A DNA stretch of 64,000 nucleotides. It comes from a virus. Its lineage: Duplodnaviria > Caudoviricetes. The translations under genes were made by a program, and so were the position numbers. The stretch is from IMG/VR virus record IMGVR_UViG_3300032030_000028, positions 32,001 through 96,000 of that record; one strand, given 5' to 3'. The notes beneath the pieces are model-generated. The model was not told where the DNA came from. It made no database searches and was given only the letters and a program-made list of their open reading frames with translations. Shown piece after piece: positions 1-64,000 of this stretch. The stretch's first letter is position 1. Each line of letters begins with the position of its first letter.

Positions 1-20
1 TTCGAATCTGCCTCGGGATA
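1..20 (+). tRNA. 3' fragment of a tRNA (T-loop and acceptor strand), cut by window edge
   Basis: TTCGAAT T-loop followed by stem-like CTGCC-TCGGGAT-A at the head of the tRNA cluster. Confidence 0.6.
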
Positions 21-22
21 CT

Positions 23-310
23 AGTCAAGAATAGGTTACCACCGAGTAGTGTTCGGGGTAAATTGAATGGGGATGTATACTTAACCAGTCAATGTAGTCT
101 TGGGTGGTGTGACCCCCAGCCCGATGAAAGGTGTTGGTTATCGTGAGGTGCCATAAGGTGCAACGCAACAGGAGGTAAAACCGCGTGGTAATGCAATCCT
201 CGTAATGAGATCGCCCTATGTAATGGGTAATGGTGAGATCGCCCCATGTAATGGGTAGCGGGTTCAAAGCCGAGGTTTCTCCAGTCCGTAGCTCGTAAAT
301 TTTCTTGACT
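23..310 (+). ncRNA. Unknown structured RNA, ~290 nt
   Basis: Ends pair (AGTCAAGAA / TTCTTGACT); many internal hairpins; 24-nt near-perfect direct repeat at 206-229 and 234-257; lies between tRNAs; no credible ORF. Confidence 0.6.
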
Positions 311-318
311 TTCTATAT

Positions 319-397
319 TGTCTGATAGCTCAATGGCAAGGGAACAGAGCACCTCGGGAACATCGGGGCGACGGAGGTTCGATTCCTTCTCAGACAA
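319..397 (+). tRNA. tRNA-like RNA with non-canonical anticodon loop (GGAACAT) and enlarged D loop
   Basis: Acceptor TGTCTGA/TCAGACA, D stem GCTC/GAGC, stem CCTCG/CGGGG, T arm GGAGG-TTCGATT-CCTTC; no U33. Confidence 0.65.
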
Positions 398-400
398 CAA

Positions 401-816
401 ATAATATCAGTTAACAGTAGGCTTGAAAGCAGCCATCTGATAATGAGTTGCGAGAGGAAGTTTGCGTGGAAGTCATGACTCCGCAAGAGAACAAGGCGCA
501 TGTGAGTAACTTGGCAATATACATGTGAGAAACACCTCAGGAATAACAAAAATGGAAATCCCGAATGCAAAGAAGGTAGCATAGCTGAAATGCTATGTGA
601 GGTTCCAGTAGCGTGACGGTGTATAGAAGTGATGTAGTTAAGTTTTATGTAAGCCCCAACAGTACGAGAGGAACCTGGGGTTAATGGATGCCATTAAGGT
701 TTCTATGCCGTAAGTGATTCGGTAAAGAACGCGAGAAGTATCAAGTGAAGGCTCGCGGCCAAAAGCATAAAACAGTCCTCAGAGCATTTGGCGTGATAGC
801 ACATAATTGGTATTAT
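401..816 (+). ncRNA. Large structured RNA with LSU-rRNA mimic modules (H43/H44 L11-binding domain and sarcin-ricin loop)
   Basis: 13-bp terminal helix 401-413/804-816; GTAGGCTTGAAAGCAGCCATC (417-437) resembles H43; GGCGTGATAGCACA (790-803) resembles H44; AGTACGAGAGGAAC (661-674) is closed by AGCCCCA/TGGGGTT. Confidence 0.8.
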
Positions 817-818
817 AC

Positions 819-894
819 AGGGAAGTAGCTTAGCGGTCTAGAGCGACAATGGGTGCGACGCCCGGAAACATTGGTTCAAATCCAGTCTTCCCTG
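819..894 (+). tRNA. tRNA-like RNA whose anticodon arm is replaced by a tight hairpin (GGGTG-CGA-CGCCC)
   Basis: Acceptor AGGGAAG/CTTCCCT, D arm GCTT..GAGC, T arm ATTGG-TTCAAAT-CCAGT; no 7-nt anticodon loop. Confidence 0.6.
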
Positions 895-898
895 CTAT

Positions 899-981
899 GG
901 AGAGTAAACTCGGAAGGTCTGAGCGCTGTCTCGAAAACAGACGGAGTCTAACGACTTGGGGATCGAGACCTCAGTTCTCCG
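899..981 (+). tRNA. tRNA-Ser(CGA), atypical (8/4-family, ATCGAGA T-loop)
   Basis: GGAGAGT../..GTTCTCC-G, loop CT-CGA-AA, long variable arm, G73; 8th acceptor pair is an A-A mismatch. Confidence 0.8.
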
Positions 982-986
982 CAGAT

Positions 987-1073
987 GGAGAGCTAAGCCG
1001 GCGGGGCTGGCCGCTGTTTGGAAGACAGTCGGAGTCTGAAAGATGGCTTGGGGATCGACACCTCAGTTCTCCG
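987..1073 (+). tRNA. tRNA-Ser(GGA), 8/4 fold
   Basis: 8-bp acceptor GGAGAGCT/AGTTCTCC, 4-bp T stem GGGG/CCTC, loop TT-GGA-AG, long variable arm, G73. Confidence 0.85.
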
Positions 1074-1081
1074 CAAACAAT

Positions 1082-1165
1082 GGAGAATTAACTGCAGCGG
1101 CCTGCAGGCCGGTCTTGAAAACCGTGGGAGGGTAACACCTTGGGGATCGACACCTCAGTTCTCCG
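1082..1165 (+). tRNA. tRNA-Ser(TGA), 8/4 fold
   Basis: 8-bp acceptor GGAGAATT/AGTTCTCC, loop CT-TGA-AA, long variable arm, G73. Confidence 0.85.
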
Positions 1166-1169
1166 CAAA

Positions 1170-1300
1170 GGCTTCAGTAATGAAGTTAGGTGTCCTTGGG
1201 AGGCTTAATTACCCTCCGACCGTGTGGAAACCCCACTATAGCGTACCGAGGATCGTGGGCACCCTCCGTCAGTGTAGTAGCGCTGTAAACTGACGGAGAT
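1170..1300 (+). ncRNA. Unknown structured RNA (multibranch domain plus long hairpin)
   Basis: GGTGTCC/GGGCACC and CCTTGG/CCGAGG enclose two hairpins; then a CTCCGTCAGT/ACTGACGGAG stem. Confidence 0.45.
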
Positions 1301-1340
1301 ATCCAAGCAAATAATCAGCACGAAAGTGCGTCAACATATC

Positions 1341-1432
1341 AGGTGTGTGCTGGAATTGGTAGACAGCTGAAGGAGGTTAGATCCTCACAGGGTGATAATG
1401 TAACCGTACAGATTCAAATCCTGTCGCACCTG
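1341..1432 (+). tRNA. Degenerate class-II tRNA-like RNA (Leu-type D arm, distorted anticodon arm containing TAG)
   Basis: Acceptor AGGTGTG/CGCACCT, D arm CTG-GAATTGGTAGA-CAG, T-loop TTCAAAT; irregular anticodon arm. Confidence 0.5.
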
Positions 1433-1444
1433 CAACACATAATT

Positions 1445-1518
1445 GGACCTATAGTCCCAGTGGTCTAGGATGCCTGACTGTCTATCAGGAGGCCCGGGTT
1501 CAAGTCCCTCCTAGCCCA
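1445..1518 (+). pseudogene. Chimeric tRNA-Asp(GTC) with a 3' end from another tRNA
   Basis: Normal D and anticodon arms (CCTGA-CTGTCTA-TCAGG), but 3' strand CCCTC-CTAGCCC-A does not pair with 5' GGACCTA. Confidence 0.6.
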
Positions 1519-1637
1519 CTATGAGGAGTGTACATAAACCTCAGACGTGCGCCTATGGCTCGCAAAAACATAGGTAGTTATCCGTTTATAGGTAAAACGG
1601 CGGACGGAAGCGGCCCAACCGTAAGAGGCCGCAATAT

Positions 1638-1709
1638 GGTGATATTAGTGTAATGGTAACACGAGACACTGTGGATGTCTTATTATCGGTTCAAATCCGG
1701 TATATCACC
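1638..1709 (+). tRNA. tRNA-His(GTG)
   Basis: G-1:C73, canonical cloverleaf, loop CT-GTG-GA. Confidence 0.93.
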
Positions 1710-1714
1710 CTAAA

Positions 1715-1870
1715 GGATTGGTTGATCCGAGGTTCAAGAAGGCCCCCGTAAGATGGCTAGTCGTTGGGGCAATGCTTGAGATGGATACCGCGAAGGGACA
1801 GCCATAAGTCTTGAAGTACGGTTAGATGCGGAGCTGGTGAAAGTCCAGACTATGTAGGACAATCCAATCT
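1715..1870 (+). ncRNA. Unknown structured RNA with potential pseudoknot
   Basis: Ends pair GGATTGG-TTG/CAA-T-CCAATCT; TTCAAGA/TCTTGAA; loop ATGGCT complementary to downstream AGCCAT; CTGG-TGAAAGT-CCAG hairpin. Confidence 0.55.
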
Positions 1871-1872
1871 AT

Positions 1873-1946
1873 AGCCCGGTAGCCCAACCGGCAGAGGCAA
1901 CAGATTCAAAACCTGTATAGTGTGAGTTCGAATCTCACTCGGGCTA
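1873..1946 (+). tRNA. tRNA-Leu(CAA), short-variable-loop type
   Basis: Acceptor AGCCCGG/TCGGGCT, loop TT-CAA-AA, T arm GTGAG-TTCGAAT-CTCAC, A73. Confidence 0.85.
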
Positions 1947-1954
1947 CAAAAAAA

Positions 1955-2070
1955 ATGGAACAATAGAGTAGAGAATCGGTCTGTGAGAATAAATTGCCTG
2001 CGCAGAATCCCATTCTATTCTTAAGGAAAAGGTATATTGTGGCAATTCTGATACCGAAGTACTGTTCCAT
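1955..2070 (+). ncRNA. Unknown structured RNA (long interrupted rod)
   Basis: Nested pairings ATGGAACA/TGTTCCAT, TCGGT/ACCGA, AATTGCC/GGCAATT. Confidence 0.5.
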
Positions 2071-2074
2071 TTAA

Positions 2075-2198
2075 CGGGGTATGGTCGAATTGGTAGAGAT
2101 ACCCGGTATGGACCGGGAGGTTTGTGAATAATTCCATGGTGAATAGCAAACAGAGATTCTTCGGAATCCGAATGGTGGTTCGAGTCCACCTACCCCGA
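2075..2198 (+). tRNA. tRNA-Pro-like RNA with ~55-nt two-hairpin insertion in the variable region
   Basis: Acceptor CGGGGTA/TACCCCG-A (C1:G72, A73); arm CCCGG-TATGGA-CCGGG; extra hairpins including GATTC-TTCG-GAATC; perfect T arm GGTGG-TTCGAGT-CCACC. Confidence 0.65.
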
Positions 2199-2200
2199 CA

Positions 2201-2327
2201 ATCGTTATCTAGTATCCGGCAACCTATATGAGCCGGGAATTCGAGAATATCTCGTTAATAGGCCAAGGCCATGCCCCTTGCTAGTGGGGGTTGGAGTCCA
2301 CACAGAAATGTGGGAATCACTAGCGAT
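2201..2327 (+). ncRNA. Unknown multi-hairpin RNA
   Basis: Ends pair ATCGTTA/TAGCGAT; internal hairpins CCGGC/GCCGG, CGAGA/TCTCG, CCCC/GGGG, CCACA/TGTGG. Confidence 0.45.
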
Positions 2328-2330
2328 AAT

Positions 2331-2404
2331 GTCGGTATAGCGGAGCTGGTTTCTTGCGCCTCTCTCATAAGGAGGAGACGGTGGTTCGAGTCCACCTACC
2401 GGCA
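2331..2404 (+). tRNA. tRNA(CAT), Met or Ile2
   Basis: Acceptor GTCGGTA/TACCGGC, loop CT-CAT-AA, canonical T arm. Confidence 0.88.
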
Positions 2405-2424
2405 CTCATAAAAATGTTATAATT

Positions 2425-2805
2425 ATGGAAAAGAAGATAAAGGATCGCAGATATACAATTCTCGGAATTCACCGGAACGGCACATTATACGGATGGGCCG
2501 AAAATTCATTTTCATTCTCCCCCTCCGAGGACTACACTAGGGTTTGGGGTGCTGAATACAAAGAATGCGGCAATCGTCAATATTGGAAACCTAACAAAAA
2601 TCAATCCACTTGGAATTATCTCAAGAAGGTGGCGGACGATCTGACCGCAAAGAAGTATATGGGGTGTGTATGGAAAGTGTATAGGGTCGGTAGTAAGCAC
2701 TGTCCGGTCGATATAGACTTCAGAACCTGCGATCTGATGAAAACCGGAAAAATAAAATACGACAAATATCAGGCGAGAAACCACAAATTCACGTCGAAAC
2801 AATAA
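2425..2805 (+). CDS. Hypothetical protein inside the RNA island
   Basis: 126-aa ORF with A-rich upstream, fills the gap between RNA genes. Confidence 0.75.
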   Translation: MEKKIKDRRYTILGIHRNGTLYGWAENSFSFSPSEDYTRVWGAEYKECGNRQYWKPNKNQSTWNYLKKVADDLTAKKYMGCVWKVYRVGSKHCPVDIDFRTCDLMKTGKIKYDKYQARNHKFTSKQ

Positions 2806-3068
2806 CGGGCGACCCGGATAATGGGGACTGAACAGGCGGGTTAGCTACCGCTTACGCAGCGGCGCTTCTGAGACGGATCTCAGAGACAAGCCGTAAAGTG
2901 CGGAACCGAAAGTCCAATGAGCTGTAGACAATCGGCACAAGCACCAGAACTCAGGCGAAGACAGTTGCAATAGAGCTCAATAAAGAGCTGCCAAGTCTGA
3001 GTCATTCTCTGACTGGACAGGCCAGTCCAAGAAGAAGCGTTCAGGAGGTTCGACTCCTCCTCGCCCGA
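2806..3068 (+). ncRNA. tmRNA-like RNA: tRNA acceptor and T arm closing a ~220-nt structured insert
   Basis: CGGGCGA/TCGCCCG-A acceptor, GGAGG-TTCGACT-CCTCC T arm, TGAAC/GTTCA connecting helix; no G3.U70. Confidence 0.7.
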
Positions 3069-3075
3069 CTAAGTT

Positions 3076-3159
3076 GGCCGAGTGGTGGAATTGGTAGACA
3101 CGTCAGACTTAAAATCTGGTGCCCGTAAGGGCGTGCGGGTTCAAGTCCCGCTTCGGCTA
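3076..3159 (+). tRNA. tRNA-Leu(TAA)
   Basis: Canonical class-II cloverleaf, loop CT-TAA-AA. Confidence 0.95.
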
Positions 3160-3232
3160 CAAACAATGGATATTTGGAGTGAAATTGTTAAAACGTTGTG
3201 ATTCACTCATGGAAATATTCTAACAACGTTAC

Positions 3233-3305
3233 GCGTCAGTAGCTCAGCAGGTAGAGCACATCCCTTTTAAGGATGGGGTCCCGGGTTCGAGCCCCGGTTG
3301 ACGCA
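3233..3305 (+). tRNA. tRNA-Lys(TTT)
   Basis: Canonical cloverleaf, CATCC-CTTTTAA-GGATG. Confidence 0.95.
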
Positions 3306-3314
3306 CTTATAAAA

Positions 3315-3397
3315 GGAGAGCTAAATCGGCGGGGCCGATCGCTGTTTGGAAGACAGTTGGAAGATGACGCTTTGGGGATCGAGACCTCAGTTCTCCG
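3315..3397 (+). tRNA. tRNA-Ser(GGA), 8/4 fold, second copy
   Basis: GGAGAGCT/AGTTCTCC, loop TT-GGA-AG, T-loop ATCGAGA. Confidence 0.85.
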
Positions 3398-3402
3398 CAC
3401 AA

Positions 3403-3475
3403 GCCCTTGTAGCTCAATTGGTAGAGCAACGCACCTGTAATGCGAAGGTTGCTGGTTCAATTCCGGTCAGGGGCT
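3403..3475 (+). tRNA. tRNA-Thr(TGT) with C33
   Basis: Cloverleaf GCCCTTG/CAGGGGC, loop CC-TGT-AA. Confidence 0.8.
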
Positions 3476-3492
3476 CTTATTATAATTATATT

Positions 3493-3568
3493 GGGAGTTT
3501 AGCTCAGCTGGTTCAGTAGCGTCTGCCTTACAAGCAGAAGGTCGTTGGTTCGAATCCAACAACTCCCA
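3493..3568 (+). tRNA. tRNA-Val(TAC)
   Basis: Canonical cloverleaf, TCTGC-CTTACAA-GCAGA. Confidence 0.93.
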
Positions 3569-3571
3569 CAA

Positions 3572-3862
3572 AGCTGGTATCGATGACGCTCTGGTGAAAG
3601 GATGTTTGGACGAGGGGTTCGATTCCCTCTACCTCCACTATTTCTCAGCTGACCAACCATGATGTTGGAACAGTTACGGTGGCGGAAACTTAACATGAGA
3701 TCCGTCACTTGCTTATGGGGGTAATTGGTTTTGACAGCATTTGAGTAAGAAGAGAAGAGATGCTGGTAAGTGAGAATAAATCACAACACAACTTTTCGTC
3801 TTGCCGCTTAATCTCTAGGAGATTTAGCAGTAAGGGTCCGGGCGGAACCAAATCCGCCCTTT
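3572..3862 (+). ncRNA. ssrA: Circularly permuted (two-piece) tmRNA; outer ends approximate
   Basis: T arm and TACCTCC-A acceptor strand (to 3637) precede the 5' end GGGGGTA-ATTGGTTTTGAC (3717); G3.U70 present; tag frame HNTTFRLAA-stop at 3782-3811. Confidence 0.88.
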
Positions 3863-3864
3863 AT

Positions 3865-3937
3865 GCTCTTATAGCTCAATGGATTAGAGCACGGGCCTCC
3901 GGAGCCCGGAATCCGGGTTCGAATCCCGGTAGGGGCT
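3865..3937 (+). tRNA. tRNA-Arg(CCG)
   Basis: Canonical cloverleaf, CGGGC-CTCCGGA-GCCCG. Confidence 0.93.
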
Positions 3938-3965
3938 CGAAAAATATCTATGATCTTTCCTATAT

Positions 3966-4038
3966 GCCCCGATAGCTTAATTGGAAAAGCAGTACCCTTC
4001 TAAGGTATGGAGTGGGGGTTCGAATCCCTCTCGGGGTA
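3966..4038 (+). tRNA. tRNA-Arg(TCT)
   Basis: Canonical cloverleaf, GTACC-CTTCTAA-GGTAT. Confidence 0.93.
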
Positions 4039-4055
4039 CAAAATTAAGAATTATT

Positions 4056-4340
4056 ATGACCGATCAAGAATTGTCTAGATATATCGAGATATTCGCTCTC
4101 ACTCATCCGGAATATGAGATGGATGAGGTTTGTCCTATTCCAAAGAAAGATCTTAAAGTGGGACATATATATTTAGGAGATTGTCGCAATGCAGATAAAG
4201 CAGTCTGGATTGGTGAGAAGTTTGAATATCAAAGAGATAAATTTGGAAGCACCCTCTTAGAATATATCAACCATTATGAAGATGATGACGGTTATGACGT
4301 ATTTGTTCCATTTGTAGATATTTCGAAATTTTCTTCTTAA
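4056..4340 (+). CDS. Hypothetical phage protein
   Basis: ORF 3981..4340 restarted at the first ATG after tRNA-Arg (MTDQELS...). Confidence 0.75.
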   Translation: MTDQELSRYIEIFALTHPEYEMDEVCPIPKKDLKVGHIYLGDCRNADKAVWIGEKFEYQRDKFGSTLLEYINHYEDDDGYDVFVPFVDISKFSS

Positions 4341-4386
4341 CCTTTCCGGAAATCGATTATATAAAATCATAAAAGAAATAATCGTT

Positions 4387-4551
4387 ATGAAAGAATACAG
4401 AACTGAAGATAACGGATATCAAGAAAATGCGGAACTCCGCAAAGATACTGATGAGTATGGCAACTGGCTTCCGGAACGCGACAAATCTGGGTATATGGAG
4501 AACGCCGCCCCGTGGGATAGGCCCGATACCTGGGAAGATATGGGAAGATAA
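4387..4551 (+). CDS. Small acidic hypothetical protein (54 aa, below ORF-track cutoff)
   Basis: MKEYRTEDNGYQEN...WEDMGR-stop translated by hand; co-oriented with neighbours. Confidence 0.6.
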   Translation: MKEYRTEDNGYQENAELRKDTDEYGNWLPERDKSGYMENAAPWDRPDTWEDMGR

Positions 4552-4606
4552 CTGTAAAAGAAGATAATTAAAATTTATAATAGTTAACATTAAAAATCGC
4601 AAAGAA

Positions 4607-4954
4607 ATGAAAGAAACTAAGTATTATGTAAATCCGGAAAAGAAAACGGTGGTCTGTGTCATCACCATCCAAGACGATTATTTTGGAGAAATTCATCGTT
4701 TTGAAGGCAAAGCCAAATGTTCCCCAGAAGATGATTTTGATGAAAATGTCGGTCGAGAGATTGCCCAAAATAGAGCATTCATCAAAATGAAGACACATTT
4801 TCTCAATCTGAAGAAATCCGCTCGTCTGGGTATTGCGAATCGAATTAAGGATCTTACGAAGTATGGTACGAGAATAGACGCTGGCATTCTCAGGAACGAA
4901 GGTGAAATCAAGACCGCCAAAGCTCGCATCCGCGAACTCGGAACTTCTAAATAA
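4607..4954 (+). CDS. Hypothetical phage protein
   Basis: 115-aa ORF with GKAKCSPEDDFDENVGREIA motif; followed by terminator. Confidence 0.8.
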   Translation: MKETKYYVNPEKKTVVCVITIQDDYFGEIHRFEGKAKCSPEDDFDENVGREIAQNRAFIKMKTHFLNLKKSARLGIANRIKDLTKYGTRIDAGILRNEGEIKTAKARIRELGTSK

Positions 4955-4982
4955 TTTTTTCCATAATATATCTCTTTTATAG

Positions 4983-5010
4983 AAGGTCTCTCCAGAGACC
5001 TTTTATTTTT
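4983..5010 (+). terminator. Intrinsic terminator
   Basis: AAGGTCTC-TCCA-GAGACCTT plus T tract. Confidence 0.75.
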
Positions 5011-5016
5011 TATAAT

Positions 5017-5259
5017 ATGAAGATACAAGACAATGGTACATATACCGGAAATTATTACGTATGGGAACGCAAATTGCACCAGCCATATGATTATGAACAT
5101 AATGGATTAGTCAATCGGATTTTGTCTCATAAGATCCATGACACTTCGAATCCGTTTTTGAAATATATGGTAGATGTTTATGAAAGGTCCTTAGTATATT
5201 GCATGAAATATATCGATATGTTGGCTAATTTCATTAACTATAACAAATGGAATAGATAG
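5017..5259 (+). CDS. Hypothetical protein
   Basis: 80-aa ORF with clean ATG start. Confidence 0.7.
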   Translation: MKIQDNGTYTGNYYVWERKLHQPYDYEHNGLVNRILSHKIHDTSNPFLKYMVDVYERSLVYCMKYIDMLANFINYNKWNR

Positions 5260-5313
5260 CCTGGATCTGTTTATTATAATTTTGCGTTTTTTGCAGGATT
5301 TGCTGTGATTTAA

Positions 5314-5366
5314 CAAGCGATCTCTTCGAGAATGATATAACTATTCATTTAAGAAGAGATCGCTTG
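5314..5366 (-). repeat. Dispersed palindromic element, copy 1 (inverted relative to copies 2 and 3)
   Basis: CAAGCGATC...GATCGCTTG arms around a TGA-(A/C)TAGTTATA-TCA core; between convergent genes. Confidence 0.8.
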
Positions 5367-5383
5367 AATTTGATATGGTTTTG

Positions 5384-7372
5384 CTATTTACCGGTATTCG
5401 CTAGATTAGTACCTATGGAGGACCATCCGCGTTGCGCCGCTTTATCATCGTTAGAGTTGCTCGGAGAAGCGGACCTGCCTTCCGGAGTCGGAGTACTTGG
5501 GGGAGGGGTACCGACTGCAATACTTCCGAGTTTTTCAATTCCTTGATTGGTTATTTCGTTAAACTTGTCATTTATACCCCCTAGTGTTTTGCCGATCAAA
5601 CTAGATCCTTTGTCGATCATCTTATCGAAAGGCTCTAAAGTTTTATTAGTGGTGTTTGCCGTGAAATCTTCAAGATTTTTACCAATGCGGGCACTAAGAG
5701 CATTTGCTGCGTCTAGGATGCTTCCCGTTCTAGCAATACTCTGATTCACCGCAGCATCCATAGGATCAAACACCCGGTTTACGGCAGCATTGCCGAAATC
5801 CGCAAGCTTACCCCCGACAATAGATCCCAGCCGCGTGCCTATGGTTTTGAATCTTTCACCCATTTCTTTAGAACTTTCCGCCACCATCTGAAGAGGTTTC
5901 CATACGTTTTCGGAAAGATTTTTAAGTCTTTTTTTAACACTATCCATGCCGGATTTTACCCCGGCATTGACTCCTTTTAGAAAATCTTGGGTGATTTGGT
6001 TAATAACCCGGGGTTTATACTTATCTATTATTTTTTGACCGACTTCTTCTATCTTGAGTGGTCTTTTTTTATATACATTCCCCCGTATATTGGTTATATC
6101 CCAACGAGAAATCATATCTTGAGTTTTAGGCAAGGGAATGAGTGCTGAATCCGCGGTTAAGATATGACCGGTGGCATCTCTTGCTAGAGATTCATCTCTC
6201 ATCATATTTTCATCAATCATGGATTGATATTCATTCAAAGCGCTGTTCGGATCCTCGGTCTGATATAGTTCTACGGGATTGCCGTCTTCATCCGTTTCAT
6301 CTAGCAATAATGGTATTTCGTTTCCTCTTTGATCTGAAAGAGTTTTATATTTTTTCATAGTGTCTTCAAAATCCTTGGCATGAAATGCGACATCGGCCTC
6401 TCCCCAGACATTCTCTTTGCTTTGCCGATCTTCTTTATCCATATCCATGAATATATAGTCTCCGATAATTCGATTCAAGTGGTCATTGAATCGCTGTTCT
6501 ATTATATTCTTATATGTAATTTTAATTTCATGCACCATATGAAACGGCTCATCAGATTTGATTTCGGTATAGGCACTGGACGCGGAATTGGCATCTATCT
6601 CGCAGCCTTGGAGCTCTATGAGCTTAGCGGATGAAAAAATGTTATTAGACCCTGAAGCCCATTCCCGGTAACTAGGTATATCGAATATAACCTCCGGATC
6701 GCCCATATCGGTCAATGATACGGGAGGGCGCCCGCCTAATCCATGCCTTTCTTTTTCCCTATCCACATCTCCATGCCCATAATGAACATAAGCAACAGGA
6801 GTATTGATAATATATATAGACATATCAAATCTGCGAAGGTTAGCCGGGAGAATTTCTTTATGCTGGATTTTAGAAAAAGACACCGCTTTATATAAATCTA
6901 AAAGAGTAGATATTCTATTATCATAGGGATCCTCTAAGGTCTTGATAGTTATGGATTTCGGCTCTTCATCGATTTTGAATTCCCCGGTATATTCGGATCT
7001 CTGCAGTGCTTCTTGCAGGCCTTCTATACTTTGGAAATACCATGGTGAGTAAGTATTTATATTGGAAAATAAAGTTACAAAGTCATCTAACATTTGTTTT
7101 CTTTGAAGCTCTCCATTGACATATAAATAGCTAACGGCTGTATTGGTATTTTCGGTATAACTCGTCCTGGTGGAATCTAAATCTATAAACTCTTTTCCGG
7201 TATTTAGCAAACCGTACCCCGTATTGAAATGAAAAAACAACCGGAAATAAAGGCTTGCCGGAGTTTCCATCTGGTTGAACTCTTTAGCGTAAATATCGGA
7301 ATGACCACCGGAACGCTTAAATGCCTCCCGGAGTTGATATATACTATTATATGATTTTATATTTTCTTGCAT
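5384..7372 (-). CDS. Putative virion (tail/baseplate) structural protein
   Basis: 662-aa ORF in operon with gp53-like gene; function inferred from context only. Confidence 0.6.
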   Translation of the reverse strand: MQENIKSYNSIYQLREAFKRSGGHSDIYAKEFNQMETPASLYFRLFFHFNTGYGLLNTGKEFIDLDSTRTSYTENTNTAVSYLYVNGELQRKQMLDDFVTLFSNINTYSPWYFQSIEGLQEALQRSEYTGEFKIDEEPKSITIKTLEDPYDNRISTLLDLYKAVSFSKIQHKEILPANLRRFDMSIYIINTPVAYVHYGHGDVDREKERHGLGGRPPVSLTDMGDPEVIFDIPSYREWASGSNNIFSSAKLIELQGCEIDANSASSAYTEIKSDEPFHMVHEIKITYKNIIEQRFNDHLNRIIGDYIFMDMDKEDRQSKENVWGEADVAFHAKDFEDTMKKYKTLSDQRGNEIPLLLDETDEDGNPVELYQTEDPNSALNEYQSMIDENMMRDESLARDATGHILTADSALIPLPKTQDMISRWDITNIRGNVYKKRPLKIEEVGQKIIDKYKPRVINQITQDFLKGVNAGVKSGMDSVKKRLKNLSENVWKPLQMVAESSKEMGERFKTIGTRLGSIVGGKLADFGNAAVNRVFDPMDAAVNQSIARTGSILDAANALSARIGKNLEDFTANTTNKTLEPFDKMIDKGSSLIGKTLGGINDKFNEITNQGIEKLGSIAVGTPPPSTPTPEGRSASPSNSNDDKAAQRGWSSIGTNLANTGK

Positions 7373-7376
7373 AGCT

Positions 7377-8780
7377 CTAATTCTTTTCTATTTCTTCTTT
7401 AATAGGAGGATTATATTTTTCGAATCCAATACCGTCTCTTGAAAGCAAAAACTCCTGAGACCATTGGAATTGGGTATGATAACGAAAAGACATTTCACTT
7501 ATATAATATTGGCCGGAAATCATCTTGTTGATAACCCACCCATTAGAATCATCTAATATCACCGAATCCGGCAGCTCGATATTTGAAGATATTTCCTCAT
7601 TAGCCGCTTCCGTTATAGGCCCTGTAACATAATTATTTTCATCATACCACCAAAGATTGGCCTTGCCGCCTTGTACTAAACCTAATGTCGGTATGCGAAT
7701 AGATACCTTTATTGTCTGAGCATCGATTTTTGCCAACATCATATTTTTAGCCGCCGCCCTGGAAAGGTAGTCATAATCCCCATAATATTCTCCGCCATAA
7801 ATATAAGATTTCTGAAGATTGTCTTTTGCGTCTCCGTTTTCTATAAGCGTAGTGGTCTGCTCTAATTTATCCATCGAATATGTGTCAAAAATCTGATCTG
7901 TGACACCCGGAGAAGAATATACCGGAACATATTCGTTTATAAATAATTGAGAATTTTTCAGGATCGGATGATTATTAAATGCTGCTATCATTTTCACAGG
8001 GATTTGAGTATTGTCGTCTCCGCCGATGCTAGGCGTATTGTCCACTACCCAGATTTGTAAATTTTCATCGGAAACCTTTTCTTTATATTCTGTATATTTA
8101 TCCACCAATACCAGATTATTCCAATAGTCTATCCACCAATCAAATATAGATTCCTTATTGTTATTATGGGCATAAGATACTGTTTTATCAATATGGCTAA
8201 CTATATTCATCATAGGATTGTATATATATCGCTTATCATCTGTACTCGTTACATTCGAGGCAAATCCTAATCCAAAATTCCGGGCGACTGTTTCCATATA
8301 CTCATAGGTAGTGATTTCACCATAAGCTTTCAGTTCATGATCCCAAAAATTAGGAATATGATAGGTGGCGGACATCGATATAATGCTTCCTTTAATGTTC
8401 ACTTGCTCCACATAGAATAATAGGTTGATTTTCTTATACGCGCCGTCGAATGGCGGGATTATCTGTAATTGCAGACTGTTGTCCCAGGACGGAGTATCTA
8501 GATTCTTGATCAATCCTAATTGATCCTCAATGGTGATGTCTAATTTAGGGACTTGGTTTATGTATAAATGCATATCTACAATTTCCGAAAAGAAAACCGT
8601 TTGATTGCACATTCTAACCAAAGGCACCATGACTCCATCCACCTTGGTCTGTTTTAAGACAGTAGTATCCCCATCGGAACCAAATTCTTTTCCGCGAGGA
8701 TCTGCTTCATCATCTTCGGAATAGATCGGCATCTTGATATCCGGTAATATTAAGGTAGGATCAAAACGTACTTCTATCAT
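7377..8780 (-). CDS. Putative baseplate hub protein
   Basis: 467 aa; C-terminal SGQYYISEMSFRY motif of hub-like proteins; adjacent to gp53-like gene. Confidence 0.5.
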   Translation of the reverse strand: MIEVRFDPTLILPDIKMPIYSEDDEADPRGKEFGSDGDTTVLKQTKVDGVMVPLVRMCNQTVFFSEIVDMHLYINQVPKLDITIEDQLGLIKNLDTPSWDNSLQLQIIPPFDGAYKKINLLFYVEQVNIKGSIISMSATYHIPNFWDHELKAYGEITTYEYMETVARNFGLGFASNVTSTDDKRYIYNPMMNIVSHIDKTVSYAHNNNKESIFDWWIDYWNNLVLVDKYTEYKEKVSDENLQIWVVDNTPSIGGDDNTQIPVKMIAAFNNHPILKNSQLFINEYVPVYSSPGVTDQIFDTYSMDKLEQTTTLIENGDAKDNLQKSYIYGGEYYGDYDYLSRAAAKNMMLAKIDAQTIKVSIRIPTLGLVQGGKANLWWYDENNYVTGPITEAANEEISSNIELPDSVILDDSNGWVINKMISGQYYISEMSFRYHTQFQWSQEFLLSRDGIGFEKYNPPIKEEIEKN

Positions 8781-8781
8781 A

Positions 8782-9243
8782 TTAGTAGATTATAACTCTA
8801 TTGGTTTTATCTATTTTAAATCTAGTGTCTCCGATAATAGCTTCATTAGGAGCCCGTTTTTCTTTAGGCTTCTTATAAGAAGGCTTGTCGTTTCTTATGT
8901 CTTCATCGGTGTCTTCAATATTGTCTTCTTTGTTTGCTGGGGTCAGAAATTTGTCTATATCTTGTAGCTCAGGCACGTATAGTACATCCCCTTCGTTTAA
9001 TTCAAACGGATTCTGCACACCATTAAGCCTGCAAATTATATCCCCGTACATTGTAGTGCCATATAAAGACTTGGAAACTAAATCCGGTCTGGCGACATGT
9101 TCCGGAGATACCTCTATGAGACGATAAGAAAAATTTTCGGGCAACACGAAAGATTCTCCGAAAAAATCCACCATATCCTCGCCGAATCTTTTCGAAAATC
9201 TATTTTGCTTGTTTGTCAGTATGGAATTAATCAGCATATCCAT
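8782..9243 (-). CDS. Baseplate wedge protein, T4 gp53/LysM-like
   Basis: RPDLVSKSLYG...IICRLNGVQNPFELNEGDVLYVP motif. Confidence 0.8.
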   Translation of the reverse strand: MDMLINSILTNKQNRFSKRFGEDMVDFFGESFVLPENFSYRLIEVSPEHVARPDLVSKSLYGTTMYGDIICRLNGVQNPFELNEGDVLYVPELQDIDKFLTPANKEDNIEDTDEDIRNDKPSYKKPKEKRAPNEAIIGDTRFKIDKTNRVIIY

Positions 9244-9382
9244 TGATTTATGTTATAAAAAATAAATCGGGATATGCTCGGATAAATGAATTATTCTCCT
9301 ATAAGGTCTCCCAGTCGAATATCTATTTCTAAAGTACCCACCGGGAAATCAATTATTTCTTGTGGGGTGGCTCCTTCCGTAA

Positions 9383-9715
9383 TCATAATCCTAATTCTTT
9401 TATCATCTCCGCAAATTGATCCGGAGAATAAATTATTATAGTAAATTCCTTTGAAAAATCTCCTTTTATAAAACGCACATCCCATTGGGTGGTCTCTTGA
9501 TGATCGGAACCGTCCATATTTTCCACCCAGCCATCTCCCGTGTATTCTACCTCTATCTTAGTAATCTGTGGAGGGCCATCTATCTGATGCCCATTAATTA
9601 TCATAGTGCCTCCGGAAGATTGTATAGTCTTAGAATAGTATCCCACCCAGCTTTCTTCTATCATCTTGCGAGTCCATCCTAAGGATTCTAATATCTTATA
9701 ACATTCTTCTACCAT
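9383..9715 (-). CDS. Hypothetical protein
   Basis: 110-aa ORF in minus-strand run. Confidence 0.7.
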   Translation of the reverse strand: MVEECYKILESLGWTRKMIEESWVGYYSKTIQSSGGTMIINGHQIDGPPQITKIEVEYTGDGWVENMDGSDHQETTQWDVRFIKGDFSKEFTIIIYSPDQFAEMIKELGL

Positions 9716-9765
9716 AGAAATGGTTTATTTCGGAAAAATATCCAAAATCTTATATAAATTAAAAA

Positions 9766-9975
9766 TTATAAGAATTCAAATCTCAGATCATTGGTATTGC
9801 TCCCTACTTTAGATATTTTGCCATTATCCATGGTGACATAGAATATGATTTCCCCATTATGCCATTCTATATCGGATACAAAACCGGAGACATTTATGGG
9901 GATCGCGCAATCCGCCACAAATCGGACTTTTTTGTTCAGAAATTGTTTCTTAATAAAGTCTTTCCAGGTTACCAT
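9766..9975 (-). CDS. Hypothetical protein
   Basis: 69 aa, overlaps upstream stop. Confidence 0.65.
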   Translation of the reverse strand: MVTWKDFIKKQFLNKKVRFVADCAIPINVSGFVSDIEWHNGEIIFYVTMDNGKISKVGSNTNDLRFEFL

Positions 9976-10916
9976 CTCATTTTTTCATATAGATAAGTAC
10001 TCCAATCTAAAAATGCGGAAGATATAAAATTCCGGTTGCCGGATACCTTGTCTTCTATAATATACCCTAACGCCTTGGAAAGTCTCTTCAGGACATCCGT
10101 CAGTACATCGTGTTCATTTACATCGATATTCGTACAGGTACAATCCGAAAAGTTATCATATAATGAAACGGAAGCTAGAGTCAGTCCGGTTTTTATAATA
10201 TTATCTATATATTTTTTCATTTCACCACATATCTCCACCTGCCCCAGCCAATAAGTAATATCTGAAAATATTTCTATCATGTACTTATATATATTATGAC
10301 GATATATAAGAAGAGGGTCGCACATGGTGAGCCCATTGGATGTATAAGAAACAAAACCATTAGAGCAGCCGCATCCGGATTGCTTGGATATACTATTAAT
10401 ATCAACAAAATTATTAAATTTCATAAGAGATCTAACTACTTGATCGTACATCTCTTGGATATAGTATTGAAGCATATATCTATGTTTATCCGGATCTTTT
10501 GACCACTCATCGATCCATATTTCGTTGGCATACAATATTTCGGCCAGCCAGGTCCGGAATTTTTTCAGTTCTTCCAGGGTAATGTCTTTATCCGTAGTGA
10601 AATTATTGAGATATATATATTTTTGGATATCTCCGAGATCTTCAGCATAAGAACCATAGTCTTCGAATAATACGTAATCGAAATCTCTGTCTAAATGAAA
10701 ATCCTCCCCGTCTATTTGGAAATCCAATTCTCCGGAAGGTAATTCTTCAAGTTGTTGATATTCTAACTCTATAATATGAGAAGAATCATCCGTGAGCCCG
10801 GTTATTCCTAATGGAATTATATATTTGTAATTTACTGCTAAAGCATATTTGCCTTTCAGGTTCTCATTAAAAAACTCCGATTCTGTTATGACATCTTTGA
10901 ATTTTACTATATTCAT
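9969..10916 (-). CDS. Hypothetical protein (Cys-rich motifs CGC, CTC)
   Basis: 315-aa ORF. Confidence 0.75.
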   Translation of the reverse strand: MNIVKFKDVITESEFFNENLKGKYALAVNYKYIIPLGITGLTDDSSHIIELEYQQLEELPSGELDFQIDGEDFHLDRDFDYVLFEDYGSYAEDLGDIQKYIYLNNFTTDKDITLEELKKFRTWLAEILYANEIWIDEWSKDPDKHRYMLQYYIQEMYDQVVRSLMKFNNFVDINSISKQSGCGCSNGFVSYTSNGLTMCDPLLIYRHNIYKYMIEIFSDITYWLGQVEICGEMKKYIDNIIKTGLTLASVSLYDNFSDCTCTNIDVNEHDVLTDVLKRLSKALGYIIEDKVSGNRNFISSAFLDWSTYLYEKMRW

Positions 10917-10918
10917 AT

Positions 10919-11116
10919 TTATAATTGATTTAATAAATAATTCCTAAGACCCACGGATTCCTTCAAGACCATGAATTCCTTAATTTCCTGATCGGTCATA
11001 TCTCCGTCCACAATATCCAGGACTTCTTTAGATACTTTAGATCTTTCTAATTCTCCTTTTCTGACAGCCCAAGCCATACAGAAAAGTCTTTGTTGTGATT
11101 TTGATTTACTCGGCAT
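10919..11116 (-). CDS. DUF3008-like small protein
   Basis: MPSKSKSQQRLF..A.RKGE N-terminus resembles the MPAKSKAQQ family. Confidence 0.6.
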   Translation of the reverse strand: MPSKSKSQQRLFCMAWAVRKGELERSKVSKEVLDIVDGDMTDQEIKEFMVLKESVGLRNYLLNQL

Positions 11117-11125
11117 ATCATTATT

Positions 11126-14100
11126 TTAGTTTTGTTCATGTGTAAATATAACATGTGAACCTCCAGATCTTCCGACGCAGTTCCCTATTTTTGTCAATAC
11201 ATCGGATAAGGCATTCATATTTTTACTCAATTCATCTAATTTTGCACTGGTCTTGTCTTGACGCGGCTTTTGTTGCGCTTGAGTTCCATCAGTCGGTTTC
11301 CTAAGTGTCTCGGGTTCGGGAGGTTGCGTGCCGAAATCTTTCCTATTCACATCGTCCAAAGCCCCGGTAAGTTTTTCTAACACAGTGATCAATTTTTCGT
11401 TTATGACATCCGCTAATTTATCAAAGTTACCTTGAATGCTATTAGAGAATAGATATAATTCGTGCATCATTTCCTTTAAGGAAGTGGCTTTAGAAATATC
11501 TAATGAATTGACTGATTTAATAAGCTTGACAGAATCATCGGTAGCCTGTTTCCAAGATTTGGTCCGCTGTTCTAAGTCTTTGCCATCCACATTTTGGAAT
11601 ACGGATTTAGCGATGAGATCTACGGCATGACCTCCAACAGTATTGGTTTTATCATCTATTTTAACGAATTTGATATCGCCGCCCTTTTGTAGAACTTCTA
11701 TAATCTTACCCATCGGTTCGGACATGCCTCCTAGCGATTTTATTAAAGTCCCCGCAGCGTCTATTGATTTCTGGTCCTTAACGGCATCTTTTAATACTTT
11801 GTTCTCCGTCAGATTTGTCACAAATGCTCCTATAATATCAAATACTGTTTTTGTAGGATCCTCTTTTGATAAATCTATCATCTTCCATCCGGTAGGTTCT
11901 CCGGTCTTTTCATCAATCTTAGTAGGATATTTGGCGGATTTGTATTTAACGATAGTATCCATTAGTGAATTTATCGGAGAAGTCATATCCATGATTTTCT
12001 TCACCGAATCTTCATTATTCTTTTTAGTACCTTTTACCTTGTCCCAGAAAGATTCTTTACCGAAATTTATATTCGGAAGATCAAATGCTTCTACATAATC
12101 TTTGACGAACTTGGCAATCTCCTTAGCTGCATCGGATATATCCGAGGTATTCAAGAGTTTCCATTTTTTGATTTCTCCGGTATTCGGATCCAGATATCCT
12201 TCGGTGGACGTATCCGGAACCTTTAGAGCTTTCATTTTGATGATAGTATCTACTAATTTGCTAATAGGATCCGATAATTCCACTAATGCTTTAGTATGTT
12301 CTATTCTTCTCTTATTGCCGGCGGTCACCAGGTTCCATAGGTCTTTAAGAGATCCGTTTTCTTGTCCGATATCTACCGTCTTGACATAATTAGATACAAT
12401 CAATGCGACATTTTTGGCGGCATCCGCAAAATATTTAGAATCCGCGAGTTTCCATTTGTTTATCTTTCCGGTTTTCTGATCAATACTATTTTCGTCATAT
12501 GGAACCATCATCCGAGATAGTTTGTTTATAGTATCCACCATACCGGAGATTGGAACTGCCAATTCCATGATTTTTTTGACCTTCTTGATCTGGCGTTTGG
12601 AGATTTTATCTAAATTGTCAAGATTTGTTACACCGGTTTTTTCATCTTTGAAGCTAAATGCGCCAACCATTGAGGTTATGATTTGCTGGATGTTCTTTCC
12701 AGCTGTTTCAAACTTCGTTGCATCCGCTAGAGCATATTTTTTAATTTCTCCAGTTTTCTCATTTATCTCAACAGGGAATCTCATGAAAGAAATATCCACC
12801 ATAGTCTTAGCCATCTTTCCGATAGAAGCTACAGTTCTTTTCATATTCCGGAATATTCTCTTGATAATACGAGCCTTTTTGGCATCATTATCAAAATACT
12901 CGGCAGTAGCTATAATGGCACCCATCACTGATATTATCAAAGTCTTGAAGTTTTCAGCATCACCCTCATATGGAGGTATCATAGCTATAGTGCGAGCTAT
13001 GTTTCCGACACCTTCTATTACGGTAGATAATCCTATAGTGACTTTTTTAGCATCTTTGATGGTACTCAACTTGAAATGAGCTAAGAAATGAACTATACTA
13101 CCTTCATCTACCTTTCCTGTCCATGCCGTACGTGGATTTTTCACCACTGCCTTAATAGGTATGAGCATCATCTGAGCTAGATAATTAGCTACTTCTATAT
13201 CTTTCATTCCGGATAACCCTGGTATCTTCTCATATATATTATGCCACTCTATAGCTGCCGCGGCGACTGCTTTCATGCTTTCGGCTAGTGCCCAGATGAT
13301 ACCACCAATAGCTAAAACGGTGGCGGCGCCTATAGCCATAACAATCGCTCCGCCCCCCATAGTAGCGGTTATCATTCCACCCAAAACAAGTATTAATCCG
13401 GTCATACCTAAAACAACAGCACTCATAATACCTACAGTAGCCGCTAAATCTCCGACATCAGTCATATTAGCAATATAAGCTATTGGTTCAAATAGTTTAG
13501 CTACACACCACATCACCCCGGCGATAGCTAGTAACGCGATAGCGCCCTCTCCGAGGATTGTCGCACCCTCTCCGGTTTGCATAAATGCACCTAATATAAA
13601 TAGTAATGCGGTAACGCCGGCTACCGTAAGTATCATCATTGCTACAACACCCGCAAGTTTAAGGAAGTTGACCTTCTCCGACAACTCTACCAATGCATAC
13701 ATAATTAAGGTCAAGATAGCTAGTGATAATGATATCACTAATAATGCAATAGCTCCTTCTTTGATAAATTTCCTGCCTAATGCCAACAGTACCATAAGAG
13801 CTAGTACTCCAGCAATAAATCCAATAGCTACCGAGATCAATGCCGCTCCTATAACCACCATAGCGCCCACGCCGATTACCGCCAATGCTATGATCACTAT
13901 AGAATAGAATACCATTCTTATAAGCATAGATGCTCTATATGCCCTCCGAGATTCGCGTTGAGATTTATTAAGTATATGGATAACGACAATCATACCGGAC
14001 ATGATCACCATCATCATCAATATAGACACAGCAGAGTCTTTGAGATCTTCTTTTTTAGGTAATACTTTTATAGCTTCTCCAAATGATTTCATGGTAGAAG

Positions 14101-16276
14101 CCATGTCCTTGACAATCTGAGCTACCCTTTCTTGCGCTTTACTTCTATCATCCCCCAGTTTTTTATCTATGATCGAGATCGCCCAGAGCATGCCTTCGTA
14201 AATCACAATGCTCAACATCATAGTACCTAATATAGCAGCAATCTCCCCGGTTTTCTTTGCTTCCGGAGCATTTTTAGTGGCTTCGGTGAAATCTTTTAAG
14301 GTAGCCGCCATAGCTGCTATGACAATCTGAGCGGAATTCTTATCATTGGGTCCGGCATTTGGATCTACTAAGCCCATAGATATAAACTTTCCGGTAATCC
14401 ACAAAACACCACCGTATATAAGAACCGCTCCCACCATAACCACCATACAAAGCAAAATCTTATAAGAATCTGCTATTGCCGGAGCCGTGTTTGCCGCTTC
14501 GGACATTTTTTTAATTGTGGATATCATGGAATCTAAAGTAGACTGCAGCAAATTAAAGGCATCGTCAGACAATAAAGATTTTTCTTTAAGTTTCTTTATT
14601 TTATTTAATATTCTACTATAGAAGATTATAGCAAAATATATAGATATTAAACATGTACCGAATTTAGCTTGCTGGACAAGATCAGGTGATGCCTTAATTA
14701 TCTCAATAAATTTATCGATCATATATTTCATATTATCGATAACCTTTTTAGCATCTTCTGATTTTTCTAATATTTTAGCTTTTTTATCGGTAAGCAGTTT
14801 GACAATTTTAATAAGCTTTCTAATATCCCATATAAATGTCCGGAGGAGTATTTTAGACGAAGCAGCAGCTTTTAAGTCTACTTCTTTTAATTTTTTAAAG
14901 ATATCTACAATAGATTCAACAATATTGAATACACATATAAAACCTTTTTTGATATTTTCTTCGTTTCTTCCAAACGTCATCATTATGCCCATTATAGAGC
15001 GGCTTCCGCCCCCACTACTCGGGTCTTTCGATGTACCGAATAATATGATATATAATCTTTTGATTCCTTTTCGTAGTCTTTTATATCTTAGCTTTCCGAA
15101 TAATCCGGTGAGTAAGTTCAAACTTCGTAATACTATATTAAGAGCTTTGAAGAAAACTACTAGAGAAATAGCGATACCGGCAGCTTTCAAGGCGTCTACG
15201 ATTTCCAACGACTCTAATACGCCTTCTATCAGATCCATGACTCCCCGGTTTTTCTTTCCTTTTTTCCGGAATACTTTTCGAGCTAGCCACCCATATTCTT
15301 CTCCAAATAACAATTTCCACATTCTATCAAGATTGGTCTGGATTTGATTTTTTTCCAACCAACTCATATGCTCATTGATAAAATGCAACGTCACATTTAA
15401 ACTTTCAAATGTCTTAGATATCATAAGCATATTTATCCGAGATTTAATAGCGGTAGCTATTTCCATCCTTCCAATATTCTCAATAAGACTCATTATAGAA
15501 TGAGAACGGCGGAATATTCTATCATAGGTGCGTCCGAATAGTAATACATATATCTTAGATATAGTTCTTCGATATTGAATTATCTGTTTGAGGGTAATAT
15601 TGTTTTTCAATACTTCGAAAATCGTCGGAATTAAATTAATAGTATCGGCTATAAATTTTATGCTTGTCTTTGCTTTAGCAAACGGAACCAATTTTCGATC
15701 TCCGATAAATTCTATTAGCCGAATGAGTTTTCGGAACAACATCTTATATTTTATAACCGTAAACCTATATTTTATAACATCCCTTAAAGATATCTTTTTC
15801 AATGGAGAAGCCACAATCTCTAAGGACTCCATAATGGGTTCCATGGCTTTTAGGGATATTTTGGCTTTTATAATATTTATGGTATTATAACTTCCAAGTT
15901 TTTCTACGAATTTAAATAAAGACCTCATACTCTTTCTCAAGAGAATCATCCGAAACTTATTGCCGATTAAATCTTTTAATGGAATCTTTCCAACAGTTTC
16001 CATTAGTATCTGATACTCATATATGGTATCGGTCATGCTCTTCAAATCTTTGGCATTTATAGATACGGCTAAATAAGCACCCGAGATTCTTTCTAACCCA
16101 TATAGAACAGTCTCTATGGCGTCGGTAGAACGCTCTATGCATTTCTTCAAAGTATTGAAGAATTTCTTATCCATCTTATTCTTGACGATGATCTGATTTA
16201 TATCATTGACAAGTTTAAGCTGCTCTTTATATATTTCGAAAAGGTCCTCACTATTAGGTATTTTGGTCTCGGCCAT
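11126..16276 (-). CDS. Tape-measure-like protein with many hydrophobic helices
   Basis: 1716 aa, helical, central transmembrane-like Ala/Gly/Ile segments, C-terminal repeats (D.KTG.I..W). Confidence 0.7.
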   Translation of the reverse strand: MAETKIPNSEDLFEIYKEQLKLVNDINQIIVKNKMDKKFFNTLKKCIERSTDAIETVLYGLERISGAYLAVSINAKDLKSMTDTIYEYQILMETVGKIPLKDLIGNKFRMILLRKSMRSLFKFVEKLGSYNTINIIKAKISLKAMEPIMESLEIVASPLKKISLRDVIKYRFTVIKYKMLFRKLIRLIEFIGDRKLVPFAKAKTSIKFIADTINLIPTIFEVLKNNITLKQIIQYRRTISKIYVLLFGRTYDRIFRRSHSIMSLIENIGRMEIATAIKSRINMLMISKTFESLNVTLHFINEHMSWLEKNQIQTNLDRMWKLLFGEEYGWLARKVFRKKGKKNRGVMDLIEGVLESLEIVDALKAAGIAISLVVFFKALNIVLRSLNLLTGLFGKLRYKRLRKGIKRLYIILFGTSKDPSSGGGSRSIMGIMMTFGRNEENIKKGFICVFNIVESIVDIFKKLKEVDLKAAASSKILLRTFIWDIRKLIKIVKLLTDKKAKILEKSEDAKKVIDNMKYMIDKFIEIIKASPDLVQQAKFGTCLISIYFAIIFYSRILNKIKKLKEKSLLSDDAFNLLQSTLDSMISTIKKMSEAANTAPAIADSYKILLCMVVMVGAVLIYGGVLWITGKFISMGLVDPNAGPNDKNSAQIVIAAMAATLKDFTEATKNAPEAKKTGEIAAILGTMMLSIVIYEGMLWAISIIDKKLGDDRSKAQERVAQIVKDMASTMKSFGEAIKVLPKKEDLKDSAVSILMMMVIMSGMIVVIHILNKSQRESRRAYRASMLIRMVFYSIVIIALAVIGVGAMVVIGAALISVAIGFIAGVLALMVLLALGRKFIKEGAIALLVISLSLAILTLIMYALVELSEKVNFLKLAGVVAMMILTVAGVTALLFILGAFMQTGEGATILGEGAIALLAIAGVMWCVAKLFEPIAYIANMTDVGDLAATVGIMSAVVLGMTGLILVLGGMITATMGGGAIVMAIGAATVLAIGGIIWALAESMKAVAAAAIEWHNIYEKIPGLSGMKDIEVANYLAQMMLIPIKAVVKNPRTAWTGKVDEGSIVHFLAHFKLSTIKDAKKVTIGLSTVIEGVGNIARTIAMIPPYEGDAENFKTLIISVMGAIIATAEYFDNDAKKARIIKRIFRNMKRTVASIGKMAKTMVDISFMRFPVEINEKTGEIKKYALADATKFETAGKNIQQIITSMVGAFSFKDEKTGVTNLDNLDKISKRQIKKVKKIMELAVPISGMVDTINKLSRMMVPYDENSIDQKTGKINKWKLADSKYFADAAKNVALIVSNYVKTVDIGQENGSLKDLWNLVTAGNKRRIEHTKALVELSDPISKLVDTIIKMKALKVPDTSTEGYLDPNTGEIKKWKLLNTSDISDAAKEIAKFVKDYVEAFDLPNINFGKESFWDKVKGTKKNNEDSVKKIMDMTSPINSLMDTIVKYKSAKYPTKIDEKTGEPTGWKMIDLSKEDPTKTVFDIIGAFVTNLTENKVLKDAVKDQKSIDAAGTLIKSLGGMSEPMGKIIEVLQKGGDIKFVKIDDKTNTVGGHAVDLIAKSVFQNVDGKDLEQRTKSWKQATDDSVKLIKSVNSLDISKATSLKEMMHELYLFSNSIQGNFDKLADVINEKLITVLEKLTGALDDVNRKDFGTQPPEPETLRKPTDGTQAQQKPRQDKTSAKLDELSKNMNALSDVLTKIGNCVGRSGGSHVIFTHEQN

Positions 16277-16361
16277 AATGTTATGTTTTCTTTTTTATAT
16301 TTCGGATTATATCAGTGGCAATCCGAATTATTATATAAATAATCAAATATCAGTTGAAACA

Positions 16362-17078
16362 ATGAAGAAGCTGACACAATATCTTAAAAATGTAAATGAA
16401 GCATTTGGGGATGAATTGAATGAAATTACCGGATGGCTAGGTTCACTAGAAAACCTATCCGATGTCTTGGATAGACTCGAAAATTCAAAAATTCTCGGCG
16501 GACGGGGTAACGATAGATTTGGAAGGGGAGATGGTGAGAATATTGATGATCATACAAAAAGGTATGTGGGAATGATTCTCAAAAAACTTATGACGGATCC
16601 CGAGATTATATCCTGGTATGATTCTCCATATAACAACGAGATGGAGCTTTATAGTTTGCTAGCTAAAAAGCTTTCTCCCAGAGAAATGACTTATCTGGAA
16701 GAGATCACTCAGGTTTTATCTTCCGTAGAAGACTCGGATAAAGATGCAGAGATAGTTAATAATGCCGTTGTCCGCCTCATAGATGATCCAGATTTAGAAA
16801 GATGGTTTAAAAAATATTCAAAACCTATTAAGAAAACGGATAGGTTCGGTAATGTCGAAACTACAACGGCAACTCCTAATGAATTTGAACTCAGAAAGAT
16901 TATTAACAGCAAACTTTCAGGCACGGAAAGAAAATTTTCCGAGCCCATTGCGCGAAAATTTATGCGAATATATAGTGGTGAATATGATACCGATGACTAT
17001 TTTAATGGAGATAGAGGCAGTTCAGGAATGGGTATGTCTATGACCGGAAGACGGAGCGGCGGACGTTTTAGAATTTAA
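16362..17078 (+). CDS. Putative internal head protein (leader MKKLTQYLKNVNE|A)
   Basis: Probable ATG at 16362 inside ORF 16206..17078; T4 internal-protein-like leader; TATAAATA at 16334-16341. Confidence 0.65.
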   Translation: MKKLTQYLKNVNEAFGDELNEITGWLGSLENLSDVLDRLENSKILGGRGNDRFGRGDGENIDDHTKRYVGMILKKLMTDPEIISWYDSPYNNEMELYSLLAKKLSPREMTYLEEITQVLSSVEDSDKDAEIVNNAVVRLIDDPDLERWFKKYSKPIKKTDRFGNVETTTATPNEFELRKIINSKLSGTERKFSEPIARKFMRIYSGEYDTDDYFNGDRGSSGMGMSMTGRRSGGRFRI

Positions 17079-17098
17079 TTAAAAATTAATCAAGATAT

Positions 17099-19603
17099 AT
17101 GAAAAGATTTCATGAATATACAGGGATGATCACGGAATCCCTAATGATGTTATTAGTCTATTCCGCTATAGTAGCTACCATGGTCCAGGATGCCAAACAA
17201 GAACGTCTCAAGTTCAAGATAGAGCAAAAACGAATGGAAAAAGAGCTTAAAGAAATGGAAGATAGGGAGGATGATGAAGAAGTCCAACGTAGGATAGAAA
17301 AAGAACGTCATAAACAAGAACTAGCTCAGGCGAGACATGAACGTCAAGAAGAGAAAATGAAACGGAGAATGGCTAAAATACAGATGCTCCAGGATAAAAT
17401 AGCGGAATCTCGTGAGAAAAAATTAGAAACTCAGCGTTTTGCATTAGCAGCCCATAATATGATGAACGACAAGGAGACCGCTGAAGACCGGAGTCTTATC
17501 GAGAAACATGCTAAGAACAAAGAAAAATGCTCTCCTGATCAAATTCGCAGGGCTACTGAAAAAGCTGATAAAATATCCGACGAAGAAGCAGATAAGTATA
17601 TAGCTAAATACATGCCGAAAAAAGAACTCCCTAAGACCGAACCCGGGCCTAAAAAAGAAACTCCGAAGAAAACGGATAAGATCCCAAATCCTGGAGACTT
17701 CAAGATGCCTAAAAAACCGGATACTGACGGGGCTGTAGATAAAAAATCAGAACCTAAAGAAGAAGAAGTAATCAATCCGGAAACTGGCAAGAAAGAAAAA
17801 CATAAAGTATATACAGGTAAACGCGGTGGTAGATATTGGATGTCTAAAAACAACAATAAAGTATATGTTAATGAAGATAAAGAAGAACAAGAAGAAGCTT
17901 CTCGTTGGGATATTACTAATTCTAGACTAGCTTATCTGCAATGGGTTATAGATAACACTAAAGATAAAGAAAAATCCAATAAGCTTCAGGAGATGTATAA
18001 TGCCTTGTATAATATAACATATGATACGGGCGGCGATATCCGGAGCTTAGATGATACTATATCTTATATTACTCAGACCATGCAAAACAATAAAGGTCTG
18101 ATTCCGGGACTTCCTTCTAATGATCAGATAGAAGAAATCGATAAAAAAGCAGCTAGCTTTGAAGAATTGCACCCGGAAGAATATGAAAGTTATATCAAGA
18201 GACTGGAAAGTTCTAATCTGGATAAATCCAAGAAAGATAAAGAAGATCAAGCGGATAGTGTGCTGAGTCCGGCGGACACCAAAGATGATAAAGATGCCCG
18301 CAATAAGCTAGCTACTCTTACTTCCATATTTGGATTTACTAATATTATAGGTCTAGAACCTAATCGGAAGCCATCCGCGGAAGATATGAAGAAAAAATCC
18401 GAGCTGAAAAAAGATCAGAAAGATAATGCATTGCTCCAGGATACCGAGGATGACGAAACTGCTCTTAAAAAACCGGAGATCTCCGGTGAAGAAAGCTCCG
18501 ATGAGTCCGGTGAAGAAGGCTCCGATGAGTCCGGTGAAGAAGGCTCCGATGAGTCCGGTGAAGAGTTGTCGGATATTGAAGAGGATATGATCATGTATGT
18601 AGTCATGATGGCTGAAGAATATTTGGACCAGTTCGAAGGCGAAGACTATGACGAAGCTGATGTGGACAAATGGTTGGATGAACAGGATTTGGAATCCGAT
18701 CTTGGCCTGGAAACCGAAGAAGAGAAAAAAGGCTTCCGGGATGCTATGAAGCAAGAAATTAAGAATGAACTAGAATCCGAGTCCGATGAAGGTAGTGAAG
18801 AGTCCGGTGAACAGACTACGGAATCTCTCTTAGAGTTCTCTCAAAACTTTATATTTGAATTGTTTGGTCGGAATGACGCTTTCAAGGCGGCTAAGAAAAA
18901 TGCTGAAATGTTCAATAAGTATGGTGATGGTGCATATAAACCGGAAGTTACAGTAAAAGAACTCCAAAAGGCACGTAAGAAAAATGCAAGCGCCGTTAAG
19001 TTCAACAAGGCGGCAAATTTGCTTACCGGACCACTGGGTGCCGCCATTATCAACAAAAAACAAGATAATATGAAGAAACGTATGGCCGGAATGAAGTCCA
19101 TGATTGATAGCACGCAGGATCCCGATGAAAAAGAGAAACTTCAAAAGAATTACGATATGATGATGAAGGCTTGTGTTACCAAGAAAGGAAGATTCCGCGC
19201 CCGTCCGAAACTTAAAAGCCTTTCTCCGGAAGAAAGGGCCGAATTTAAATCTAAGTACAAAGAAATCAAGCAATCTAAAACAATCCGACAAGCTGGCAAG
19301 GATTATATGATCAAACACGAAGATTTTGCAGACCAAGTACTACAAGATAAAGTATCTAAGAAAAAAGAAGAAAAAGAAATCAAGAAAGGTAATGTTGAAA
19401 AGACTTCCATGGATGACGGATCTACTCTGGTAGCTCGGAAATCGGAAAGAGACGGCCATATGATTTATACTAGAGAAAAAGGAGGCAAGACTATTGAATA
19501 TATGGATAAAGACGACTATCAAAAACGTCTAGCTAGCAAGAAAGAATCTGTAGAACATCACTTCAGTTCTTTCAAATCCTTGCTAGAATCTAAAAATGCA
19601 TAA
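17099..19603 (+). CDS. Large charged putative head-core/ejection protein (paralog family with 20131 and 22187)
   Basis: 834 aa; leader MKRFHEYTGMITE|S; internal E|S-type sites; shared C-terminal modules. Confidence 0.65.
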   Translation: MKRFHEYTGMITESLMMLLVYSAIVATMVQDAKQERLKFKIEQKRMEKELKEMEDREDDEEVQRRIEKERHKQELAQARHERQEEKMKRRMAKIQMLQDKIAESREKKLETQRFALAAHNMMNDKETAEDRSLIEKHAKNKEKCSPDQIRRATEKADKISDEEADKYIAKYMPKKELPKTEPGPKKETPKKTDKIPNPGDFKMPKKPDTDGAVDKKSEPKEEEVINPETGKKEKHKVYTGKRGGRYWMSKNNNKVYVNEDKEEQEEASRWDITNSRLAYLQWVIDNTKDKEKSNKLQEMYNALYNITYDTGGDIRSLDDTISYITQTMQNNKGLIPGLPSNDQIEEIDKKAASFEELHPEEYESYIKRLESSNLDKSKKDKEDQADSVLSPADTKDDKDARNKLATLTSIFGFTNIIGLEPNRKPSAEDMKKKSELKKDQKDNALLQDTEDDETALKKPEISGEESSDESGEEGSDESGEEGSDESGEELSDIEEDMIMYVVMMAEEYLDQFEGEDYDEADVDKWLDEQDLESDLGLETEEEKKGFRDAMKQEIKNELESESDEGSEESGEQTTESLLEFSQNFIFELFGRNDAFKAAKKNAEMFNKYGDGAYKPEVTVKELQKARKKNASAVKFNKAANLLTGPLGAAIINKKQDNMKKRMAGMKSMIDSTQDPDEKEKLQKNYDMMMKACVTKKGRFRARPKLKSLSPEERAEFKSKYKEIKQSKTIRQAGKDYMIKHEDFADQVLQDKVSKKKEEKEIKKGNVEKTSMDDGSTLVARKSERDGHMIYTREKGGKTIEYMDKDDYQKRLASKKESVEHHFSSFKSLLESKNA
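18482..18564 (+). repeat. 24-bp in-frame tandem repeat (~3.5 copies, SGEEGSDE)
   Basis: TCCGGTGAAGAA(A/G)GCTCCGATGAG repeated. Confidence 0.9.
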
Positions 19604-19628
19604 ACTAAACTTATAAATATCTTATAAG

Positions 19629-19657
19629 AATCGGACTCGAAAGGGTCCGATTTTTTT
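19629..19657 (+). terminator. Intrinsic terminator (repeated at 20073 and 21710)
   Basis: AATCGGACTC-GAAA-GGGTCCGATT plus T tract. Confidence 0.85.
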
Positions 19658-19682
19658 ATTATTTATTCAAAGGTGATTTTAT

Positions 19683-20069
19683 ATGAAACATATTAGTGAA
19701 TCCATAAGGAATGTAAAATGCTACGTTAACGAAGATACCGTAACTCATGATAAAAGATCGCAATCTTTCCAATACGGTGACGGAAGCCTTGTCTATTTTG
19801 ATGAGATTTTAACATATCCCCAATATCACGACAATGCTCTGGAAATCGAGACTCTGCATGCCGTAACTAAAAGAAGAGGTATTGGTTCGAAACTGATAGA
19901 AGCTATCAAGGATTATGCTGATTCCGAAAGAAAATCAATAGTGGTATATGCTAGTCCGCTGACAAACGACATATCTGAAAGAGACCTTATCAAATTCTAT
20001 AAAAAGAATGGATTTATACAAGATCCGGATACCGACAATCCACATTGTTTGATTTATATCGGAAGATAA
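19683..20069 (+). CDS. GNAT acetyltransferase with MKHISESI leader
   Basis: RRGIGSKLI acetyl-CoA motif and LIKFYKKNGF. Confidence 0.85.
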   Translation: MKHISESIRNVKCYVNEDTVTHDKRSQSFQYGDGSLVYFDEILTYPQYHDNALEIETLHAVTKRRGIGSKLIEAIKDYADSERKSIVVYASPLTNDISERDLIKFYKKNGFIQDPDTDNPHCLIYIGR

Positions 20070-20072
20070 TTC

Positions 20073-20104
20073 AAAATCGGACTCGAAAGGGTCCGATTTT
20101 TTTT
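20073..20104 (+). terminator. Intrinsic terminator
   Basis: Same hairpin as 19629. Confidence 0.85.
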
Positions 20105-20130
20105 ATTTTTTATACAAATAAGATTTTTAT

Positions 20131-21687
20131 ATGAAAAATATTGGAAGTTATATTCAAGAATCCCAAATGTTTGAGGCAGAAAAAGAAAATTTAAAGTTAT
20201 CTAAAGAAGACCAAAAACAACTACAAGAGATTCTTCAAAGAGCTATTACTGCATTTTATAATGATGATGAAGATAGAGATATAGAAGAATTTATTAAAGA
20301 TACATTTGCTGATTATGGATGGTCCGATAAGCTCATGTCTGGATTCATAGACATATGTAAGCAGATTGTGGACAAGTCTGATAAATATGTTGAAAAATTG
20401 AGTAAAACAGATAAAGATGTTAATGAAAGTTTGGGTGATTTAATTGCCGAAAAAGATGGGGAGGGCTTAAAAAAGGCAATTGATGCAGTTGATAGTGGCT
20501 TGGGAAAACTTGTGGATGCCGGTGTATTCGGAGATAATGCTAAAAATAAGCGAGCTGTTAATAAAGCACTTGGCAATACAGCGGCCGATAAAGCTAAAAA
20601 AGGTGTTGACAATGTGGTTTCAACAAAAACTGCGGTAGAAGATGCTCATAAAGCAGAAGTAAAACGTAACGCTGAGATGGCTAATAATATCGGGCGGGAT
20701 GGCAAATTCCACCAAGATTTGGTAACCGGAAAATATTACAAATCCGAAGAAGAACTTAATCGAGCTGTTGGGAGAAGAAAAATGGAGGAATTTGATAAAG
20801 AATATGAAGAAGCTGTTAAAAAAGAAACCGATATAAAGAAAAATAACCAGGACACATATCAAATTCAAACATCACCAGGTAAATGGAAAGATGTATCTAA
20901 AGAAGAGTATGAAAAGGCTAAAAAAGAAAATCCCAGAACAGCTAAAAAGACGGAACGTTCTTCCATAGATCCTCATGAGTATAAAATACCAACTTCTAGA
21001 GACACCAAATATGGATATGAAAAGGATGGGGAAATAACCCATACACACCTTCAACGTCATTATGAAATGGAAACTCCGTGGTGTCGTTTCTTGACTTCCG
21101 GAGGTCCTCAGAAGGTAGCGTTAGGTGCAGCTATCGTGGGTGCCGTGGCTCTCACTACGGCCGTTGCGGTACATACTGCCAGAAAGCAAAATGAAAAATT
21201 CTTAGCAGGCCTCAAAGCCCGCTCCGAACAAGCTGACGACCCCAGAATTCGCAAGGAATATGAAAAATACTATCAAGATGCATTAAAGGCTATGTATAAG
21301 GATAATGGCAAGGTTAGAATGGATCCGGATTTTTCTAAAATCCCCGAAGAGAGTAGAAAGTCATTCGTTAAAATTTACGGTTCCGGCAAAGATCTTCGCA
21401 AAATGGGCAAAGAATATATTAAGAAAAACGGTTCCGAATTTTTAGAATATGATAGAGACCATACTGCTTCTTCTACTAAAAAAGAACCTAAAGAACAAGT
21501 AGCTAAAGCTAAAGACGGATCCGAAATCCATGCTCGCCGCAAGAAATCCGGACACGGTATGACCTATGTGCGTACTAAAAACGGCAAAGAAGTCGGATAT
21601 GCCACTAAGGACGATTTCCGGCGCGCTAGACAAAATGAAGGCATGATTTCATTGAGAGATGCTTTGTTAGAATCTTTTGAAATCTAA
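20131..21687 (+). CDS. Putative internal head/ejection protein with one transmembrane-like helix
   Basis: Leader MKNIGSYIQE|S; ALGAAIVGAVALTTAVAV helix; C-terminal KDGSEIHARRKK module. Confidence 0.65.
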   Translation: MKNIGSYIQESQMFEAEKENLKLSKEDQKQLQEILQRAITAFYNDDEDRDIEEFIKDTFADYGWSDKLMSGFIDICKQIVDKSDKYVEKLSKTDKDVNESLGDLIAEKDGEGLKKAIDAVDSGLGKLVDAGVFGDNAKNKRAVNKALGNTAADKAKKGVDNVVSTKTAVEDAHKAEVKRNAEMANNIGRDGKFHQDLVTGKYYKSEEELNRAVGRRKMEEFDKEYEEAVKKETDIKKNNQDTYQIQTSPGKWKDVSKEEYEKAKKENPRTAKKTERSSIDPHEYKIPTSRDTKYGYEKDGEITHTHLQRHYEMETPWCRFLTSGGPQKVALGAAIVGAVALTTAVAVHTARKQNEKFLAGLKARSEQADDPRIRKEYEKYYQDALKAMYKDNGKVRMDPDFSKIPEESRKSFVKIYGSGKDLRKMGKEYIKKNGSEFLEYDRDHTASSTKKEPKEQVAKAKDGSEIHARRKKSGHGMTYVRTKNGKEVGYATKDDFRRARQNEGMISLRDALLESFEI

Positions 21688-21709
21688 AAGTTCTTAAAAA
21701 ATCCATAAG

Positions 21710-21738
21710 AATCGGACTCAAAAGAGTCCGATTTTTTT
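21710..21738 (+). terminator. Intrinsic terminator
   Basis: AATCGGACTC-AAAA-GAGTCCGATT plus T tract. Confidence 0.85.
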
Positions 21739-21763
21739 ATTCTTTATTCAAAGAAGATTTTAT

Positions 21764-22183
21764 ATGAAACATATTAGTGAATCTATAATAGGAAGAAGGG
21801 GATCTTCAAATATTTCCGACTTCCGTTTTGAAAGCATAGTCCGAGGAAGTATAGTATATATTCCCGAACTCAAGCGAAACGATTCCGATAATCCTTATTT
21901 TTTGTGTGTAACTATCCGAGATTTATATGATTTGTGGCCGGATAGATACATAGATAGTAATTTACTTAGTTTAATTCATTATATTCTGCCTTCTAAATAT
22001 AGTGTATATGACACTCCAATCGGAGAGGTAACCCTTCAAGGATATAAAAATCATTTTCCATTTTATGACGGTAATAAAATACCCATAAAAGCTATATACG
22101 GACCTATAGATCGGCATAAGTTAAACAGAATACTATCCTCAGAAGACACATTAATAGATTTTTTAAAAAATTTACACCCCTAA
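21764..22183 (+). CDS. Leader-tagged hypothetical protein (MKHISESIIGRRG)
   Basis: 139 aa, shared leader. Confidence 0.8.
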   Translation: MKHISESIIGRRGSSNISDFRFESIVRGSIVYIPELKRNDSDNPYFLCVTIRDLYDLWPDRYIDSNLLSLIHYILPSKYSVYDTPIGEVTLQGYKNHFPFYDGNKIPIKAIYGPIDRHKLNRILSSEDTLIDFLKNLHP

Positions 22184-22186
22184 AAT

Positions 22187-23317
22187 ATGAATTTAAAAAA
22201 TTATATCTTAGAATCTCAAGAACCGGAAAATCTTCCGGAAATTCTAGACTTTGTAACTAATATAATATCTCAATATACGGACTCTCTTTCCGATCTTTCC
22301 GATTATTCGGAATCCGGCTTCAAAAAATGGTGTGAAGACAATGGTATTGAAGATATAGATTGGGATGATGATGCTAAAAAGAATTTTTATAAGTTATGTG
22401 ATACTGCGCTTTCTAATATGAAAGATACGGATGATTCTGTAGAAGAATCTTTTAAGATCCCGGATCTTAATATTTTATTAGAAGCGGTCCCTAATAAGGA
22501 TTCTCAAAATTCTCCGAAGTTTTCTAAAGAAGATGCTCAAAAATTATTAAAGCAAGCTAGAGATGAAGTTTGGTCGGGAATGAAAACATACGGCAAGAAA
22601 AAAGCCACTAACTGGTCTGGCGATCAACTTAACAAACTCACTGATAAGATAATGACGAGCATTAAAAATAAAAAAACATCATCCGCCGAAGAATATGCAA
22701 ATGCTGGAATTTCCGCCGGAAAAGCATTTTCTAAAGTACCTGGCATCAGCAAGGCACTGGCCGGAATATCCGCTCTTTCGGGTCCTCAGGTCGCTCTGAT
22801 CACCGTATCCGTAGCGGCGGTTGCCGCGGGAACTGTAGTGGTTGTCCGTCAGATAAAGAAAAAGAAAAACGAAAAGATCTTGACTGGGATAAAGGCTAAA
22901 GTTGAGGAATATAAGAAATCGGGAGATACTGAAAAAGCTAAGTTCTATGATGATTTTTACCAAAAACTAGAAAAAACCTGTTTAGACGATAAAGGAAAAC
23001 TTCGCGTGAGTCCGGACCTTAACAAGCTTCCTGAAAAAGATCGCGATTTATTCTCAACTTTATATAATAGGATTAAGAAAAATAAAAACATCATTAAAGC
23101 CGGAAAGGTTTCGGCACCTAAAGAACAAGTGGTGAAAGATAAAGATGGGAGCGAGATCCACGCCCGCCGGAAAAAAACCGGCATCGGCATGACCTATGTC
23201 AGAATGAAAAATGGCAAAGAAATCGGATACGCCACCAAAGATGAATTCCGGGCCGCAAAAAGCTCCAATGAATCCTATACAGGATTATCGGATTATATTA
23301 ATGAGTCAGTCGAATAA
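22187..23317 (+). CDS. Paralog of 20131 protein
   Basis: Leader MNLKNYILE|S; GPQVALITVSVAAVAAGTVVVV helix; KDGSEIHARRKK module. Confidence 0.7.
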   Translation: MNLKNYILESQEPENLPEILDFVTNIISQYTDSLSDLSDYSESGFKKWCEDNGIEDIDWDDDAKKNFYKLCDTALSNMKDTDDSVEESFKIPDLNILLEAVPNKDSQNSPKFSKEDAQKLLKQARDEVWSGMKTYGKKKATNWSGDQLNKLTDKIMTSIKNKKTSSAEEYANAGISAGKAFSKVPGISKALAGISALSGPQVALITVSVAAVAAGTVVVVRQIKKKKNEKILTGIKAKVEEYKKSGDTEKAKFYDDFYQKLEKTCLDDKGKLRVSPDLNKLPEKDRDLFSTLYNRIKKNKNIIKAGKVSAPKEQVVKDKDGSEIHARRKKTGIGMTYVRMKNGKEIGYATKDEFRAAKSSNESYTGLSDYINESVE

Positions 23318-23345
23318 AATCTATCATAAATCTTTCATATTCGTT

Positions 23346-23410
23346 ATAAAACAAGCGATCGTATCTTAGATGACTAGTTATATCACTTAAGATGTGATCG
23401 CTTGTTTTAT
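23346..23410 (+). repeat. Dispersed palindromic element, copy 2
   Basis: CAAGCGATCGTATCTTAGATGACTAGTTATATCACTTAAGATGTGATCGCTTG between convergent genes. Confidence 0.85.
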
Positions 23411-23428
23411 ATATGTTTATGAAAGAAA

Positions 23429-25570
23429 TTACATTATTTCTAAATTCGGAACTAAGCTCGGATATATAAATTGCCAAGCTGTATACATGTTTTTCTTATC
23501 ATCCACCGATTTAAGAATATCCCGGTTATAAGAATATCCGTATTTCGCAACAAACTTAAACCATACCTCTCTTATATTCTCATATAAATCTATTGAAGTT
23601 ATATACGTATTGTTTTTTATTCGCAACCTACAGTTTTCACATCCCATCTCGCCCAAAAATTCATTGACTAATTGTTCATACCCCCCACATTCATTATCGT
23701 ACTCTACAGCTCCAGCCACCGTAATTAATTTATCAGGAGTTTCAATAATTTTTTCATATAATCCCCGATGGAATCCGTGGTCTATAAAAAATGCATTGAG
23801 TGTGCCGTTGAGAATATCTAATCTTTCATAATCATTATAATCTTTATCATGCTGAGATATATCATATCCAAGATTGAATACTATCTGGGGTTGCCCATAT
23901 GTTTCGCATTTATGAACTTGAGGCATCCAGGCGGACCCATATGTAGAACAATAAATAGGAATACATAAGAAATTCAGCTCTCCATATCTATGCTCGCATA
24001 TGTTGAATTCCGGGTCTCCGCAAATGGTCACATCCGCATCCGATAAAGGAAGGACATAGGATGTAATCAAATCTTTCTTGCGCTCCGCATACCAGAAAAT
24101 ATCAAATGGTTCCCAATGGCATATCAGATTAATTTTCGGCCGGAAAGTCCAGTTAGGTTTCATTCCTTTGCTTAATAAGAATTCTTGTTCTCCTCTAGAT
24201 AACGGCCCTTGTATATCGGTAAAATAATTTATATTCTGATTCCAATTCCACCAAGTATATCCATCCACACTTTTCATATCCAAACCGGCATGACCACGTT
24301 TGTACTTATTGTACCAATAATCCTTGATGTTTTTGATGATATAGTGATTCACCCATACTGTATCGAGACTTCCGTCTCTCCATTTAAACATATTGTAATT
24401 CACAAGATTGCCTAAACAGTCTCGAGCGGATACACCTGACGCGGACCACACCGTATGTTCATTCATATCCAAAGCCAATCCGGATCTAGATATAGTTTTA
24501 TACCAGCCGTTCATATTCTCGGGTCGGCAATCTTTCCGGACATTATCCGCAATCGGCTCTGTACAATATTGATATATTGGTTTATCTATATCAAACGATT
24601 CGGGATTTGCATGAAAACAACGCCATTGTAAGATATAAGCATCTGTATCTGGGAAAGTGTTCAAAAAGTTTTTAATGCTCGTATAAATATCTTTATTGAT
24701 ATTAATATATTCATCAATGTCAATAAAGGCTACCCATCTATAAATATTATCGTCGCAAAATGTTTTATATTGTGTTATTTGCTGAGCCTTGGCTCCGCGA
24801 ATTTGGCGTATTTCGACTTGATTGAACTTTTTTTCCAGCCACTGATATGATTCTGGAGAATCGATATCGTTGTTGTCATAGACATATATTCTGTCAAATC
24901 CTAGTTCTAAATGCCATTTGCACCAATCTTCTAGATAATTGTTTTCTTGCTTGGCAATAGCACATATTACCGTTTCGCGAGATCGGTTCTCATATGTTTC
25001 TATAGACATAGTCAAACCAAGGTCTCCAGCGGCCTTATGCCAGGTTTCGACATCTATATCCCATTCGGGAATATTTCTTTCTAAAATTTTATTATGCACA
25101 GTTTTTCGGATAATCGTAGTACCCTGATCAAAATCATTGAAAACATGTATAAGCAGATCATCGTGCTCTCCGGCGATTTTCAGCAGCGCTTTATAACAAT
25201 CTCCATTCCACGGCCCACCAAACACCGGATCATGAGAAGCCGCACATTCAGAAATTGGCCACATATCATGACACACAATAGTCCCCCCAGTATTCAAAAA
25301 TTTAAGAGAGTTTGTAATATCTCTATATACTTGCTCATGCTGATGCAATCCATCAATGAATATTAAATCAAACATTTGCCGGTTTATAGAGAAAAAGTCA
25401 TCCGAAGCAATTATCATATTAGCGGCGGTATCCGGGTTAGGGTCCACCCCTGTTTTGAATTCGGCATTGATTTGATTAAAAACATAACCTTCCGATACGC
25501 CGATTTCTAAATATGTTTTATATTTATATTTTTCTATTAAAAAATTTAAAAGATCTAATCTATCTTTCAT
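23429..25570 (-). CDS. Class I SAM methyltransferase fused to GT92/GT2-like glycosyltransferase
   Basis: YLEIGV and FDLIFIDGLH motifs; then ICAIAKQEN.YL.DW..WH..LGFDRIYVYDN and WVAFIDIDE (DxD). Confidence 0.8.
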   Translation of the reverse strand: MKDRLDLLNFLIEKYKYKTYLEIGVSEGYVFNQINAEFKTGVDPNPDTAANMIIASDDFFSINRQMFDLIFIDGLHQHEQVYRDITNSLKFLNTGGTIVCHDMWPISECAASHDPVFGGPWNGDCYKALLKIAGEHDDLLIHVFNDFDQGTTIIRKTVHNKILERNIPEWDIDVETWHKAAGDLGLTMSIETYENRSRETVICAIAKQENNYLEDWCKWHLELGFDRIYVYDNNDIDSPESYQWLEKKFNQVEIRQIRGAKAQQITQYKTFCDDNIYRWVAFIDIDEYININKDIYTSIKNFLNTFPDTDAYILQWRCFHANPESFDIDKPIYQYCTEPIADNVRKDCRPENMNGWYKTISRSGLALDMNEHTVWSASGVSARDCLGNLVNYNMFKWRDGSLDTVWVNHYIIKNIKDYWYNKYKRGHAGLDMKSVDGYTWWNWNQNINYFTDIQGPLSRGEQEFLLSKGMKPNWTFRPKINLICHWEPFDIFWYAERKKDLITSYVLPLSDADVTICGDPEFNICEHRYGELNFLCIPIYCSTYGSAWMPQVHKCETYGQPQIVFNLGYDISQHDKDYNDYERLDILNGTLNAFFIDHGFHRGLYEKIIETPDKLITVAGAVEYDNECGGYEQLVNEFLGEMGCENCRLRIKNNTYITSIDLYENIREVWFKFVAKYGYSYNRDILKSVDDKKNMYTAWQFIYPSLVPNLEIM

Positions 25571-25583
25571 ATATTAATTTTAA

Positions 25584-26390
25584 TTAAAGTTCCGGAATCC
25601 AAGCATATGTCCATTTATCTTGGAAGAAATACATCCAATTGTCAATTTCATCCCGGTTGTCCGTCATATTTATGAACGGACGAAATCCTTCTTTTTGTGA
25701 GATTTCGGAATTATGATAATAATATTCAAACCATTTGCAGAACAAAAACCGGTTATGCATTAGGATGAACCTAGGATCCTGATACGCCATTTTATATACT
25801 GCATAGGTAAGTGCGGTTTGATTGATGCGATCTACTTGCCGGTTACTACCCCACAAGAACATGACCGTCCAGGTATGAGAATTTATAGCCTGGGTGAATT
25901 TAGTGTTTTTATATATAATCATGGTGCTCTGGAGAAGTCCTTCAGAGTGATAATTTGCGTCGTCTAAATATCGTACTACTCTTTCCGCATCTTCTTTTGA
26001 AAAACCATAATATCCATAATAAGCCCATCTATTCACTTCCGTCCGAATATCATTGACTATGGTATTCTGCAATGTACCATATTCCCAATTTTCATTTTCA
26101 AACTTTTTCAATACATCAATAGGATCTTTTTTTATTTGAATAGATCCATCTATATATAAGCAAATATCGGTGTTGACAAATTCAAATGGGTGATATCGGA
26201 CATATGCCCACCGATCCTGCCCTTCGGGGTAATCTAAAAGCTGAGGATAATATAATATCTTCCAAGTTTCGGACCGGAGGTCTGGATTATCGGTTACCAT
26301 TATATATTCTATATCGGGGTTTGGATCAAGGACTTCCCGGACCATTTCGTATCCGGAAAATATACAAGACAATATACTATATTTAGGCAT
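25584..26390 (-). CDS. DUF616-like GT-A glycosyltransferase
   Basis: IFSGYE, YIMVTD, CLYIDGSI motifs. Confidence 0.6.
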   Translation of the reverse strand: MPKYSILSCIFSGYEMVREVLDPNPDIEYIMVTDNPDLRSETWKILYYPQLLDYPEGQDRWAYVRYHPFEFVNTDICLYIDGSIQIKKDPIDVLKKFENENWEYGTLQNTIVNDIRTEVNRWAYYGYYGFSKEDAERVVRYLDDANYHSEGLLQSTMIIYKNTKFTQAINSHTWTVMFLWGSNRQVDRINQTALTYAVYKMAYQDPRFILMHNRFLFCKWFEYYYHNSEISQKEGFRPFINMTDNRDEIDNWMYFFQDKWTYAWIPEL

Positions 26391-26489
26391 ATCGATTTAA
26401 TGATTTATAATATAATATTATATTTCTTTTCGAAATTTCCAAATCCACACGTATAATATATTTATTTTTTTATCAAGGAATTTGTTAAT

Positions 26490-28535
26490 ATGTGGAGTAA
26501 TAAAATATACGATCATGGCATAGACACCCAGCCATTTAAAAGCATCTTGCCGTACGATCGGGTAGATATAGATAATGATGTAGTAAATGACATGAACTAT
26601 TATCGTCATTGGGGAATATTCGGTCTTAAAGACGAACCTTCCTTGATGGTGTGGACTCGTATGACGAATGGAAAATTAGAATATTATATTCCGGCGCATA
26701 AAGATATCAATGATCAGATGATTCCGGAAGTAAAAAATATTCCGGAAGATCAGGTATATTACACGGATAAAAGAAACCCGCGCATAGGCACCAAATCATT
26801 ATTTAATAATGTTAATGCAGTAGCATTTCAACCCGAATATGCTGTGCATGCCAATGCTCCCTTGATTGATTCTAGAGAAGTCCGTAAAAGAATGCGAGAT
26901 TTAGGAGATTGCTCTATTAAAGCTCTTGTCAATGCTTCCCAGGAGGGACGCATGGGGCGGGCGGTATATGATTATAACGACTTTATGTTCTGCAAATATC
27001 TGGGGCAAGTTTCTAATAACTATCTAATAACATTAAGAAGATTTCCATTTCCTGCGGGTGATAATATCAATCTAGTTTTACATGGGGAAGATGCGAATGA
27101 GATCACTACTCAAAAACATATGCCGGACGTCGGTCGATTGGTGACATGGATGGGAACTCCAGGTAATGATCTGGAAAATATATTAAAATATAAGGTTTTG
27201 ATGCCGTATAAGGAACTCACCTCTACTATAGAGCAAACCAGTGGTGGGGGTGAAGGCGGTGGAATTATGGGTACTATTACAAACTTGACTAGCCCAGCAT
27301 ACGCTCATAATGTTTATCTAGGACGTGCCGGATCGGGGTCTATAGCTCATTTACAAGCATTGACCCAAACTCGTCTCGGTGGCATGATGGGAATGGGAAG
27401 AATTGGTAATTTATTGCAAGGACCTCGAGATGAAGGAGCTTCCGGGCATATGGATCGAACTAAAAACTATGGACCCGTAGATGTTATTGCTAAAACTCAT
27501 ATTCGCGAAGGTGGAGAAGATGGAGGATTGCGTTTCGAACAAGATATTAATTTAACGTTTGATTATGAGTTGAGATCGTATGATAATATCAACACAAGGG
27601 CGGCTTTTTTGGATTTACTAGCTAATATATTAGCCGTGACCTATGTAGACGGCCGGTTCTGGGGAGGTGCTTACATGGGGACTGGTGTATCTCAGAATAA
27701 ATTGTTTTCAAACCTCCCTATATATAATCTAAAACAACCCTTTAATTTTGGAGACATATATAATGCCGGAGTAGCTTCATTAAAAATGATTGCGACGGAA
27801 TTAAATGGCGGCAAGCCTATAACAGGTACTAAAGATATCGTGAATGCGGTAGTTCAATTAGGTAAAAATATGCTCACGGTAGTTGCTGGTGGCTTGCTGA
27901 ACGGACTAGGTCGTCCGCAAAGACAGGCAGTTAATTCGTTGTTGACTAACGCCCCGGTAGGTCTTTGGCATCTTACCATAGGCAATCCAAAACATCCTAT
28001 CATGTCTATGGGAAATATGATTCTTGATGATGTTAATATTCAACATTACGGGAGGCTAGGTTTAGATGATTTCCCGGTCGGGTTGAGAGTCAGCATTACC
28101 TTAAAACATGGCATGCCCCGGGATGCTAAAGGCATTGAGCATATGTATATGATGGGAGATTCTCGAATATATCAGCATATGGATGAAGATCTGCTTTATA
28201 TGTACGAAGAAGCTCAATCTTTAGATACTAAACCTAAAAATAAAAAAGGCGGCGGTAATTCCGGCAAAGTGAAAAATTCAATGAAAAGCCTGAAAGAAGT
28301 AAACGATACTATAGGGACGTATGCCGGAAGAATTGCTAGAATGGTTACCGATATCCTACACGGCAACCCTAATGCCGACGTTGATACGATTGAAAAATCT
28401 ATAATGAATAGGTTAGGTCAAGTTCAGGGATTTGCTCGAATAGTCAAGCAGTTTGGCACCAATTCACTCCGGCAGATCATTATAGCTGCTAAAGAAAGCT
28501 ATAAGGGTAACGATAAAATATCTAAAAATTCGTAG
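26490..28535 (+). CDS. Putative tail/baseplate structural protein
   Basis: 681-aa ORF heading an operon with gp15-like and gp5-like genes. Confidence 0.55.
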   Translation: MWSNKIYDHGIDTQPFKSILPYDRVDIDNDVVNDMNYYRHWGIFGLKDEPSLMVWTRMTNGKLEYYIPAHKDINDQMIPEVKNIPEDQVYYTDKRNPRIGTKSLFNNVNAVAFQPEYAVHANAPLIDSREVRKRMRDLGDCSIKALVNASQEGRMGRAVYDYNDFMFCKYLGQVSNNYLITLRRFPFPAGDNINLVLHGEDANEITTQKHMPDVGRLVTWMGTPGNDLENILKYKVLMPYKELTSTIEQTSGGGEGGGIMGTITNLTSPAYAHNVYLGRAGSGSIAHLQALTQTRLGGMMGMGRIGNLLQGPRDEGASGHMDRTKNYGPVDVIAKTHIREGGEDGGLRFEQDINLTFDYELRSYDNINTRAAFLDLLANILAVTYVDGRFWGGAYMGTGVSQNKLFSNLPIYNLKQPFNFGDIYNAGVASLKMIATELNGGKPITGTKDIVNAVVQLGKNMLTVVAGGLLNGLGRPQRQAVNSLLTNAPVGLWHLTIGNPKHPIMSMGNMILDDVNIQHYGRLGLDDFPVGLRVSITLKHGMPRDAKGIEHMYMMGDSRIYQHMDEDLLYMYEEAQSLDTKPKNKKGGGNSGKVKNSMKSLKEVNDTIGTYAGRIARMVTDILHGNPNADVDTIEKSIMNRLGQVQGFARIVKQFGTNSLRQIIIAAKESYKGNDKISKNS

Positions 28536-28578
28536 TAAGAAATACAATATAAATTAGTATAATATATAAAAACAACAT

Positions 28579-31500
28579 ATGAATTCAATTACCGAATGTT
28601 TAAAACAGATAACCTCCCTGACTAAGAAAAATCTTCAATTATTGAAGATGATCAATGATTCCTTTTATACTAGAAAAAATCATCTGGTATCTATAGTCGA
28701 TGGGGAGCAATACGTAGTTCCGTCTTTCTTGTCTTTAGAAAGCAAGATTGATAATCTGGAAGCTAATTTACAAAATATTTTAGATGCTCCAAAAACAGGA
28801 GAGGCTTTTACTTATTTCGATGGCACTACTCAGAGAATAGAGCTATCCGGATATTCTAATACACCACCGAAAACGAATCTCATACCACCGAATTCATTCG
28901 TTTCATCTATCAATCATATTTTTAAAGATTTTATGTCTCCCCAACCTACGGTTCGATTCGATATCGGGGGTATTTCTAATACAATCAAACACGTATTAGT
29001 TAAAAAGGTATCTATTCGCAATCCTATTTTGTTAGGGTTGGTTTTAGATAATGTAGTATCCGGGGAATCGGATATTTCCGAAGATGGAACTAAAAAGCGC
29101 GGGTCTATAGAATATGGTGATCTTGTCAAAACTTTATTTAATTATGAAAATGGAGTAGAATATGAAGATTATGACACAATAAAAAGACTGCCTTTAAGAA
29201 TGGATAATCCTACCGGCGAATACGATATTTTAGAAATTGTAGATACTTGGCAGGATGAGAATTTTGAAGAGCATTATATTCTCCGATTAGATAAAGATTT
29301 GATATATTATGTGCGAAATGGTACTATTCAAAAAAATATCATGATAGGAGACTACTTAGTCAGCTATAATGACAAAGTAGAGATGATCGTGGAAGATACG
29401 AATCCCGTAAATAGAACTATTACGGTTAAGATACTACACGGTGCATATGCTGAACTTTGCGATGTTCTTTCCGGAAATACTGATCTATATAGGCTTAAAT
29501 ATCATAAAGTTAATGATGAAGTATTTTCGGCGACAAAATATGTCGAAGTCCCATTGGAGGAAGATGAACACGTATGTATATTTATCGCGCCGATTAACGA
29601 TACCACTAACACACAAGCCGCTTTCGGCACTGGGGCTTATTTATATACAGATTATCTTGAAGATGAATCGGGAAATGATTTCCGAACATATTATACGGAT
29701 AATGTAAATAATATTGGAGATGCCTTATTCGCTATCACTAATATGATGAACGACGACGATCAAGTGGAAAAACTTACCGGATCAGAATTTCTAGCGCTTT
29801 CTGCCGTTAAGCCGGTATTGGGGACGGAAAGTATTACCGTATATCAGATCAACAAACACCTGAATGATTCGGAGAGCGTCAAAAAAATACGTAATTTATA
29901 CAATCAAAAAGTTCATTATAAAAACGAATTATCCGATATTGAAAAGAAAATTGATGATATTAATAATATTTTAGCGGACTCATCTTTTGATGATACCGAC
30001 GAAACCAGAGAGGCTTACAAATCTCAGCTTCGGGAATTGAATGCTCAAAGAAAGGAGCTTGCCCAAAACGTCACTTCCGTCATCCAAGAGATTTCCGAGA
30101 ACGCCAATTCTTCAGACACTCCTATTGAAAATGCTAAATACCACATCCGCGGGTTTGTGGACACCGGTAATTTTGATAACGCCTCCGTTATAGGTTTGGA
30201 TGTAGAATACAGATATAAAAACAAAAACAAATTTACGGGCAATGCCGAAACAATCGGTGAATCTTATATTTACTCTGATTGGAATAAAATGGATTCGTTT
30301 ATGAATGTAAAAACTCCAGCATATGATCCCATTACCGGTAAATATTCGTATAAATGGGGGGACCACAATGAATCTATGAATGAGCCTTCTTTTAATCAAA
30401 TAGATATCCCCATATCTCAAGGCGAAAATGTAGATATCCGGGTTCGATTCATTTATAATTTGGGCTGGCCATTGATTACTTTCCGTTCGGATTGGTCCGA
30501 AATATTAAATGTAGATTTTCCCGAAGAATTTGTCAAAGATATAGAAATACTGGATATCATAGAAGAGAATAACTCGGATATCAAACAACAACAATTTATT
30601 GGAATTCTAGAAAAAGAAGGAATTTTAGACCATGTATATGATAAAATCAGAGACATGGATCTTACATATTTTCATCAGCCGGAACATATCGCCAGTGGAT
30701 TTTATACGCCCGAACGCCGGATAATTCCGCTTTCAGACCAATTAGCGACTATGGCCCGAGCACTATCCGATTTGCAGACGGAAGTTAATGGAGCTACCGC
30801 ACAATTAGTGTTAACCTTATCGGATGGGATCCAAGAATCAACACTGTTGCCCGGAATAATGAATAACTTTAGAGTCCGGTCTTATGTCGATGCTGTCAAC
30901 GAGGGCGATTATCAAACTATGAAATTTGTTCGTGATCCTTTACATCCCGACGAAACATTAGACGCACCCCTGGCCGTATCTAATTTGGTTATTAATATCT
31001 ATAATCCATCTGAATACGTTATTAAACTACATTCTTTATTCCCGGGAGACAATTCCACAATATTGGATGATTCTCTCTCTTCTAATAGGTTCGGATATTT
31101 GAATTATGTCGGTGGCGGATATTGTACAACCGAAAACACCGATCCAAAATCTTCTAATATCGGAGGATATAATTATGATCCGTCCGCGGGTGTATGGATG
31201 ATGATGTCCGATATCGATAACCCTAACCAACAAAGGATTCTTCAAAGACAAAATCAATTTTTATATTTCAGAACGGTAGTGGATGGTAAATCTTTATATA
31301 CCGTAGGGTTATATGATGGGAACTCGTTTAATAACACTAGACAATCCGTATCGGACGATAACTTCAATGGCAAGTTCCCGGAAAATCTATTGTCCGCCAG
31401 AAACAACAATATACTCGAATTAGAAGATTATTTATATTATATGTACGATAGTTCCGATGTTTTATATAAAGGAATCGCCGGTTTATATCCAAGTATTGGA

Positions 31501-31866
31501 GGCATAGAAGAAATATGTGCCCCCACCGGATCTAGTTTTTATGAATTAAAACCCGGAGAATCCGTACAAATTCCTTTGAATTTCGCTTATTGGATTTCTA
31601 ACAATAAGAGTTCATCTATCCAATCCGCCGGAGATCTTTCTTCTAATGTAGAGGCGAAAATGAAACCCTATATTAACAAAATATCCCGAGCAATTGCATT
31701 TGATATCCGGACATCTTTATTTACGGACCCGGTAACTTATAAAATCACGGTATCCGCACATTACCAAGACCTGCAGACATTCAAATCTACTAGAGTTAAT
31801 AAACAATCCGTAAAAAAACAATATTCCCCCACTACTGTGGTAACCCAACTTAAAATCGGCAAATAG
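28579..31866 (+). CDS. Large putative virion structural protein with central coiled coil
   Basis: 1095-aa ORF; context only. Confidence 0.6.
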   Translation: MNSITECLKQITSLTKKNLQLLKMINDSFYTRKNHLVSIVDGEQYVVPSFLSLESKIDNLEANLQNILDAPKTGEAFTYFDGTTQRIELSGYSNTPPKTNLIPPNSFVSSINHIFKDFMSPQPTVRFDIGGISNTIKHVLVKKVSIRNPILLGLVLDNVVSGESDISEDGTKKRGSIEYGDLVKTLFNYENGVEYEDYDTIKRLPLRMDNPTGEYDILEIVDTWQDENFEEHYILRLDKDLIYYVRNGTIQKNIMIGDYLVSYNDKVEMIVEDTNPVNRTITVKILHGAYAELCDVLSGNTDLYRLKYHKVNDEVFSATKYVEVPLEEDEHVCIFIAPINDTTNTQAAFGTGAYLYTDYLEDESGNDFRTYYTDNVNNIGDALFAITNMMNDDDQVEKLTGSEFLALSAVKPVLGTESITVYQINKHLNDSESVKKIRNLYNQKVHYKNELSDIEKKIDDINNILADSSFDDTDETREAYKSQLRELNAQRKELAQNVTSVIQEISENANSSDTPIENAKYHIRGFVDTGNFDNASVIGLDVEYRYKNKNKFTGNAETIGESYIYSDWNKMDSFMNVKTPAYDPITGKYSYKWGDHNESMNEPSFNQIDIPISQGENVDIRVRFIYNLGWPLITFRSDWSEILNVDFPEEFVKDIEILDIIEENNSDIKQQQFIGILEKEGILDHVYDKIRDMDLTYFHQPEHIASGFYTPERRIIPLSDQLATMARALSDLQTEVNGATAQLVLTLSDGIQESTLLPGIMNNFRVRSYVDAVNEGDYQTMKFVRDPLHPDETLDAPLAVSNLVINIYNPSEYVIKLHSLFPGDNSTILDDSLSSNRFGYLNYVGGGYCTTENTDPKSSNIGGYNYDPSAGVWMMMSDIDNPNQQRILQRQNQFLYFRTVVDGKSLYTVGLYDGNSFNNTRQSVSDDNFNGKFPENLLSARNNNILELEDYLYYMYDSSDVLYKGIAGLYPSIGGIEEICAPTGSSFYELKPGESVQIPLNFAYWISNNKSSSIQSAGDLSSNVEAKMKPYINKISRAIAFDIRTSLFTDPVTYKITVSAHYQDLQTFKSTRVNKQSVKKQYSPTTVVTQLKIGK

Positions 31867-31868
31867 AT

Positions 31869-32765
31869 ATGATGACGCAAGAAGAAAAAGATATTATATA
31901 TAAAATTCGCAAAGGAGAGATAGATGTGAATAACCAACAGATATTCCTATCTCTCCTCATAAAGGGTTTGATATGGAATCTTAATCAGCATATTAAAATC
32001 CGAGATATAGATGTACCACATTTTATCATCAATACCGGTGATGATATTATGTACTTAGAAGTCAAAGGCCAGGATCATTCTATAGAACCATTGGAGGTCT
32101 CTAATGAGAGCTTTGTATATAATACGGTCCCTAGATGCCTAGTCACCCCGGAAGGTATATCCATCCCTACCGATGACTTATCCTCTCCATACTCTAATGG
32201 TATGTTCCAATATGAATCCGAAGATGATATATACAGCTACACGGCGGAATTCCGGAGATTACCTATGGAAATAACAGTATCTTTGAAATATTATTTTGAT
32301 TCATATACGGATTCTTTGGAAGGCATCCAACAAATCCTGACACATTGTGCGTTTATCAACATATTTGACATACAATATTTAGGCCAGACCATCCGATCCA
32401 GCTATCAAATATCGGACCAATATGAATCCCAATTCCAAGTAGAATTCGATGGTTTAAGCCAAGATAATAAATGCCGGGTAGTAGAAACGGACATTACCAT
32501 AGATACTAATATGCCGATTATATACCCAAGAACCGCCATTTTAGGAGACCGATTTATCAAAACCGCGATACATGAATTAAAAGTGTCCGATAAAGACGAG
32601 ATCCAAAAGCGGTATATTCGTCAAATGGACGTATGCAATATTTGCAAAAACAAATATCGGACGGCGCTTCAAGGCGAAAACTATGTATGCCCAACATATC
32701 TCTCATATAGAGATTCGGAAATTGAGATTCCGGAAGATAATTGCCCGGATTTTGAAGGTTTCTAA
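31869..32765 (+). CDS. Tail terminator/sheath stabiliser, T4 gp15-like
   Basis: RRLPMEITVSLKYYFDSYTDSLEGIQQIL resembles the gp15 core. Confidence 0.55.
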   Translation: MMTQEEKDIIYKIRKGEIDVNNQQIFLSLLIKGLIWNLNQHIKIRDIDVPHFIINTGDDIMYLEVKGQDHSIEPLEVSNESFVYNTVPRCLVTPEGISIPTDDLSSPYSNGMFQYESEDDIYSYTAEFRRLPMEITVSLKYYFDSYTDSLEGIQQILTHCAFINIFDIQYLGQTIRSSYQISDQYESQFQVEFDGLSQDNKCRVVETDITIDTNMPIIYPRTAILGDRFIKTAIHELKVSDKDEIQKRYIRQMDVCNICKNKYRTALQGENYVCPTYLSYRDSEIEIPEDNCPDFEGF

Positions 32766-32800
32766 TTTCAAAAATATGTCTAAAAGAAAAATAAAAATTT

Positions 32801-33493
32801 ATGAAACTAAGATTTGGAGAATTACGGCCAGGAAAAGTGCTGCGCGTCGAAGACGCTTATGGCACCATCAAAGGAAGTTGTCTCGGGATGTTTGCTGAAA
32901 CCGAAGATCCGGATAACCTGCCCCCCATGTTTCCGAATCCATTAGGACAAACTTCTTCGACTTCTTTCTGCCAACCTCATGAAGGGGATCTTATTTGGGT
33001 AATGTCTTTCTCGGACAATCCATGGGCTTTATATTATTCATTCCAAAACAGCGCAGGGCATCATAATAAAGAAATTTTAGATAAGAACTATAAAGATGCG
33101 GAAATTCTTCTGAGACGGAAAAATGAATCCGGAGAAGATGCTACGATGGAATATAATAGCGAGGATGGATCCGTTGTTCGAAACGGCAAAGCGGTATACC
33201 AAGCTGACCAAAAAGGTAATCTCCATATGGAGAGAGACGGAGACCATAGAACTATAGAAATTAATGAAACCGGAATATCTATAGGGAGTTCCGAAAAAAG
33301 CGATCAACCCGCAGTTTTGGGTGATGCCTGTGAATCCGCTTTTAAGGGTATTTATAAATGTCTAGCTCAAATCGCGGAAGTGTGCCGGGAAAATACTTAT
33401 ACCGCAGCCATCGCTCCAGCCATAGAAAATGTATTACCCGAAATCAGAAGTCATATAGAGCAAATAAAATCGGAATACGTAACATTAGATTGA
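32801..33493 (+). CDS. Baseplate spike, gp5/GpV OB-fold-like
   Basis: GKVLRVED...QPHEGDLIWVMS OB-fold pattern followed by beta repeats. Confidence 0.65.
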   Translation: MKLRFGELRPGKVLRVEDAYGTIKGSCLGMFAETEDPDNLPPMFPNPLGQTSSTSFCQPHEGDLIWVMSFSDNPWALYYSFQNSAGHHNKEILDKNYKDAEILLRRKNESGEDATMEYNSEDGSVVRNGKAVYQADQKGNLHMERDGDHRTIEINETGISIGSSEKSDQPAVLGDACESAFKGIYKCLAQIAEVCRENTYTAAIAPAIENVLPEIRSHIEQIKSEYVTLD

Positions 33494-33495
33494 TT

Positions 33496-34335
33496 ATGGA
33501 AAATAATATGATAGATAAATCCATAGCGGTAGCGGAAAATCTAAGTGAAGATGTTATAAAAACCGCTATGAGCACCCTTAGCGGAGCCGCCGGGAAGATC
33601 AGTGATAAGCTTCATTCGATTCTGGATACGCTACAGGAATTTAAAAATTATAAACCCAAAGATCCATTTGAAGAAGAGGATAAGAAAATGGGATTATTGC
33701 CCGAAGAAACTCCTTCCGAAGAAACTCCTTCCGAAGAAACTGCTCCGTCTAAAACCAAAAAACTCAAAGAAAAATTTATGCAGGGGGTGAAAAATATCAT
33801 CCCCGGATTAGATATTGATACTGTTTTAGATAAATTGGCTTCCAAATGCAAACCATTACAAGCCGCTATGGGGCCTATTAAAGATTCGATTTATCATATT
33901 AAGGAAAACAAACGATTATCTCCCGAAGAGAAAGCCACCCGCATTCAAACATTGCGGGAACAAAGACAAAAACAGATAGACGATTGGAAAAAATCACAAA
34001 AAGATTATGTTTCGCACATTATAGATGATATTAAAGCCGATTTTGATGAAATTAAATTCGGAGTAGAAAATTTAACGGCAACAGTTCCCATCGTCTCATC
34101 CCAATTAGCATTACCTACATTTATAGGCACCGGAAGCCCCAATCCTGCTAGGGTAGCGGCAGACTTCTTGGCAACAAAACGCATGCTTATGAGTATGGTT
34201 CATCCATTGCAAACAGCCGCCCGTAAATTTTTAGATAATTGCGACAGAATAGATTTTGATATACCTGAACCGGTATTGGATATATTAGAGGGTATTGCTA
34301 GCCTTGAATATCTAATTAGTAAACTTCCCGGATAA
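33496..34335 (+). CDS. Hypothetical protein
   Basis: ORF 33358..34335 restarted at the ATG after the upstream stop; short EETPS repeat. Confidence 0.7.
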   Translation: MENNMIDKSIAVAENLSEDVIKTAMSTLSGAAGKISDKLHSILDTLQEFKNYKPKDPFEEEDKKMGLLPEETPSEETPSEETAPSKTKKLKEKFMQGVKNIIPGLDIDTVLDKLASKCKPLQAAMGPIKDSIYHIKENKRLSPEEKATRIQTLREQRQKQIDDWKKSQKDYVSHIIDDIKADFDEIKFGVENLTATVPIVSSQLALPTFIGTGSPNPARVAADFLATKRMLMSMVHPLQTAARKFLDNCDRIDFDIPEPVLDILEGIASLEYLISKLPG

Positions 34336-34366
34336 TAATTAAAATAAAGCGCAAAAACATATCAAA

Positions 34367-34423
34367 AACAAGCGATCGTATCTTAGATGACTAGTTATAT
34401 CACTTAAGGTACGATCGCTTGTT
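34367..34423 (+). repeat. Dispersed palindromic element, copy 3
   Basis: Near-identical to copy 2; between convergent genes. Confidence 0.85.
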
Positions 34424-34444
34424 ATATCGCAGATATGCGAGTTT

Positions 34445-35026
34445 TTACTTAGGAAGTTTATTTTGGGGCAGTGCTTTATTGATCTCCGTTCTCTTAACGG
34501 CCAATCCCATCCTTGTGGCGATATCTATAGTTTCGTCATCCATATCGGCTTTGGGATTATCCGGATTATATGGGGCTAATAGATTATTAGTGTCTAAGAA
34601 ACCATAAAACAATCCTTCTACATGCCGATCAAAAGATTTTTGAAAAATATCATACGCATATTTAAGTTCTATATATTTAGATGGAGTACATATCACTACC
34701 ATATTAGATCCTCTCGGACGAGAATAATCCGTGATCTTCCGTATCTTCTTCGCATATTTATCTTGAGCATCATTGCCAAAATATGTCATCCTGTCTACAT
34801 TGCAGTATATGATAGCCACTTGCCGGAAAAGATCCCGACATTTATAACCGGATATCTTGAAAAAGTAGACCTGTTCTTTTTCATCATACAAGTCTTCTTC
34901 CGTGATCCCATATTTTTGCATTAATGAATTCAACAAGGATTCCGCCGAGATTTTTTCACCACCTTCACCCTGTTCGGCAAGAGCCCTGACTTTGTTGATT
35001 TTATTAATGATATCGTCTTTTGTCAT
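34445..35026 (-). CDS. DUF2786-like protein
   Basis: INKINKVRALAEQG..GE...A..LL..LMQKYGI N-terminus. Confidence 0.7.
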   Translation of the reverse strand: MTKDDIINKINKVRALAEQGEGGEKISAESLLNSLMQKYGITEEDLYDEKEQVYFFKISGYKCRDLFRQVAIIYCNVDRMTYFGNDAQDKYAKKIRKITDYSRPRGSNMVVICTPSKYIELKYAYDIFQKSFDRHVEGLFYGFLDTNNLLAPYNPDNPKADMDDETIDIATRMGLAVKRTEINKALPQNKLPK

Positions 35027-35231
35027 TGTTTCTGTAATAAGTTATTTTTTCCCCGTTTCTGATCCGGATAAACACATGAGCTAAAATATATCCTATAGCA
35101 AATCCACCAAAGATGGCTGCTATCATAGATACGGTAGTATTAGGGAATATTTTAGAACAGAAAAATCCCCAAGTACCACCAATTACAATCAAAATCATGA
35201 TTTCAATAAAGTTTCTGACAGATTCTTTCAT
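35004..35231 (-). CDS. Small membrane protein with two hydrophobic helices
   Basis: 75 aa, two hydrophobic segments. Confidence 0.65.
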   Translation of the reverse strand: MKESVRNFIEIMILIVIGGTWGFFCSKIFPNTTVSMIAAIFGGFAIGYILAHVFIRIRNGEKITYYRNNDKRRYH

Positions 35232-35251
35232 ATGCTTTTTAATTTAAGGGT

Positions 35252-35497
35252 TTATACTAAATTTAATCTTATACCTATATATACTCTAATTCCATCAAAG
35301 TTTGCACGAATATCATAATCGCTGCTTGCTGGGATACACCCTATACAATTAAGAAATTCTTGAAGGACATCCTCAGGATAATTAGTCAGAGGAATTAAAT
35401 CAGCCGCGCTAATATTATCCCTACCTTTTTCCGCAAGGTTAGCAAAAGCATCTATAAGGATATCTACATCCTTGAGTGTATATTTTGGATTAGGCAT
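35252..35497 (-). CDS. Hypothetical protein
   Basis: ORF 35252..35569; probable start MPNPKY overlapping the upstream stop. Confidence 0.55.
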   Translation of the reverse strand: MPNPKYTLKDVDILIDAFANLAEKGRDNISAADLIPLTNYPEDVLQEFLNCIGCIPASSDYDIRANFDGIRVYIGIRLNLV

Positions 35498-35771
35498 TGG
35501 AAAGGTCCCTCCCACAGACCGGACAATATTTAATAGGAATATACATATGGTGGACTTTCCGGCGATCATCTGCTATATAGATCTCAATAGTTGAAGTAAG
35601 TCCATCTTCTTCATGTTTATGTCTTGAGATTGGAGTTGGAGGAATGATGCTAGCCATAGTCTCAACATCCTCTCCGGAAAAATCTTGACTGGAATAATTA
35701 GTTTTGAGTAACTCTCTATATTTATGAGCACTCATCTTATCTCCCGTTAGAGCTTCACAATATTTACACAT
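35490..35771 (-). CDS. Small zinc-binding protein
   Basis: MCKYC ... IKYCPVCGR. Confidence 0.75.
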   Translation of the reverse strand: MCKYCEALTGDKMSAHKYRELLKTNYSSQDFSGEDVETMASIIPPTPISRHKHEEDGLTSTIEIYIADDRRKVHHMYIPIKYCPVCGRDLSNA

Positions 35772-36171
35772 ATCTTATATTTATACTGTTAGACAAATAC
35801 GTTTCAAAAAACTTTAGTTTTTCTTGTGCTATCTCTTCGGTTTCACAGTTGATAGTTAATTTATCACCATCCAGAAAATGCACTACCACTTTAGCATCCT
35901 CCCAGATATACCCTTCTTCATCAAACCGGCGCTCCTCAATGTCTCTGTACTTTATAGCTTCTTCTTTCGTATATAATTCTTCCCGAAACATACTGCCGCA
36001 GTACCCATACATATCTTCTTCATAGACCTTTTTGGTAGTTTTTTCACCACCAAACCATGTGAGTTTTACAATAGGTTCTCCTTTCTTATGAAGAAGCTGA
36101 AACGATTCCCATTTTTGCTTAGGAATATACCGCACATGACTTAATTTTTCGAATAAGATCTTTTCTCCCAT
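35764..36171 (-). CDS. Hypothetical protein
   Basis: 135-aa ORF. Confidence 0.7.
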   Translation of the reverse strand: MGEKILFEKLSHVRYIPKQKWESFQLLHKKGEPIVKLTWFGGEKTTKKVYEEDMYGYCGSMFREELYTKEEAIKYRDIEERRFDEEGYIWEDAKVVVHFLDGDKLTINCETEEIAQEKLKFFETYLSNSINIRYV

Positions 36172-36215
36172 ATTTATATATCTTTATGATAATATATAAA
36201 CGGATTCCGGGAAGG

Positions 36216-36398
36216 TTAAGATATTTTTTCGGAGTTCTGTTGGCACCATATTGCATGGAGTTTCCCGTTAAGTTCTTTACATTCGGACTTATAATGCCGA
36301 TATTTATTCCTATACACTCTATAAAGGTTATAGAAATACCAACAAAGAACCAATAAGATTGTGGATACAAAAATTAGAATTATGGATAATAATGTCAT
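36216..36398 (-). CDS. Small single-pass membrane protein
   Basis: N-terminal hydrophobic helix, 60 aa. Confidence 0.6.
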   Translation of the reverse strand: MTLLSIILIFVSTILLVLCWYFYNLYRVYRNKYRHYKSECKELNGKLHAIWCQQNSEKIS

Positions 36399-36440
36399 AA
36401 ATTTATATTTTTAATCGAAAATTTTCACAAATATTACATT

Positions 36441-37769
36441 TCAAAAATCAAAAATGTCTCGAAATTTTTCATCCGGATCGTTCCTCCACATATCCGCTGT
36501 GATCATTGTGTGATTGTTGCCAAGACCTTCGTTATAAATTCCATTCGGATAGAATTTTTCGGTGTACTCAGCAAGTCGTTCTCTCTGTTTCTGAGTGAAC
36601 GGAAGATCCCTCATTGCTGATCCCATGCTGACCAGATTGTAACCGGAATACCGGACTTTTCCGTCATGGAACCGCACCCAGCCCATCTTGTCAAGGTGCC
36701 AGTCTCTGTTGAAACTGTCATGAGGAAGTTCTTTCATAATCGACCAGTTCTCGAACACAGCATCAGCGATGTCGATGTGAGCAAGACGAGACTCTTCCCC
36801 GTCCATAGCCAACACATTGCCGTCTCTGTCAATGAATCCGGCTGTCCAGTTGTGGTCAAATTGCACAGGCTCGGAGATGTCTCTTCTCTCAGGCTCTTTT
36901 CTTGCGGCAACGAATCTGTCCAGCTCATCAAAAACGGTTGCTCCTGCGATGTTGTCGCACTGTCTAGACACAGCATAGTCAGATGCATGTTCTTCTAGAT
37001 ATTGGTGAGTAACATTCCATTCCCTCAGTCCATCTTCATCTAACTCTTTCATCACGCTGAGCAGTTTTGCAAGATCGGCAACGATTTCCATGTAGTGTGA
37101 GAAGCCATCGCACTCTCCGGAGCATGCAAGATTCTCCATCAGCCATTCGCGGAGACGGATCAGTTTCAGTCCCTCATTCACGAATTTTCTGACTCCTTCC
37201 AAGTCATTAAAGATGTCACTGATTTTTTGCGAGAAACATCTAGTCAACTCACCAGACTCTATGATTTGCTGCATCTGGTAGTCGTTGGTCATCCAGATTC
37301 TAGCAATATCCATCGGAGTGAATCGTGCGCCGACCGACCAGTGCCAACCTTTCGGAAGATCGAAGATCGCTTCAGCGTGGTCGATGTCCAGGTCATATAG
37401 AAGACAATTGCTGAAGAACTGGTACAAATGCTTAGTGAGATATTCTCCCTGCTCGATAAGATCAAATCCCTCTTTGTGGACAGTGTGATGAAGAAAAAGA
37501 GGATCGAATTTGTGGTACATTTCGTAGTCTCCTTCGGGTAGCTCGTCTTTAGAGCAGATGCCCATCGTTCCTCCGTCTATTACATAAAGGAACAGCTGAG
37601 ACCGCAGGATTGCTCTCACATACTGCTCGGGACAGCCGGACAACACCAGAGCATCCCAAGCCTTCTGTGGCTCCATTTCGTAGAACAGATGCTCATGCGC
37701 GATATTTTGGAGCATGATGCCGGCGTTAGCGCCGAGCGAGAAGTGGAGGGTGTGTTTTTCTTTTTCCAT
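36441..37769 (-). CDS. Hypothetical protein with atypical base composition
   Basis: 442-aa ORF; visibly more GC-rich than its flanks. Confidence 0.8.
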   Translation of the reverse strand: MEKEKHTLHFSLGANAGIMLQNIAHEHLFYEMEPQKAWDALVLSGCPEQYVRAILRSQLFLYVIDGGTMGICSKDELPEGDYEMYHKFDPLFLHHTVHKEGFDLIEQGEYLTKHLYQFFSNCLLYDLDIDHAEAIFDLPKGWHWSVGARFTPMDIARIWMTNDYQMQQIIESGELTRCFSQKISDIFNDLEGVRKFVNEGLKLIRLREWLMENLACSGECDGFSHYMEIVADLAKLLSVMKELDEDGLREWNVTHQYLEEHASDYAVSRQCDNIAGATVFDELDRFVAARKEPERRDISEPVQFDHNWTAGFIDRDGNVLAMDGEESRLAHIDIADAVFENWSIMKELPHDSFNRDWHLDKMGWVRFHDGKVRYSGYNLVSMGSAMRDLPFTQKQRERLAEYTEKFYPNGIYNEGLGNNHTMITADMWRNDPDEKFRDIFDF

Positions 37770-37819
37770 ATTTATATCATTTACGATATTATATAATCTT
37801 TTTCTGAAACAATTAAGAC

Positions 37820-37846
37820 AAAAAAAAAAGACCCTTTATGGGTCTT
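37820..37846 (-). terminator. Intrinsic terminator
   Basis: AAGACCC-ATAAA-GGGTCTT plus T tract on the minus strand. Confidence 0.75.
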
Positions 37847-38504
37847 ATATATTAAAACTATCGTCTTCAAACCAATCCCGATCAGGTTGTTCCGCCTCGC
37901 TACCGGAATCTGTATTAGGTAATCCAAAATATTCGTCAAATGCTCGAGAAAATGAATCATATAATTTTCGTTGAATGTCTTCTTCTCGGATATTTTTACA
38001 AAAATAATTTTTAATATCCTCCAAATTCACACCCATAACTTGAGATGAAGTTTTAAGTTTCTCCGCATATTCCGGACATATATTTATCTTAACTTCAAAA
38101 CTCACTTCGGGATATCCAAGATTTTCCGTCATTCTCTTTATTATGATATCATTAGTGGACTCTGTTGGCTGAGATAATGGTGTGTATGATTCCGTGGCTG
38201 GATTTTGATCTGGTTTGTTCTCGGATACAGGTGTAAATACATCTCCTAATTCTTCTTCGGAGATTCCTTGCATAAGCAACGATTTATTCAACTTTACAAC
38301 CGGCGGGGTTTTAGGGGTACTGATAGGTGTTTCCGATTGAATATAATCTCGAAGAATGTCGCCATTGATCATTCGCCCATCATAAGTTTGGATAGACATG
38401 CCGGTTCCGTCAAAGAACACACTGCGTACTTTAAAATGGTCCGAGCCGTCTTGTTTCCACCAAGTGGTGTTTTCTATATCAAAATTCATTCCCTGATTAT
38501 ACAT
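37845..38504 (-). CDS. Hypothetical protein
   Basis: 219-aa ORF. Confidence 0.75.
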   Translation of the reverse strand: MYNQGMNFDIENTTWWKQDGSDHFKVRSVFFDGTGMSIQTYDGRMINGDILRDYIQSETPISTPKTPPVVKLNKSLLMQGISEEELGDVFTPVSENKPDQNPATESYTPLSQPTESTNDIIIKRMTENLGYPEVSFEVKINICPEYAEKLKTSSQVMGVNLEDIKNYFCKNIREEDIQRKLYDSFSRAFDEYFGLPNTDSGSEAEQPDRDWFEDDSFNI

Positions 38505-39079
38505 TAATCAAAATTTTGTATAAATATATCCAAAAGATCGGGATGTTTAACCAAGCCATATAATATGGCGGCCACACGCTTAGGCTCTTCGTTGAAGAAA
38601 TAAATGTGTTTTTTGTCATACACCCTATCTATGAATCCTTGTATATTGAAACTTTCATTATCTTCTTGTATATTAAAATCGTGCATATATCCATTTTCGA
38701 TCATATAATTAAACCGGAAATCTGAAGTATTATCTAGCCATATTATAGTAACATCCATTTTATCCCAGACCGATTGAGGTATTTTCACTATATGATCTAT
38801 GCCCATATAGATTACATCGTTCTGATCATATTCATAAAAAGAGAGTCCTTCCAGAAATTTTTCTTTCTGGAAGCACTCTTGCATAAATATATATGAATTT
38901 GATTCTTCGATGTTTTCGATATCTGAATAATCATATATTAATTTAGACAGAGTATAAGAGCGGGGATCAATTTCGGATATATTCCGAAAGATATGTCCTA
39001 CGGATATTCCCATTTTTTCGGAAAGTTCAACTATTTCCTTGACTCCACAACCCTGTCGTCCGACGATTAGGTATTTCAT
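38504..39079 (-). CDS. Degenerate P-loop (guanylate-kinase-like) protein
   Basis: YLIVGRQGCGVK at the N-terminus. Confidence 0.45.
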   Translation of the reverse strand: MKYLIVGRQGCGVKEIVELSEKMGISVGHIFRNISEIDPRSYTLSKLIYDYSDIENIEESNSYIFMQECFQKEKFLEGLSFYEYDQNDVIYMGIDHIVKIPQSVWDKMDVTIIWLDNTSDFRFNYMIENGYMHDFNIQEDNESFNIQGFIDRVYDKKHIYFFNEEPKRVAAILYGLVKHPDLLDIFIQNFD

Positions 39080-39387
39080 AATCTTGGTGTTTTATTAAAA
39101 TTCGGCATACGGGGCACACTTGGCATCCTAGGCACTGATTTCTGCGCTTGGCGTTGATAAGTATTCGGATTATACCGATTAGAAGATTTTCCTTTCTCGG
39201 CTTCTTCTTGTCTTTTATTTTCCTCCTCTATGATATTCTGCATAGCTTTCATATACTCCTCATATTCCCAATAAGGCATTCTATCGACTTCGGACGGCTG
39301 TGTGCGGCACGAATATGCTAGACGTGCTTTATTTTGAACCAAATTTGCTATGTTTACCTTGAATAGAGAATAAATACTTAATGCCAT
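39076..39387 (-). CDS. T4 gp51-like baseplate hub assembly protein
   Basis: SEVDRMPYWEYEEYM motif; overlaps the 3' end of the gp26-like gene in the +1 frame. Confidence 0.6.
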   Translation of the reverse strand: MALSIYSLFKVNIANLVQNKARLAYSCRTQPSEVDRMPYWEYEEYMKAMQNIIEEENKRQEEAEKGKSSNRYNPNTYQRQAQKSVPRMPSVPRMPNFNKTPRL

Positions 39388-40375
39388 TGGGAAACCGTAC
39401 TGTGCTGCGCACCTCCTCACCGCAGTTAGGACACTTCATAGTCAATTTTTCGGATGGATTGATAAGAATGTTCCGGCGGACTTCATCTAAGAATAAGAAC
39501 ATATCTTGATTCCAAGATTTATATTCTCTTTGACAATCTTTAATCATCCTATCCAGCAGAGTAGGATCTTTAGGAGCTTTTTCTAACATGAACGGTAAGA
39601 ATTTGATAAACGTCTCATCTATATTCTTTCCGGTTTCCGATTGTGCATATAGCCATTGAATGATAGCATTGTCTTTTTGCAATGTCGGAATATAGAATTT
39701 AATAGTTTTACCCGGTAAATTATAATCATTAGGGTCGATAATCCATGTTCTGGATTCAGAATCCAGATGTTTTTCAATAACCTCTTCATCAGGGAGATCA
39801 TAATAAAGATCATCGGCGCGGAGCACGAAATGCAGGTTCTCGCCACAGTTATCACATTCTTCATCAAACTCTAGTGCTTGTTCTCCTTTCTGGAACGTAT
39901 ATTCGCGGACTTTGAGAATAAACCAGAATCTATCCCAAGAGTTGATCTTATCCCACCCTAACTTGCCGGTTGGTGTGGAGATAGATACACAAGATTTGAT
40001 GATTTCATTCATTACATTGTTAACTACAGCAATGTTTTCTTCATCAATACTAGACCAGTTCTTGATAGCATCTACGGTGGCCGGTTTCACTCTGAACTGC
40101 CAATCCGCCGGATAGAATCGGGAACGCTCTCCCATTGAAGCTCTGTCAATAGGAATCCAGCCTCCGGTAATATCATAATAGTTATAATCGTCTAGAGACG
40201 GCCTTTCTTTGTGTGTGGCTTTGTTGAAGGCTTCAAATGCGGCTTGTTCATCAGTTGAAAGAGTATCTTGCTGGCCCGGGATATGTTTCATCTTACCCAG
40301 ATCATGCATTTCTTCTTGAGGTTCTCCTCCGATATTGCCGATTTCGTTTTCTAAAATTTTATTTACATCAGCCAT
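39329..40375 (-). CDS. T4 gp26-like baseplate hub assembly chaperone
   Basis: DRFWFILKVREYT, CDNC and CPNC zinc motifs. Confidence 0.7.
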   Translation of the reverse strand: MADVNKILENEIGNIGGEPQEEMHDLGKMKHIPGQQDTLSTDEQAAFEAFNKATHKERPSLDDYNYYDITGGWIPIDRASMGERSRFYPADWQFRVKPATVDAIKNWSSIDEENIAVVNNVMNEIIKSCVSISTPTGKLGWDKINSWDRFWFILKVREYTFQKGEQALEFDEECDNCGENLHFVLRADDLYYDLPDEEVIEKHLDSESRTWIIDPNDYNLPGKTIKFYIPTLQKDNAIIQWLYAQSETGKNIDETFIKFLPFMLEKAPKDPTLLDRMIKDCQREYKSWNQDMFLFLDEVRRNILINPSEKLTMKCPNCGEEVRSTVRFPNGIKYLFSIQGKHSKFGSK

Positions 40376-40439
40376 ATTATGCTATTTAATTTATTGTAAA
40401 GTAATAATGATATAAAATTCATTTTTAAGTTTTAAGGAT

Positions 40440-40464
40440 AAAAAAAGACCCGAAAAGGTCTTTT
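40440..40464. terminator. Intrinsic terminator after the leader-gene array
   Basis: AAAAGACC-CGAAAA-GGTCTTTT with A/T tracts on both sides. Confidence 0.7.
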
Positions 40465-40828
40465 ATTTATCAATAAAGATAACTCGCCACCCCTGTATGT
40501 GAGTTATTGGTTGCCTTATGATTTTATATTTTTCATTTTCAAGTTGCGGAATAGCTTCTTCCTCAAAAGCAAATGTGTCTATAGGAACAGGTATTGTTTG
40601 TTTATAATATGAGCCATTAAATCCAAGATCTTTAATTTCGACATAACTTGGATTTGCATTTTTAGAGATTCTATACTCACCTTCATTATTTTGTACAATA
40701 TATCTGCCGGAAAGCAACATAGCTATAATATCTTCAGGGTCGGTATACATAGATTTATTCATATCCCAGGTTAATCTATGACCGTGGGATCCTTTTCTTC
40801 CTATTATAGATTCGCTAATTGATTTCAT
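40463..40828 (-). CDS. Leader-tagged hypothetical protein (array member 5)
   Basis: MKSISESIIGRKG. Confidence 0.85.
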   Translation of the reverse strand: MKSISESIIGRKGSHGHRLTWDMNKSMYTDPEDIIAMLLSGRYIVQNNEGEYRISKNANPSYVEIKDLGFNGSYYKQTIPVPIDTFAFEEEAIPQLENEKYKIIRQPITHIQGWRVIFIDK

Positions 40829-40867
40829 AATTTGTGTTTATTTATATTTTTACGCCGAGCTTTGTTT

Positions 40868-41287
40868 TTATATAATTTTGAATATTCTCAAATATCTTGT
40901 GACAATATCAGGAAATTCTATTTCATCTAAAAATTCAATACAATGTCGGAAATCCGATATATAATTACTGATATTGGACATTATAATATCATATGCTTCT
41001 TGAGGATGTTTTATACTTATATCATTTTCAATTATAAACCAGAATATTTCACCGTGTCGTTGCAACTGATCCTTTCTAAAACAGGGACACCATTCTACAC
41101 CGGGAGCCCAAAAAAATACGTGTTTATCATCATCCATAATACACCAATGGTTTGAAGACTCTTCAATATCTATTGAATATGCTGTCCGATTAATAAACTT
41201 CCATTTGATCTCCCCAGGAATATTCCGGAATTTAACGGATACGGTATTCTCTTTCCTTCCTATTATAGATTCACTGATTGATTTCAT
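40868..41287 (-). CDS. Leader-tagged hypothetical protein (array member 4)
   Basis: MKSISESIIGRKE. Confidence 0.85.
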   Translation of the reverse strand: MKSISESIIGRKENTVSVKFRNIPGEIKWKFINRTAYSIDIEESSNHWCIMDDDKHVFFWAPGVEWCPCFRKDQLQRHGEIFWFIIENDISIKHPQEAYDIIMSNISNYISDFRHCIEFLDEIEFPDIVTRYLRIFKII

Positions 41288-41290
41288 ATT

Positions 41291-41707
41291 TTAAAATTGT
41301 ATTTTACCCGAAAATAACCGAAAAAACCTATCCGGATGATGACCAAAATATGATCTAGTATATACCTGTTCTTGCAACCATTTCGTAGCGTCTTGGATGT
41401 CGCTAATATCTTTATCTTTGAATAAAAAAATATCACAATATAACATAACCCGAGTATGAATACTTTGAAGATTTTGAAAAGTTCCTACGAATATATTCTC
41501 GGCTCCGTCAATATCCCCATCCAGAATAATATTTTCAATATTTTTATTGTGTTGTATTGAACTCCGTATCTCATCAACTCCGTCTTCGGTTTCGGGAATT
41601 ATAATGAGTATATCCGATTTGTTTATTTGTCTCATTTGTCTCAATATCCTGGTTAAATAATTAGAACTACCCCTTCGTCCTATTATAGATTCTCTGATTG
41701 ATTTCAT
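41291..41707 (-). CDS. Leader-tagged hypothetical protein (array member 3)
   Basis: MKSIRESIIGRRG. Confidence 0.85.
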   Translation of the reverse strand: MKSIRESIIGRRGSSNYLTRILRQMRQINKSDILIIIPETEDGVDEIRSSIQHNKNIENIILDGDIDGAENIFVGTFQNLQSIHTRVMLYCDIFLFKDKDISDIQDATKWLQEQVYTRSYFGHHPDRFFRLFSGKIQF

Positions 41708-42117
41708 AAACTTTTAATATATTTTGAAATATCTGTAACTGTTACAATATTTGATTGATAAATATCATCCACGGACTTCATCGATTGTATCCAATCTTTT
41801 AATTGGTTGATGTTTTTAAAATGCAATTTGTTTACAACACACAATTTACTATCCGGGTCCGGAAATTCTTTACCCCGGTATTTGGGGTAGCCGGATTTAA
41901 AATATTTTTTTAATAATCGTATGTCGTCTGTACAAAATACATAATTATTATATCGATATCCATTATTATATCGATATCCATGTTCGACCGCAATTTTACA
42001 TTCCGTTGGAAATATTTCATTAGCTAAAACGTAATCGAATTTTATTGGATACAATATCCATATTTCCGAAGACGGTACACCTTTTCTTCCTATTATAGAT
42101 TCGCTAATTGATTTCAT
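41704..42117 (-). CDS. Leader-tagged hypothetical protein (array member 2)
   Basis: MKSISESIIGRKG; internal 18-bp duplication (GYRYNN x2). Confidence 0.85.
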   Translation of the reverse strand: MKSISESIIGRKGVPSSEIWILYPIKFDYVLANEIFPTECKIAVEHGYRYNNGYRYNNYVFCTDDIRLLKKYFKSGYPKYRGKEFPDPDSKLCVVNKLHFKNINQLKDWIQSMKSVDDIYQSNIVTVTDISKYIKSL

Positions 42118-42121
42118 GATT

Positions 42122-42541
42122 TTAAAATTGTCTGATTCTTAAATTATACTCTTTAAAGATATTATATAAATCTTCTACGGTTTTCACTGATTCTAATTTT
42201 CGTGAAGAGAATTTGTATTTAGAATCTACAACTCGCATCGTTTGAGTAATTCTCGGAAAGTTGTTAAGTATTTCTTCAACCAATCGAATATATTCAAATT
42301 TAAGAGGTTCATCTAAATATTTTAAAACACTTACCAACACATAATCAGATTTATCAAACCAATTTTGAGTTCTAGCTTTACGAATATGACAATGGTTTTT
42401 ATCCATTACAATAAAATCTACAAATTCATCATCTCCATAACAAATAGTAATAAGGGATCCTGGTATATGTGCAAAAAAACGCGGATCATGCGGATCAATA
42501 GATAATCTTCGCCCTATTATAGATTCACTGATTGATTTCAT
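42122..42541 (-). CDS. Leader-tagged hypothetical protein (array member 1)
   Basis: MKSISESIIGRRL. Confidence 0.85.
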   Translation of the reverse strand: MKSISESIIGRRLSIDPHDPRFFAHIPGSLITICYGDDEFVDFIVMDKNHCHIRKARTQNWFDKSDYVLVSVLKYLDEPLKFEYIRLVEEILNNFPRITQTMRVVDSKYKFSSRKLESVKTVEDLYNIFKEYNLRIRQF

Positions 42542-42549
42542 ATATTAAT

Positions 42550-43590
42550 TTATTTTGATTTCCAATAGCTATAAATGCCTTTCTCTAATTCAAAAGTATT
42601 CCAGTGATACCATTCTCCTATAGGATTCTTCTCTTGAACCCATCTCCACATATTTTCAATACCATCATAGACGGAGACACTATCTTTATAATCTAATAAT
42701 CTAATGGATTTATATGGATCCACATCGCAGAACTTGATTTCATTTCGCGGTTCTAAATATACTTTTTCCGCAGTTCCAGTTACTTCTAGAACCATATCCG
42801 CCAGATCGTTGATAGAATATTTTTGAATGCCACCCAAGTTGATAATCTGATTATCCGTATTCTTGTCTTCCATACATCTATAAAGAGGTTCTAAAATATT
42901 AGTGACTTCCGTGAAGCATCTGGTTTGCTCACCATCGCCATAAATGGTAATAGGGTCTCCATCCTTAATATGGTGCATCCAGATCCCCAAAACATTCCGA
43001 TACGTATCATTCATGTTCTGATTTCTTCCGAAGACATTATGAGGGCGGATGATAGTCCATTTCAATCCGAAGTACTCTCCGGAGACTTCAATATCTTTTT
43101 CACACGCTGCCTTAGAGATAGCATATGGATCTTTCGGAGAAGGTCTTTGAAATTCCATATACGGGGGAGTACAATCACCATATACGGACATGGAAGAAGT
43201 ATATATAAGTTTTTCCACCCCATATTTAACACAAGCATTGAATATATTGGAGGTGGCGACTATATTGTTCTTGTAGTTAAAGGAACGCATGAAATAAGAT
43301 AAGATCTCGGCGGCATAAGCGGCAAAGTGATAAACATATTTTATGTTATATTGAGTAAAGATCTCATCCAGGACTGAAGGAGCGGAATCCGATGCTAGAT
43401 CGAGTTTCCAATGCCGGATGTTCGGCACTCTGAAATGATTACCCCAGTCCGCTTCTAGATCTATACCTATAATTTTCGGATAAAATCCGGATTCATCTAA
43501 TTGAAGATTGTTACGATTTATGATGTGTTCTATAAATCTGGACCCTATGAGACCTGAGGATCCTGTTACTAATATATATTCGTTATTCAT
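42550..43590 (-). CDS. NAD-dependent nucleotide-sugar epimerase/dehydratase
   Basis: TGSSGLIG, HFAA, SSMSVYG, YAISK, RPHNVFG, GDGEQTR. Confidence 0.92.
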   Translation of the reverse strand: MNNEYILVTGSSGLIGSRFIEHIINRNNLQLDESGFYPKIIGIDLEADWGNHFRVPNIRHWKLDLASDSAPSVLDEIFTQYNIKYVYHFAAYAAEILSYFMRSFNYKNNIVATSNIFNACVKYGVEKLIYTSSMSVYGDCTPPYMEFQRPSPKDPYAISKAACEKDIEVSGEYFGLKWTIIRPHNVFGRNQNMNDTYRNVLGIWMHHIKDGDPITIYGDGEQTRCFTEVTNILEPLYRCMEDKNTDNQIINLGGIQKYSINDLADMVLEVTGTAEKVYLEPRNEIKFCDVDPYKSIRLLDYKDSVSVYDGIENMWRWVQEKNPIGEWYHWNTFELEKGIYSYWKSK

Positions 43591-43592
43591 AA

Positions 43593-45497
43593 TTATACAC
43601 TTGTTGGATATCCAGTAGCTTGCTGAGCTTCCCGGTTAGTTTTATATTTGACGGTACCACCTAAACGTTTATAGTCTTGCAAGAATTTTTCCATCATAGA
43701 ACTATCATAATATCCAAACACTTTAGGAAAATTTTCTTCGCTTATAGCATATGTCTTTCCGGAGTCTCCTTCTACTTCTCCGGAAGCAAGCATTCTTATA
43801 GACATTGATATATCTCCAAGATCAATTTCTTTATATTTACGCAACTTTTCAACAAGATATCGCTCCTTATCAAAAATCTTTTTTTCTTCCGCGGCGGCAC
43901 GCTCCCCTTCTATAGCATCAATGTCTTTCAGCTCATGTTCGGTAACTTTCTTTATAAAATCCATAAGACCGGCTGAAACTACCCAATAACCATGCAAGTT
44001 TGGATCATAATCCATTAAGAAACCTCCCATTTTTAATAATTTTACGATATACTCGTCGGCATCACGAGTAGAATCAAATTTCCACATATTTTCTAACCCA
44101 AATTCTTGAATGAATTCTTCAACCTTATATTGGCATTTATTAAAATAACTAAAGGTATTAGAAAATATTTTATAAAAATCTTTTTTTCCACACGGAATAA
44201 TAGCGGTTCTGCCCCGGTAATCTGTGATCCCCGTACGATACATAGCACCGATCATAATAGCAAAAAAAACTGTTTTGCACAAACGCTCTACATCTACTCC
44301 TACATGAAGTATTTGAGAATACCCCGGTGAAGTGAAATCGGAAAATAATCTCTCATAATTCACTTGACTCCTCTTAGTAGGCATCGGAAGTGCGAGGGTA
44401 TTCATATTGTACCCTTTATAGCTTCCCCGAGTATTGATAATAAATCCTTCCGTGTCCTTGCCTTTATTGTAAGTATCGGCAAATACCCCCGCAATCCGGG
44501 ATAAGAACCCGGGAGTATCATAAATATCTCGCATAATATTTAATACGAAATCATAAACATTTTCTAATCCTACAAAAGGAGTATATACGGTCTTTTCGGG
44601 CACATATATGATATTGTTATTAGAATCTTTTGTAGGAACTATGGCTATTCTCCCAAATGGATCTTCTATGTTAGTATCATTACCTGATATTATATAACTT
44701 ACAAAAGCTCCGTTCCGGATATCTCCGATGATCCGGCTTAGTGCTAATTCACGATCCATATTTGTTGTATTGCCTCCGTACAACTCCATACAGGATACCC
44801 ATTTCCGATCCGTAGATTTTCCGGCGATATCATATTTGTGATTACTGAAACATAGCAGCATATCATCTTTAGGAGTAGACATAAATGTAAGAAGTAAATT
44901 ATAAGCTTCTAACAACTCTTTTCTTCCGGATAATAATTTAGTAATTTTTATTTGTCTTTCGCGACCATCATGCCCTTCATATGTCACTAAATTGGCGGTA
45001 AGATCCGCGGATACGTTTTGTATATTTTTATGACCTAAACTATCCCCAATCCAAAAACATATTTGACTTATAATATTTTCTTCCCCTAAACTGAAAAGAA
45101 GTGCATCATCACCGTCACGAATTGCTTGATCTATTTTAGACTTAAGCAATTTAGACTTAAATTTTAAGGTATCCGATAATATTTTAGCATCTTCCAAATT
45201 AAATCTCATCTCTCTATGCCACGTAAATGGATTTCCATCAGTATCAAAAGCTGAGGGTTTGTAATCTACTCTCATAGGTTTCATATCTACCCATTTTCGA
45301 GGAATAGGAATGTATATCCTATAACTATTCTGGCTTATAAATCCTCCGTGCTTAGTACAATATTCCCCTAAGATCTTCCAGAACTCCATCAAATATGTTT
45401 CCGCTATATCGGATCTATCAATATTTCCAAAATTATCTCTATAGAAACCATAATTCAGAGCTTCCGACAAATTTAATTGCTTTTTAAAAGATTTCAT
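43593..45497 (-). CDS. Hypothetical protein with internal-protein-like leader (MKSFKKQLNLSE|A)
   Basis: 634-aa ORF. Confidence 0.75.
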   Translation of the reverse strand: MKSFKKQLNLSEALNYGFYRDNFGNIDRSDIAETYLMEFWKILGEYCTKHGGFISQNSYRIYIPIPRKWVDMKPMRVDYKPSAFDTDGNPFTWHREMRFNLEDAKILSDTLKFKSKLLKSKIDQAIRDGDDALLFSLGEENIISQICFWIGDSLGHKNIQNVSADLTANLVTYEGHDGRERQIKITKLLSGRKELLEAYNLLLTFMSTPKDDMLLCFSNHKYDIAGKSTDRKWVSCMELYGGNTTNMDRELALSRIIGDIRNGAFVSYIISGNDTNIEDPFGRIAIVPTKDSNNNIIYVPEKTVYTPFVGLENVYDFVLNIMRDIYDTPGFLSRIAGVFADTYNKGKDTEGFIINTRGSYKGYNMNTLALPMPTKRSQVNYERLFSDFTSPGYSQILHVGVDVERLCKTVFFAIMIGAMYRTGITDYRGRTAIIPCGKKDFYKIFSNTFSYFNKCQYKVEEFIQEFGLENMWKFDSTRDADEYIVKLLKMGGFLMDYDPNLHGYWVVSAGLMDFIKKVTEHELKDIDAIEGERAAAEEKKIFDKERYLVEKLRKYKEIDLGDISMSIRMLASGEVEGDSGKTYAISEENFPKVFGYYDSSMMEKFLQDYKRLGGTVKYKTNREAQQATGYPTSV

Positions 45498-45515
45498 AGA
45501 ATTAATACATATTTA

Positions 45516-47318
45516 CTAATATAATAATTCTCGTTGGTTCATAAAATCACCCATTCTCAAATATTCGGATGCTTGTCTTATCAATCTTGGATCGCTCGAA
45601 TTGGAAATATTCGGTCCCATAGCGGCATAATAGTTTACATATTTTTCATTAGTGATATTATTCCGGTCTTCAAAATCTTCTCGCAGATATTTGAATTGTA
45701 GAGATTCTTCAGCCAAGACCAGCTGAGCCTGAGACATGACCATATCATCATGTCCGAAACTGGCTTCATAGGAAGATCCGGATTGGGCGAAATTTTTTAG
45801 TTCTAATAGGAATTTGACATCATTGTTTTGAATGTATCCTTTCTCGAAAGCTGTCTTGAAGAGCTTACACATCTTATTCTTGCTAGATTTAGTAATCCGA
45901 ATTCCTAATTTGAACTTGTCGTAATTATCATCATTATAAAATTTGATAATATTGCTATACCAATGTTCTTTAAGTTTGTCTATCCATAATTCTCCATATA
46001 AGTTATATTCTATGGAAATCAGGAATCTTTCCGGGTGTAAATAATTTCTATAGAACTCAGATAATCTAGAACAGCATTCTTTATCGTCTAATGTATTGGT
46101 CCGAAAGTATCCTATAGTCTTAGTAATAGGATCATTATTGTCGGACACTCCTATAAGTTGATTAAAGGTCTGCACCGTATAATCTCCACCTATGCCTTCG
46201 GAAATATCCGTAGTAAGTACCAAATATTGATTTCGGAGGTCATAAATATCCACATCCGGATCCCAATAAAAATCATCATTGAAACATCCCAGCATATCCT
46301 TTACTATAAATTCTATAGTGGATTTGGCACAGTCATTGAGTTTCTTTTTAGAAATCAGAGCGTTGTTAGCGGAGCTGAACTCGGTCCCAAACTGCTCATT
46401 GAATGCATCTTCACTTCCTAGGTTGCCTATTTGCATTTGCTTCCAAGCATCATCTCGTTTATACCATATCTTCTTATCAGGGTCCCATTCCGGAACCTGA
46501 TCCCAGTCTACCTTAAATGCCGCATATTCATTTTCTCCCTTCACGGCGGCGGTATAGATCTTAGAAAATAACTCTAACCCGTTCTGAGTAGAGGTGATCA
46601 TCAAGCGAGCACGTCCTGCGGAAATGGTAGGGAATATATTTTTATAGAAAGGCTCTTGAATATTAGGGGCGATATGAGCAAACTCATCCAACAAGACACA
46701 GTGCAAGGTATAGCCGATACCCGAACGCGGTGTGGTGGCTTCGGCGATGATCATGCAGCCGTTATCCAGAGAGATCTTGCCTTCATTCCAGACCCGGATT
46801 CCCGGTTTCAGGAAATAAGGTAGCTCATAGAAGATATCTTTTGTTTTTTTCAAGATTTCTACGGCGGTATCTCTTTTGTTTCCTAATACCATTGCATTTT
46901 TGTCCGTATTGAATATTATATACCAGAGCATGAAAATAGCGGAGGTAGTCGTTTTTCCGGATTGTCTTGCTGAAAGCATGATACTCAAGCGGTTATTTTG
47001 CAAATGTTTTAAGTAATCTTCTTGATAATCTCTCAAAGATATGTTTTTAATTCCATCCGGAGTCATCAGCTTACAATAGGTGTTGGCAAAATATATGATG
47101 TCATTAGCACATTTCTTCCATTCTTTGATTTCCTCGGAAGTTCTTTTATATAGTAAATCGGGCTTTAAGAGTTTAGTATTTTTCTCATAAAACGGATTGA
47201 CGGCCAGAGGCAAACCCTTATCGATGCCATCCAGTGCCTGCTTTATGATCTTGCTAGTCCACTGGACGGCTTCCGCCTTTTTGCCGCCCACGGTTTCTTT
47301 TATAGGATTAAAAGCCAT
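45516..47318 (-). CDS. terL: Terminase large subunit (T4 gp17-like)
   Basis: LRDYQ, ARQSGKTT Walker A, VLLDEFAH Walker B, ITSTQNG, D.SEG.GGD and GHDD.VM nuclease motifs. Confidence 0.96.
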   Translation of the reverse strand: MAFNPIKETVGGKKAEAVQWTSKIIKQALDGIDKGLPLAVNPFYEKNTKLLKPDLLYKRTSEEIKEWKKCANDIIYFANTYCKLMTPDGIKNISLRDYQEDYLKHLQNNRLSIMLSARQSGKTTTSAIFMLWYIIFNTDKNAMVLGNKRDTAVEILKKTKDIFYELPYFLKPGIRVWNEGKISLDNGCMIIAEATTPRSGIGYTLHCVLLDEFAHIAPNIQEPFYKNIFPTISAGRARLMITSTQNGLELFSKIYTAAVKGENEYAAFKVDWDQVPEWDPDKKIWYKRDDAWKQMQIGNLGSEDAFNEQFGTEFSSANNALISKKKLNDCAKSTIEFIVKDMLGCFNDDFYWDPDVDIYDLRNQYLVLTTDISEGIGGDYTVQTFNQLIGVSDNNDPITKTIGYFRTNTLDDKECCSRLSEFYRNYLHPERFLISIEYNLYGELWIDKLKEHWYSNIIKFYNDDNYDKFKLGIRITKSSKNKMCKLFKTAFEKGYIQNNDVKFLLELKNFAQSGSSYEASFGHDDMVMSQAQLVLAEESLQFKYLREDFEDRNNITNEKYVNYYAAMGPNISNSSDPRLIRQASEYLRMGDFMNQRELLY

Positions 47319-47386
47319 ATTGTTATCTTGATTTCACAAAATAATACGGATCTTATTCTATTTTTTATAGAAAACAAAGACCTGAT

Positions 47387-49714
47387 ATGGCTCGTTATCA
47401 ATTATTTCGTACCTCTCCAAGCCTTTCCGGACAAGTAAGATTAGATATAATAGTGAATAAAGATCCGGAAACACAGATAATAACGGGAGATGATATTCAT
47501 ATAGTCCCAATTAATGATAATATAGACTTTAATGAATCTAATAAGCGCCGAACTTTAAATTATTCTCATCGAGAAAATATTAAAAATCTTTATAGAGAGA
47601 TAAGTGGAGATTTTTATAGCTCTGCCGGAGAATATGTTGAAAAAACCTGGTTATATGACGGAATCTCTAGAAAAGATCCGCATTCTCATACATATATGGC
47701 CGGGCCGAAAAGGATGAGATATACCAGATATGAGAAACAGTTTTCATATATGATTCCCGTATGGATCTCGGAATACACAGATTTTAATAAAATAAGGTTT
47801 GTGTGTCATGCTGGATCGGAAGATCAAGATGTTATTATAAGTTCCTTCAAGCTATCTCCCGACATAGTCCGATATCTGCAAGAATATATGGGGACATCAG
47901 CTACAGGTGAATGCGTTTCGGACAATCTTTTGAATATAGATCTGGGAAATATGAGTTCATATATTCAGGGAATCCAAGCCGATACCGGGCAATATATGAC
48001 CAGAGATACTTCTTATATCATGAATTTCTTGTTCAAAAGAGAAAGACCTATGCTAGAATTAGACTCGGCCTTGCTGGATTTATTCCGACAAAACAATATA
48101 ATAGCTCAACAGATATTGAATCTGAATTTTGTTTTTAACATTAAAGATATTTCCGGAGCTTGGCCTGAATATTATCTTTACAATAAACAAATCCGAATAT
48201 GGATAGATGTTCAATATGAAAATAAATCATTAGAATATAAAGATTTATATACAAATTATCAGTTTATTCCAAAATATAATTTACAATCCGGAGGATATAC
48301 CCACGACAATGTATTGGATTTTATGGAAGACTATAATTGTGTCGATTTGGTAAGTGTAAATAAATTCACCCAGCCTATATTTCATTGGGCATTGGTCAAT
48401 AATCCAAAATACATATTCAATCTATATTCGGGGTGTGCTCCATATATAGAAAAAAATATGGTGCTAGACGGGGGTACATTTAACTGGGTGGATATATCGC
48501 TTGACGAAGCCGACCCGTGGCGGCAGAATTGGAAATGGATTAAATTTGCAAATAAAACCGGAATATCCAACTGGTCTGGTGATTATGATGATGATATTAA
48601 TCATGACCGGCCTGATTATAAATTTTCCAAGATAATTGTCAATCCCGGCAGTCTGGCTATAGAAAGCAATTTGTTTAGAAAGTTCTTCAACGACGAAGAT
48701 GAATCGGCATGGGCTAGCGTCTGGAAGAAACTGGAAGCTAAAAATATATGGATGACTTTGATTTTAAATACAAATCAGTCCGATAAATATGAATTTAATT
48801 TCAGGATATCCGGAAATAACATTTTTATTTTCATAAAATGCAATAATCTGGATGACATGGTATTATATAAAATGTGTCACGATGAAGACCTTCCGGGTAT
48901 TATTGACGAAATTCCGGATGGGTATGATAATGTGAGTCTCGAAGATATGGATTTAATTAAAAGTTTATTGAGATATATTATAGGTGAAAATGATATATCC
49001 AATAAAAATTTATGGGATAGATGGATACGGCCGAATCTTGTCGAATTTGATAATATTTTAGATATTTATAAAGAAAATAAAAATTTATCGGGCCAAACAA
49101 CAAAAGAATTCAAATATTCGGAACATTCTAGTGCTGACTATGATGGATTATATCGTTATTCCGGAAATTTATGTCCGATTTTTATAGATCCTGAAGACCC
49201 TATATTTTATAATCAATACTATAGATATTATCAGTGGGATAATAAACGGAGCGATGTGATGAGAGAATGTGCGGCTTTGAAAAACAAGAAAATTCCCATG
49301 AACTACCCATCTATTAAGATAGGTAAAGATCATAATGGTGATATAACGTATTTTCCATGGATTGAAGGCGGCAGTTCGTTATCATCTCCTTTTTACGCCG
49401 ATTGGCATCGCGATGTGCTATGGGGTAGACATAGTATTTTATGGAATTTGCCGCCAACGGTAAAATTCCAAAAAGAAATATCAAAAAATCTATCGCCCGC
49501 GGATATCGAAAACGAGATATGGCGTGGATTTATAAAGGCTCTTAAAGATATGGATTCCTCTCAAGACTGTCCCTTAGCGGATATCATCGAGGAGTATCCG
49601 GACGAATTTCGAGAATTTATAAATAAAAATTATTTAGTAATTCAAAATTTTGAATATAAGAGTCTCACCGATATCGACAATATTATTTATACAGTAACAT
49701 ATAAATTAAGATAA
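47387..49714 (+). CDS. Putative virion structural protein
   Basis: 775-aa ORF; context only. Confidence 0.6.
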   Translation: MARYQLFRTSPSLSGQVRLDIIVNKDPETQIITGDDIHIVPINDNIDFNESNKRRTLNYSHRENIKNLYREISGDFYSSAGEYVEKTWLYDGISRKDPHSHTYMAGPKRMRYTRYEKQFSYMIPVWISEYTDFNKIRFVCHAGSEDQDVIISSFKLSPDIVRYLQEYMGTSATGECVSDNLLNIDLGNMSSYIQGIQADTGQYMTRDTSYIMNFLFKRERPMLELDSALLDLFRQNNIIAQQILNLNFVFNIKDISGAWPEYYLYNKQIRIWIDVQYENKSLEYKDLYTNYQFIPKYNLQSGGYTHDNVLDFMEDYNCVDLVSVNKFTQPIFHWALVNNPKYIFNLYSGCAPYIEKNMVLDGGTFNWVDISLDEADPWRQNWKWIKFANKTGISNWSGDYDDDINHDRPDYKFSKIIVNPGSLAIESNLFRKFFNDEDESAWASVWKKLEAKNIWMTLILNTNQSDKYEFNFRISGNNIFIFIKCNNLDDMVLYKMCHDEDLPGIIDEIPDGYDNVSLEDMDLIKSLLRYIIGENDISNKNLWDRWIRPNLVEFDNILDIYKENKNLSGQTTKEFKYSEHSSADYDGLYRYSGNLCPIFIDPEDPIFYNQYYRYYQWDNKRSDVMRECAALKNKKIPMNYPSIKIGKDHNGDITYFPWIEGGSSLSSPFYADWHRDVLWGRHSILWNLPPTVKFQKEISKNLSPADIENEIWRGFIKALKDMDSSQDCPLADIIEEYPDEFREFINKNYLVIQNFEYKSLTDIDNIIYTVTYKLR

Positions 49715-49721
49715 ACCAAGT

Positions 49722-52703
49722 ATGGCTGAAATTAGAGATTTTTTAATCCCCATAACGGTACCCAATATATCTTCGTCAGATTTCGCGATAGATTTTGAAG
49801 CCTTTTGTGTCGCCGTAAAGGATAATATAAACAAAATAGTGAGTGCTCCGTTTCTCAAGGGCGATCGGGGAAGCCGGGTGCGAATAAAAAACGAATACTT
49901 GAAACTCCAAGTTGATTCAAATGGGACTTCTCATGAAGAATGGTCCGATTTCGCCAAATGCTTGGTTAGATCTATATATGGGAATCATCCGGGATCCGTC
50001 AATCCGGATTTGCCATTACCGTTAATGGATATAGATGAAACTCATCCGGACGGACTTATAATACCAGAGGATGATGATTGGGAGACGATGGTGTCTATAG
50101 ACGGTGGTTATGCGTCTCCGGCGATTATCGGATATGAATTTGAATTGTTTGATGATGCTTCGGGAGAAGTATCTCATGGTACCGGAAAAATGAAGGTATT
50201 GTCTTCAACAGACACCACCTCGGTAATTTCTATCGTCGAACATTCCGGAATCGGGATATCGGGTAGAGAATTTGTTATTGGATCTTCGGAAGAAAATTTT
50301 GATCCCGAAACATACTATCAATTAGTAGAGCAGGATTCTCCGGTCAATCTATGGATGAAAATCGGAGATAAAATCAATCTCCATGGAGACGATGAGGATA
50401 ATTTTGAAATGTTCTTTTCTTATGACATATTCAAGAATTTAGAATATATTCCAGTATGTTATGATGAAGATTCTGGTAAAAAATTCTTATGTGTACCGTT
50501 TTATTTCTTTGACGGCAGACTTAATTACGTAGGATATATGGACTGGTCTCTTTCGCTATTTCGCGATATGTCGGTCACGGTGTTTGGTGAAGCGACACTG
50601 GAATTTCAAGGTGATAATCCTACCAAGGAGGAAATTGAAGACCCAAACTGCTGGATATGGTCTATGGAGACCACAAATGCGTTTCCTAAATTATATTATA
50701 ATGTCGATCTTAAACAGTTTTGCTGGGAAATTGCCGGAGAACAAACTAATATTATAGCTCAGGGATTGAAAGGAGATAAAGGCGATTCTGCAAATATATG
50801 GGTGTGTGAAGGGTCCGTCACCGGAGGGACTGATGAAGAATCTATATTGATTAATAGAATATTAGCACCATATGATGGCATGCCTATTTCTAATATCCAA
50901 TCTGGAGATCTTATCGTAGTATTATATGATGATAATGAAGGAGCCGCCGAGCCTGGTGAAGAACCTCCATATCGGAGAGTTCAGTTTGGCATAGCCCATG
51001 TAGCCGGACAAATATGTTATATAGATTATAAATATAACTGTGAAATCATCCATAAACTCAGAAATTATAGTCTGCATGATTACCTGAGAAGCATAGGAGT
51101 AGATCCAAATGGAGACGATTCGATTGGTGGGGTTATTACCGCCTTATATACATTAGAAAGAGGTGGGCGGGCTAACGCTATGGCTATGTGGGCGAGTAGA
51201 TGGGATTTGAATGCCGGAGAATATGATGATGATAATCATTTTATAGCACCCATATCTCTCGGCAAAACATCCGGTAATCTACAAGAGACCGACAAGAATA
51301 CCTTGTCTAATAAGATTCTAAATATTCTATATGATGATGTAGTATTCAAAAAGACAATACATGTTGATAACATAATTTCCAATAATGGCATGAATACTAA
51401 TGCGGTTGGAGTTCTGCAAAATCCGATTTCGGGGAATTATCTGAAGGAATATCGGCTTGGTGTGCTCTGCAACGTGCTGTCCGCTAGGAAGTCCGATAAC
51501 CCTGTAACGGGCAGAATGGGTGAAGGGCTTATACCAAATTTAGCGGTTTCCGATGAAAATCCGTCTCATGCCGATATAATTGCTAAATCAACTAGTGCTT
51601 TTCTATATATAGAGTGTGAACTAATAGTGGGATGGATCCCTTCGATTATAGCGGACATTTTTAACGAAAACCTGAGTGACAATAGAAATACCCCAACTTT
51701 AGACATATACAGAGCGCAAAAATATCATTTGTATGTGAGAGTTCCGGTATCCGGGAGCAATAATGTTGCCGCCATTTCTTTAGACGGGCATGCCTGGAGC
51801 CCCAATATATATCTAAACACTACTACTGGATCGGCAACCGCTTCTTCTTCACTATCTCACAAAGGATCGGGACGAAATCTATCTATATCTATAGACAATT
51901 CCATGGTATTTGAAGAAAATATCAAGCAAGAAAATAAAACGGAAGTAGATTCTTGGTTCAACAATGCTACATTCCATATACAAAATAGACTTACCGGATA
52001 TTCGACTCCCGGAGGCCGGGAATTCTTCTATGAATACAGAACGCCGAAAGGATTTTTATGTAAAGATAAAATCAAATATAGTGTTAGCATCAGCGATAAT
52101 AAATATTGTTTTTACTTGAATCAATTTAGATTGTCTGGGGGGCAATTAAGAATGTCCGCGGGTGGAGATTTTAATGTAGATAATTTGATCTGGTTTGGAT
52201 CTCGCAATACATCTAGTTCTCCGATAGGATATAGAGATAATACTACATCGGAATCTTTATTATGGCCTCTCACCGACGACGGATATTCTTTTTTAAATTA
52301 CTTTAAATCCGGTCAGAATAATTATATTCGTACAACGAATGATGAAGGTAATTATATGTGGCAAGGCCGCATTTTAAGTGCTAATCCGAAAAATAATACA
52401 GCCGCCGGTAAAAAACAAGATTTATATTATATCAATACTTCGTTTTACGAAACTTTATATCCTGCTGAATTCTTTACATTTATAGTTAAAAATCCGGATC
52501 TAGATACCTATAATACATCTACTAGACACATTTCGCGAGTACCGATAAATTCCGCTATACATATTTATCCCGAAGGAATATGTGGGCTGGCCTATGATAG
52601 AGTAGTGACGACTAGTGAAAACCAAGCCTGGGGTCCGGATATTGTGAATCCTGCTCAGGCGGCTAGTGGAACATATGTTCCTTCCCAGCAGGTGGAATCT
52701 TGA
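49722..52703 (+). CDS. Putative tail fibre/appendage protein
   Basis: 993 aa, short KGD.G collagen-like motifs, S/T/N-rich C-terminus. Confidence 0.5.
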   Translation: MAEIRDFLIPITVPNISSSDFAIDFEAFCVAVKDNINKIVSAPFLKGDRGSRVRIKNEYLKLQVDSNGTSHEEWSDFAKCLVRSIYGNHPGSVNPDLPLPLMDIDETHPDGLIIPEDDDWETMVSIDGGYASPAIIGYEFELFDDASGEVSHGTGKMKVLSSTDTTSVISIVEHSGIGISGREFVIGSSEENFDPETYYQLVEQDSPVNLWMKIGDKINLHGDDEDNFEMFFSYDIFKNLEYIPVCYDEDSGKKFLCVPFYFFDGRLNYVGYMDWSLSLFRDMSVTVFGEATLEFQGDNPTKEEIEDPNCWIWSMETTNAFPKLYYNVDLKQFCWEIAGEQTNIIAQGLKGDKGDSANIWVCEGSVTGGTDEESILINRILAPYDGMPISNIQSGDLIVVLYDDNEGAAEPGEEPPYRRVQFGIAHVAGQICYIDYKYNCEIIHKLRNYSLHDYLRSIGVDPNGDDSIGGVITALYTLERGGRANAMAMWASRWDLNAGEYDDDNHFIAPISLGKTSGNLQETDKNTLSNKILNILYDDVVFKKTIHVDNIISNNGMNTNAVGVLQNPISGNYLKEYRLGVLCNVLSARKSDNPVTGRMGEGLIPNLAVSDENPSHADIIAKSTSAFLYIECELIVGWIPSIIADIFNENLSDNRNTPTLDIYRAQKYHLYVRVPVSGSNNVAAISLDGHAWSPNIYLNTTTGSATASSSLSHKGSGRNLSISIDNSMVFEENIKQENKTEVDSWFNNATFHIQNRLTGYSTPGGREFFYEYRTPKGFLCKDKIKYSVSISDNKYCFYLNQFRLSGGQLRMSAGGDFNVDNLIWFGSRNTSSSPIGYRDNTTSESLLWPLTDDGYSFLNYFKSGQNNYIRTTNDEGNYMWQGRILSANPKNNTAAGKKQDLYYINTSFYETLYPAEFFTFIVKNPDLDTYNTSTRHISRVPINSAIHIYPEGICGLAYDRVVTTSENQAWGPDIVNPAQAASGTYVPSQQVES

Positions 52704-52760
52704 AAATTATAAATTTATGAACAGTTATTTATTATTGAAATACCAAATAAAAGATAAGAA

Positions 52761-54017
52761 ATGAATAGTGTTTACAAGACATTAGTGGAGCTCGACTTTC
52801 CAAACATTCTTTTCGAAGCCGACGCTATGACCGCAACGGGTCAAGAATTGATCAACAAGTACAAAAAATCTGTTATGATGGGCGAAACCACATGCGCTAT
52901 GGTCAACAATTTTATTAAAGAGGCAAAAGATTATACTTATGATTCCGGAGTGTCCGAAGCTCTTGGTAAAATATCTGATGTCTTGAATGCTAATAAATAT
53001 TCCTGGGCTATTTCTAGTGCATGCGAGAGTATCCAAGCTAATAAGTCCACTTATAATTATTTAGCCCGCAATGCTGCGGAAAAAGTCATGCCGATTCTCG
53101 AAATGGGAGAGGATGAGATAGTTCAATACATTAAAAGCGGTGCTTTAAAGAGTGTGATGCATGTTGAGCAGTTCCGCAATATTGCGAAGTCCGTTTTTAA
53201 AGATCAACCTATTGTAGAGTATATCGACAAATTTAAAGCAATCAGACCGATTTCTATTGTAGAAGATAATGATTCGGCTATTTTCTTCGAAGTTCTCGGT
53301 AATATCTATAAAATTCAAGATAAACTTTTATATGAAGCTGCCGCTAACGAGGTTAGCGATACTTTCATCACTATCTCCCAGCTTTTAGAAAGTAATATGG
53401 TAACTTTAGATACCGTCAATGAAAGTGTGACTTTGAATTTTGGAGATAAAAAATACGAAGTTTCTAAACAAGATGAAGTAACTTTGATCTCGGGAGATAA
53501 TCGTAGAGTTATGAATACCGCTCAATTGCGAGAGAATAACAACCTTTACATTTCCGCTCTTCCGAATACGGCATCCAAATATAATCAAGCCGCGGTATTA
53601 GAAGCTTTAGCTAAATTGGTAGAAAATTTCGATAGAGTCCATGTGATGGATAATGTTTATGTTATCGAGTCACAATTCGATAAATTTTTCATTATCGAAA
53701 ACGATGGCAAGGCGGTAGCTAAAAGCATAGTCTCAGGTCATAATGTCAGATTAAATGAATCCGGAAATATCACGGAAGTGCTGAACACTATTAAAAAGCA
53801 GACTAAAATTGATCTTACCGAAAAATACTCCGAATCTATTGGTAAAAACATTCGAGATGCCGAAGAAGTGGAAGCCAAGCAAATTCAAGAATCTCTTGAA
53901 GATTCTCGGAATGATCAGAGACGCCAGAAAATCGAAGAACTCACCAAGAGATATAAAAATGATCCGGCTAAATTAGCGGTGCTTTCTAAAATCGCTTCGG
54001 AATTAAATACGCTCTAA
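52761..54017 (+). CDS. Putative head core/scaffold-associated protein
   Basis: 418 aa, many L/I-x-E|S/A sites, coiled C-terminus. Confidence 0.45.
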   Translation: MNSVYKTLVELDFPNILFEADAMTATGQELINKYKKSVMMGETTCAMVNNFIKEAKDYTYDSGVSEALGKISDVLNANKYSWAISSACESIQANKSTYNYLARNAAEKVMPILEMGEDEIVQYIKSGALKSVMHVEQFRNIAKSVFKDQPIVEYIDKFKAIRPISIVEDNDSAIFFEVLGNIYKIQDKLLYEAAANEVSDTFITISQLLESNMVTLDTVNESVTLNFGDKKYEVSKQDEVTLISGDNRRVMNTAQLRENNNLYISALPNTASKYNQAAVLEALAKLVENFDRVHVMDNVYVIESQFDKFFIIENDGKAVAKSIVSGHNVRLNESGNITEVLNTIKKQTKIDLTEKYSESIGKNIRDAEEVEAKQIQESLEDSRNDQRRQKIEELTKRYKNDPAKLAVLSKIASELNTL

Positions 54018-54038
54018 TCTAATTGTAAATAGAATAAG

Positions 54039-54065
54039 AAAGGACCTCATTGAGGTCCTTTTTTT
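54039..54065. terminator. Bidirectional terminator between convergent genes
   Basis: AAAGGACCTC-ATT-GAGGTCCTTT. Confidence 0.8.
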
Positions 54066-54549
54066 ATCGCGGGAATCTTACTATTTTATGATATTTTCCC
54101 CAAGCATTCGGTATCGGATTATATTTTTCCGACCGCTCGAACCCAAATTTCCCATACAGTTTATACAACATATCTAACGGTGTTTTAAACATATCATCCG
54201 GATCTCCGACAAGGACAACATTATTATCATCTGCCCATAACGTTAATTCATCTAGGACATTTGTGGCTATCCCCCGATTGCGAAGAGCGGGTTTTACTTG
54301 TATAGATACGAGCTCTACTACCATATTATTTGTGCCAAATGCTTTCTTTTGCGAATCGTCTCGTTTGAGTATGAGTTCGCTTAAACCATATTCTTCGGAC
54401 AATTCCGGATGGAGATTATCCTCCGGGTCCATGCTGATTATAAAAGTCTCTAAGTTTCTTGAAAAATACTTTTCAAGAGTTTTATATAGTCTCCCTGGTT
54501 TTGTTTTTTTAGCAGGTCGTCCTATTATGGATTCAATAATATTTTTCAT
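54064..54549 (-). CDS. GNAT acetyltransferase with MKNIIESIIGR leader
   Basis: VKPALRNRGIAT and LYKLYGKFGF motifs. Confidence 0.85.
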   Translation of the reverse strand: MKNIIESIIGRPAKKTKPGRLYKTLEKYFSRNLETFIISMDPEDNLHPELSEEYGLSELILKRDDSQKKAFGTNNMVVELVSIQVKPALRNRGIATNVLDELTLWADDNNVVLVGDPDDMFKTPLDMLYKLYGKFGFERSEKYNPIPNAWGKYHKIVRFPR

Positions 54550-55070
54550 ATTTCAATAATACTATTATCCCGGTCCATGGAAAGATTACCGCTAGGGACA
54601 CACAGTTTGATATATTTATATCCATTATCAATCATATCATGCAAGGAGTAATCCATATTTTTGATAACTAATGAGGACTCTTCGCCGGATAAATCTTCTA
54701 TAAAATCATCCCAGTGATCCCGAACCGCCTCGTATGCGGAGAGAGTCTCTCTGTCCGGATTGCTTTCATAACGATCTTTTAATTTTTTTATCCATTCTTC
54801 TTTTAAATTCGAATCCGGGTATATTACGGTATATATTTGATTGCGAGATTTTAAATACCTCCTGATAGCTTCATGTGATGGCACTAATACGTCATATCCT
54901 TGTTCTACAAGATCTATAGCAACATTGCAAAAAGATTCATACCATCCTTCCGGCCGGACTTTTTTATCTCCATTCCCTATCCAAAAACAGTCACTTCTTA
55001 AATCTATCCATCCCATTTCTTTCAAAGAACTTTTTCCCACACCGGGAAATCCTACTATTATCCTGCTCAT
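54546..55070 (-). CDS. P-loop NTPase/kinase
   Basis: IIVGFPGVGKS Walker A. Confidence 0.75.
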   Translation of the reverse strand: MSRIIVGFPGVGKSSLKEMGWIDLRSDCFWIGNGDKKVRPEGWYESFCNVAIDLVEQGYDVLVPSHEAIRRYLKSRNQIYTVIYPDSNLKEEWIKKLKDRYESNPDRETLSAYEAVRDHWDDFIEDLSGEESSLVIKNMDYSLHDMIDNGYKYIKLCVPSGNLSMDRDNSIIEI

Positions 55071-55079
55071 ATTGTATGT

Positions 55080-55961
55080 TTATTTTTTAGGATCGAAAAA
55101 TATAAATTCTCTTTTATAATCATGCCCCAATAAATTATCAAATGTGTTTTTAAGAATTACGTGCATTTTTCCAGCCATATCATTTCCTGCAGCATGCTCC
55201 ATAATTCGAGATGTGTTTATATATTCATCACCGCTCTGATATGTCACATCCATAATAAGGGGACTTTTAATCCAGGCTCCCTTTAAAAGATATCCTACCA
55301 TAGTCATCTGAATAAGATCTTCGTGCGTCAGATCTACTATTCCTGGTGCAAATGCCGGATTTTTTATAAACCGGCATCTCAATACTCGTGGATGCATAGG
55401 TGGGATCGAACCAGCGGGCATAGAATTATACCGTACCGCCCATTCTCCAGGAAATGACAAGCTCCAATTGCCTACACGCAGAGGGTTGGAATTTACTAAT
55501 TTATAATCTTGGGAATCCGAATACCAGCAACTATAGAATATGTTATTGTTTATATCATAAATTGAAGATGCTCGATCTCCGGCCATATAATCTATTTCGG
55601 TGCCACAAAAATCATTACACATATTAATATATTCCAAGGCATTTGGGAATAATATGTCATCATGATCTAATTGTATGGTCCACTCATCGGGTTTGCACGA
55701 AATATGAGCTATAGCTTCGCGTTTTATTTTTCCTATAGGCCGGCCCACCATATTTTTTTCAAAAATCTTCACCTTGCTGGAATGTTTTTTATATTCAGGA
55801 TGATGATCTAAAAAATCAATAAATGTCTCTTTGAAAAACGGAGTTTTAGATGTATCCAAAACTACCCATTCCCAATCCTCATACGTCTGATTCATGACAG
55901 ATTCTATGACGATTTCGACAAGCGGCATTTTTTTGTGTGTTGGAGTAATGATGCTTATCAT
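55080..55961 (-). CDS. GT2-family glycosyltransferase
   Basis: ISIITPT, SVMNQTYEDWEWVVLD, QLDHDD. Confidence 0.85.
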   Translation of the reverse strand: MISIITPTHKKMPLVEIVIESVMNQTYEDWEWVVLDTSKTPFFKETFIDFLDHHPEYKKHSSKVKIFEKNMVGRPIGKIKREAIAHISCKPDEWTIQLDHDDILFPNALEYINMCNDFCGTEIDYMAGDRASSIYDINNNIFYSCWYSDSQDYKLVNSNPLRVGNWSLSFPGEWAVRYNSMPAGSIPPMHPRVLRCRFIKNPAFAPGIVDLTHEDLIQMTMVGYLLKGAWIKSPLIMDVTYQSGDEYINTSRIMEHAAGNDMAGKMHVILKNTFDNLLGHDYKREFIFFDPKK

Positions 55962-55969
55962 AAAAATTC

Positions 55970-56776
55970 TTAAAATTGTAAAAATCTTGGATTCCAATTA
56001 AGAGACATACCTAAACCAATATATGGGGATAATTTAACGGAATGATCTGGAAAGGATATACCATATCCCACCTGTAATCCGAGCCCAATCCCAAACTGTT
56101 TTCGGTTCTTATATTCGCTTTTAGGATCGGAAATGGCGATAGCCGTACCATTATGGAAATATATCGGATAGTCGGATTTAAGATCCATCCACGTATATCC
56201 TTTTTTATCTTTATATATATAACTATCAATCCAGACATCCTGATTTAAATCTATCATAGCTTCTCCCTCCATCTGTAATTTGCCGGTTTCGCAATTCACA
56301 CCATAAGGTACGAATACATTCAAATACCTGGACGATTTTCCGAATATAGCCGTATCCGTTACGGATAGAATTCCGGAGTCCGACCAAATTTCTTCTATAT
56401 ACATGGTATCATGTATAATTTTAACCGACGCCCATATGGTATCGTGCATTCCAGCAACATATTGTAAAATGGTAATGGGTTCTTTGCCTTTCTCTAATTT
56501 CAGACTATCGGACAATTCATCAGTTCTTAATTGCAATGCTCGCATAGTGGCTGTATTCAAACCGTCTTTATCTTTATAGTTTTTTAAAGTATCATTTATA
56601 GCCAATATGTTGTTTTCTAATCGAGCCTTTTCTTTTTTAAATTTAGATGCTAGATCACATTGCCGGAATAAAAGAACACCTAGTAATAAACAAATCGCTA
56701 CTAATATCCATTTGATGTTTGTTTTAAAAAATGTTTTTGTACGTATTAAGATATCTTTAAATTGAGCCCAGTTCAT
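55970..56776 (-). CDS. Membrane-anchored protein, possible spanin-like lysis protein
   Basis: N-terminal transmembrane helix, coiled coil, C-terminal amphipathic beta strands (FGIGLGLQVGYG..YIGLGMSLNW). Confidence 0.45.
   Translation of the reverse strand: MNWAQFKDILIRTKTFFKTNIKWILVAICLLLGVLLFRQCDLASKFKKEKARLENNILAINDTLKNYKDKDGLNTATMRALQLRTDELSDSLKLEKGKEPITILQYVAGMHDTIWASVKIIHDTMYIEEIWSDSGILSVTDTAIFGKSSRYLNVFVPYGVNCETGKLQMEGEAMIDLNQDVWIDSYIYKDKKGYTWMDLKSDYPIYFHNGTAIAISDPKSEYKNRKQFGIGLGLQVGYGISFPDHSVKLSPYIGLGMSLNWNPRFLQF

Positions 56777-64000: not shown

Follow-up and report, generated by a model that had tools for sequence, protein, structure and literature searches.

Structured RNA cassettes in the tRNA island of a rumen phage, with a very probable copy of the ribosomal GTPase-associated center

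The gaps between the tRNA genes at positions 23–2,327 of the window (the whole 64,000-nt stretch of phage DNA analyzed) very probably hold genuine structured RNA genes. These units are cassettes that are shuffled independently of one another within phage tRNA islands, and one of them, unit 2 (401–816), can be said with high confidence to fold as a copy of the GTPase-associated center (H42–H44) of 23S rRNA. The units look like an RNA kit by which the phage influences translation or shields it. An explanation that combines cassette RNA genes, release by tRNA punctuation and a role for unit 2 as a decoy off the ribosome is, on balance, the one we favor, although with modest confidence.

Structured units among the tRNA genes

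The source of the island is a rumen phage with a genome of 110 kb; the record is 49% complete by the CheckV estimate. The island reaches 3.7 kb further upstream of the window. All of the following features lie on the plus strand. The window opens with the 3′ end of tRNA-Leu(GAG) (1–21), a gene that begins before it (genome 31947–32021, ARAGORN on the whole contig). Unit 1 (23–310), a tRNA-like gene with an atypical anticodon arm (319–397), unit 2 (401–816) and a second tRNA-like gene (819–894) follow. Three tandem non-canonical Ser-type tRNA-like genes (898–985, 986–1077 and 1081–1165) precede a hairpin-cluster unit that forms a discrete cassette (1166–1342), two more tRNA-like genes (1343–1435 and 1445–1518) and another hairpin-cluster unit (1519–1638), which is weakly supported. 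Beyond these are tRNA-His(GTG) (1639–1710), unit 3 (1715–1870), tRNA-Leu(CAA) (1873–1947), the AT-rich, closed hairpin unit 4 (1955–2070), a tRNA-like gene with an insert of ~50 nt (2075–2198), the closed multi-hairpin unit 5 (2201–2327) and tRNA-Met(CAT) (2331–2405), which is the last gene of the feature. The ORFs listed within the island are short, often start with TTG and often run on the minus strand across tRNA genes, and they seem to be spurious.

The initial annotation had read the inter-tRNA spacers as RNA units. That reading holds for five units, but several of the supposed spacers also contain tRNA-like genes, which ARAGORN missed. The Rfam tRNA model scores 40.4 bits at 319–397, 42.6 bits at 819–894, 37.1 bits at 2075–2198 and 23.4 bits at 1445–1518, the last being under the gathering score of 29. 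The tRNA-Sec model scores 43.8 bits at 1081–1165 and matches only this third Ser-type copy; 898–985 and 986–1077 were assigned solely by reading the sequence as tandem copies, and 1343–1435 by sequence reading only. The 3′ half shared by the Ser-type genes (898–1165) is present in 17 other viral contigs.

The ends of all five units base-pair, as had been proposed, judged by sequence and minimum-free-energy folds: 23–31 with 302–310 in unit 1 (9 bp), 401–413 with 804–816 in unit 2 (13 bp, including two G·U), 1715–1721 with 1864–1870 in unit 3 (where 1726–1728 also has an inner partner), 1953–1962 with 2063–2072 in unit 4, and 2201–2213 with 2315–2327 in unit 5. The few bases said to separate units from tRNAs amount to gaps of 1–8 nt to the adjacent tRNA or tRNA-like genes. 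The proposed GC enrichment is real for most units (0.43–0.50 versus 0.378 for the genome) but fails for 1955–2070, at only 0.35. Folding is better than that of dinucleotide shuffles, with z-scores of −1.8 (23–310), −2.4 (401–816), −2.8 (1166–1342), −1.4 (1519–1638), −1.3 (1711–1872), −3.4 (1948–2074) and −2.4 (2199–2330); five coding controls gave −1.2 to +0.6. Individually these scores are modest, and covariation in relatives is the decisive support for structure. It bears out the view that these are discrete, conserved structured RNAs and not junk spacers, with 1955–2070 known from this phage alone. An Rfam 15 scan of each unit, which had been suggested as a check, returned no family, whether the cut-off was the gathering threshold or E ≤ 5 (ROOL, GOLLD, skipping-rope and YrlA included), and no intron family matched inside the five units.

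Unit 1 is assigned, from an alignment of 14 distinct members, to a new class of phage RNA of ~200 nt. The alignment has 32 consensus pairs, 16 of them with compensatory change, and 96.4% of its cells are paired versus 86.4% in shuffles; slid controls gave just 1–4 covarying pairs. The internal loops UAUCGUGAGGU and GCAACGCAACAG are invariant among distant members. The window copy carries a lineage-specific insert of ~110 nt at about 172–281, and a short form lacking it is present in both RNA and DNA runs (joint 171>282). Two members (L253 and L262) are each followed by a stem-loop and U-tract, which we read as a terminator.

Unit 3 is classed as a new RNA of ~155 nt on the covariation of four members, the window copy being joined by L038:6591–6754, L049:1351–1501 and one in L121. 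Seven of its 41 consensus pairs show compensatory change, and the closing stems differ in sequence with complementarity kept. For the units at 1166–1342, 1519–1638 and 2201–2327, comparative support comes from a single relative (two sequences are known for unit 5). The first is 79% identical to the relative, with five compensatory and five one-sided changes and no broken pair. The second is 90% identical; of 12 differences, the two in paired columns both keep the pair. Unit 5 is 94% identical over 119 nt, with one compensatory and three one-sided changes and no broken pair. Unit 4 is absent from the close relative and has no other copy in the genome or the compared loci; contigs from both DNA and RNA runs span it.

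Unit 2 and the GTPase-associated center

The H42-like closing stem of unit 2 (5′ strand, 401–413) leads into an H43-like hairpin and junction (415–448), the equivalent of 23S 1057–1090, as placed by local alignment to E. coli 23S 1059–1088. The other end (790–816) consists of an H44-like hairpin (790–802) and the closing-stem 3′ strand (804–816). Homologues occur at L049:420–835 (91% identical) and in L040, and an 18-nt pattern retrieved a family of 72 viral stretches, roughly 50 of them distinct in sequence, in big phages. The junction typical of the GTPase-associated center is found in 65 of 73, and a same-strand tRNA lies near 43 of these 65. Genes range from 60 to 467 nt, and an insert that separates H43 from H44, entering on the 5′ side of H44, measures 0 to about 400 nt. 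Unit 2 has no Rfam 15 match even at E ≤ 10, and we found no published description of the family. A cis-regulatory ribosomal-protein leader was considered and rejected: unit 2 is flanked by tRNA genes, and no ribosomal protein occurs among ten neighbors of stand-alone family members.

The family retains the architecture of the ribosomal domain. All eight closing-stem pairs covary, and the complementary run averages 7.1 nt, versus 4.3 nt for mismatched partners. In H43 (415–439 in the window: an 8-bp stem, a U1060·U1078 mismatch and a 9-nt loop, UUNRAAGYA), pair 1057–1081 alternates between AU (41) and CG (10) and pair 1058–1080 among UA (25), AU (16) and GC (6); G1059–C1079 and 1062–1064/1074–1076 are unchanged. 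The lone pair 1082:1086 is UA in 10, AU in 4 and CG in 4 (alignment A5), and A…U in the window copy (AUAAUG, 440–445). In rRNA, position 1072 is said to form a triple with the 1092–1099 pair (Conn, Gutell and Draper in 1998, reportedly). The same positions of 49 distinct members read C/C-G in 22, U/U-A in 19, U/U-G in 7 and C/U-A in 1, with C and C-G in the window copy; the pair itself (CG 9, UA 8) tracks position 1072. The 3′ motif UGGYGUAAYAGCAC is conserved. Within it, the H44 hexaloop is GUAAYA in the family, GUGAUA in the window copy and GUGGCA in the nearest homologue, so the base equivalent to A1095 is changed. Position 1067 is G in all members, but the search pattern demanded G. Position 1061 is A in 32 of 57 family sequences and also in a rumen Bacteroidales 23S gene; U1061A RNA has been used for stabilizing the tertiary structure of the GTPase-associated center (PMC1802607).

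In an alignment of the scaffold that included E. coli and Bacteroidales 23S, 92.2% of cells were paired versus 66.4% in shuffles; the covariation score, 0.62, compares with no more than 0.13 in slid controls. All 12 long members tested had 1051–1088 as their best local match in E. coli 23S, and nine of them also matched around 2650–2669. Taken alone, the window copy has no significant similarity to E. coli 23S (z = 1.3–1.4); its membership in the family follows from homology to other members.

A subclass of ~400 nt adds a hairpin resembling the sarcin-ricin loop. In unit 2 (654–680) this contains the 12-mer AGUACGAGAGGA at 661–672, identical to 23S 2654–2665, and has the sequence of a bulged-G motif (AGUA/GAA) and GAGA tetraloop on a helical stem. 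The stem (654–658/676–680) covaries in the family, in which at least nine different complementary stem sequences flank the motif and GNRA loop variants occur.

Shuffling, transcription and release

Several comparisons expose the units as cassettes. Their order in L049 differs from that in the window, they recur beside different tRNAs in other loci and contigs, and both the indels relative to a close relative (alignment A1) and the joints in rumen DNA and RNA contigs fall exactly at unit boundaries. The closest relative lacks units 2 and 4 with the flanking tRNAs retained, so these two units are dispensable. The tRNA-like gene at 319–397 is missing from it together with unit 2 (an indel in A1), and a contig joint (316>820) in rumen DNA/RNA contigs skips the same two elements. 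The unit at 1166–1342 is cleanly omitted in other rumen variants (joint 1166>1336), and the relative has other tRNAs in place of the tRNA-like genes at 1343–1518 (A1). The picture of one fixed array is not supported: the units shuffle independently, and certain family members occur singly, followed by a putative terminator.

Two phage promoter-like sites, at genome 28,14x and 31,127, are followed by an rrn-type boxA, AGTTC(A/T)TTGACATATTGGAA; one of them lies ~0.9 kb upstream of the window. An identical motif precedes 16S and 23S genes by 130–190 nt, chiefly in Bacteroidota. That of the island matches, at 21 of 21 positions, a sequence about 130 nt upstream of a Parapedobacter 23S gene, and its core also precedes 16S and 23S at five other Bacteroidota loci and at one that is labelled Clostridia. 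No plus-strand terminator-like site was seen between positions 5127 and 9840 of L001, including inside the feature. An upstream promoter and boxA, with no terminator within, fit co-transcription with release by tRNA processing, which we consider likely from this sequence evidence. Contigs from a sheep-gut metatranscriptome cover units 1–5; as contigs of RNA runs they give coverage, not RNA ends, and may contain DNA.

The units would share a transcript with the tRNAs, started at a phage promoter that is followed by an antiterminator of the rRNA-operon boxA type. Cleavage by RNase P would define the 5′ end of every downstream tRNA, and RNase Z or trimming would act behind each upstream CCA-less tRNA. 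A unit freed by these cuts would then have its ends sealed by the terminal helix. The boxA suggests a means by which long phage RNA arrays that are not translated could evade Rho-dependent termination, and also a host among the Bacteroidota.

Function and relation to known systems

An RNA toolkit aimed at translation had been proposed. A tie to translation is shown for unit 2, which copies the factor-binding site of host-type 23S rRNA, and a permuted tmRNA lies nearby (62 bits, Rfam scan), but the idea cannot be said to hold for units 1, 3, 4 and 5, and no connection of units 1 and 3 with translation was seen. Off the ribosome, unit 2 would present both RNA elements that are recognized by translation GTPases and several RNA-targeting toxins, and it may serve as a decoy for proteins directed at the factor-binding site, absorbing them in concert with RtcB ligase (encoded at genome 1854–3038), tmRNA and the many tRNAs of the phage. 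The likeliest targets would be toxins, whether of defense systems or of competitors, that cleave or alter H44 or the sarcin-ricin loop. Toxins that ADP-ribosylate H44 of the GTPase-associated center (PMC8661411) and toxins that cleave the sarcin-ricin loop (PMC5175351; bioRxiv 10.64898/2026.09.18.752725) are known. That toxins, as opposed to uL11 or translation factors, are what unit 2 captures is a tentative proposal. Rather doubtful is its extension to the island as a "ribosome in pieces" counter-defense kit, in which free copies of toxin-attacked sites (the H44 loop, the sarcin-ricin loop, tRNA anticodon arms in the remodelled tRNA-like genes, perhaps the L1 stalk) would absorb effectors, tmRNA and RtcB would rescue or repair what is still hit, and units 1 and 3 would be further decoys or cofactors.

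The unit 2 family might consist of real GTPase-center copies that titrate host translation components (free uL11, uL10–bL12, EF-G or EF-Tu, or RelA) instead of toxins, thereby retuning elongation, de-repressing ribosomal protein operons or blunting the stringent response during infection. EF-G reportedly binds isolated oligonucleotides of the sarcin-ricin loop and the GTPase-associated center (Munishkin and Wool, 1997). By its sequence the family appears to keep every tertiary determinant of the uL11-binding fold. The two elements jointly make up the translation GTPase site (PMC8661411; PMC2896532). We nevertheless regard titration as rather unlikely, because free pools of abundant proteins are hard to titrate by a single phage RNA, no stalk protein is encoded in the record, and an H43–H44 insert that varies from 0 to about 400 nt would be odd for a fixed factor-binding geometry. 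Weighing against the favored account as well, the 49%-complete record (CheckV) encodes no uL11, bL12 or Ro60, and stand-alone family members have no consistent protein neighbor that hints at a partner.

Two readings would deny the units a function in trans. They might be passive spacers whose closed stems either serve RNase III-type processing, like those of rRNA operons, or insulate folding and thereby aid tRNA maturation, with the excised pieces functionless. Paired ends that abut tRNAs, the rrn-like boxA and the loss of two units from a close relative that keeps the flanking tRNAs are what such spacers would predict, yet we judge this improbable given the invariant internal loops of unit 1, the putative terminators of L253 and L262, the recurrence of units beside different tRNAs and the 22 of 65 GTPase-center family members with no tRNA nearby. 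Selfish mobile DNA, either MITE-like with terminal inverted repeats or derived from degenerate introns, would account for the inverted repeats, the presence/absence polymorphism and the shuffling between phages. It is very improbable: the dispersed copies of a MITE-like element were not found, each of the five units being present once in the 110-kb genome and units 2–5 being absent from the unrelated loci compared; stems covary to keep RNA pairing, including G·U and the tertiary triple, which DNA-level repeats do not need; the units lack an Rfam intron match; and the ORFs appear not to be genuine.

With release by tRNA punctuation and unit 2 as a decoy, the account that we favor, tRNA islands would carry more than tRNAs. 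This island would be a mosaic in which RNA genes are exchanged; several represent new classes, well supported by comparison, on which work on structure and binding could begin. The mimic of the GTPase center and sarcin-ricin loop would, as far as we found, be the first trans-acting RNA to copy a functional center of the ribosome. It offers a direct experimental handle on how phages protect or manipulate translation and on host effectors that target the ribosomal factor-binding site.

ROOL and GOLLD RNAs, which are large and ornate and occur near tRNA islands of phages and prophages (PMC5737381, PMC12286853), share the niche of phage tRNA islands in the rumen and are likewise probably co-transcribed with tRNAs; in L089, a ROOL and a unit 2 family member occupy one tRNA array. 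The present units match neither model, are smaller (116–416 nt), and are interleaved as several different units, one per tRNA gap, one of them an rRNA copy. YrlA and other bacterial Y RNAs, partners of Ro60, are alike in closed terminal stem, tRNA neighborhood and presence in phages; the YrlA model gives just one match, a weak one (23.9 bits, where gathering requires 69) located upstream of the feature, and the 49%-complete record has no TROVE-domain protein. As in tRNA punctuation of mitochondrial transcripts and of tRNA-flanked RNAs such as mascRNA, the units abut tRNAs, with processing here predicted from that arrangement. As in rrn-operon antitermination, the promoter is followed by a boxA-like sequence, the same as that in rrn leaders and spacers of Bacteroidota, and antitermination is likewise predicted. 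Ribosomal-protein operon leaders (e.g., L10 and L1 leaders) also place a copy of an rRNA protein-binding site outside the ribosome; they act in cis upstream of ribosomal protein genes, whereas the unit 2 family has no such neighbor and copies a whole tertiary domain, not a minimal protein contact. The sarcin-ricin-loop hairpin (H95 of 23S rRNA) shares the 12-mer on a covarying stem, a likeness seen at the level of sequence; that of unit 2 sits within the insert of the GTPase-associated-center mimic, and in the family the tetraloop varies (GGGA, GAAA), as do the non-canonical pairs that flank it. With the GTPase-associated center itself (E. coli 1051–1108, the uL11- and thiostrepton-binding domain of 58–60 nt), the family has in common the H43 stem with its 9-nt loop and U1060/U1078 positions, the pair 1082:1086, the covarying 1072/1092–1099 triple, a closing helix that takes the place of H42 and, as a family consensus, the H44 hexaloop. 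It differs in the insert of 0 to about 400 nt, in the G (demanded by the search pattern) at 1067, in the GUGAUA loop of the window copy and in being a free-standing phage gene outside any rRNA.

Layout and transcription of the tRNA island

The viral record (110,371 bp, 37.8% GC; the window is bases 32,001–96,000) encodes a large terminase and, outside the window at genome 1854–3038, an RtcB-type RNA ligase (199 bits). Its tRNA island spans genome 28,281–36,039, beginning 3.7 kb ahead of the window. ARAGORN called 24 tRNAs and a permuted tmRNA (3577–3811) in the island. The Rfam tRNA and tRNA-Sec models added tRNA-like genes at 319–397, 819–894, 1081–1165, 1445–1518, and 2075–2198, and those at 898–1077 and 1343–1435 were assigned by reading the sequence only. 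ARAGORN misses four Ser-type tRNA-like genes whose T-loop is GAUCGA, within 898–1165 and 3312–3400; their 3′ half turned up in 17 further large viral contigs. A 265-nt RNA at 2806–3070, 500 nt ahead of the permuted tmRNA, has a tRNA-like acceptor and T arm enclosing a large structured insert (fold z = −3.4; 97.7% identity in the close relative). The RNA island also holds a lone 126-aa ORF at 2425–2805 (PHROG 15953, function not assigned). Outside the window, at 3340–3409 of L001 (a locus taken from this record), lies a tRNA whose CTA anticodon would read TAG; despite it, the long ORFs of the window stay open in the standard code.

Parts of window 1–4100 are matched at ≥99% identity by contigs in runs from sheep and goat gut; further runs with small shares were not counted toward habitat. 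Contigs from a sheep-gut metatranscriptome cover units 1–5, although they prove neither transcription, ends, nor abundance. The RNA-run data are contigs, from which strand, ends, and expression level cannot be read; uncovered stretches (e.g., 2741–3014) carry no weight as evidence. In one run, Illumina adapter letters adjoin unit 2 at 417 and 784 and were not taken as RNA ends. Relatives of the neighboring 383-aa protein (L003–L016) lack a tRNA island. Searches with blastn matched only tRNAs in GenBank phages and gave zero matches in E. coli genomes.

At two places (genome 28,090–28,180 and 31,080–31,160; L001 2090–2180 and 5080–5160), a phage promoter-like element, CCTTAAG...TTATATAA, is followed by the boxA-like sequence AGTTC(A/T)TTGACATATTGGAA(A)GATCATAGATA. 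One copy of this combination lies ahead of the first tRNA and the other at genome 31,127, 0.9 kb before the window. The core of the boxA-like sequence is identical 130–190 nt upstream of 16S/23S in seven loci, six of them from Bacteroidota; rrn boxA elements lie at such places upstream of 16S and 23S genes. At genome 47–96 and 36,327–36,376, the same promoter-like element, here without boxA, precedes protein genes. No terminator-like site was found on the plus strand between the promoter/boxA and the tmRNA, and the tRNAs flanking the units lack an encoded CCA. In tRNA maturation, RNase Z cuts right behind a CCA-less tRNA and RNase P right before the next tRNA. After these two cuts, each unit would keep no more than a few extra nucleotides as a tail, and its terminal helix would be sealed. 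Like the initial annotation, we infer from the sequence that the units are probably transcribed with the tRNAs and released by tRNA processing.

Structure and mobility of the inter-tRNA units

The initial annotation had singled out five spacers as GC-enriched units whose ends base-pair. Sequence and folds revealed complementary ends in all five: unit 1 (23–310), unit 2 (401–816), unit 3 (1715–1870), unit 4 (1955–2070), and unit 5 (2201–2327). The units lie 1–8 nt from their neighbors, in agreement with the close spacing that it described. GC enrichment applied in part, with values of 0.43–0.50 against 0.378 for the genome, but with 0.35 for unit 4. Compared with dinucleotide shuffles, the units folded with z-scores of −1.3 to −3.4 (five coding controls, −1.2 to +0.6), which is only suggestive, and the case for them therefore rests on comparison with relatives. 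An Rfam scan returned no family for any unit, either at the gathering threshold or at permissive E-values.

Fourteen distinct members of the unit 1 family came from a single metagenome scan together with the viral loci; a pattern scan of viral contigs found close relatives only. Their consensus folds into five helices; 16 of its 32 pairs show compensatory change, and 96.4% of alignment cells are paired (86.4% in shuffles). When partners were slid by 1–3 columns, 1–4 covarying pairs were left. The closing stem covaries in eight of nine pairs; the segment GCAACGCAACAG is invariant, as are loops, among them UAUCGUGAGGU. At 172–281, the window copy has a ~110-nt insert, whose tandem hairpins occur in no other member; several members have shorter inserts there, and the short form occurs in both RNA and DNA runs. 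In two members (L253 and L262), the flanks as read have a stem-loop and U-tract downstream in place of a tRNA. Comparison of unit 1 with rRNA gave nothing convincing, and it resembled no family in Rfam.

The four members of unit 3 have closing stems that differ in sequence yet are complementary, and 7 of 41 consensus pairs show compensatory change; an exact 23-mer found only close relatives in viral contigs. The hairpin-cluster unit at 1166–1342 differs from its single relative in 37 columns, with five compensatory changes, five one-sided changes, and no broken pairs. The corresponding numbers for unit 5 are one, three, and zero, and the unit at 1519–1638 has just two informative changes. Unit 4 is known in this phage alone, supported by how it folds (z = −3.4) and by run contigs that contain it. 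As candidates for structured RNA genes, unit 4, unit 5, and that at 1519–1638 are thinly supported.

The nearest relative, a 115-kb IMG/VR contig (L002, L038, and L018), retains 1166–1342, 1519–1638, 1715–1870, and 2201–2327 at ~80–94% identity, with different tRNAs standing in for several of those between the retained units. It lacks exactly the tRNA-like gene 319–397 plus unit 2, and also exactly unit 4. On a 361-kb contig (L049), units 2, 1, and 3 stand in another order, flanked by other tRNAs. Rumen contigs, from DNA as well as RNA runs, connect 316 to 820, 312 to 1718, 2405 to 38, and 1166 to 1336, every joint falling at a unit border. Judged from these arrangements, the inter-tRNA units are cassettes. 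Each unit occurs just once in the genome, which argues against MITE-like repeats. Across 1343–1710, tRNA genes are swapped or strongly diverged from those of the nearest relative between well-conserved spacer units; examples are tRNA-His and a tRNA-Ile(TAT) that replaces two tRNA-like genes, with breakpoints in the T arm.

Unit 2 imitates the GTPase-associated center of 23S rRNA

The link between unit 2 and rRNA surfaced only through its family, not through the window copy. On its own, the window copy had no significant similarity to E. coli 23S rRNA, and in Smith-Waterman comparison with E. coli 16S and 23S, no spacer, unit 2 included, scored significantly above shuffles. All units compared with 56 real rRNA loci gave only an H43 match and the boxA, and Rfam returned nothing for unit 2 even at E ≤ 10. 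A 16-mer around a sarcin-ricin-loop motif led to two true homologues adjoining tRNAs. An 18-nt H43 pattern found 72 viral stretches where, by a rough estimate, a handful were expected, most of them in contigs of 60–435 kb; the pattern fixed G at position 1067 (E. coli numbering), so A1067 members were left out. With the window copy added, the GTPase-associated-center junction was present in 65 of 73 stretches, and a same-strand tRNA lay close to 43 of these 65.

The family comprises 49 distinct full-length members of 107–467 nt, besides forms of ~60 nt that are barely more than the bare domain. The equivalents of 1057–1081 and 1058–1080 covary, as does the lone pair 1082:1086 (UA 10, AU 4, CG 4). 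Pair 1092–1099 alternates between C-G and U-A and changes jointly with 1072 (C/C-G 22, U/U-A 19, U/U-G 7, one exception), which we take to be the base triple familiar from this domain in rRNA. In the closing stem that takes the place of H42, all eight pairs covary. When the scaffold was aligned with E. coli and rumen Bacteroidales 23S segments, 92.2% of cells were paired, as against 66.4% in shuffles, and the covariation score was 0.62 (at most 0.13 in slid controls). E. coli 23S 1051–1088 was the best local match in 12 of 12 long members, nine of which matched again around 2650–2669. The window copy falls in the ~400-nt subclass, which has a sarcin-ricin-type hairpin with AGUACGAGAGGA or GNRA-loop variants, on stems with at least nine different complementary sequences.

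Some bacteria, rumen Bacteroidales included, have the G1067 and A1061 of the mimic in their real 23S genes, so that the mimic resembles a host-type domain. Among the real 23S genes of the bacterial loci L124–L203, G at the thiostrepton-site position 1067 was seen in Nocardioides, Caldilineaceae, Wolbachia, Flagellimonas, and rumen Bacteroidia. Scanning bacterial genomes with the H43 pattern recovered mostly real 23S genes and few mimic copies in bacterial assemblies.

Two long members (L092:2368–2745 and L073:8150–8535) match E. coli 23S 2861–2887 at the same relative insert position, which could be another element taken from rRNA. Elsewhere, a phage tRNA array is shared by a ROOL RNA (308 bits; L089:2696–3274) and a GTPase-center mimic (L089:7861–8026). 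The spacer after tRNA-Phe (L001 3494–3580; genome 29,494–29,580, outside the window) has its best E. coli 23S match at 2080–2130, at the foot of the L1 stalk (z = 2.4; a score reached by 7 of 300 shuffles). This stretch, perhaps a second mimic of an rRNA site, is kept in the close relative and in a metagenome locus (L250); a pattern scan found it in the close relative only.

Possible function and relation to known RNAs

The comparisons establish that the units are structured, conserved, and mobile and that unit 2 imitates ribosomal factor-binding RNA. The function that we infer and favor for unit 2 is that of a decoy: proteins that normally dock on the ribosome or attack it would be presented with the H44 loop and the sarcin-ricin loop on this RNA. 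Toxins are known that hit precisely these sites (PMC8661411; PMC5175351; bioRxiv 10.64898/2026.09.18.752725). RNA damage and rescue is a theme that matches the neighborhood, which holds many tRNAs, tRNA-like genes whose anticodon arms are altered, two tmRNA-like genes, and RtcB.

The chief alternative to a decoy is that unit 2 titrates uL11, the stalk, EF-G, or RelA. Neither uL11, bL12, nor TROVE-domain proteins were found in the record, which is 49% complete, so their absence means little; the protein neighbors of stand-alone family members were uninformative as to a partner. That the units are passive processing spacers, or selfish DNA, would explain the conserved loops, stand-alone copies, and tertiary covariation poorly.

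Rfam 15 has no model of the unit 2 family, and 12 family loci returned only tRNAs and one ROOL; we found no description of the family in the literature. Two or three RNA classes here are without model or description and are counted as new. Ribosomal-protein leaders that mimic rRNA are established; new in unit 2 is a copy, encoded in trans, of an entire functional center of the ribosome. Large RNAs near phage tRNA islands, GOLLD and ROOL, are established as well (PMC5737381; PMC12286853). New in the island described here is how densely distinct units are set, one per tRNA gap.

Follow-up and report, generated by a model that had tools for sequence, protein, structure and literature searches.

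A family of phage RNAs that carries a split copy of the ribosomal uL11-binding domain and, in one subclass, a sarcin-ricin hairpin

Results and Discussion

A self-closed RNA between two tRNA genes

The window analyzed here, a stretch of 64,000 nucleotides, comes from an IMG/VR virus record with a T4-like portal. At 401-816 it encodes an ORF-free, self-closed RNA that occupies the gap between two tRNA genes, within an island of tRNAs and a permuted tmRNA (Table 1). No plus-strand open reading frame of at least 30 amino acids lies inside 398-818, and the RNA is present once per genome. Spacers of 3 nt and 2 nt separate it from the flanking tRNA-like genes, which match the Rfam tRNA model; ARAGORN called neither of them. 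Processing of tRNA 3' and 5' ends would be expected to excise 398-818. A scan of positions 1-5400 for promoters and terminators gave counts at the level of chance, and nothing within the RNA. As read from its sequence, the interval appears to be a stable non-coding RNA that a T4-like phage carries in single copy.

Table 1. Coordinates of the RNA, its structural elements and its neighbors in the window
Feature	Start	End	Strand	Remarks
Upstream tRNA-like gene	319	397	+	Rfam tRNA, 40.4 bits; 3' end 3 nt ahead of the RNA
Inter-tRNA interval, presumed released RNA of ~416-421 nt	398	818	+	Rfam tRNA matches stop at 397 and resume at 819
Closing helix, 5' strand, in place of H42	401	413	+	Pairs with 804-816, 13 bp; kept in MFE fold
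Helix 43 copy (E. coli 1057-1081)	415	439	+	Base 415-417/437-439, top 420-423/431-434, loop UGAAAGC; G425 = position 1067
Junction AUAAUGAGU (E. coli 1082-1090)	440	448	+	Includes 1082:1086 pair (A440:U444); A446 = A1088
Insert start	449	457	+	Pa 5' strand 449-451, GA 452-453, Pb 5' strand 454-457
Insert subdomain 1, variable hairpins	458	538	+	Closed by Pb 3' strand 535-538; conserved ACC-ACAGGGA block aligns
Pc 5' strand, AGGA	539	542	+	Pairs with 776-779; closes subdomain 2
Hairpin with conserved CUGAAAUG loop	579	598	+	CUGAAAUG kept in most relatives
Pd 5' strand	642	650	+	Pairs with 765-773; encloses sarcin-ricin hairpin and three more hairpins
Sarcin-ricin hairpin	653	681	+	Stem 653-658/676-681; bulged G662; GAGA loop 666-669; A667 = A2660
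3' strands of Pd (765-773), Pc (776-779) and Pa (784-786), with conserved linker AGA	765	786	+	Conserved block GCCCUUAGAGCA in alignment A1
Linker UUUG and helix 44 copy (791-803 = E. coli 1091-1103)	787	803	+	Loop GUGAUA; G795 = position 1095; A801 replaces U1101
Closing helix, 3' strand	804	816	+	Pairs with 401-413
Downstream tRNA-like gene	819	894	+	Rfam tRNA, 42.6 bits; start 2 nt past the RNA

The ends of the RNA copy the uL11-binding domain

The window sequence was compared directly with E. coli 23S rRNA (rrlH, L345:2260-5163). Its insert and junction architecture is common to 54 distinct sequences, and covariation was measured on 33 of these for 42 base pairs (alignment A1). The 42 pairs are 92.7% paired, versus 36-46% when slid, a level matched by 0 of 500 shuffles, and 33 of them show double changes.

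The closing helix includes two G.U pairs, 407.810 and 410.807, both of which become Watson-Crick pairs in the related locus L023, and double changes occur in all nine of its pairs aligned among the 33 relatives. Just inside it, residues 415-448 are identical to E. coli 1057-1090 at 23 of 34 positions. Six of the eleven differences make up three compensated pairs (1057/1081, 1058/1080 and 1082/1086), and two further ones yield GAGU, as in real Bacteroidota and Bacillota 23S genes. The H43 motif occurs once in the window; among relatives its base pairs covary (AU/CG, UA/GC/AU/CG), and positions 1082:1086 are U:A, C:G or A:U, while UAA, G1087 and A1088 are invariant in alignment A1. The H44 copy, 791-804, matches 1091-1104 at 11 of 14 positions, and a structured insert of ~340 nt splits it from the H43 copy at 1090/1091. 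An earlier, sequence-only reading had proposed both the 13-bp end helix with its two G.U pairs and the two halves of this domain in rRNA order, and the comparison bears it out.

The base triple 1072:(1092-1099) is C:C-G in the window, formed by C430:(C792-G799), and covaries in 151 of 152 family sequences (C:C-G in 113, U:U-G in 29, U:U-A in 9, with one exception). Because this covariation is the one known from real rRNA, the three-dimensional fold of the GTPase-center domain is probably kept. Exposed positions not needed for folding stay purines, 1067 in 151 and 1095 in 150 of the 152 sequences. Both are G in the window, as the same reading had it. G at 1067 is no archaeal or eukaryotic hallmark; it also occurs as natural variation in real 23S of Bacteroidota. 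The ends of the RNA are predicted to fold as a tertiary-structured uL11/thiostrepton domain comprising the top of H42, H43 and H44, and the conserved fold-determining nucleotides suggest uL11-binding RNA as the functional class.

Helices, loops and junction match those of the bacterial 23S GTPase-associated center (E. coli 1051-1108, the 58-nt uL11/thiostrepton fragment). Shared elements include U1060, A1088, the UAA turn at 1083-1085 and the covarying 1082:1086 and 1072:(1092-1099), and relatives of the RNA are identical to E. coli 1055-1088 over as many as 34 of 34 positions. Unlike the rRNA domain, however, the phage RNA is free-standing, with a variable closing helix of its own rather than a continuation into H42; it is interrupted by the insert; its position 1101 is A, not U, in all 152 family sequences; and the window RNA has G at 1067, A at 1068 and G at 1095.

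A branched insert bears a sarcin-ricin hairpin

At 1090/1091 the insert branches off as a three-way junction of helices Pa, Pb and Pc, and a helix of one arm, Pd, bears the sarcin-ricin hairpin. Pa (449-451/784-786) is 100% paired, with double changes in two of its three pairs; Pb (454-457/535-538) is 97.7% paired; Pc is 98.5% paired, with double changes in four of four pairs. The six aligned pairs of Pd are 90.9% paired, five with double changes, and its terminal U.G occurs in 30 of 33 relatives. We infer tandem G.A pairs, 452.783 and 453.782. Inner hairpins of subdomain 1 (458-538) are predicted, and hairpin 579-598 shows two compensatory pairs, 582/595 and 585/592, relative to L023. A single GAGGA/TCCTC helix had been drawn here from the window sequence; homologs support instead two 4-bp helices of the three-way junction, GAGG 454-457 with CCUC 535-538 and AGGA 539-542 with UCCU 776-779.

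The sarcin-ricin 12-mer AGTACGAGAGGA, at 661-672, is exactly E. coli 2654-2665. The window contains a single copy of it, and in 100 shuffles there was no match. Read from the sequence, the bulged-G motif is laid out as A661 G662 U663 A664 C665, the GAGA loop, and G670 G671 A672. The 12-mer, its stem and the helix nesting it (642-650/765-773) had all been recognized earlier; homologs now show that both helices covary, with double changes in six of six pairs of the stem. Among 33 relatives the C-G closing pair is found in 30, the bulged G in 28, and the A.G and U.A pairs in 27 each. The GAGA tetraloop is exact in 14 of the 33 non-redundant relatives; a GNRA loop is found in 21 and a non-GNRA loop in 12. 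The flanks are CAGUACGAGAGGAACC here versus UAGUACGAGAGGACCG in five real bacterial 23S genes, and the form seen here is presumably the eukaryotic one, as in rat 28S rRNA. With H95 of the ribosome (E. coli 2646-2674) the hairpin thus has in common an identical 12 nt, AGUACGAGAGGA, including the bulged G, the U.A and A.G pairs, the C-G closing pair and the GAGA loop. It differs in its flanks (C..AC versus bacterial U..CC), its unrelated and covarying stem, its place within a 416-nt RNA, at a junction of several helices, and a tetraloop that is unconserved across the subfamily.

Short stretches identical to 23S rRNA could mark a degenerate rRNA gene fragment or rDNA contamination of the contig, an explanation that we find scarcely credible. 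Just three short pieces match (1057-1090, 1091-1104 and 2654-2665), ~1600 nt apart in 23S, and their order is rearranged, with the sarcin-ricin loop inside the H43/H44 split. A blastn comparison of the insert with E. coli 23S rRNA found no consistent further piece. The region is not collinear with LSU rRNA and has no LSU match in Rfam at E<=10, helices with no counterpart in rRNA covary strongly, and a 91% identical copy in the same tRNA context is found in a complete 361-kb phage genome. These results agree with the sequence-only reading of a purpose-kept RNA that is no rRNA fragment.

A large family of phage RNAs

The same split center, with both halves present, is found at more than 140 phage and metagenome loci. 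Used as a blastn query against 50,697 phage records, the window RNA had no match; motifs and other members of the family led to its relatives. Short patterns were poor guides: a 14-base scan of genome contigs gave one real locus in 120, nearly all the rest being chance, and among loci with a 16-base junction pattern (47 viral, 120 metagenome) 73 were without the 3' half, while 8 that were inspected resembled chance matches. Cultured carriers, in which the RNA is unannotated, include pf16, XacN1, GAP32 and Aeromonas 4_4572.

Family members have a self-closing helix, H43 and H44, the base triple, A1101 and an insert at 1090/1091 with a covarying helix; they are phage-borne, usually with co-oriented adjacent tRNAs. 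The window RNA has all of these features. It also belongs to a sarcin-ricin subclass, whose Pa/Pb/Pc junction reads GAGU-NNC-GAG-NGG ... CC-NC-AGGGA ... CCCUNAGAG-NNN-UUUGGCG and whose helix Pd bears an AGUA/GA hairpin with a tetraloop; the window RNA shows the motif as well as all four helices. The uL11 domain forms the core of all family members, insert length ranges from ~56 to ~430 nt, and most members lack the sarcin-ricin hairpin. Its motif is lost in L385, L432, L400 and the Lak megaphages, the last of which keep the scaffold while the H43/H44 loops and the sarcin-ricin hairpin are degenerate. The expectation that homologs conserve both the sarcin-ricin loop and H43/H44 holds in most lineages, but it fails in Lak and, for the exact GAGA, in all but 14 of 33 relatives.

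This pattern bears on an explanation in which the uL11-domain fold alone matters. The RNA would soak up free uL11, or uL10-bL12, and the sarcin-ricin-like hairpin, rather than mimicking H95, would be a generic bulged-G/GNRA block that helps the large insert to pack in three dimensions. Structured RNAs often contain bulged-G (loop E) modules, and the universal uL11 domain, the variable insert length, the variable tetraloop and the loss of the motif in several lineages all fit. We nevertheless judge this quite unlikely: the window and 14 of 33 non-redundant relatives have a full 12-mer that matches the universal H95 sequence exactly, the hairpin stem covaries while the motif persists, the element picked from all of rRNA is the one that cooperates with the GTPase center, and the pool of free uL11 is small.

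A tRNA lies within 100 nt in 38 of 95 family loci, on the same strand every time, and for tRNAs within 500 nt the strand agrees in 52 of 52 loci. Such placement, with spacers of 2-3 nt in the window and homing HNH genes often nearby, would suit a cis-acting element of the tRNA array (for processing, spacing or stability) or a retained intron-like insert, with no role in trans and with its rRNA likeness a relic of host rDNA capture. We consider this very improbable. Exposed loop nucleotides and rRNA tertiary contacts are conserved over more than 140 diverse loci, and the family-specific A1101 and 1090/1091 insertion argue against repeated capture. Some members, moreover, have no tRNAs: 29 of the 95 loci stand alone, and the XacN1 member, without tRNAs, has its own terminator-like hairpin. 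Rfam models of group I and II introns did not match 401-816.

Nor did the RNase P, GOLLD or ROOL models, or anything else in Rfam 15, match 401-816 at the gathering threshold or at E<=10, which settles a check that the sequence-only reading had proposed; the XacN1, Lak and L060 copies likewise had no Rfam match. A description of the RNA was not found in the searchable literature, as expected from the earlier remark that no described family has such a design. This is a large phage RNA family that is in neither Rfam 15 nor the searchable literature. Like GOLLD and ROOL it is large, highly structured, phage-borne and often beside tRNAs, but those RNAs are without known rRNA mimicry.

Candidate partners

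Genes for uL11, uL10, bL12, GTP_EFTU and RelA_SpoT were absent from five carrier genomes, of which three have a completeness of 94% or more; any partner is therefore a host protein. One match in the bL12 search, in G003, fell below the cut-off. The leaders of ribosomal protein operons (the rplJL leader for L10(L12)4, and the L1 and S15 leaders) are also non-ribosomal RNAs that copy an rRNA protein-binding site. They are short, cis-regulatory and upstream of the gene controlled, whereas the phage RNA lies among tRNA genes, in carriers with no uL11, uL10 or bL12 gene for which it could be the 5' UTR, and it copies a far larger part of the site, tertiary contacts included.

A proposed decoy of the factor-docking site

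We propose that the RNA would be transcribed together with the tRNA array and released by host tRNA-processing enzymes, RNase P acting on its 3' side and tRNA 3' processing on its 5' side. It would bind host uL11, perhaps uL10-bL12, and RNA and uL11 together would present, off the ribosome, a surface resembling the 50S factor-docking site. The RNA would then be a decoy that captures a host protein normally docking at that site. In our ranking the likeliest target would be a ribosome-inactivating enzyme, from a defense system or a competitor, aimed at the GTPase center or the sarcin-ricin loop, for which the RNA could serve as a tight pseudo-substrate that shields ribosomes during infection. 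That a stable RNA with GTPase-center and sarcin-ricin copies acts as a host-protein decoy off the ribosome seems to us slightly short of an even bet. A more specific version is possible, and we hold it tentatively: with host uL11, perhaps uL10-bL12, the RNA would form a free mini factor-binding center, H43/H44 and the sarcin-ricin hairpin standing in ribosome-like geometry, which traps ribosome-inactivating defense enzymes or, off the ribosome, interacts with translational GTPases or RelA.

The island of tRNAs and a permuted tmRNA around the RNA is a translation-maintenance kit of the sort with which phages counter tRNA-targeting defenses. Phage tRNAs that replace cleaved host tRNAs, and the pseudo-ToxI RNA of PhiTE, are phage RNAs that imitate a host or defense RNA to neutralize a toxin, the role proposed here, and the tRNA-island setting is alike; in the present case, though, the molecule imitated is a functional center of rRNA. 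We know of no cognate toxin for such a GTPase-center mimic, nor of any anti-phage defense toxin aimed at the GTPase center or the sarcin-ricin loop. The toxin VapC20 cleaves the sarcin-ricin loop. Tre23 ADP-ribosylates 23S H44 at nucleotides 1095-1098, blocking the GTPase activity of EF-G (PMC8661411). That bacterial toxins act at exactly these sites provides a precedent for a decoy; Tre23 is an interbacterial toxin, which counts against a decoy aimed at defense. Because ribosomes greatly outnumber any decoy, the RNA would have to bind far more tightly than the ribosome does. Further observations weigh against a decoy: the GAGA tetraloop, the target of known sarcin-ricin toxins, is exact in just 14 of 33 relatives; Lak copies are degenerate and most family members are without the hairpin; and at 1067, 1068 and 1095 the window is unlike all 75 real Bacteroidota 23S copies sampled.

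Alternatively, the RNA with uL11 may serve host translation or stringent-response factors as a sponge or platform, binding RelA, EF-G, EF-Tu or some other GTPase able to read both sites and either sequestering it (for example, blunting the RelA-dependent stringent response) or triggering its activity off the ribosome. RelA on the ribosome contacts both the GTPase center and the sarcin-ricin loop, and Munishkin and Wool reportedly found in 1997 that EF-G binds in vitro to isolated oligonucleotides representing each site. Both mimicked elements are ribosomal contacts of translational GTPases (PMC8661411), purines are kept at 1067 and 1095, the bulged-G motif is exact in 28 of 33 relatives, and carrier phages encode none of these factors. 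We still regard this alternative as unlikely, since the tetraloop that places the catalytic histidine of the GTPase varies, the hairpin is missing from most of the family, and sequestration would be costly to phages that need EF-G and EF-Tu. Variation of the tetraloop between lineages weakens a strict GTPase-activation reading, and factor activation cannot be the universal role because both mimicked sites are degenerate in Lak megaphages.

One further idea, that the mimic tracks the host rRNA variant, came from G1067 and C1097 in real Bacteroidota 23S and was dropped: XacN1 has GUAACA, Lak is highly diverged, and the window's UUGAAAGC/GUGAUA is found in no sampled rRNA.

If the decoy proposal is true, phages copy a functional center of rRNA as a free RNA, beyond the tRNAs and proteins they already copy, and the factor-docking site of the ribosome would be an unrecognized battleground, with host enzymes that attack the GTPase center or sarcin-ricin loop in infection still to be found. 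A mini factor-binding center would amount to a naturally occurring "ribosome in pieces" and define a new class of counter-defense or host-takeover RNA in phages. The RNA would also offer a compact natural scaffold in which both halves of the GTPase-activating site are joined, and studies of structure and mechanism could use it for EF-G, EF-Tu, RelA, thiopeptide antibiotics and ribotoxins. Because the family is large and is present in the cultured phages named above, the core question can be tested now.

Around the family loci no neighboring protein gene is conserved. The neighbor clusters seen (TerD, HNH endonuclease, CCA-adding enzyme, RNase H and similar) reflect related phages, and homing HNH genes are frequent among them.

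Copies of 23S rRNA sites in a gap between tRNA-like genes

The window (bases 32001-96000) comes from a 110-kb IMG/VR virus record with an estimated completeness of 49%; a T4-like portal protein is encoded at window 59815-61653. The first 4 kb of the window is a plus-strand tRNA island, where roughly twelve matches to tRNAs are accompanied by a permuted tmRNA. By Rfam coordinates the RNA occupies the whole gap between the tRNA-like gene ending at 397 and the one starting at 819. This gap contains no plus-strand ORF of at least 30 aa, and a promoter and terminator scan over it returned nothing above chance.

For comparison with real rRNA the reference was E. coli rrlH (L345:2260-5163), in which nt 1051-1108 and 2646-2675 have the expected sequence. 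The copy of H43 and its junction, window 415-448, is identical to E. coli 1057-1090 at 23 of 34 positions. Six of the eleven differences make up three compensated pairs (1057/1081, 1058/1080 and 1082/1086), while two more yield GAGU at 1087-1090, as in real 23S of Bacteroidota and Bacillota. The H44 copy, window 791-804, agrees with E. coli 1091-1104 at 11/14 positions. As the sequence-only reading had stated, the equivalents of 1067 and 1095 are both G (G425 and G795); A426 occupies position 1068. The sarcin-ricin 12-mer it had reported is real, window 661-672 being identical to E. coli 2654-2665, so that G662 corresponds to the bulged G2655, A667 to A2660, and G668/A669 to the alpha-sarcin bond. 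Its flanks read C..AC, versus U..CC in five real bacterial 23S genes; C..AC is probably the eukaryotic form, that of the rat 28S loop. The H43 motif and the 12-mer each occur once in the window, with matches in none of 100 shuffles. No consistent match to E. coli 23S was found in the rest of the RNA, as had also been claimed, and Rfam 15 placed no family on 401-816, either at gathering threshold or at E<=10.

Secondary structure and tertiary contacts

The sarcin-ricin subclass consists of long forms with a conserved junction after GAGU; 54 distinct sequences were collected, of which 33 non-redundant ones were aligned with the window RNA (alignment A1). The consensus structure, obtained by RNAalifold on A1 with one helix added after a check, has 42 pairs in 10 helices. 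Standard pairing holds in 92.7% of cells, versus 36-46% when the partner is slid by 1-3 columns; changes on both sides occur at 33 of the 42 pairs (16-21 when slid), and the covariation score is 0.566 (at most 0.147 when slid). No shuffle in 500 equalled the observed values.

The 13-bp end helix described from sequence, with its two G.U pairs, is retained in the unconstrained MFE fold (z = -2.4). The sequence-only observation as a whole is confirmed, with one helix re-assigned: the supposed GAGGA/TCCTC helix is actually Pb plus Pc in the covariation structure. Pa, Pb and Pc meet at a three-way junction whose linkers are rich in purines. The remaining hairpins of the constrained fold are predictions. 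Hairpin 579-598, with a conserved CUGAAAUG loop, shows two compensatory pairs relative to L023, a 91% identical copy of the window RNA in a complete 361-kb phage genome. None of the 43 differences in L023 falls in H43, the junction or the sarcin-ricin hairpin, and both closing-helix wobbles become Watson-Crick pairs there.

Features of the window RNA and its relatives (window coordinates unless another record is named)
Feature	Position	Remarks
Closing helix	401-413 / 804-816	supported in A1
H43 base	415-417 / 437-439	supported in A1
H43 top	420-423 / 431-434	supported in A1
Pa	449-451 / 784-786	supported in A1
Pb	454-457 / 535-538	supported in A1
Pc	539-542 / 776-779	supported in A1
Pd	642-650 / 765-773	6 aligned pairs; terminal U.G in 30/33
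Sarcin-ricin stem	653-658 / 676-681, plus C665-G670	supported in A1
H44	791-792 / 799-800	supported in A1
tRNA-like genes	319-397, 819-894, 1445-1518, 2075-2198	weak Rfam tRNA match, 23-43 bits; absent from ARAGORN calls
Lak-C1 copy	L508:1497-1925; MK250029.1 ~87631-88059	~430-nt scaffold directly 5' of intron-containing tRNA
Xanthomonas XacN1 (cultured)	AP018399.1, L509:1495-1722	228 nt, unannotated, without sarcin-ricin hairpin
Pseudomonas pf16 (cultured)		between tRNA-Asn and tRNA-Pro
Astolliot, UNO-G1W1, Aeromonas 4_4572 (cultured)		
Cronobacter GAP32 (cultured)		
Serratia BF, Erwinia pEa_SNUABM phages, Pectobacterium CBB, Ralstonia RSP15 (cultured)		

Conn, Gutell and Draper reportedly described, in 1998, a covarying base triple of 1072, 1092 and 1099 in the rRNA domain. 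Among 152 family sequences, not de-replicated by lineage, 1072:(1092-1099) is C:C-G in 113, U:U-G in 29 and U:U-A in 9, with one exception. In A1 the 1082:1086 pair covaries (U:A, C:G or A:U), and U1060, A1088 and the UAA turn show no variation. Such sequence variation is evidence for a copy of the three-dimensional fold of the rRNA domain, probably extending beyond the helices alone. Solvent-exposed 1067 and 1095 are purines in 151 and 150, respectively, of the same 152 sequences, again not de-replicated. On the ribosome, both positions touch EF-G, the tRNA elbow and thiostrepton, and are dispensable for folding.

Distribution and variation of the family

IMG/VR and JGI metagenomes were scanned for exact patterns, and hits were kept if both halves lay on one strand. 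This gave 95 loci with the split centre and later 142, the H43-to-H44 distance being 56-429 nt; many members are identical to E. coli 1055-1088 at 34/34 positions. At the first 95 loci, tRNAs are present in 66 cases and no more than 100 nt away in 38, and the strand is shared at all 52 loci having a tRNA within 500 nt. Because only one of 120 pattern matches in bacterial genomes was real, the family is essentially phage-borne. A1101 (152/152 sequences) and the insertion point 1090/1091 are family hallmarks that favour a single origin over repeated capture from host rDNA. Cultured phages carry family members too, unannotated (see table). The XacN1 copy lies 3' of a 2'-5' RNA ligase gene, with no tRNA within 1.5 kb, and has its own terminator-like G+C-rich hairpin and T run downstream. 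Rfam gave no match on three copies from other carriers, and full-text searches of the literature turned up no description; the family is large and apparently undescribed. The sarcin-ricin subclass, which includes the window RNA, is known so far from uncultured phages only.

Within A1 the bulged G is kept in 28/33 sequences, the A.G pair in 27/33, the U.A pair in 27/33 and the C-G closing pair in 30/33; the tetraloop is GAGA in only 14, a different GNRA loop takes its place in 7, and the loop falls outside the GNRA class in 12. Some lineages (L385, L432 and L400) have lost the motif. Prevotella Lak megaphages share the scaffold (74% identity over 277 nt to the family locus L028), with a tRNA directly 3', in records that carry no annotation of it. 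In these phages the H43/H44 loops are degenerate, as is the sarcin-ricin hairpin, the diverged sequences in Lak-C1 being GGGGUUUUGAGUGCCC and AUUACAAGAGGAA.

G1067 accompanies the sarcin-ricin form in the mimic family (28/38, versus 10/84), an association that may reflect phylogeny. Real 23S also has G1067, as GGCUUGGAAGCAGCC along with GUAACA, in about a third of sampled Bacteroidota copies. Bacteroidota (genomes G007-G159) show two variants of the GTPase centre, one with G1067 and C1097 (GGCUUGGAAGCAGCC ... GCGUAACAGC) and one with A1067, in most cases with U1097, so that not all bacteria have A1067. The combination in the window, UUGAAAGC plus GUGAUA, is absent from all sampled rRNAs.

Possible partners and function

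Five carrier genomes, including the window record, its close relative (100% complete) and two more at 94-100%, contain no uL11, uL10, translational GTPase or RelA/SpoT gene, and a single bL12 match falls under cut-off. Each carries one copy of the RNA. ORF clustering in 3 kb around 192 loci revealed no conserved protein neighbour. This lack of partner genes and neighbours implies that whatever the RNA binds is host-encoded. Sequence, Rfam, covariation and gene-content tests ruled out four other identities: rRNA fragment, ribosomal protein leader, intron and known ornate RNA.

The analysis shows a phage RNA, conserved, present in single copy and embedded among tRNA genes, that reproduces the uL11 domain, tertiary contacts included. 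In the subclass its conserved scaffold also presents a sarcin-ricin hairpin. Sequence comparison supports a mimic as to design, with a putative purpose. The RNA would be released by tRNA processing, bind host uL11 and work off the ribosome, imitating the factor-docking site. We rank first a decoy for ribosome-inactivating enzymes, since enzymes aimed at exactly these sites exist and the island around the RNA is a kit for maintaining translation. VapC20 cuts the sarcin-ricin loop. Tre23 ADP-ribosylates H44 at nt 1095-1098, blocking EF-G GTPase (PMC8661411). Against a decoy, the tetraloop differs between lineages, and any decoy would be vastly outnumbered by ribosomes. It also counts against this reading that we know of no anti-phage system aimed at the GTPase centre or sarcin-ricin loop. 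Two other readings are its chief competitors: the RNA could serve RelA or translational GTPases as a sponge or platform, or it could be a sponge for uL11 only, in which the sarcin-ricin hairpin would be purely structural.

Other features of the window

The tRNA-like match at 2075-2198 covers 124 nt, so an insert is probable. Three tandem tRNA-Ser-like genes at 897-1167, none called by ARAGORN, have long variable arms, a common 3' end GGGGATCGA(G/C)ACCTCAGTTCTCCGCA and, by eye, anticodons CGA, GGA and UGA; the one at 1081-1165 scores 43.8 bits against the tRNA-Sec model, under the model cut-off. The tmRNA, circularly permuted (two-piece), lies at 3577-3811 (Rfam tmRNA_permuted, 62.1 bits); ARAGORN places a permuted tmRNA at 3544-3965 and gives it another tag. 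Four more spacers between tRNAs, 115-290 nt long (23-310, 1715-1870, 1955-2070 and 2201-2327), have neither ORF nor Rfam match. Eight of the ten largest window ORFs have no Pfam match. A 713-aa protein encoded at 23429-25570 on the minus strand combines a methyltransferase domain with a family-2 glycosyltransferase domain.
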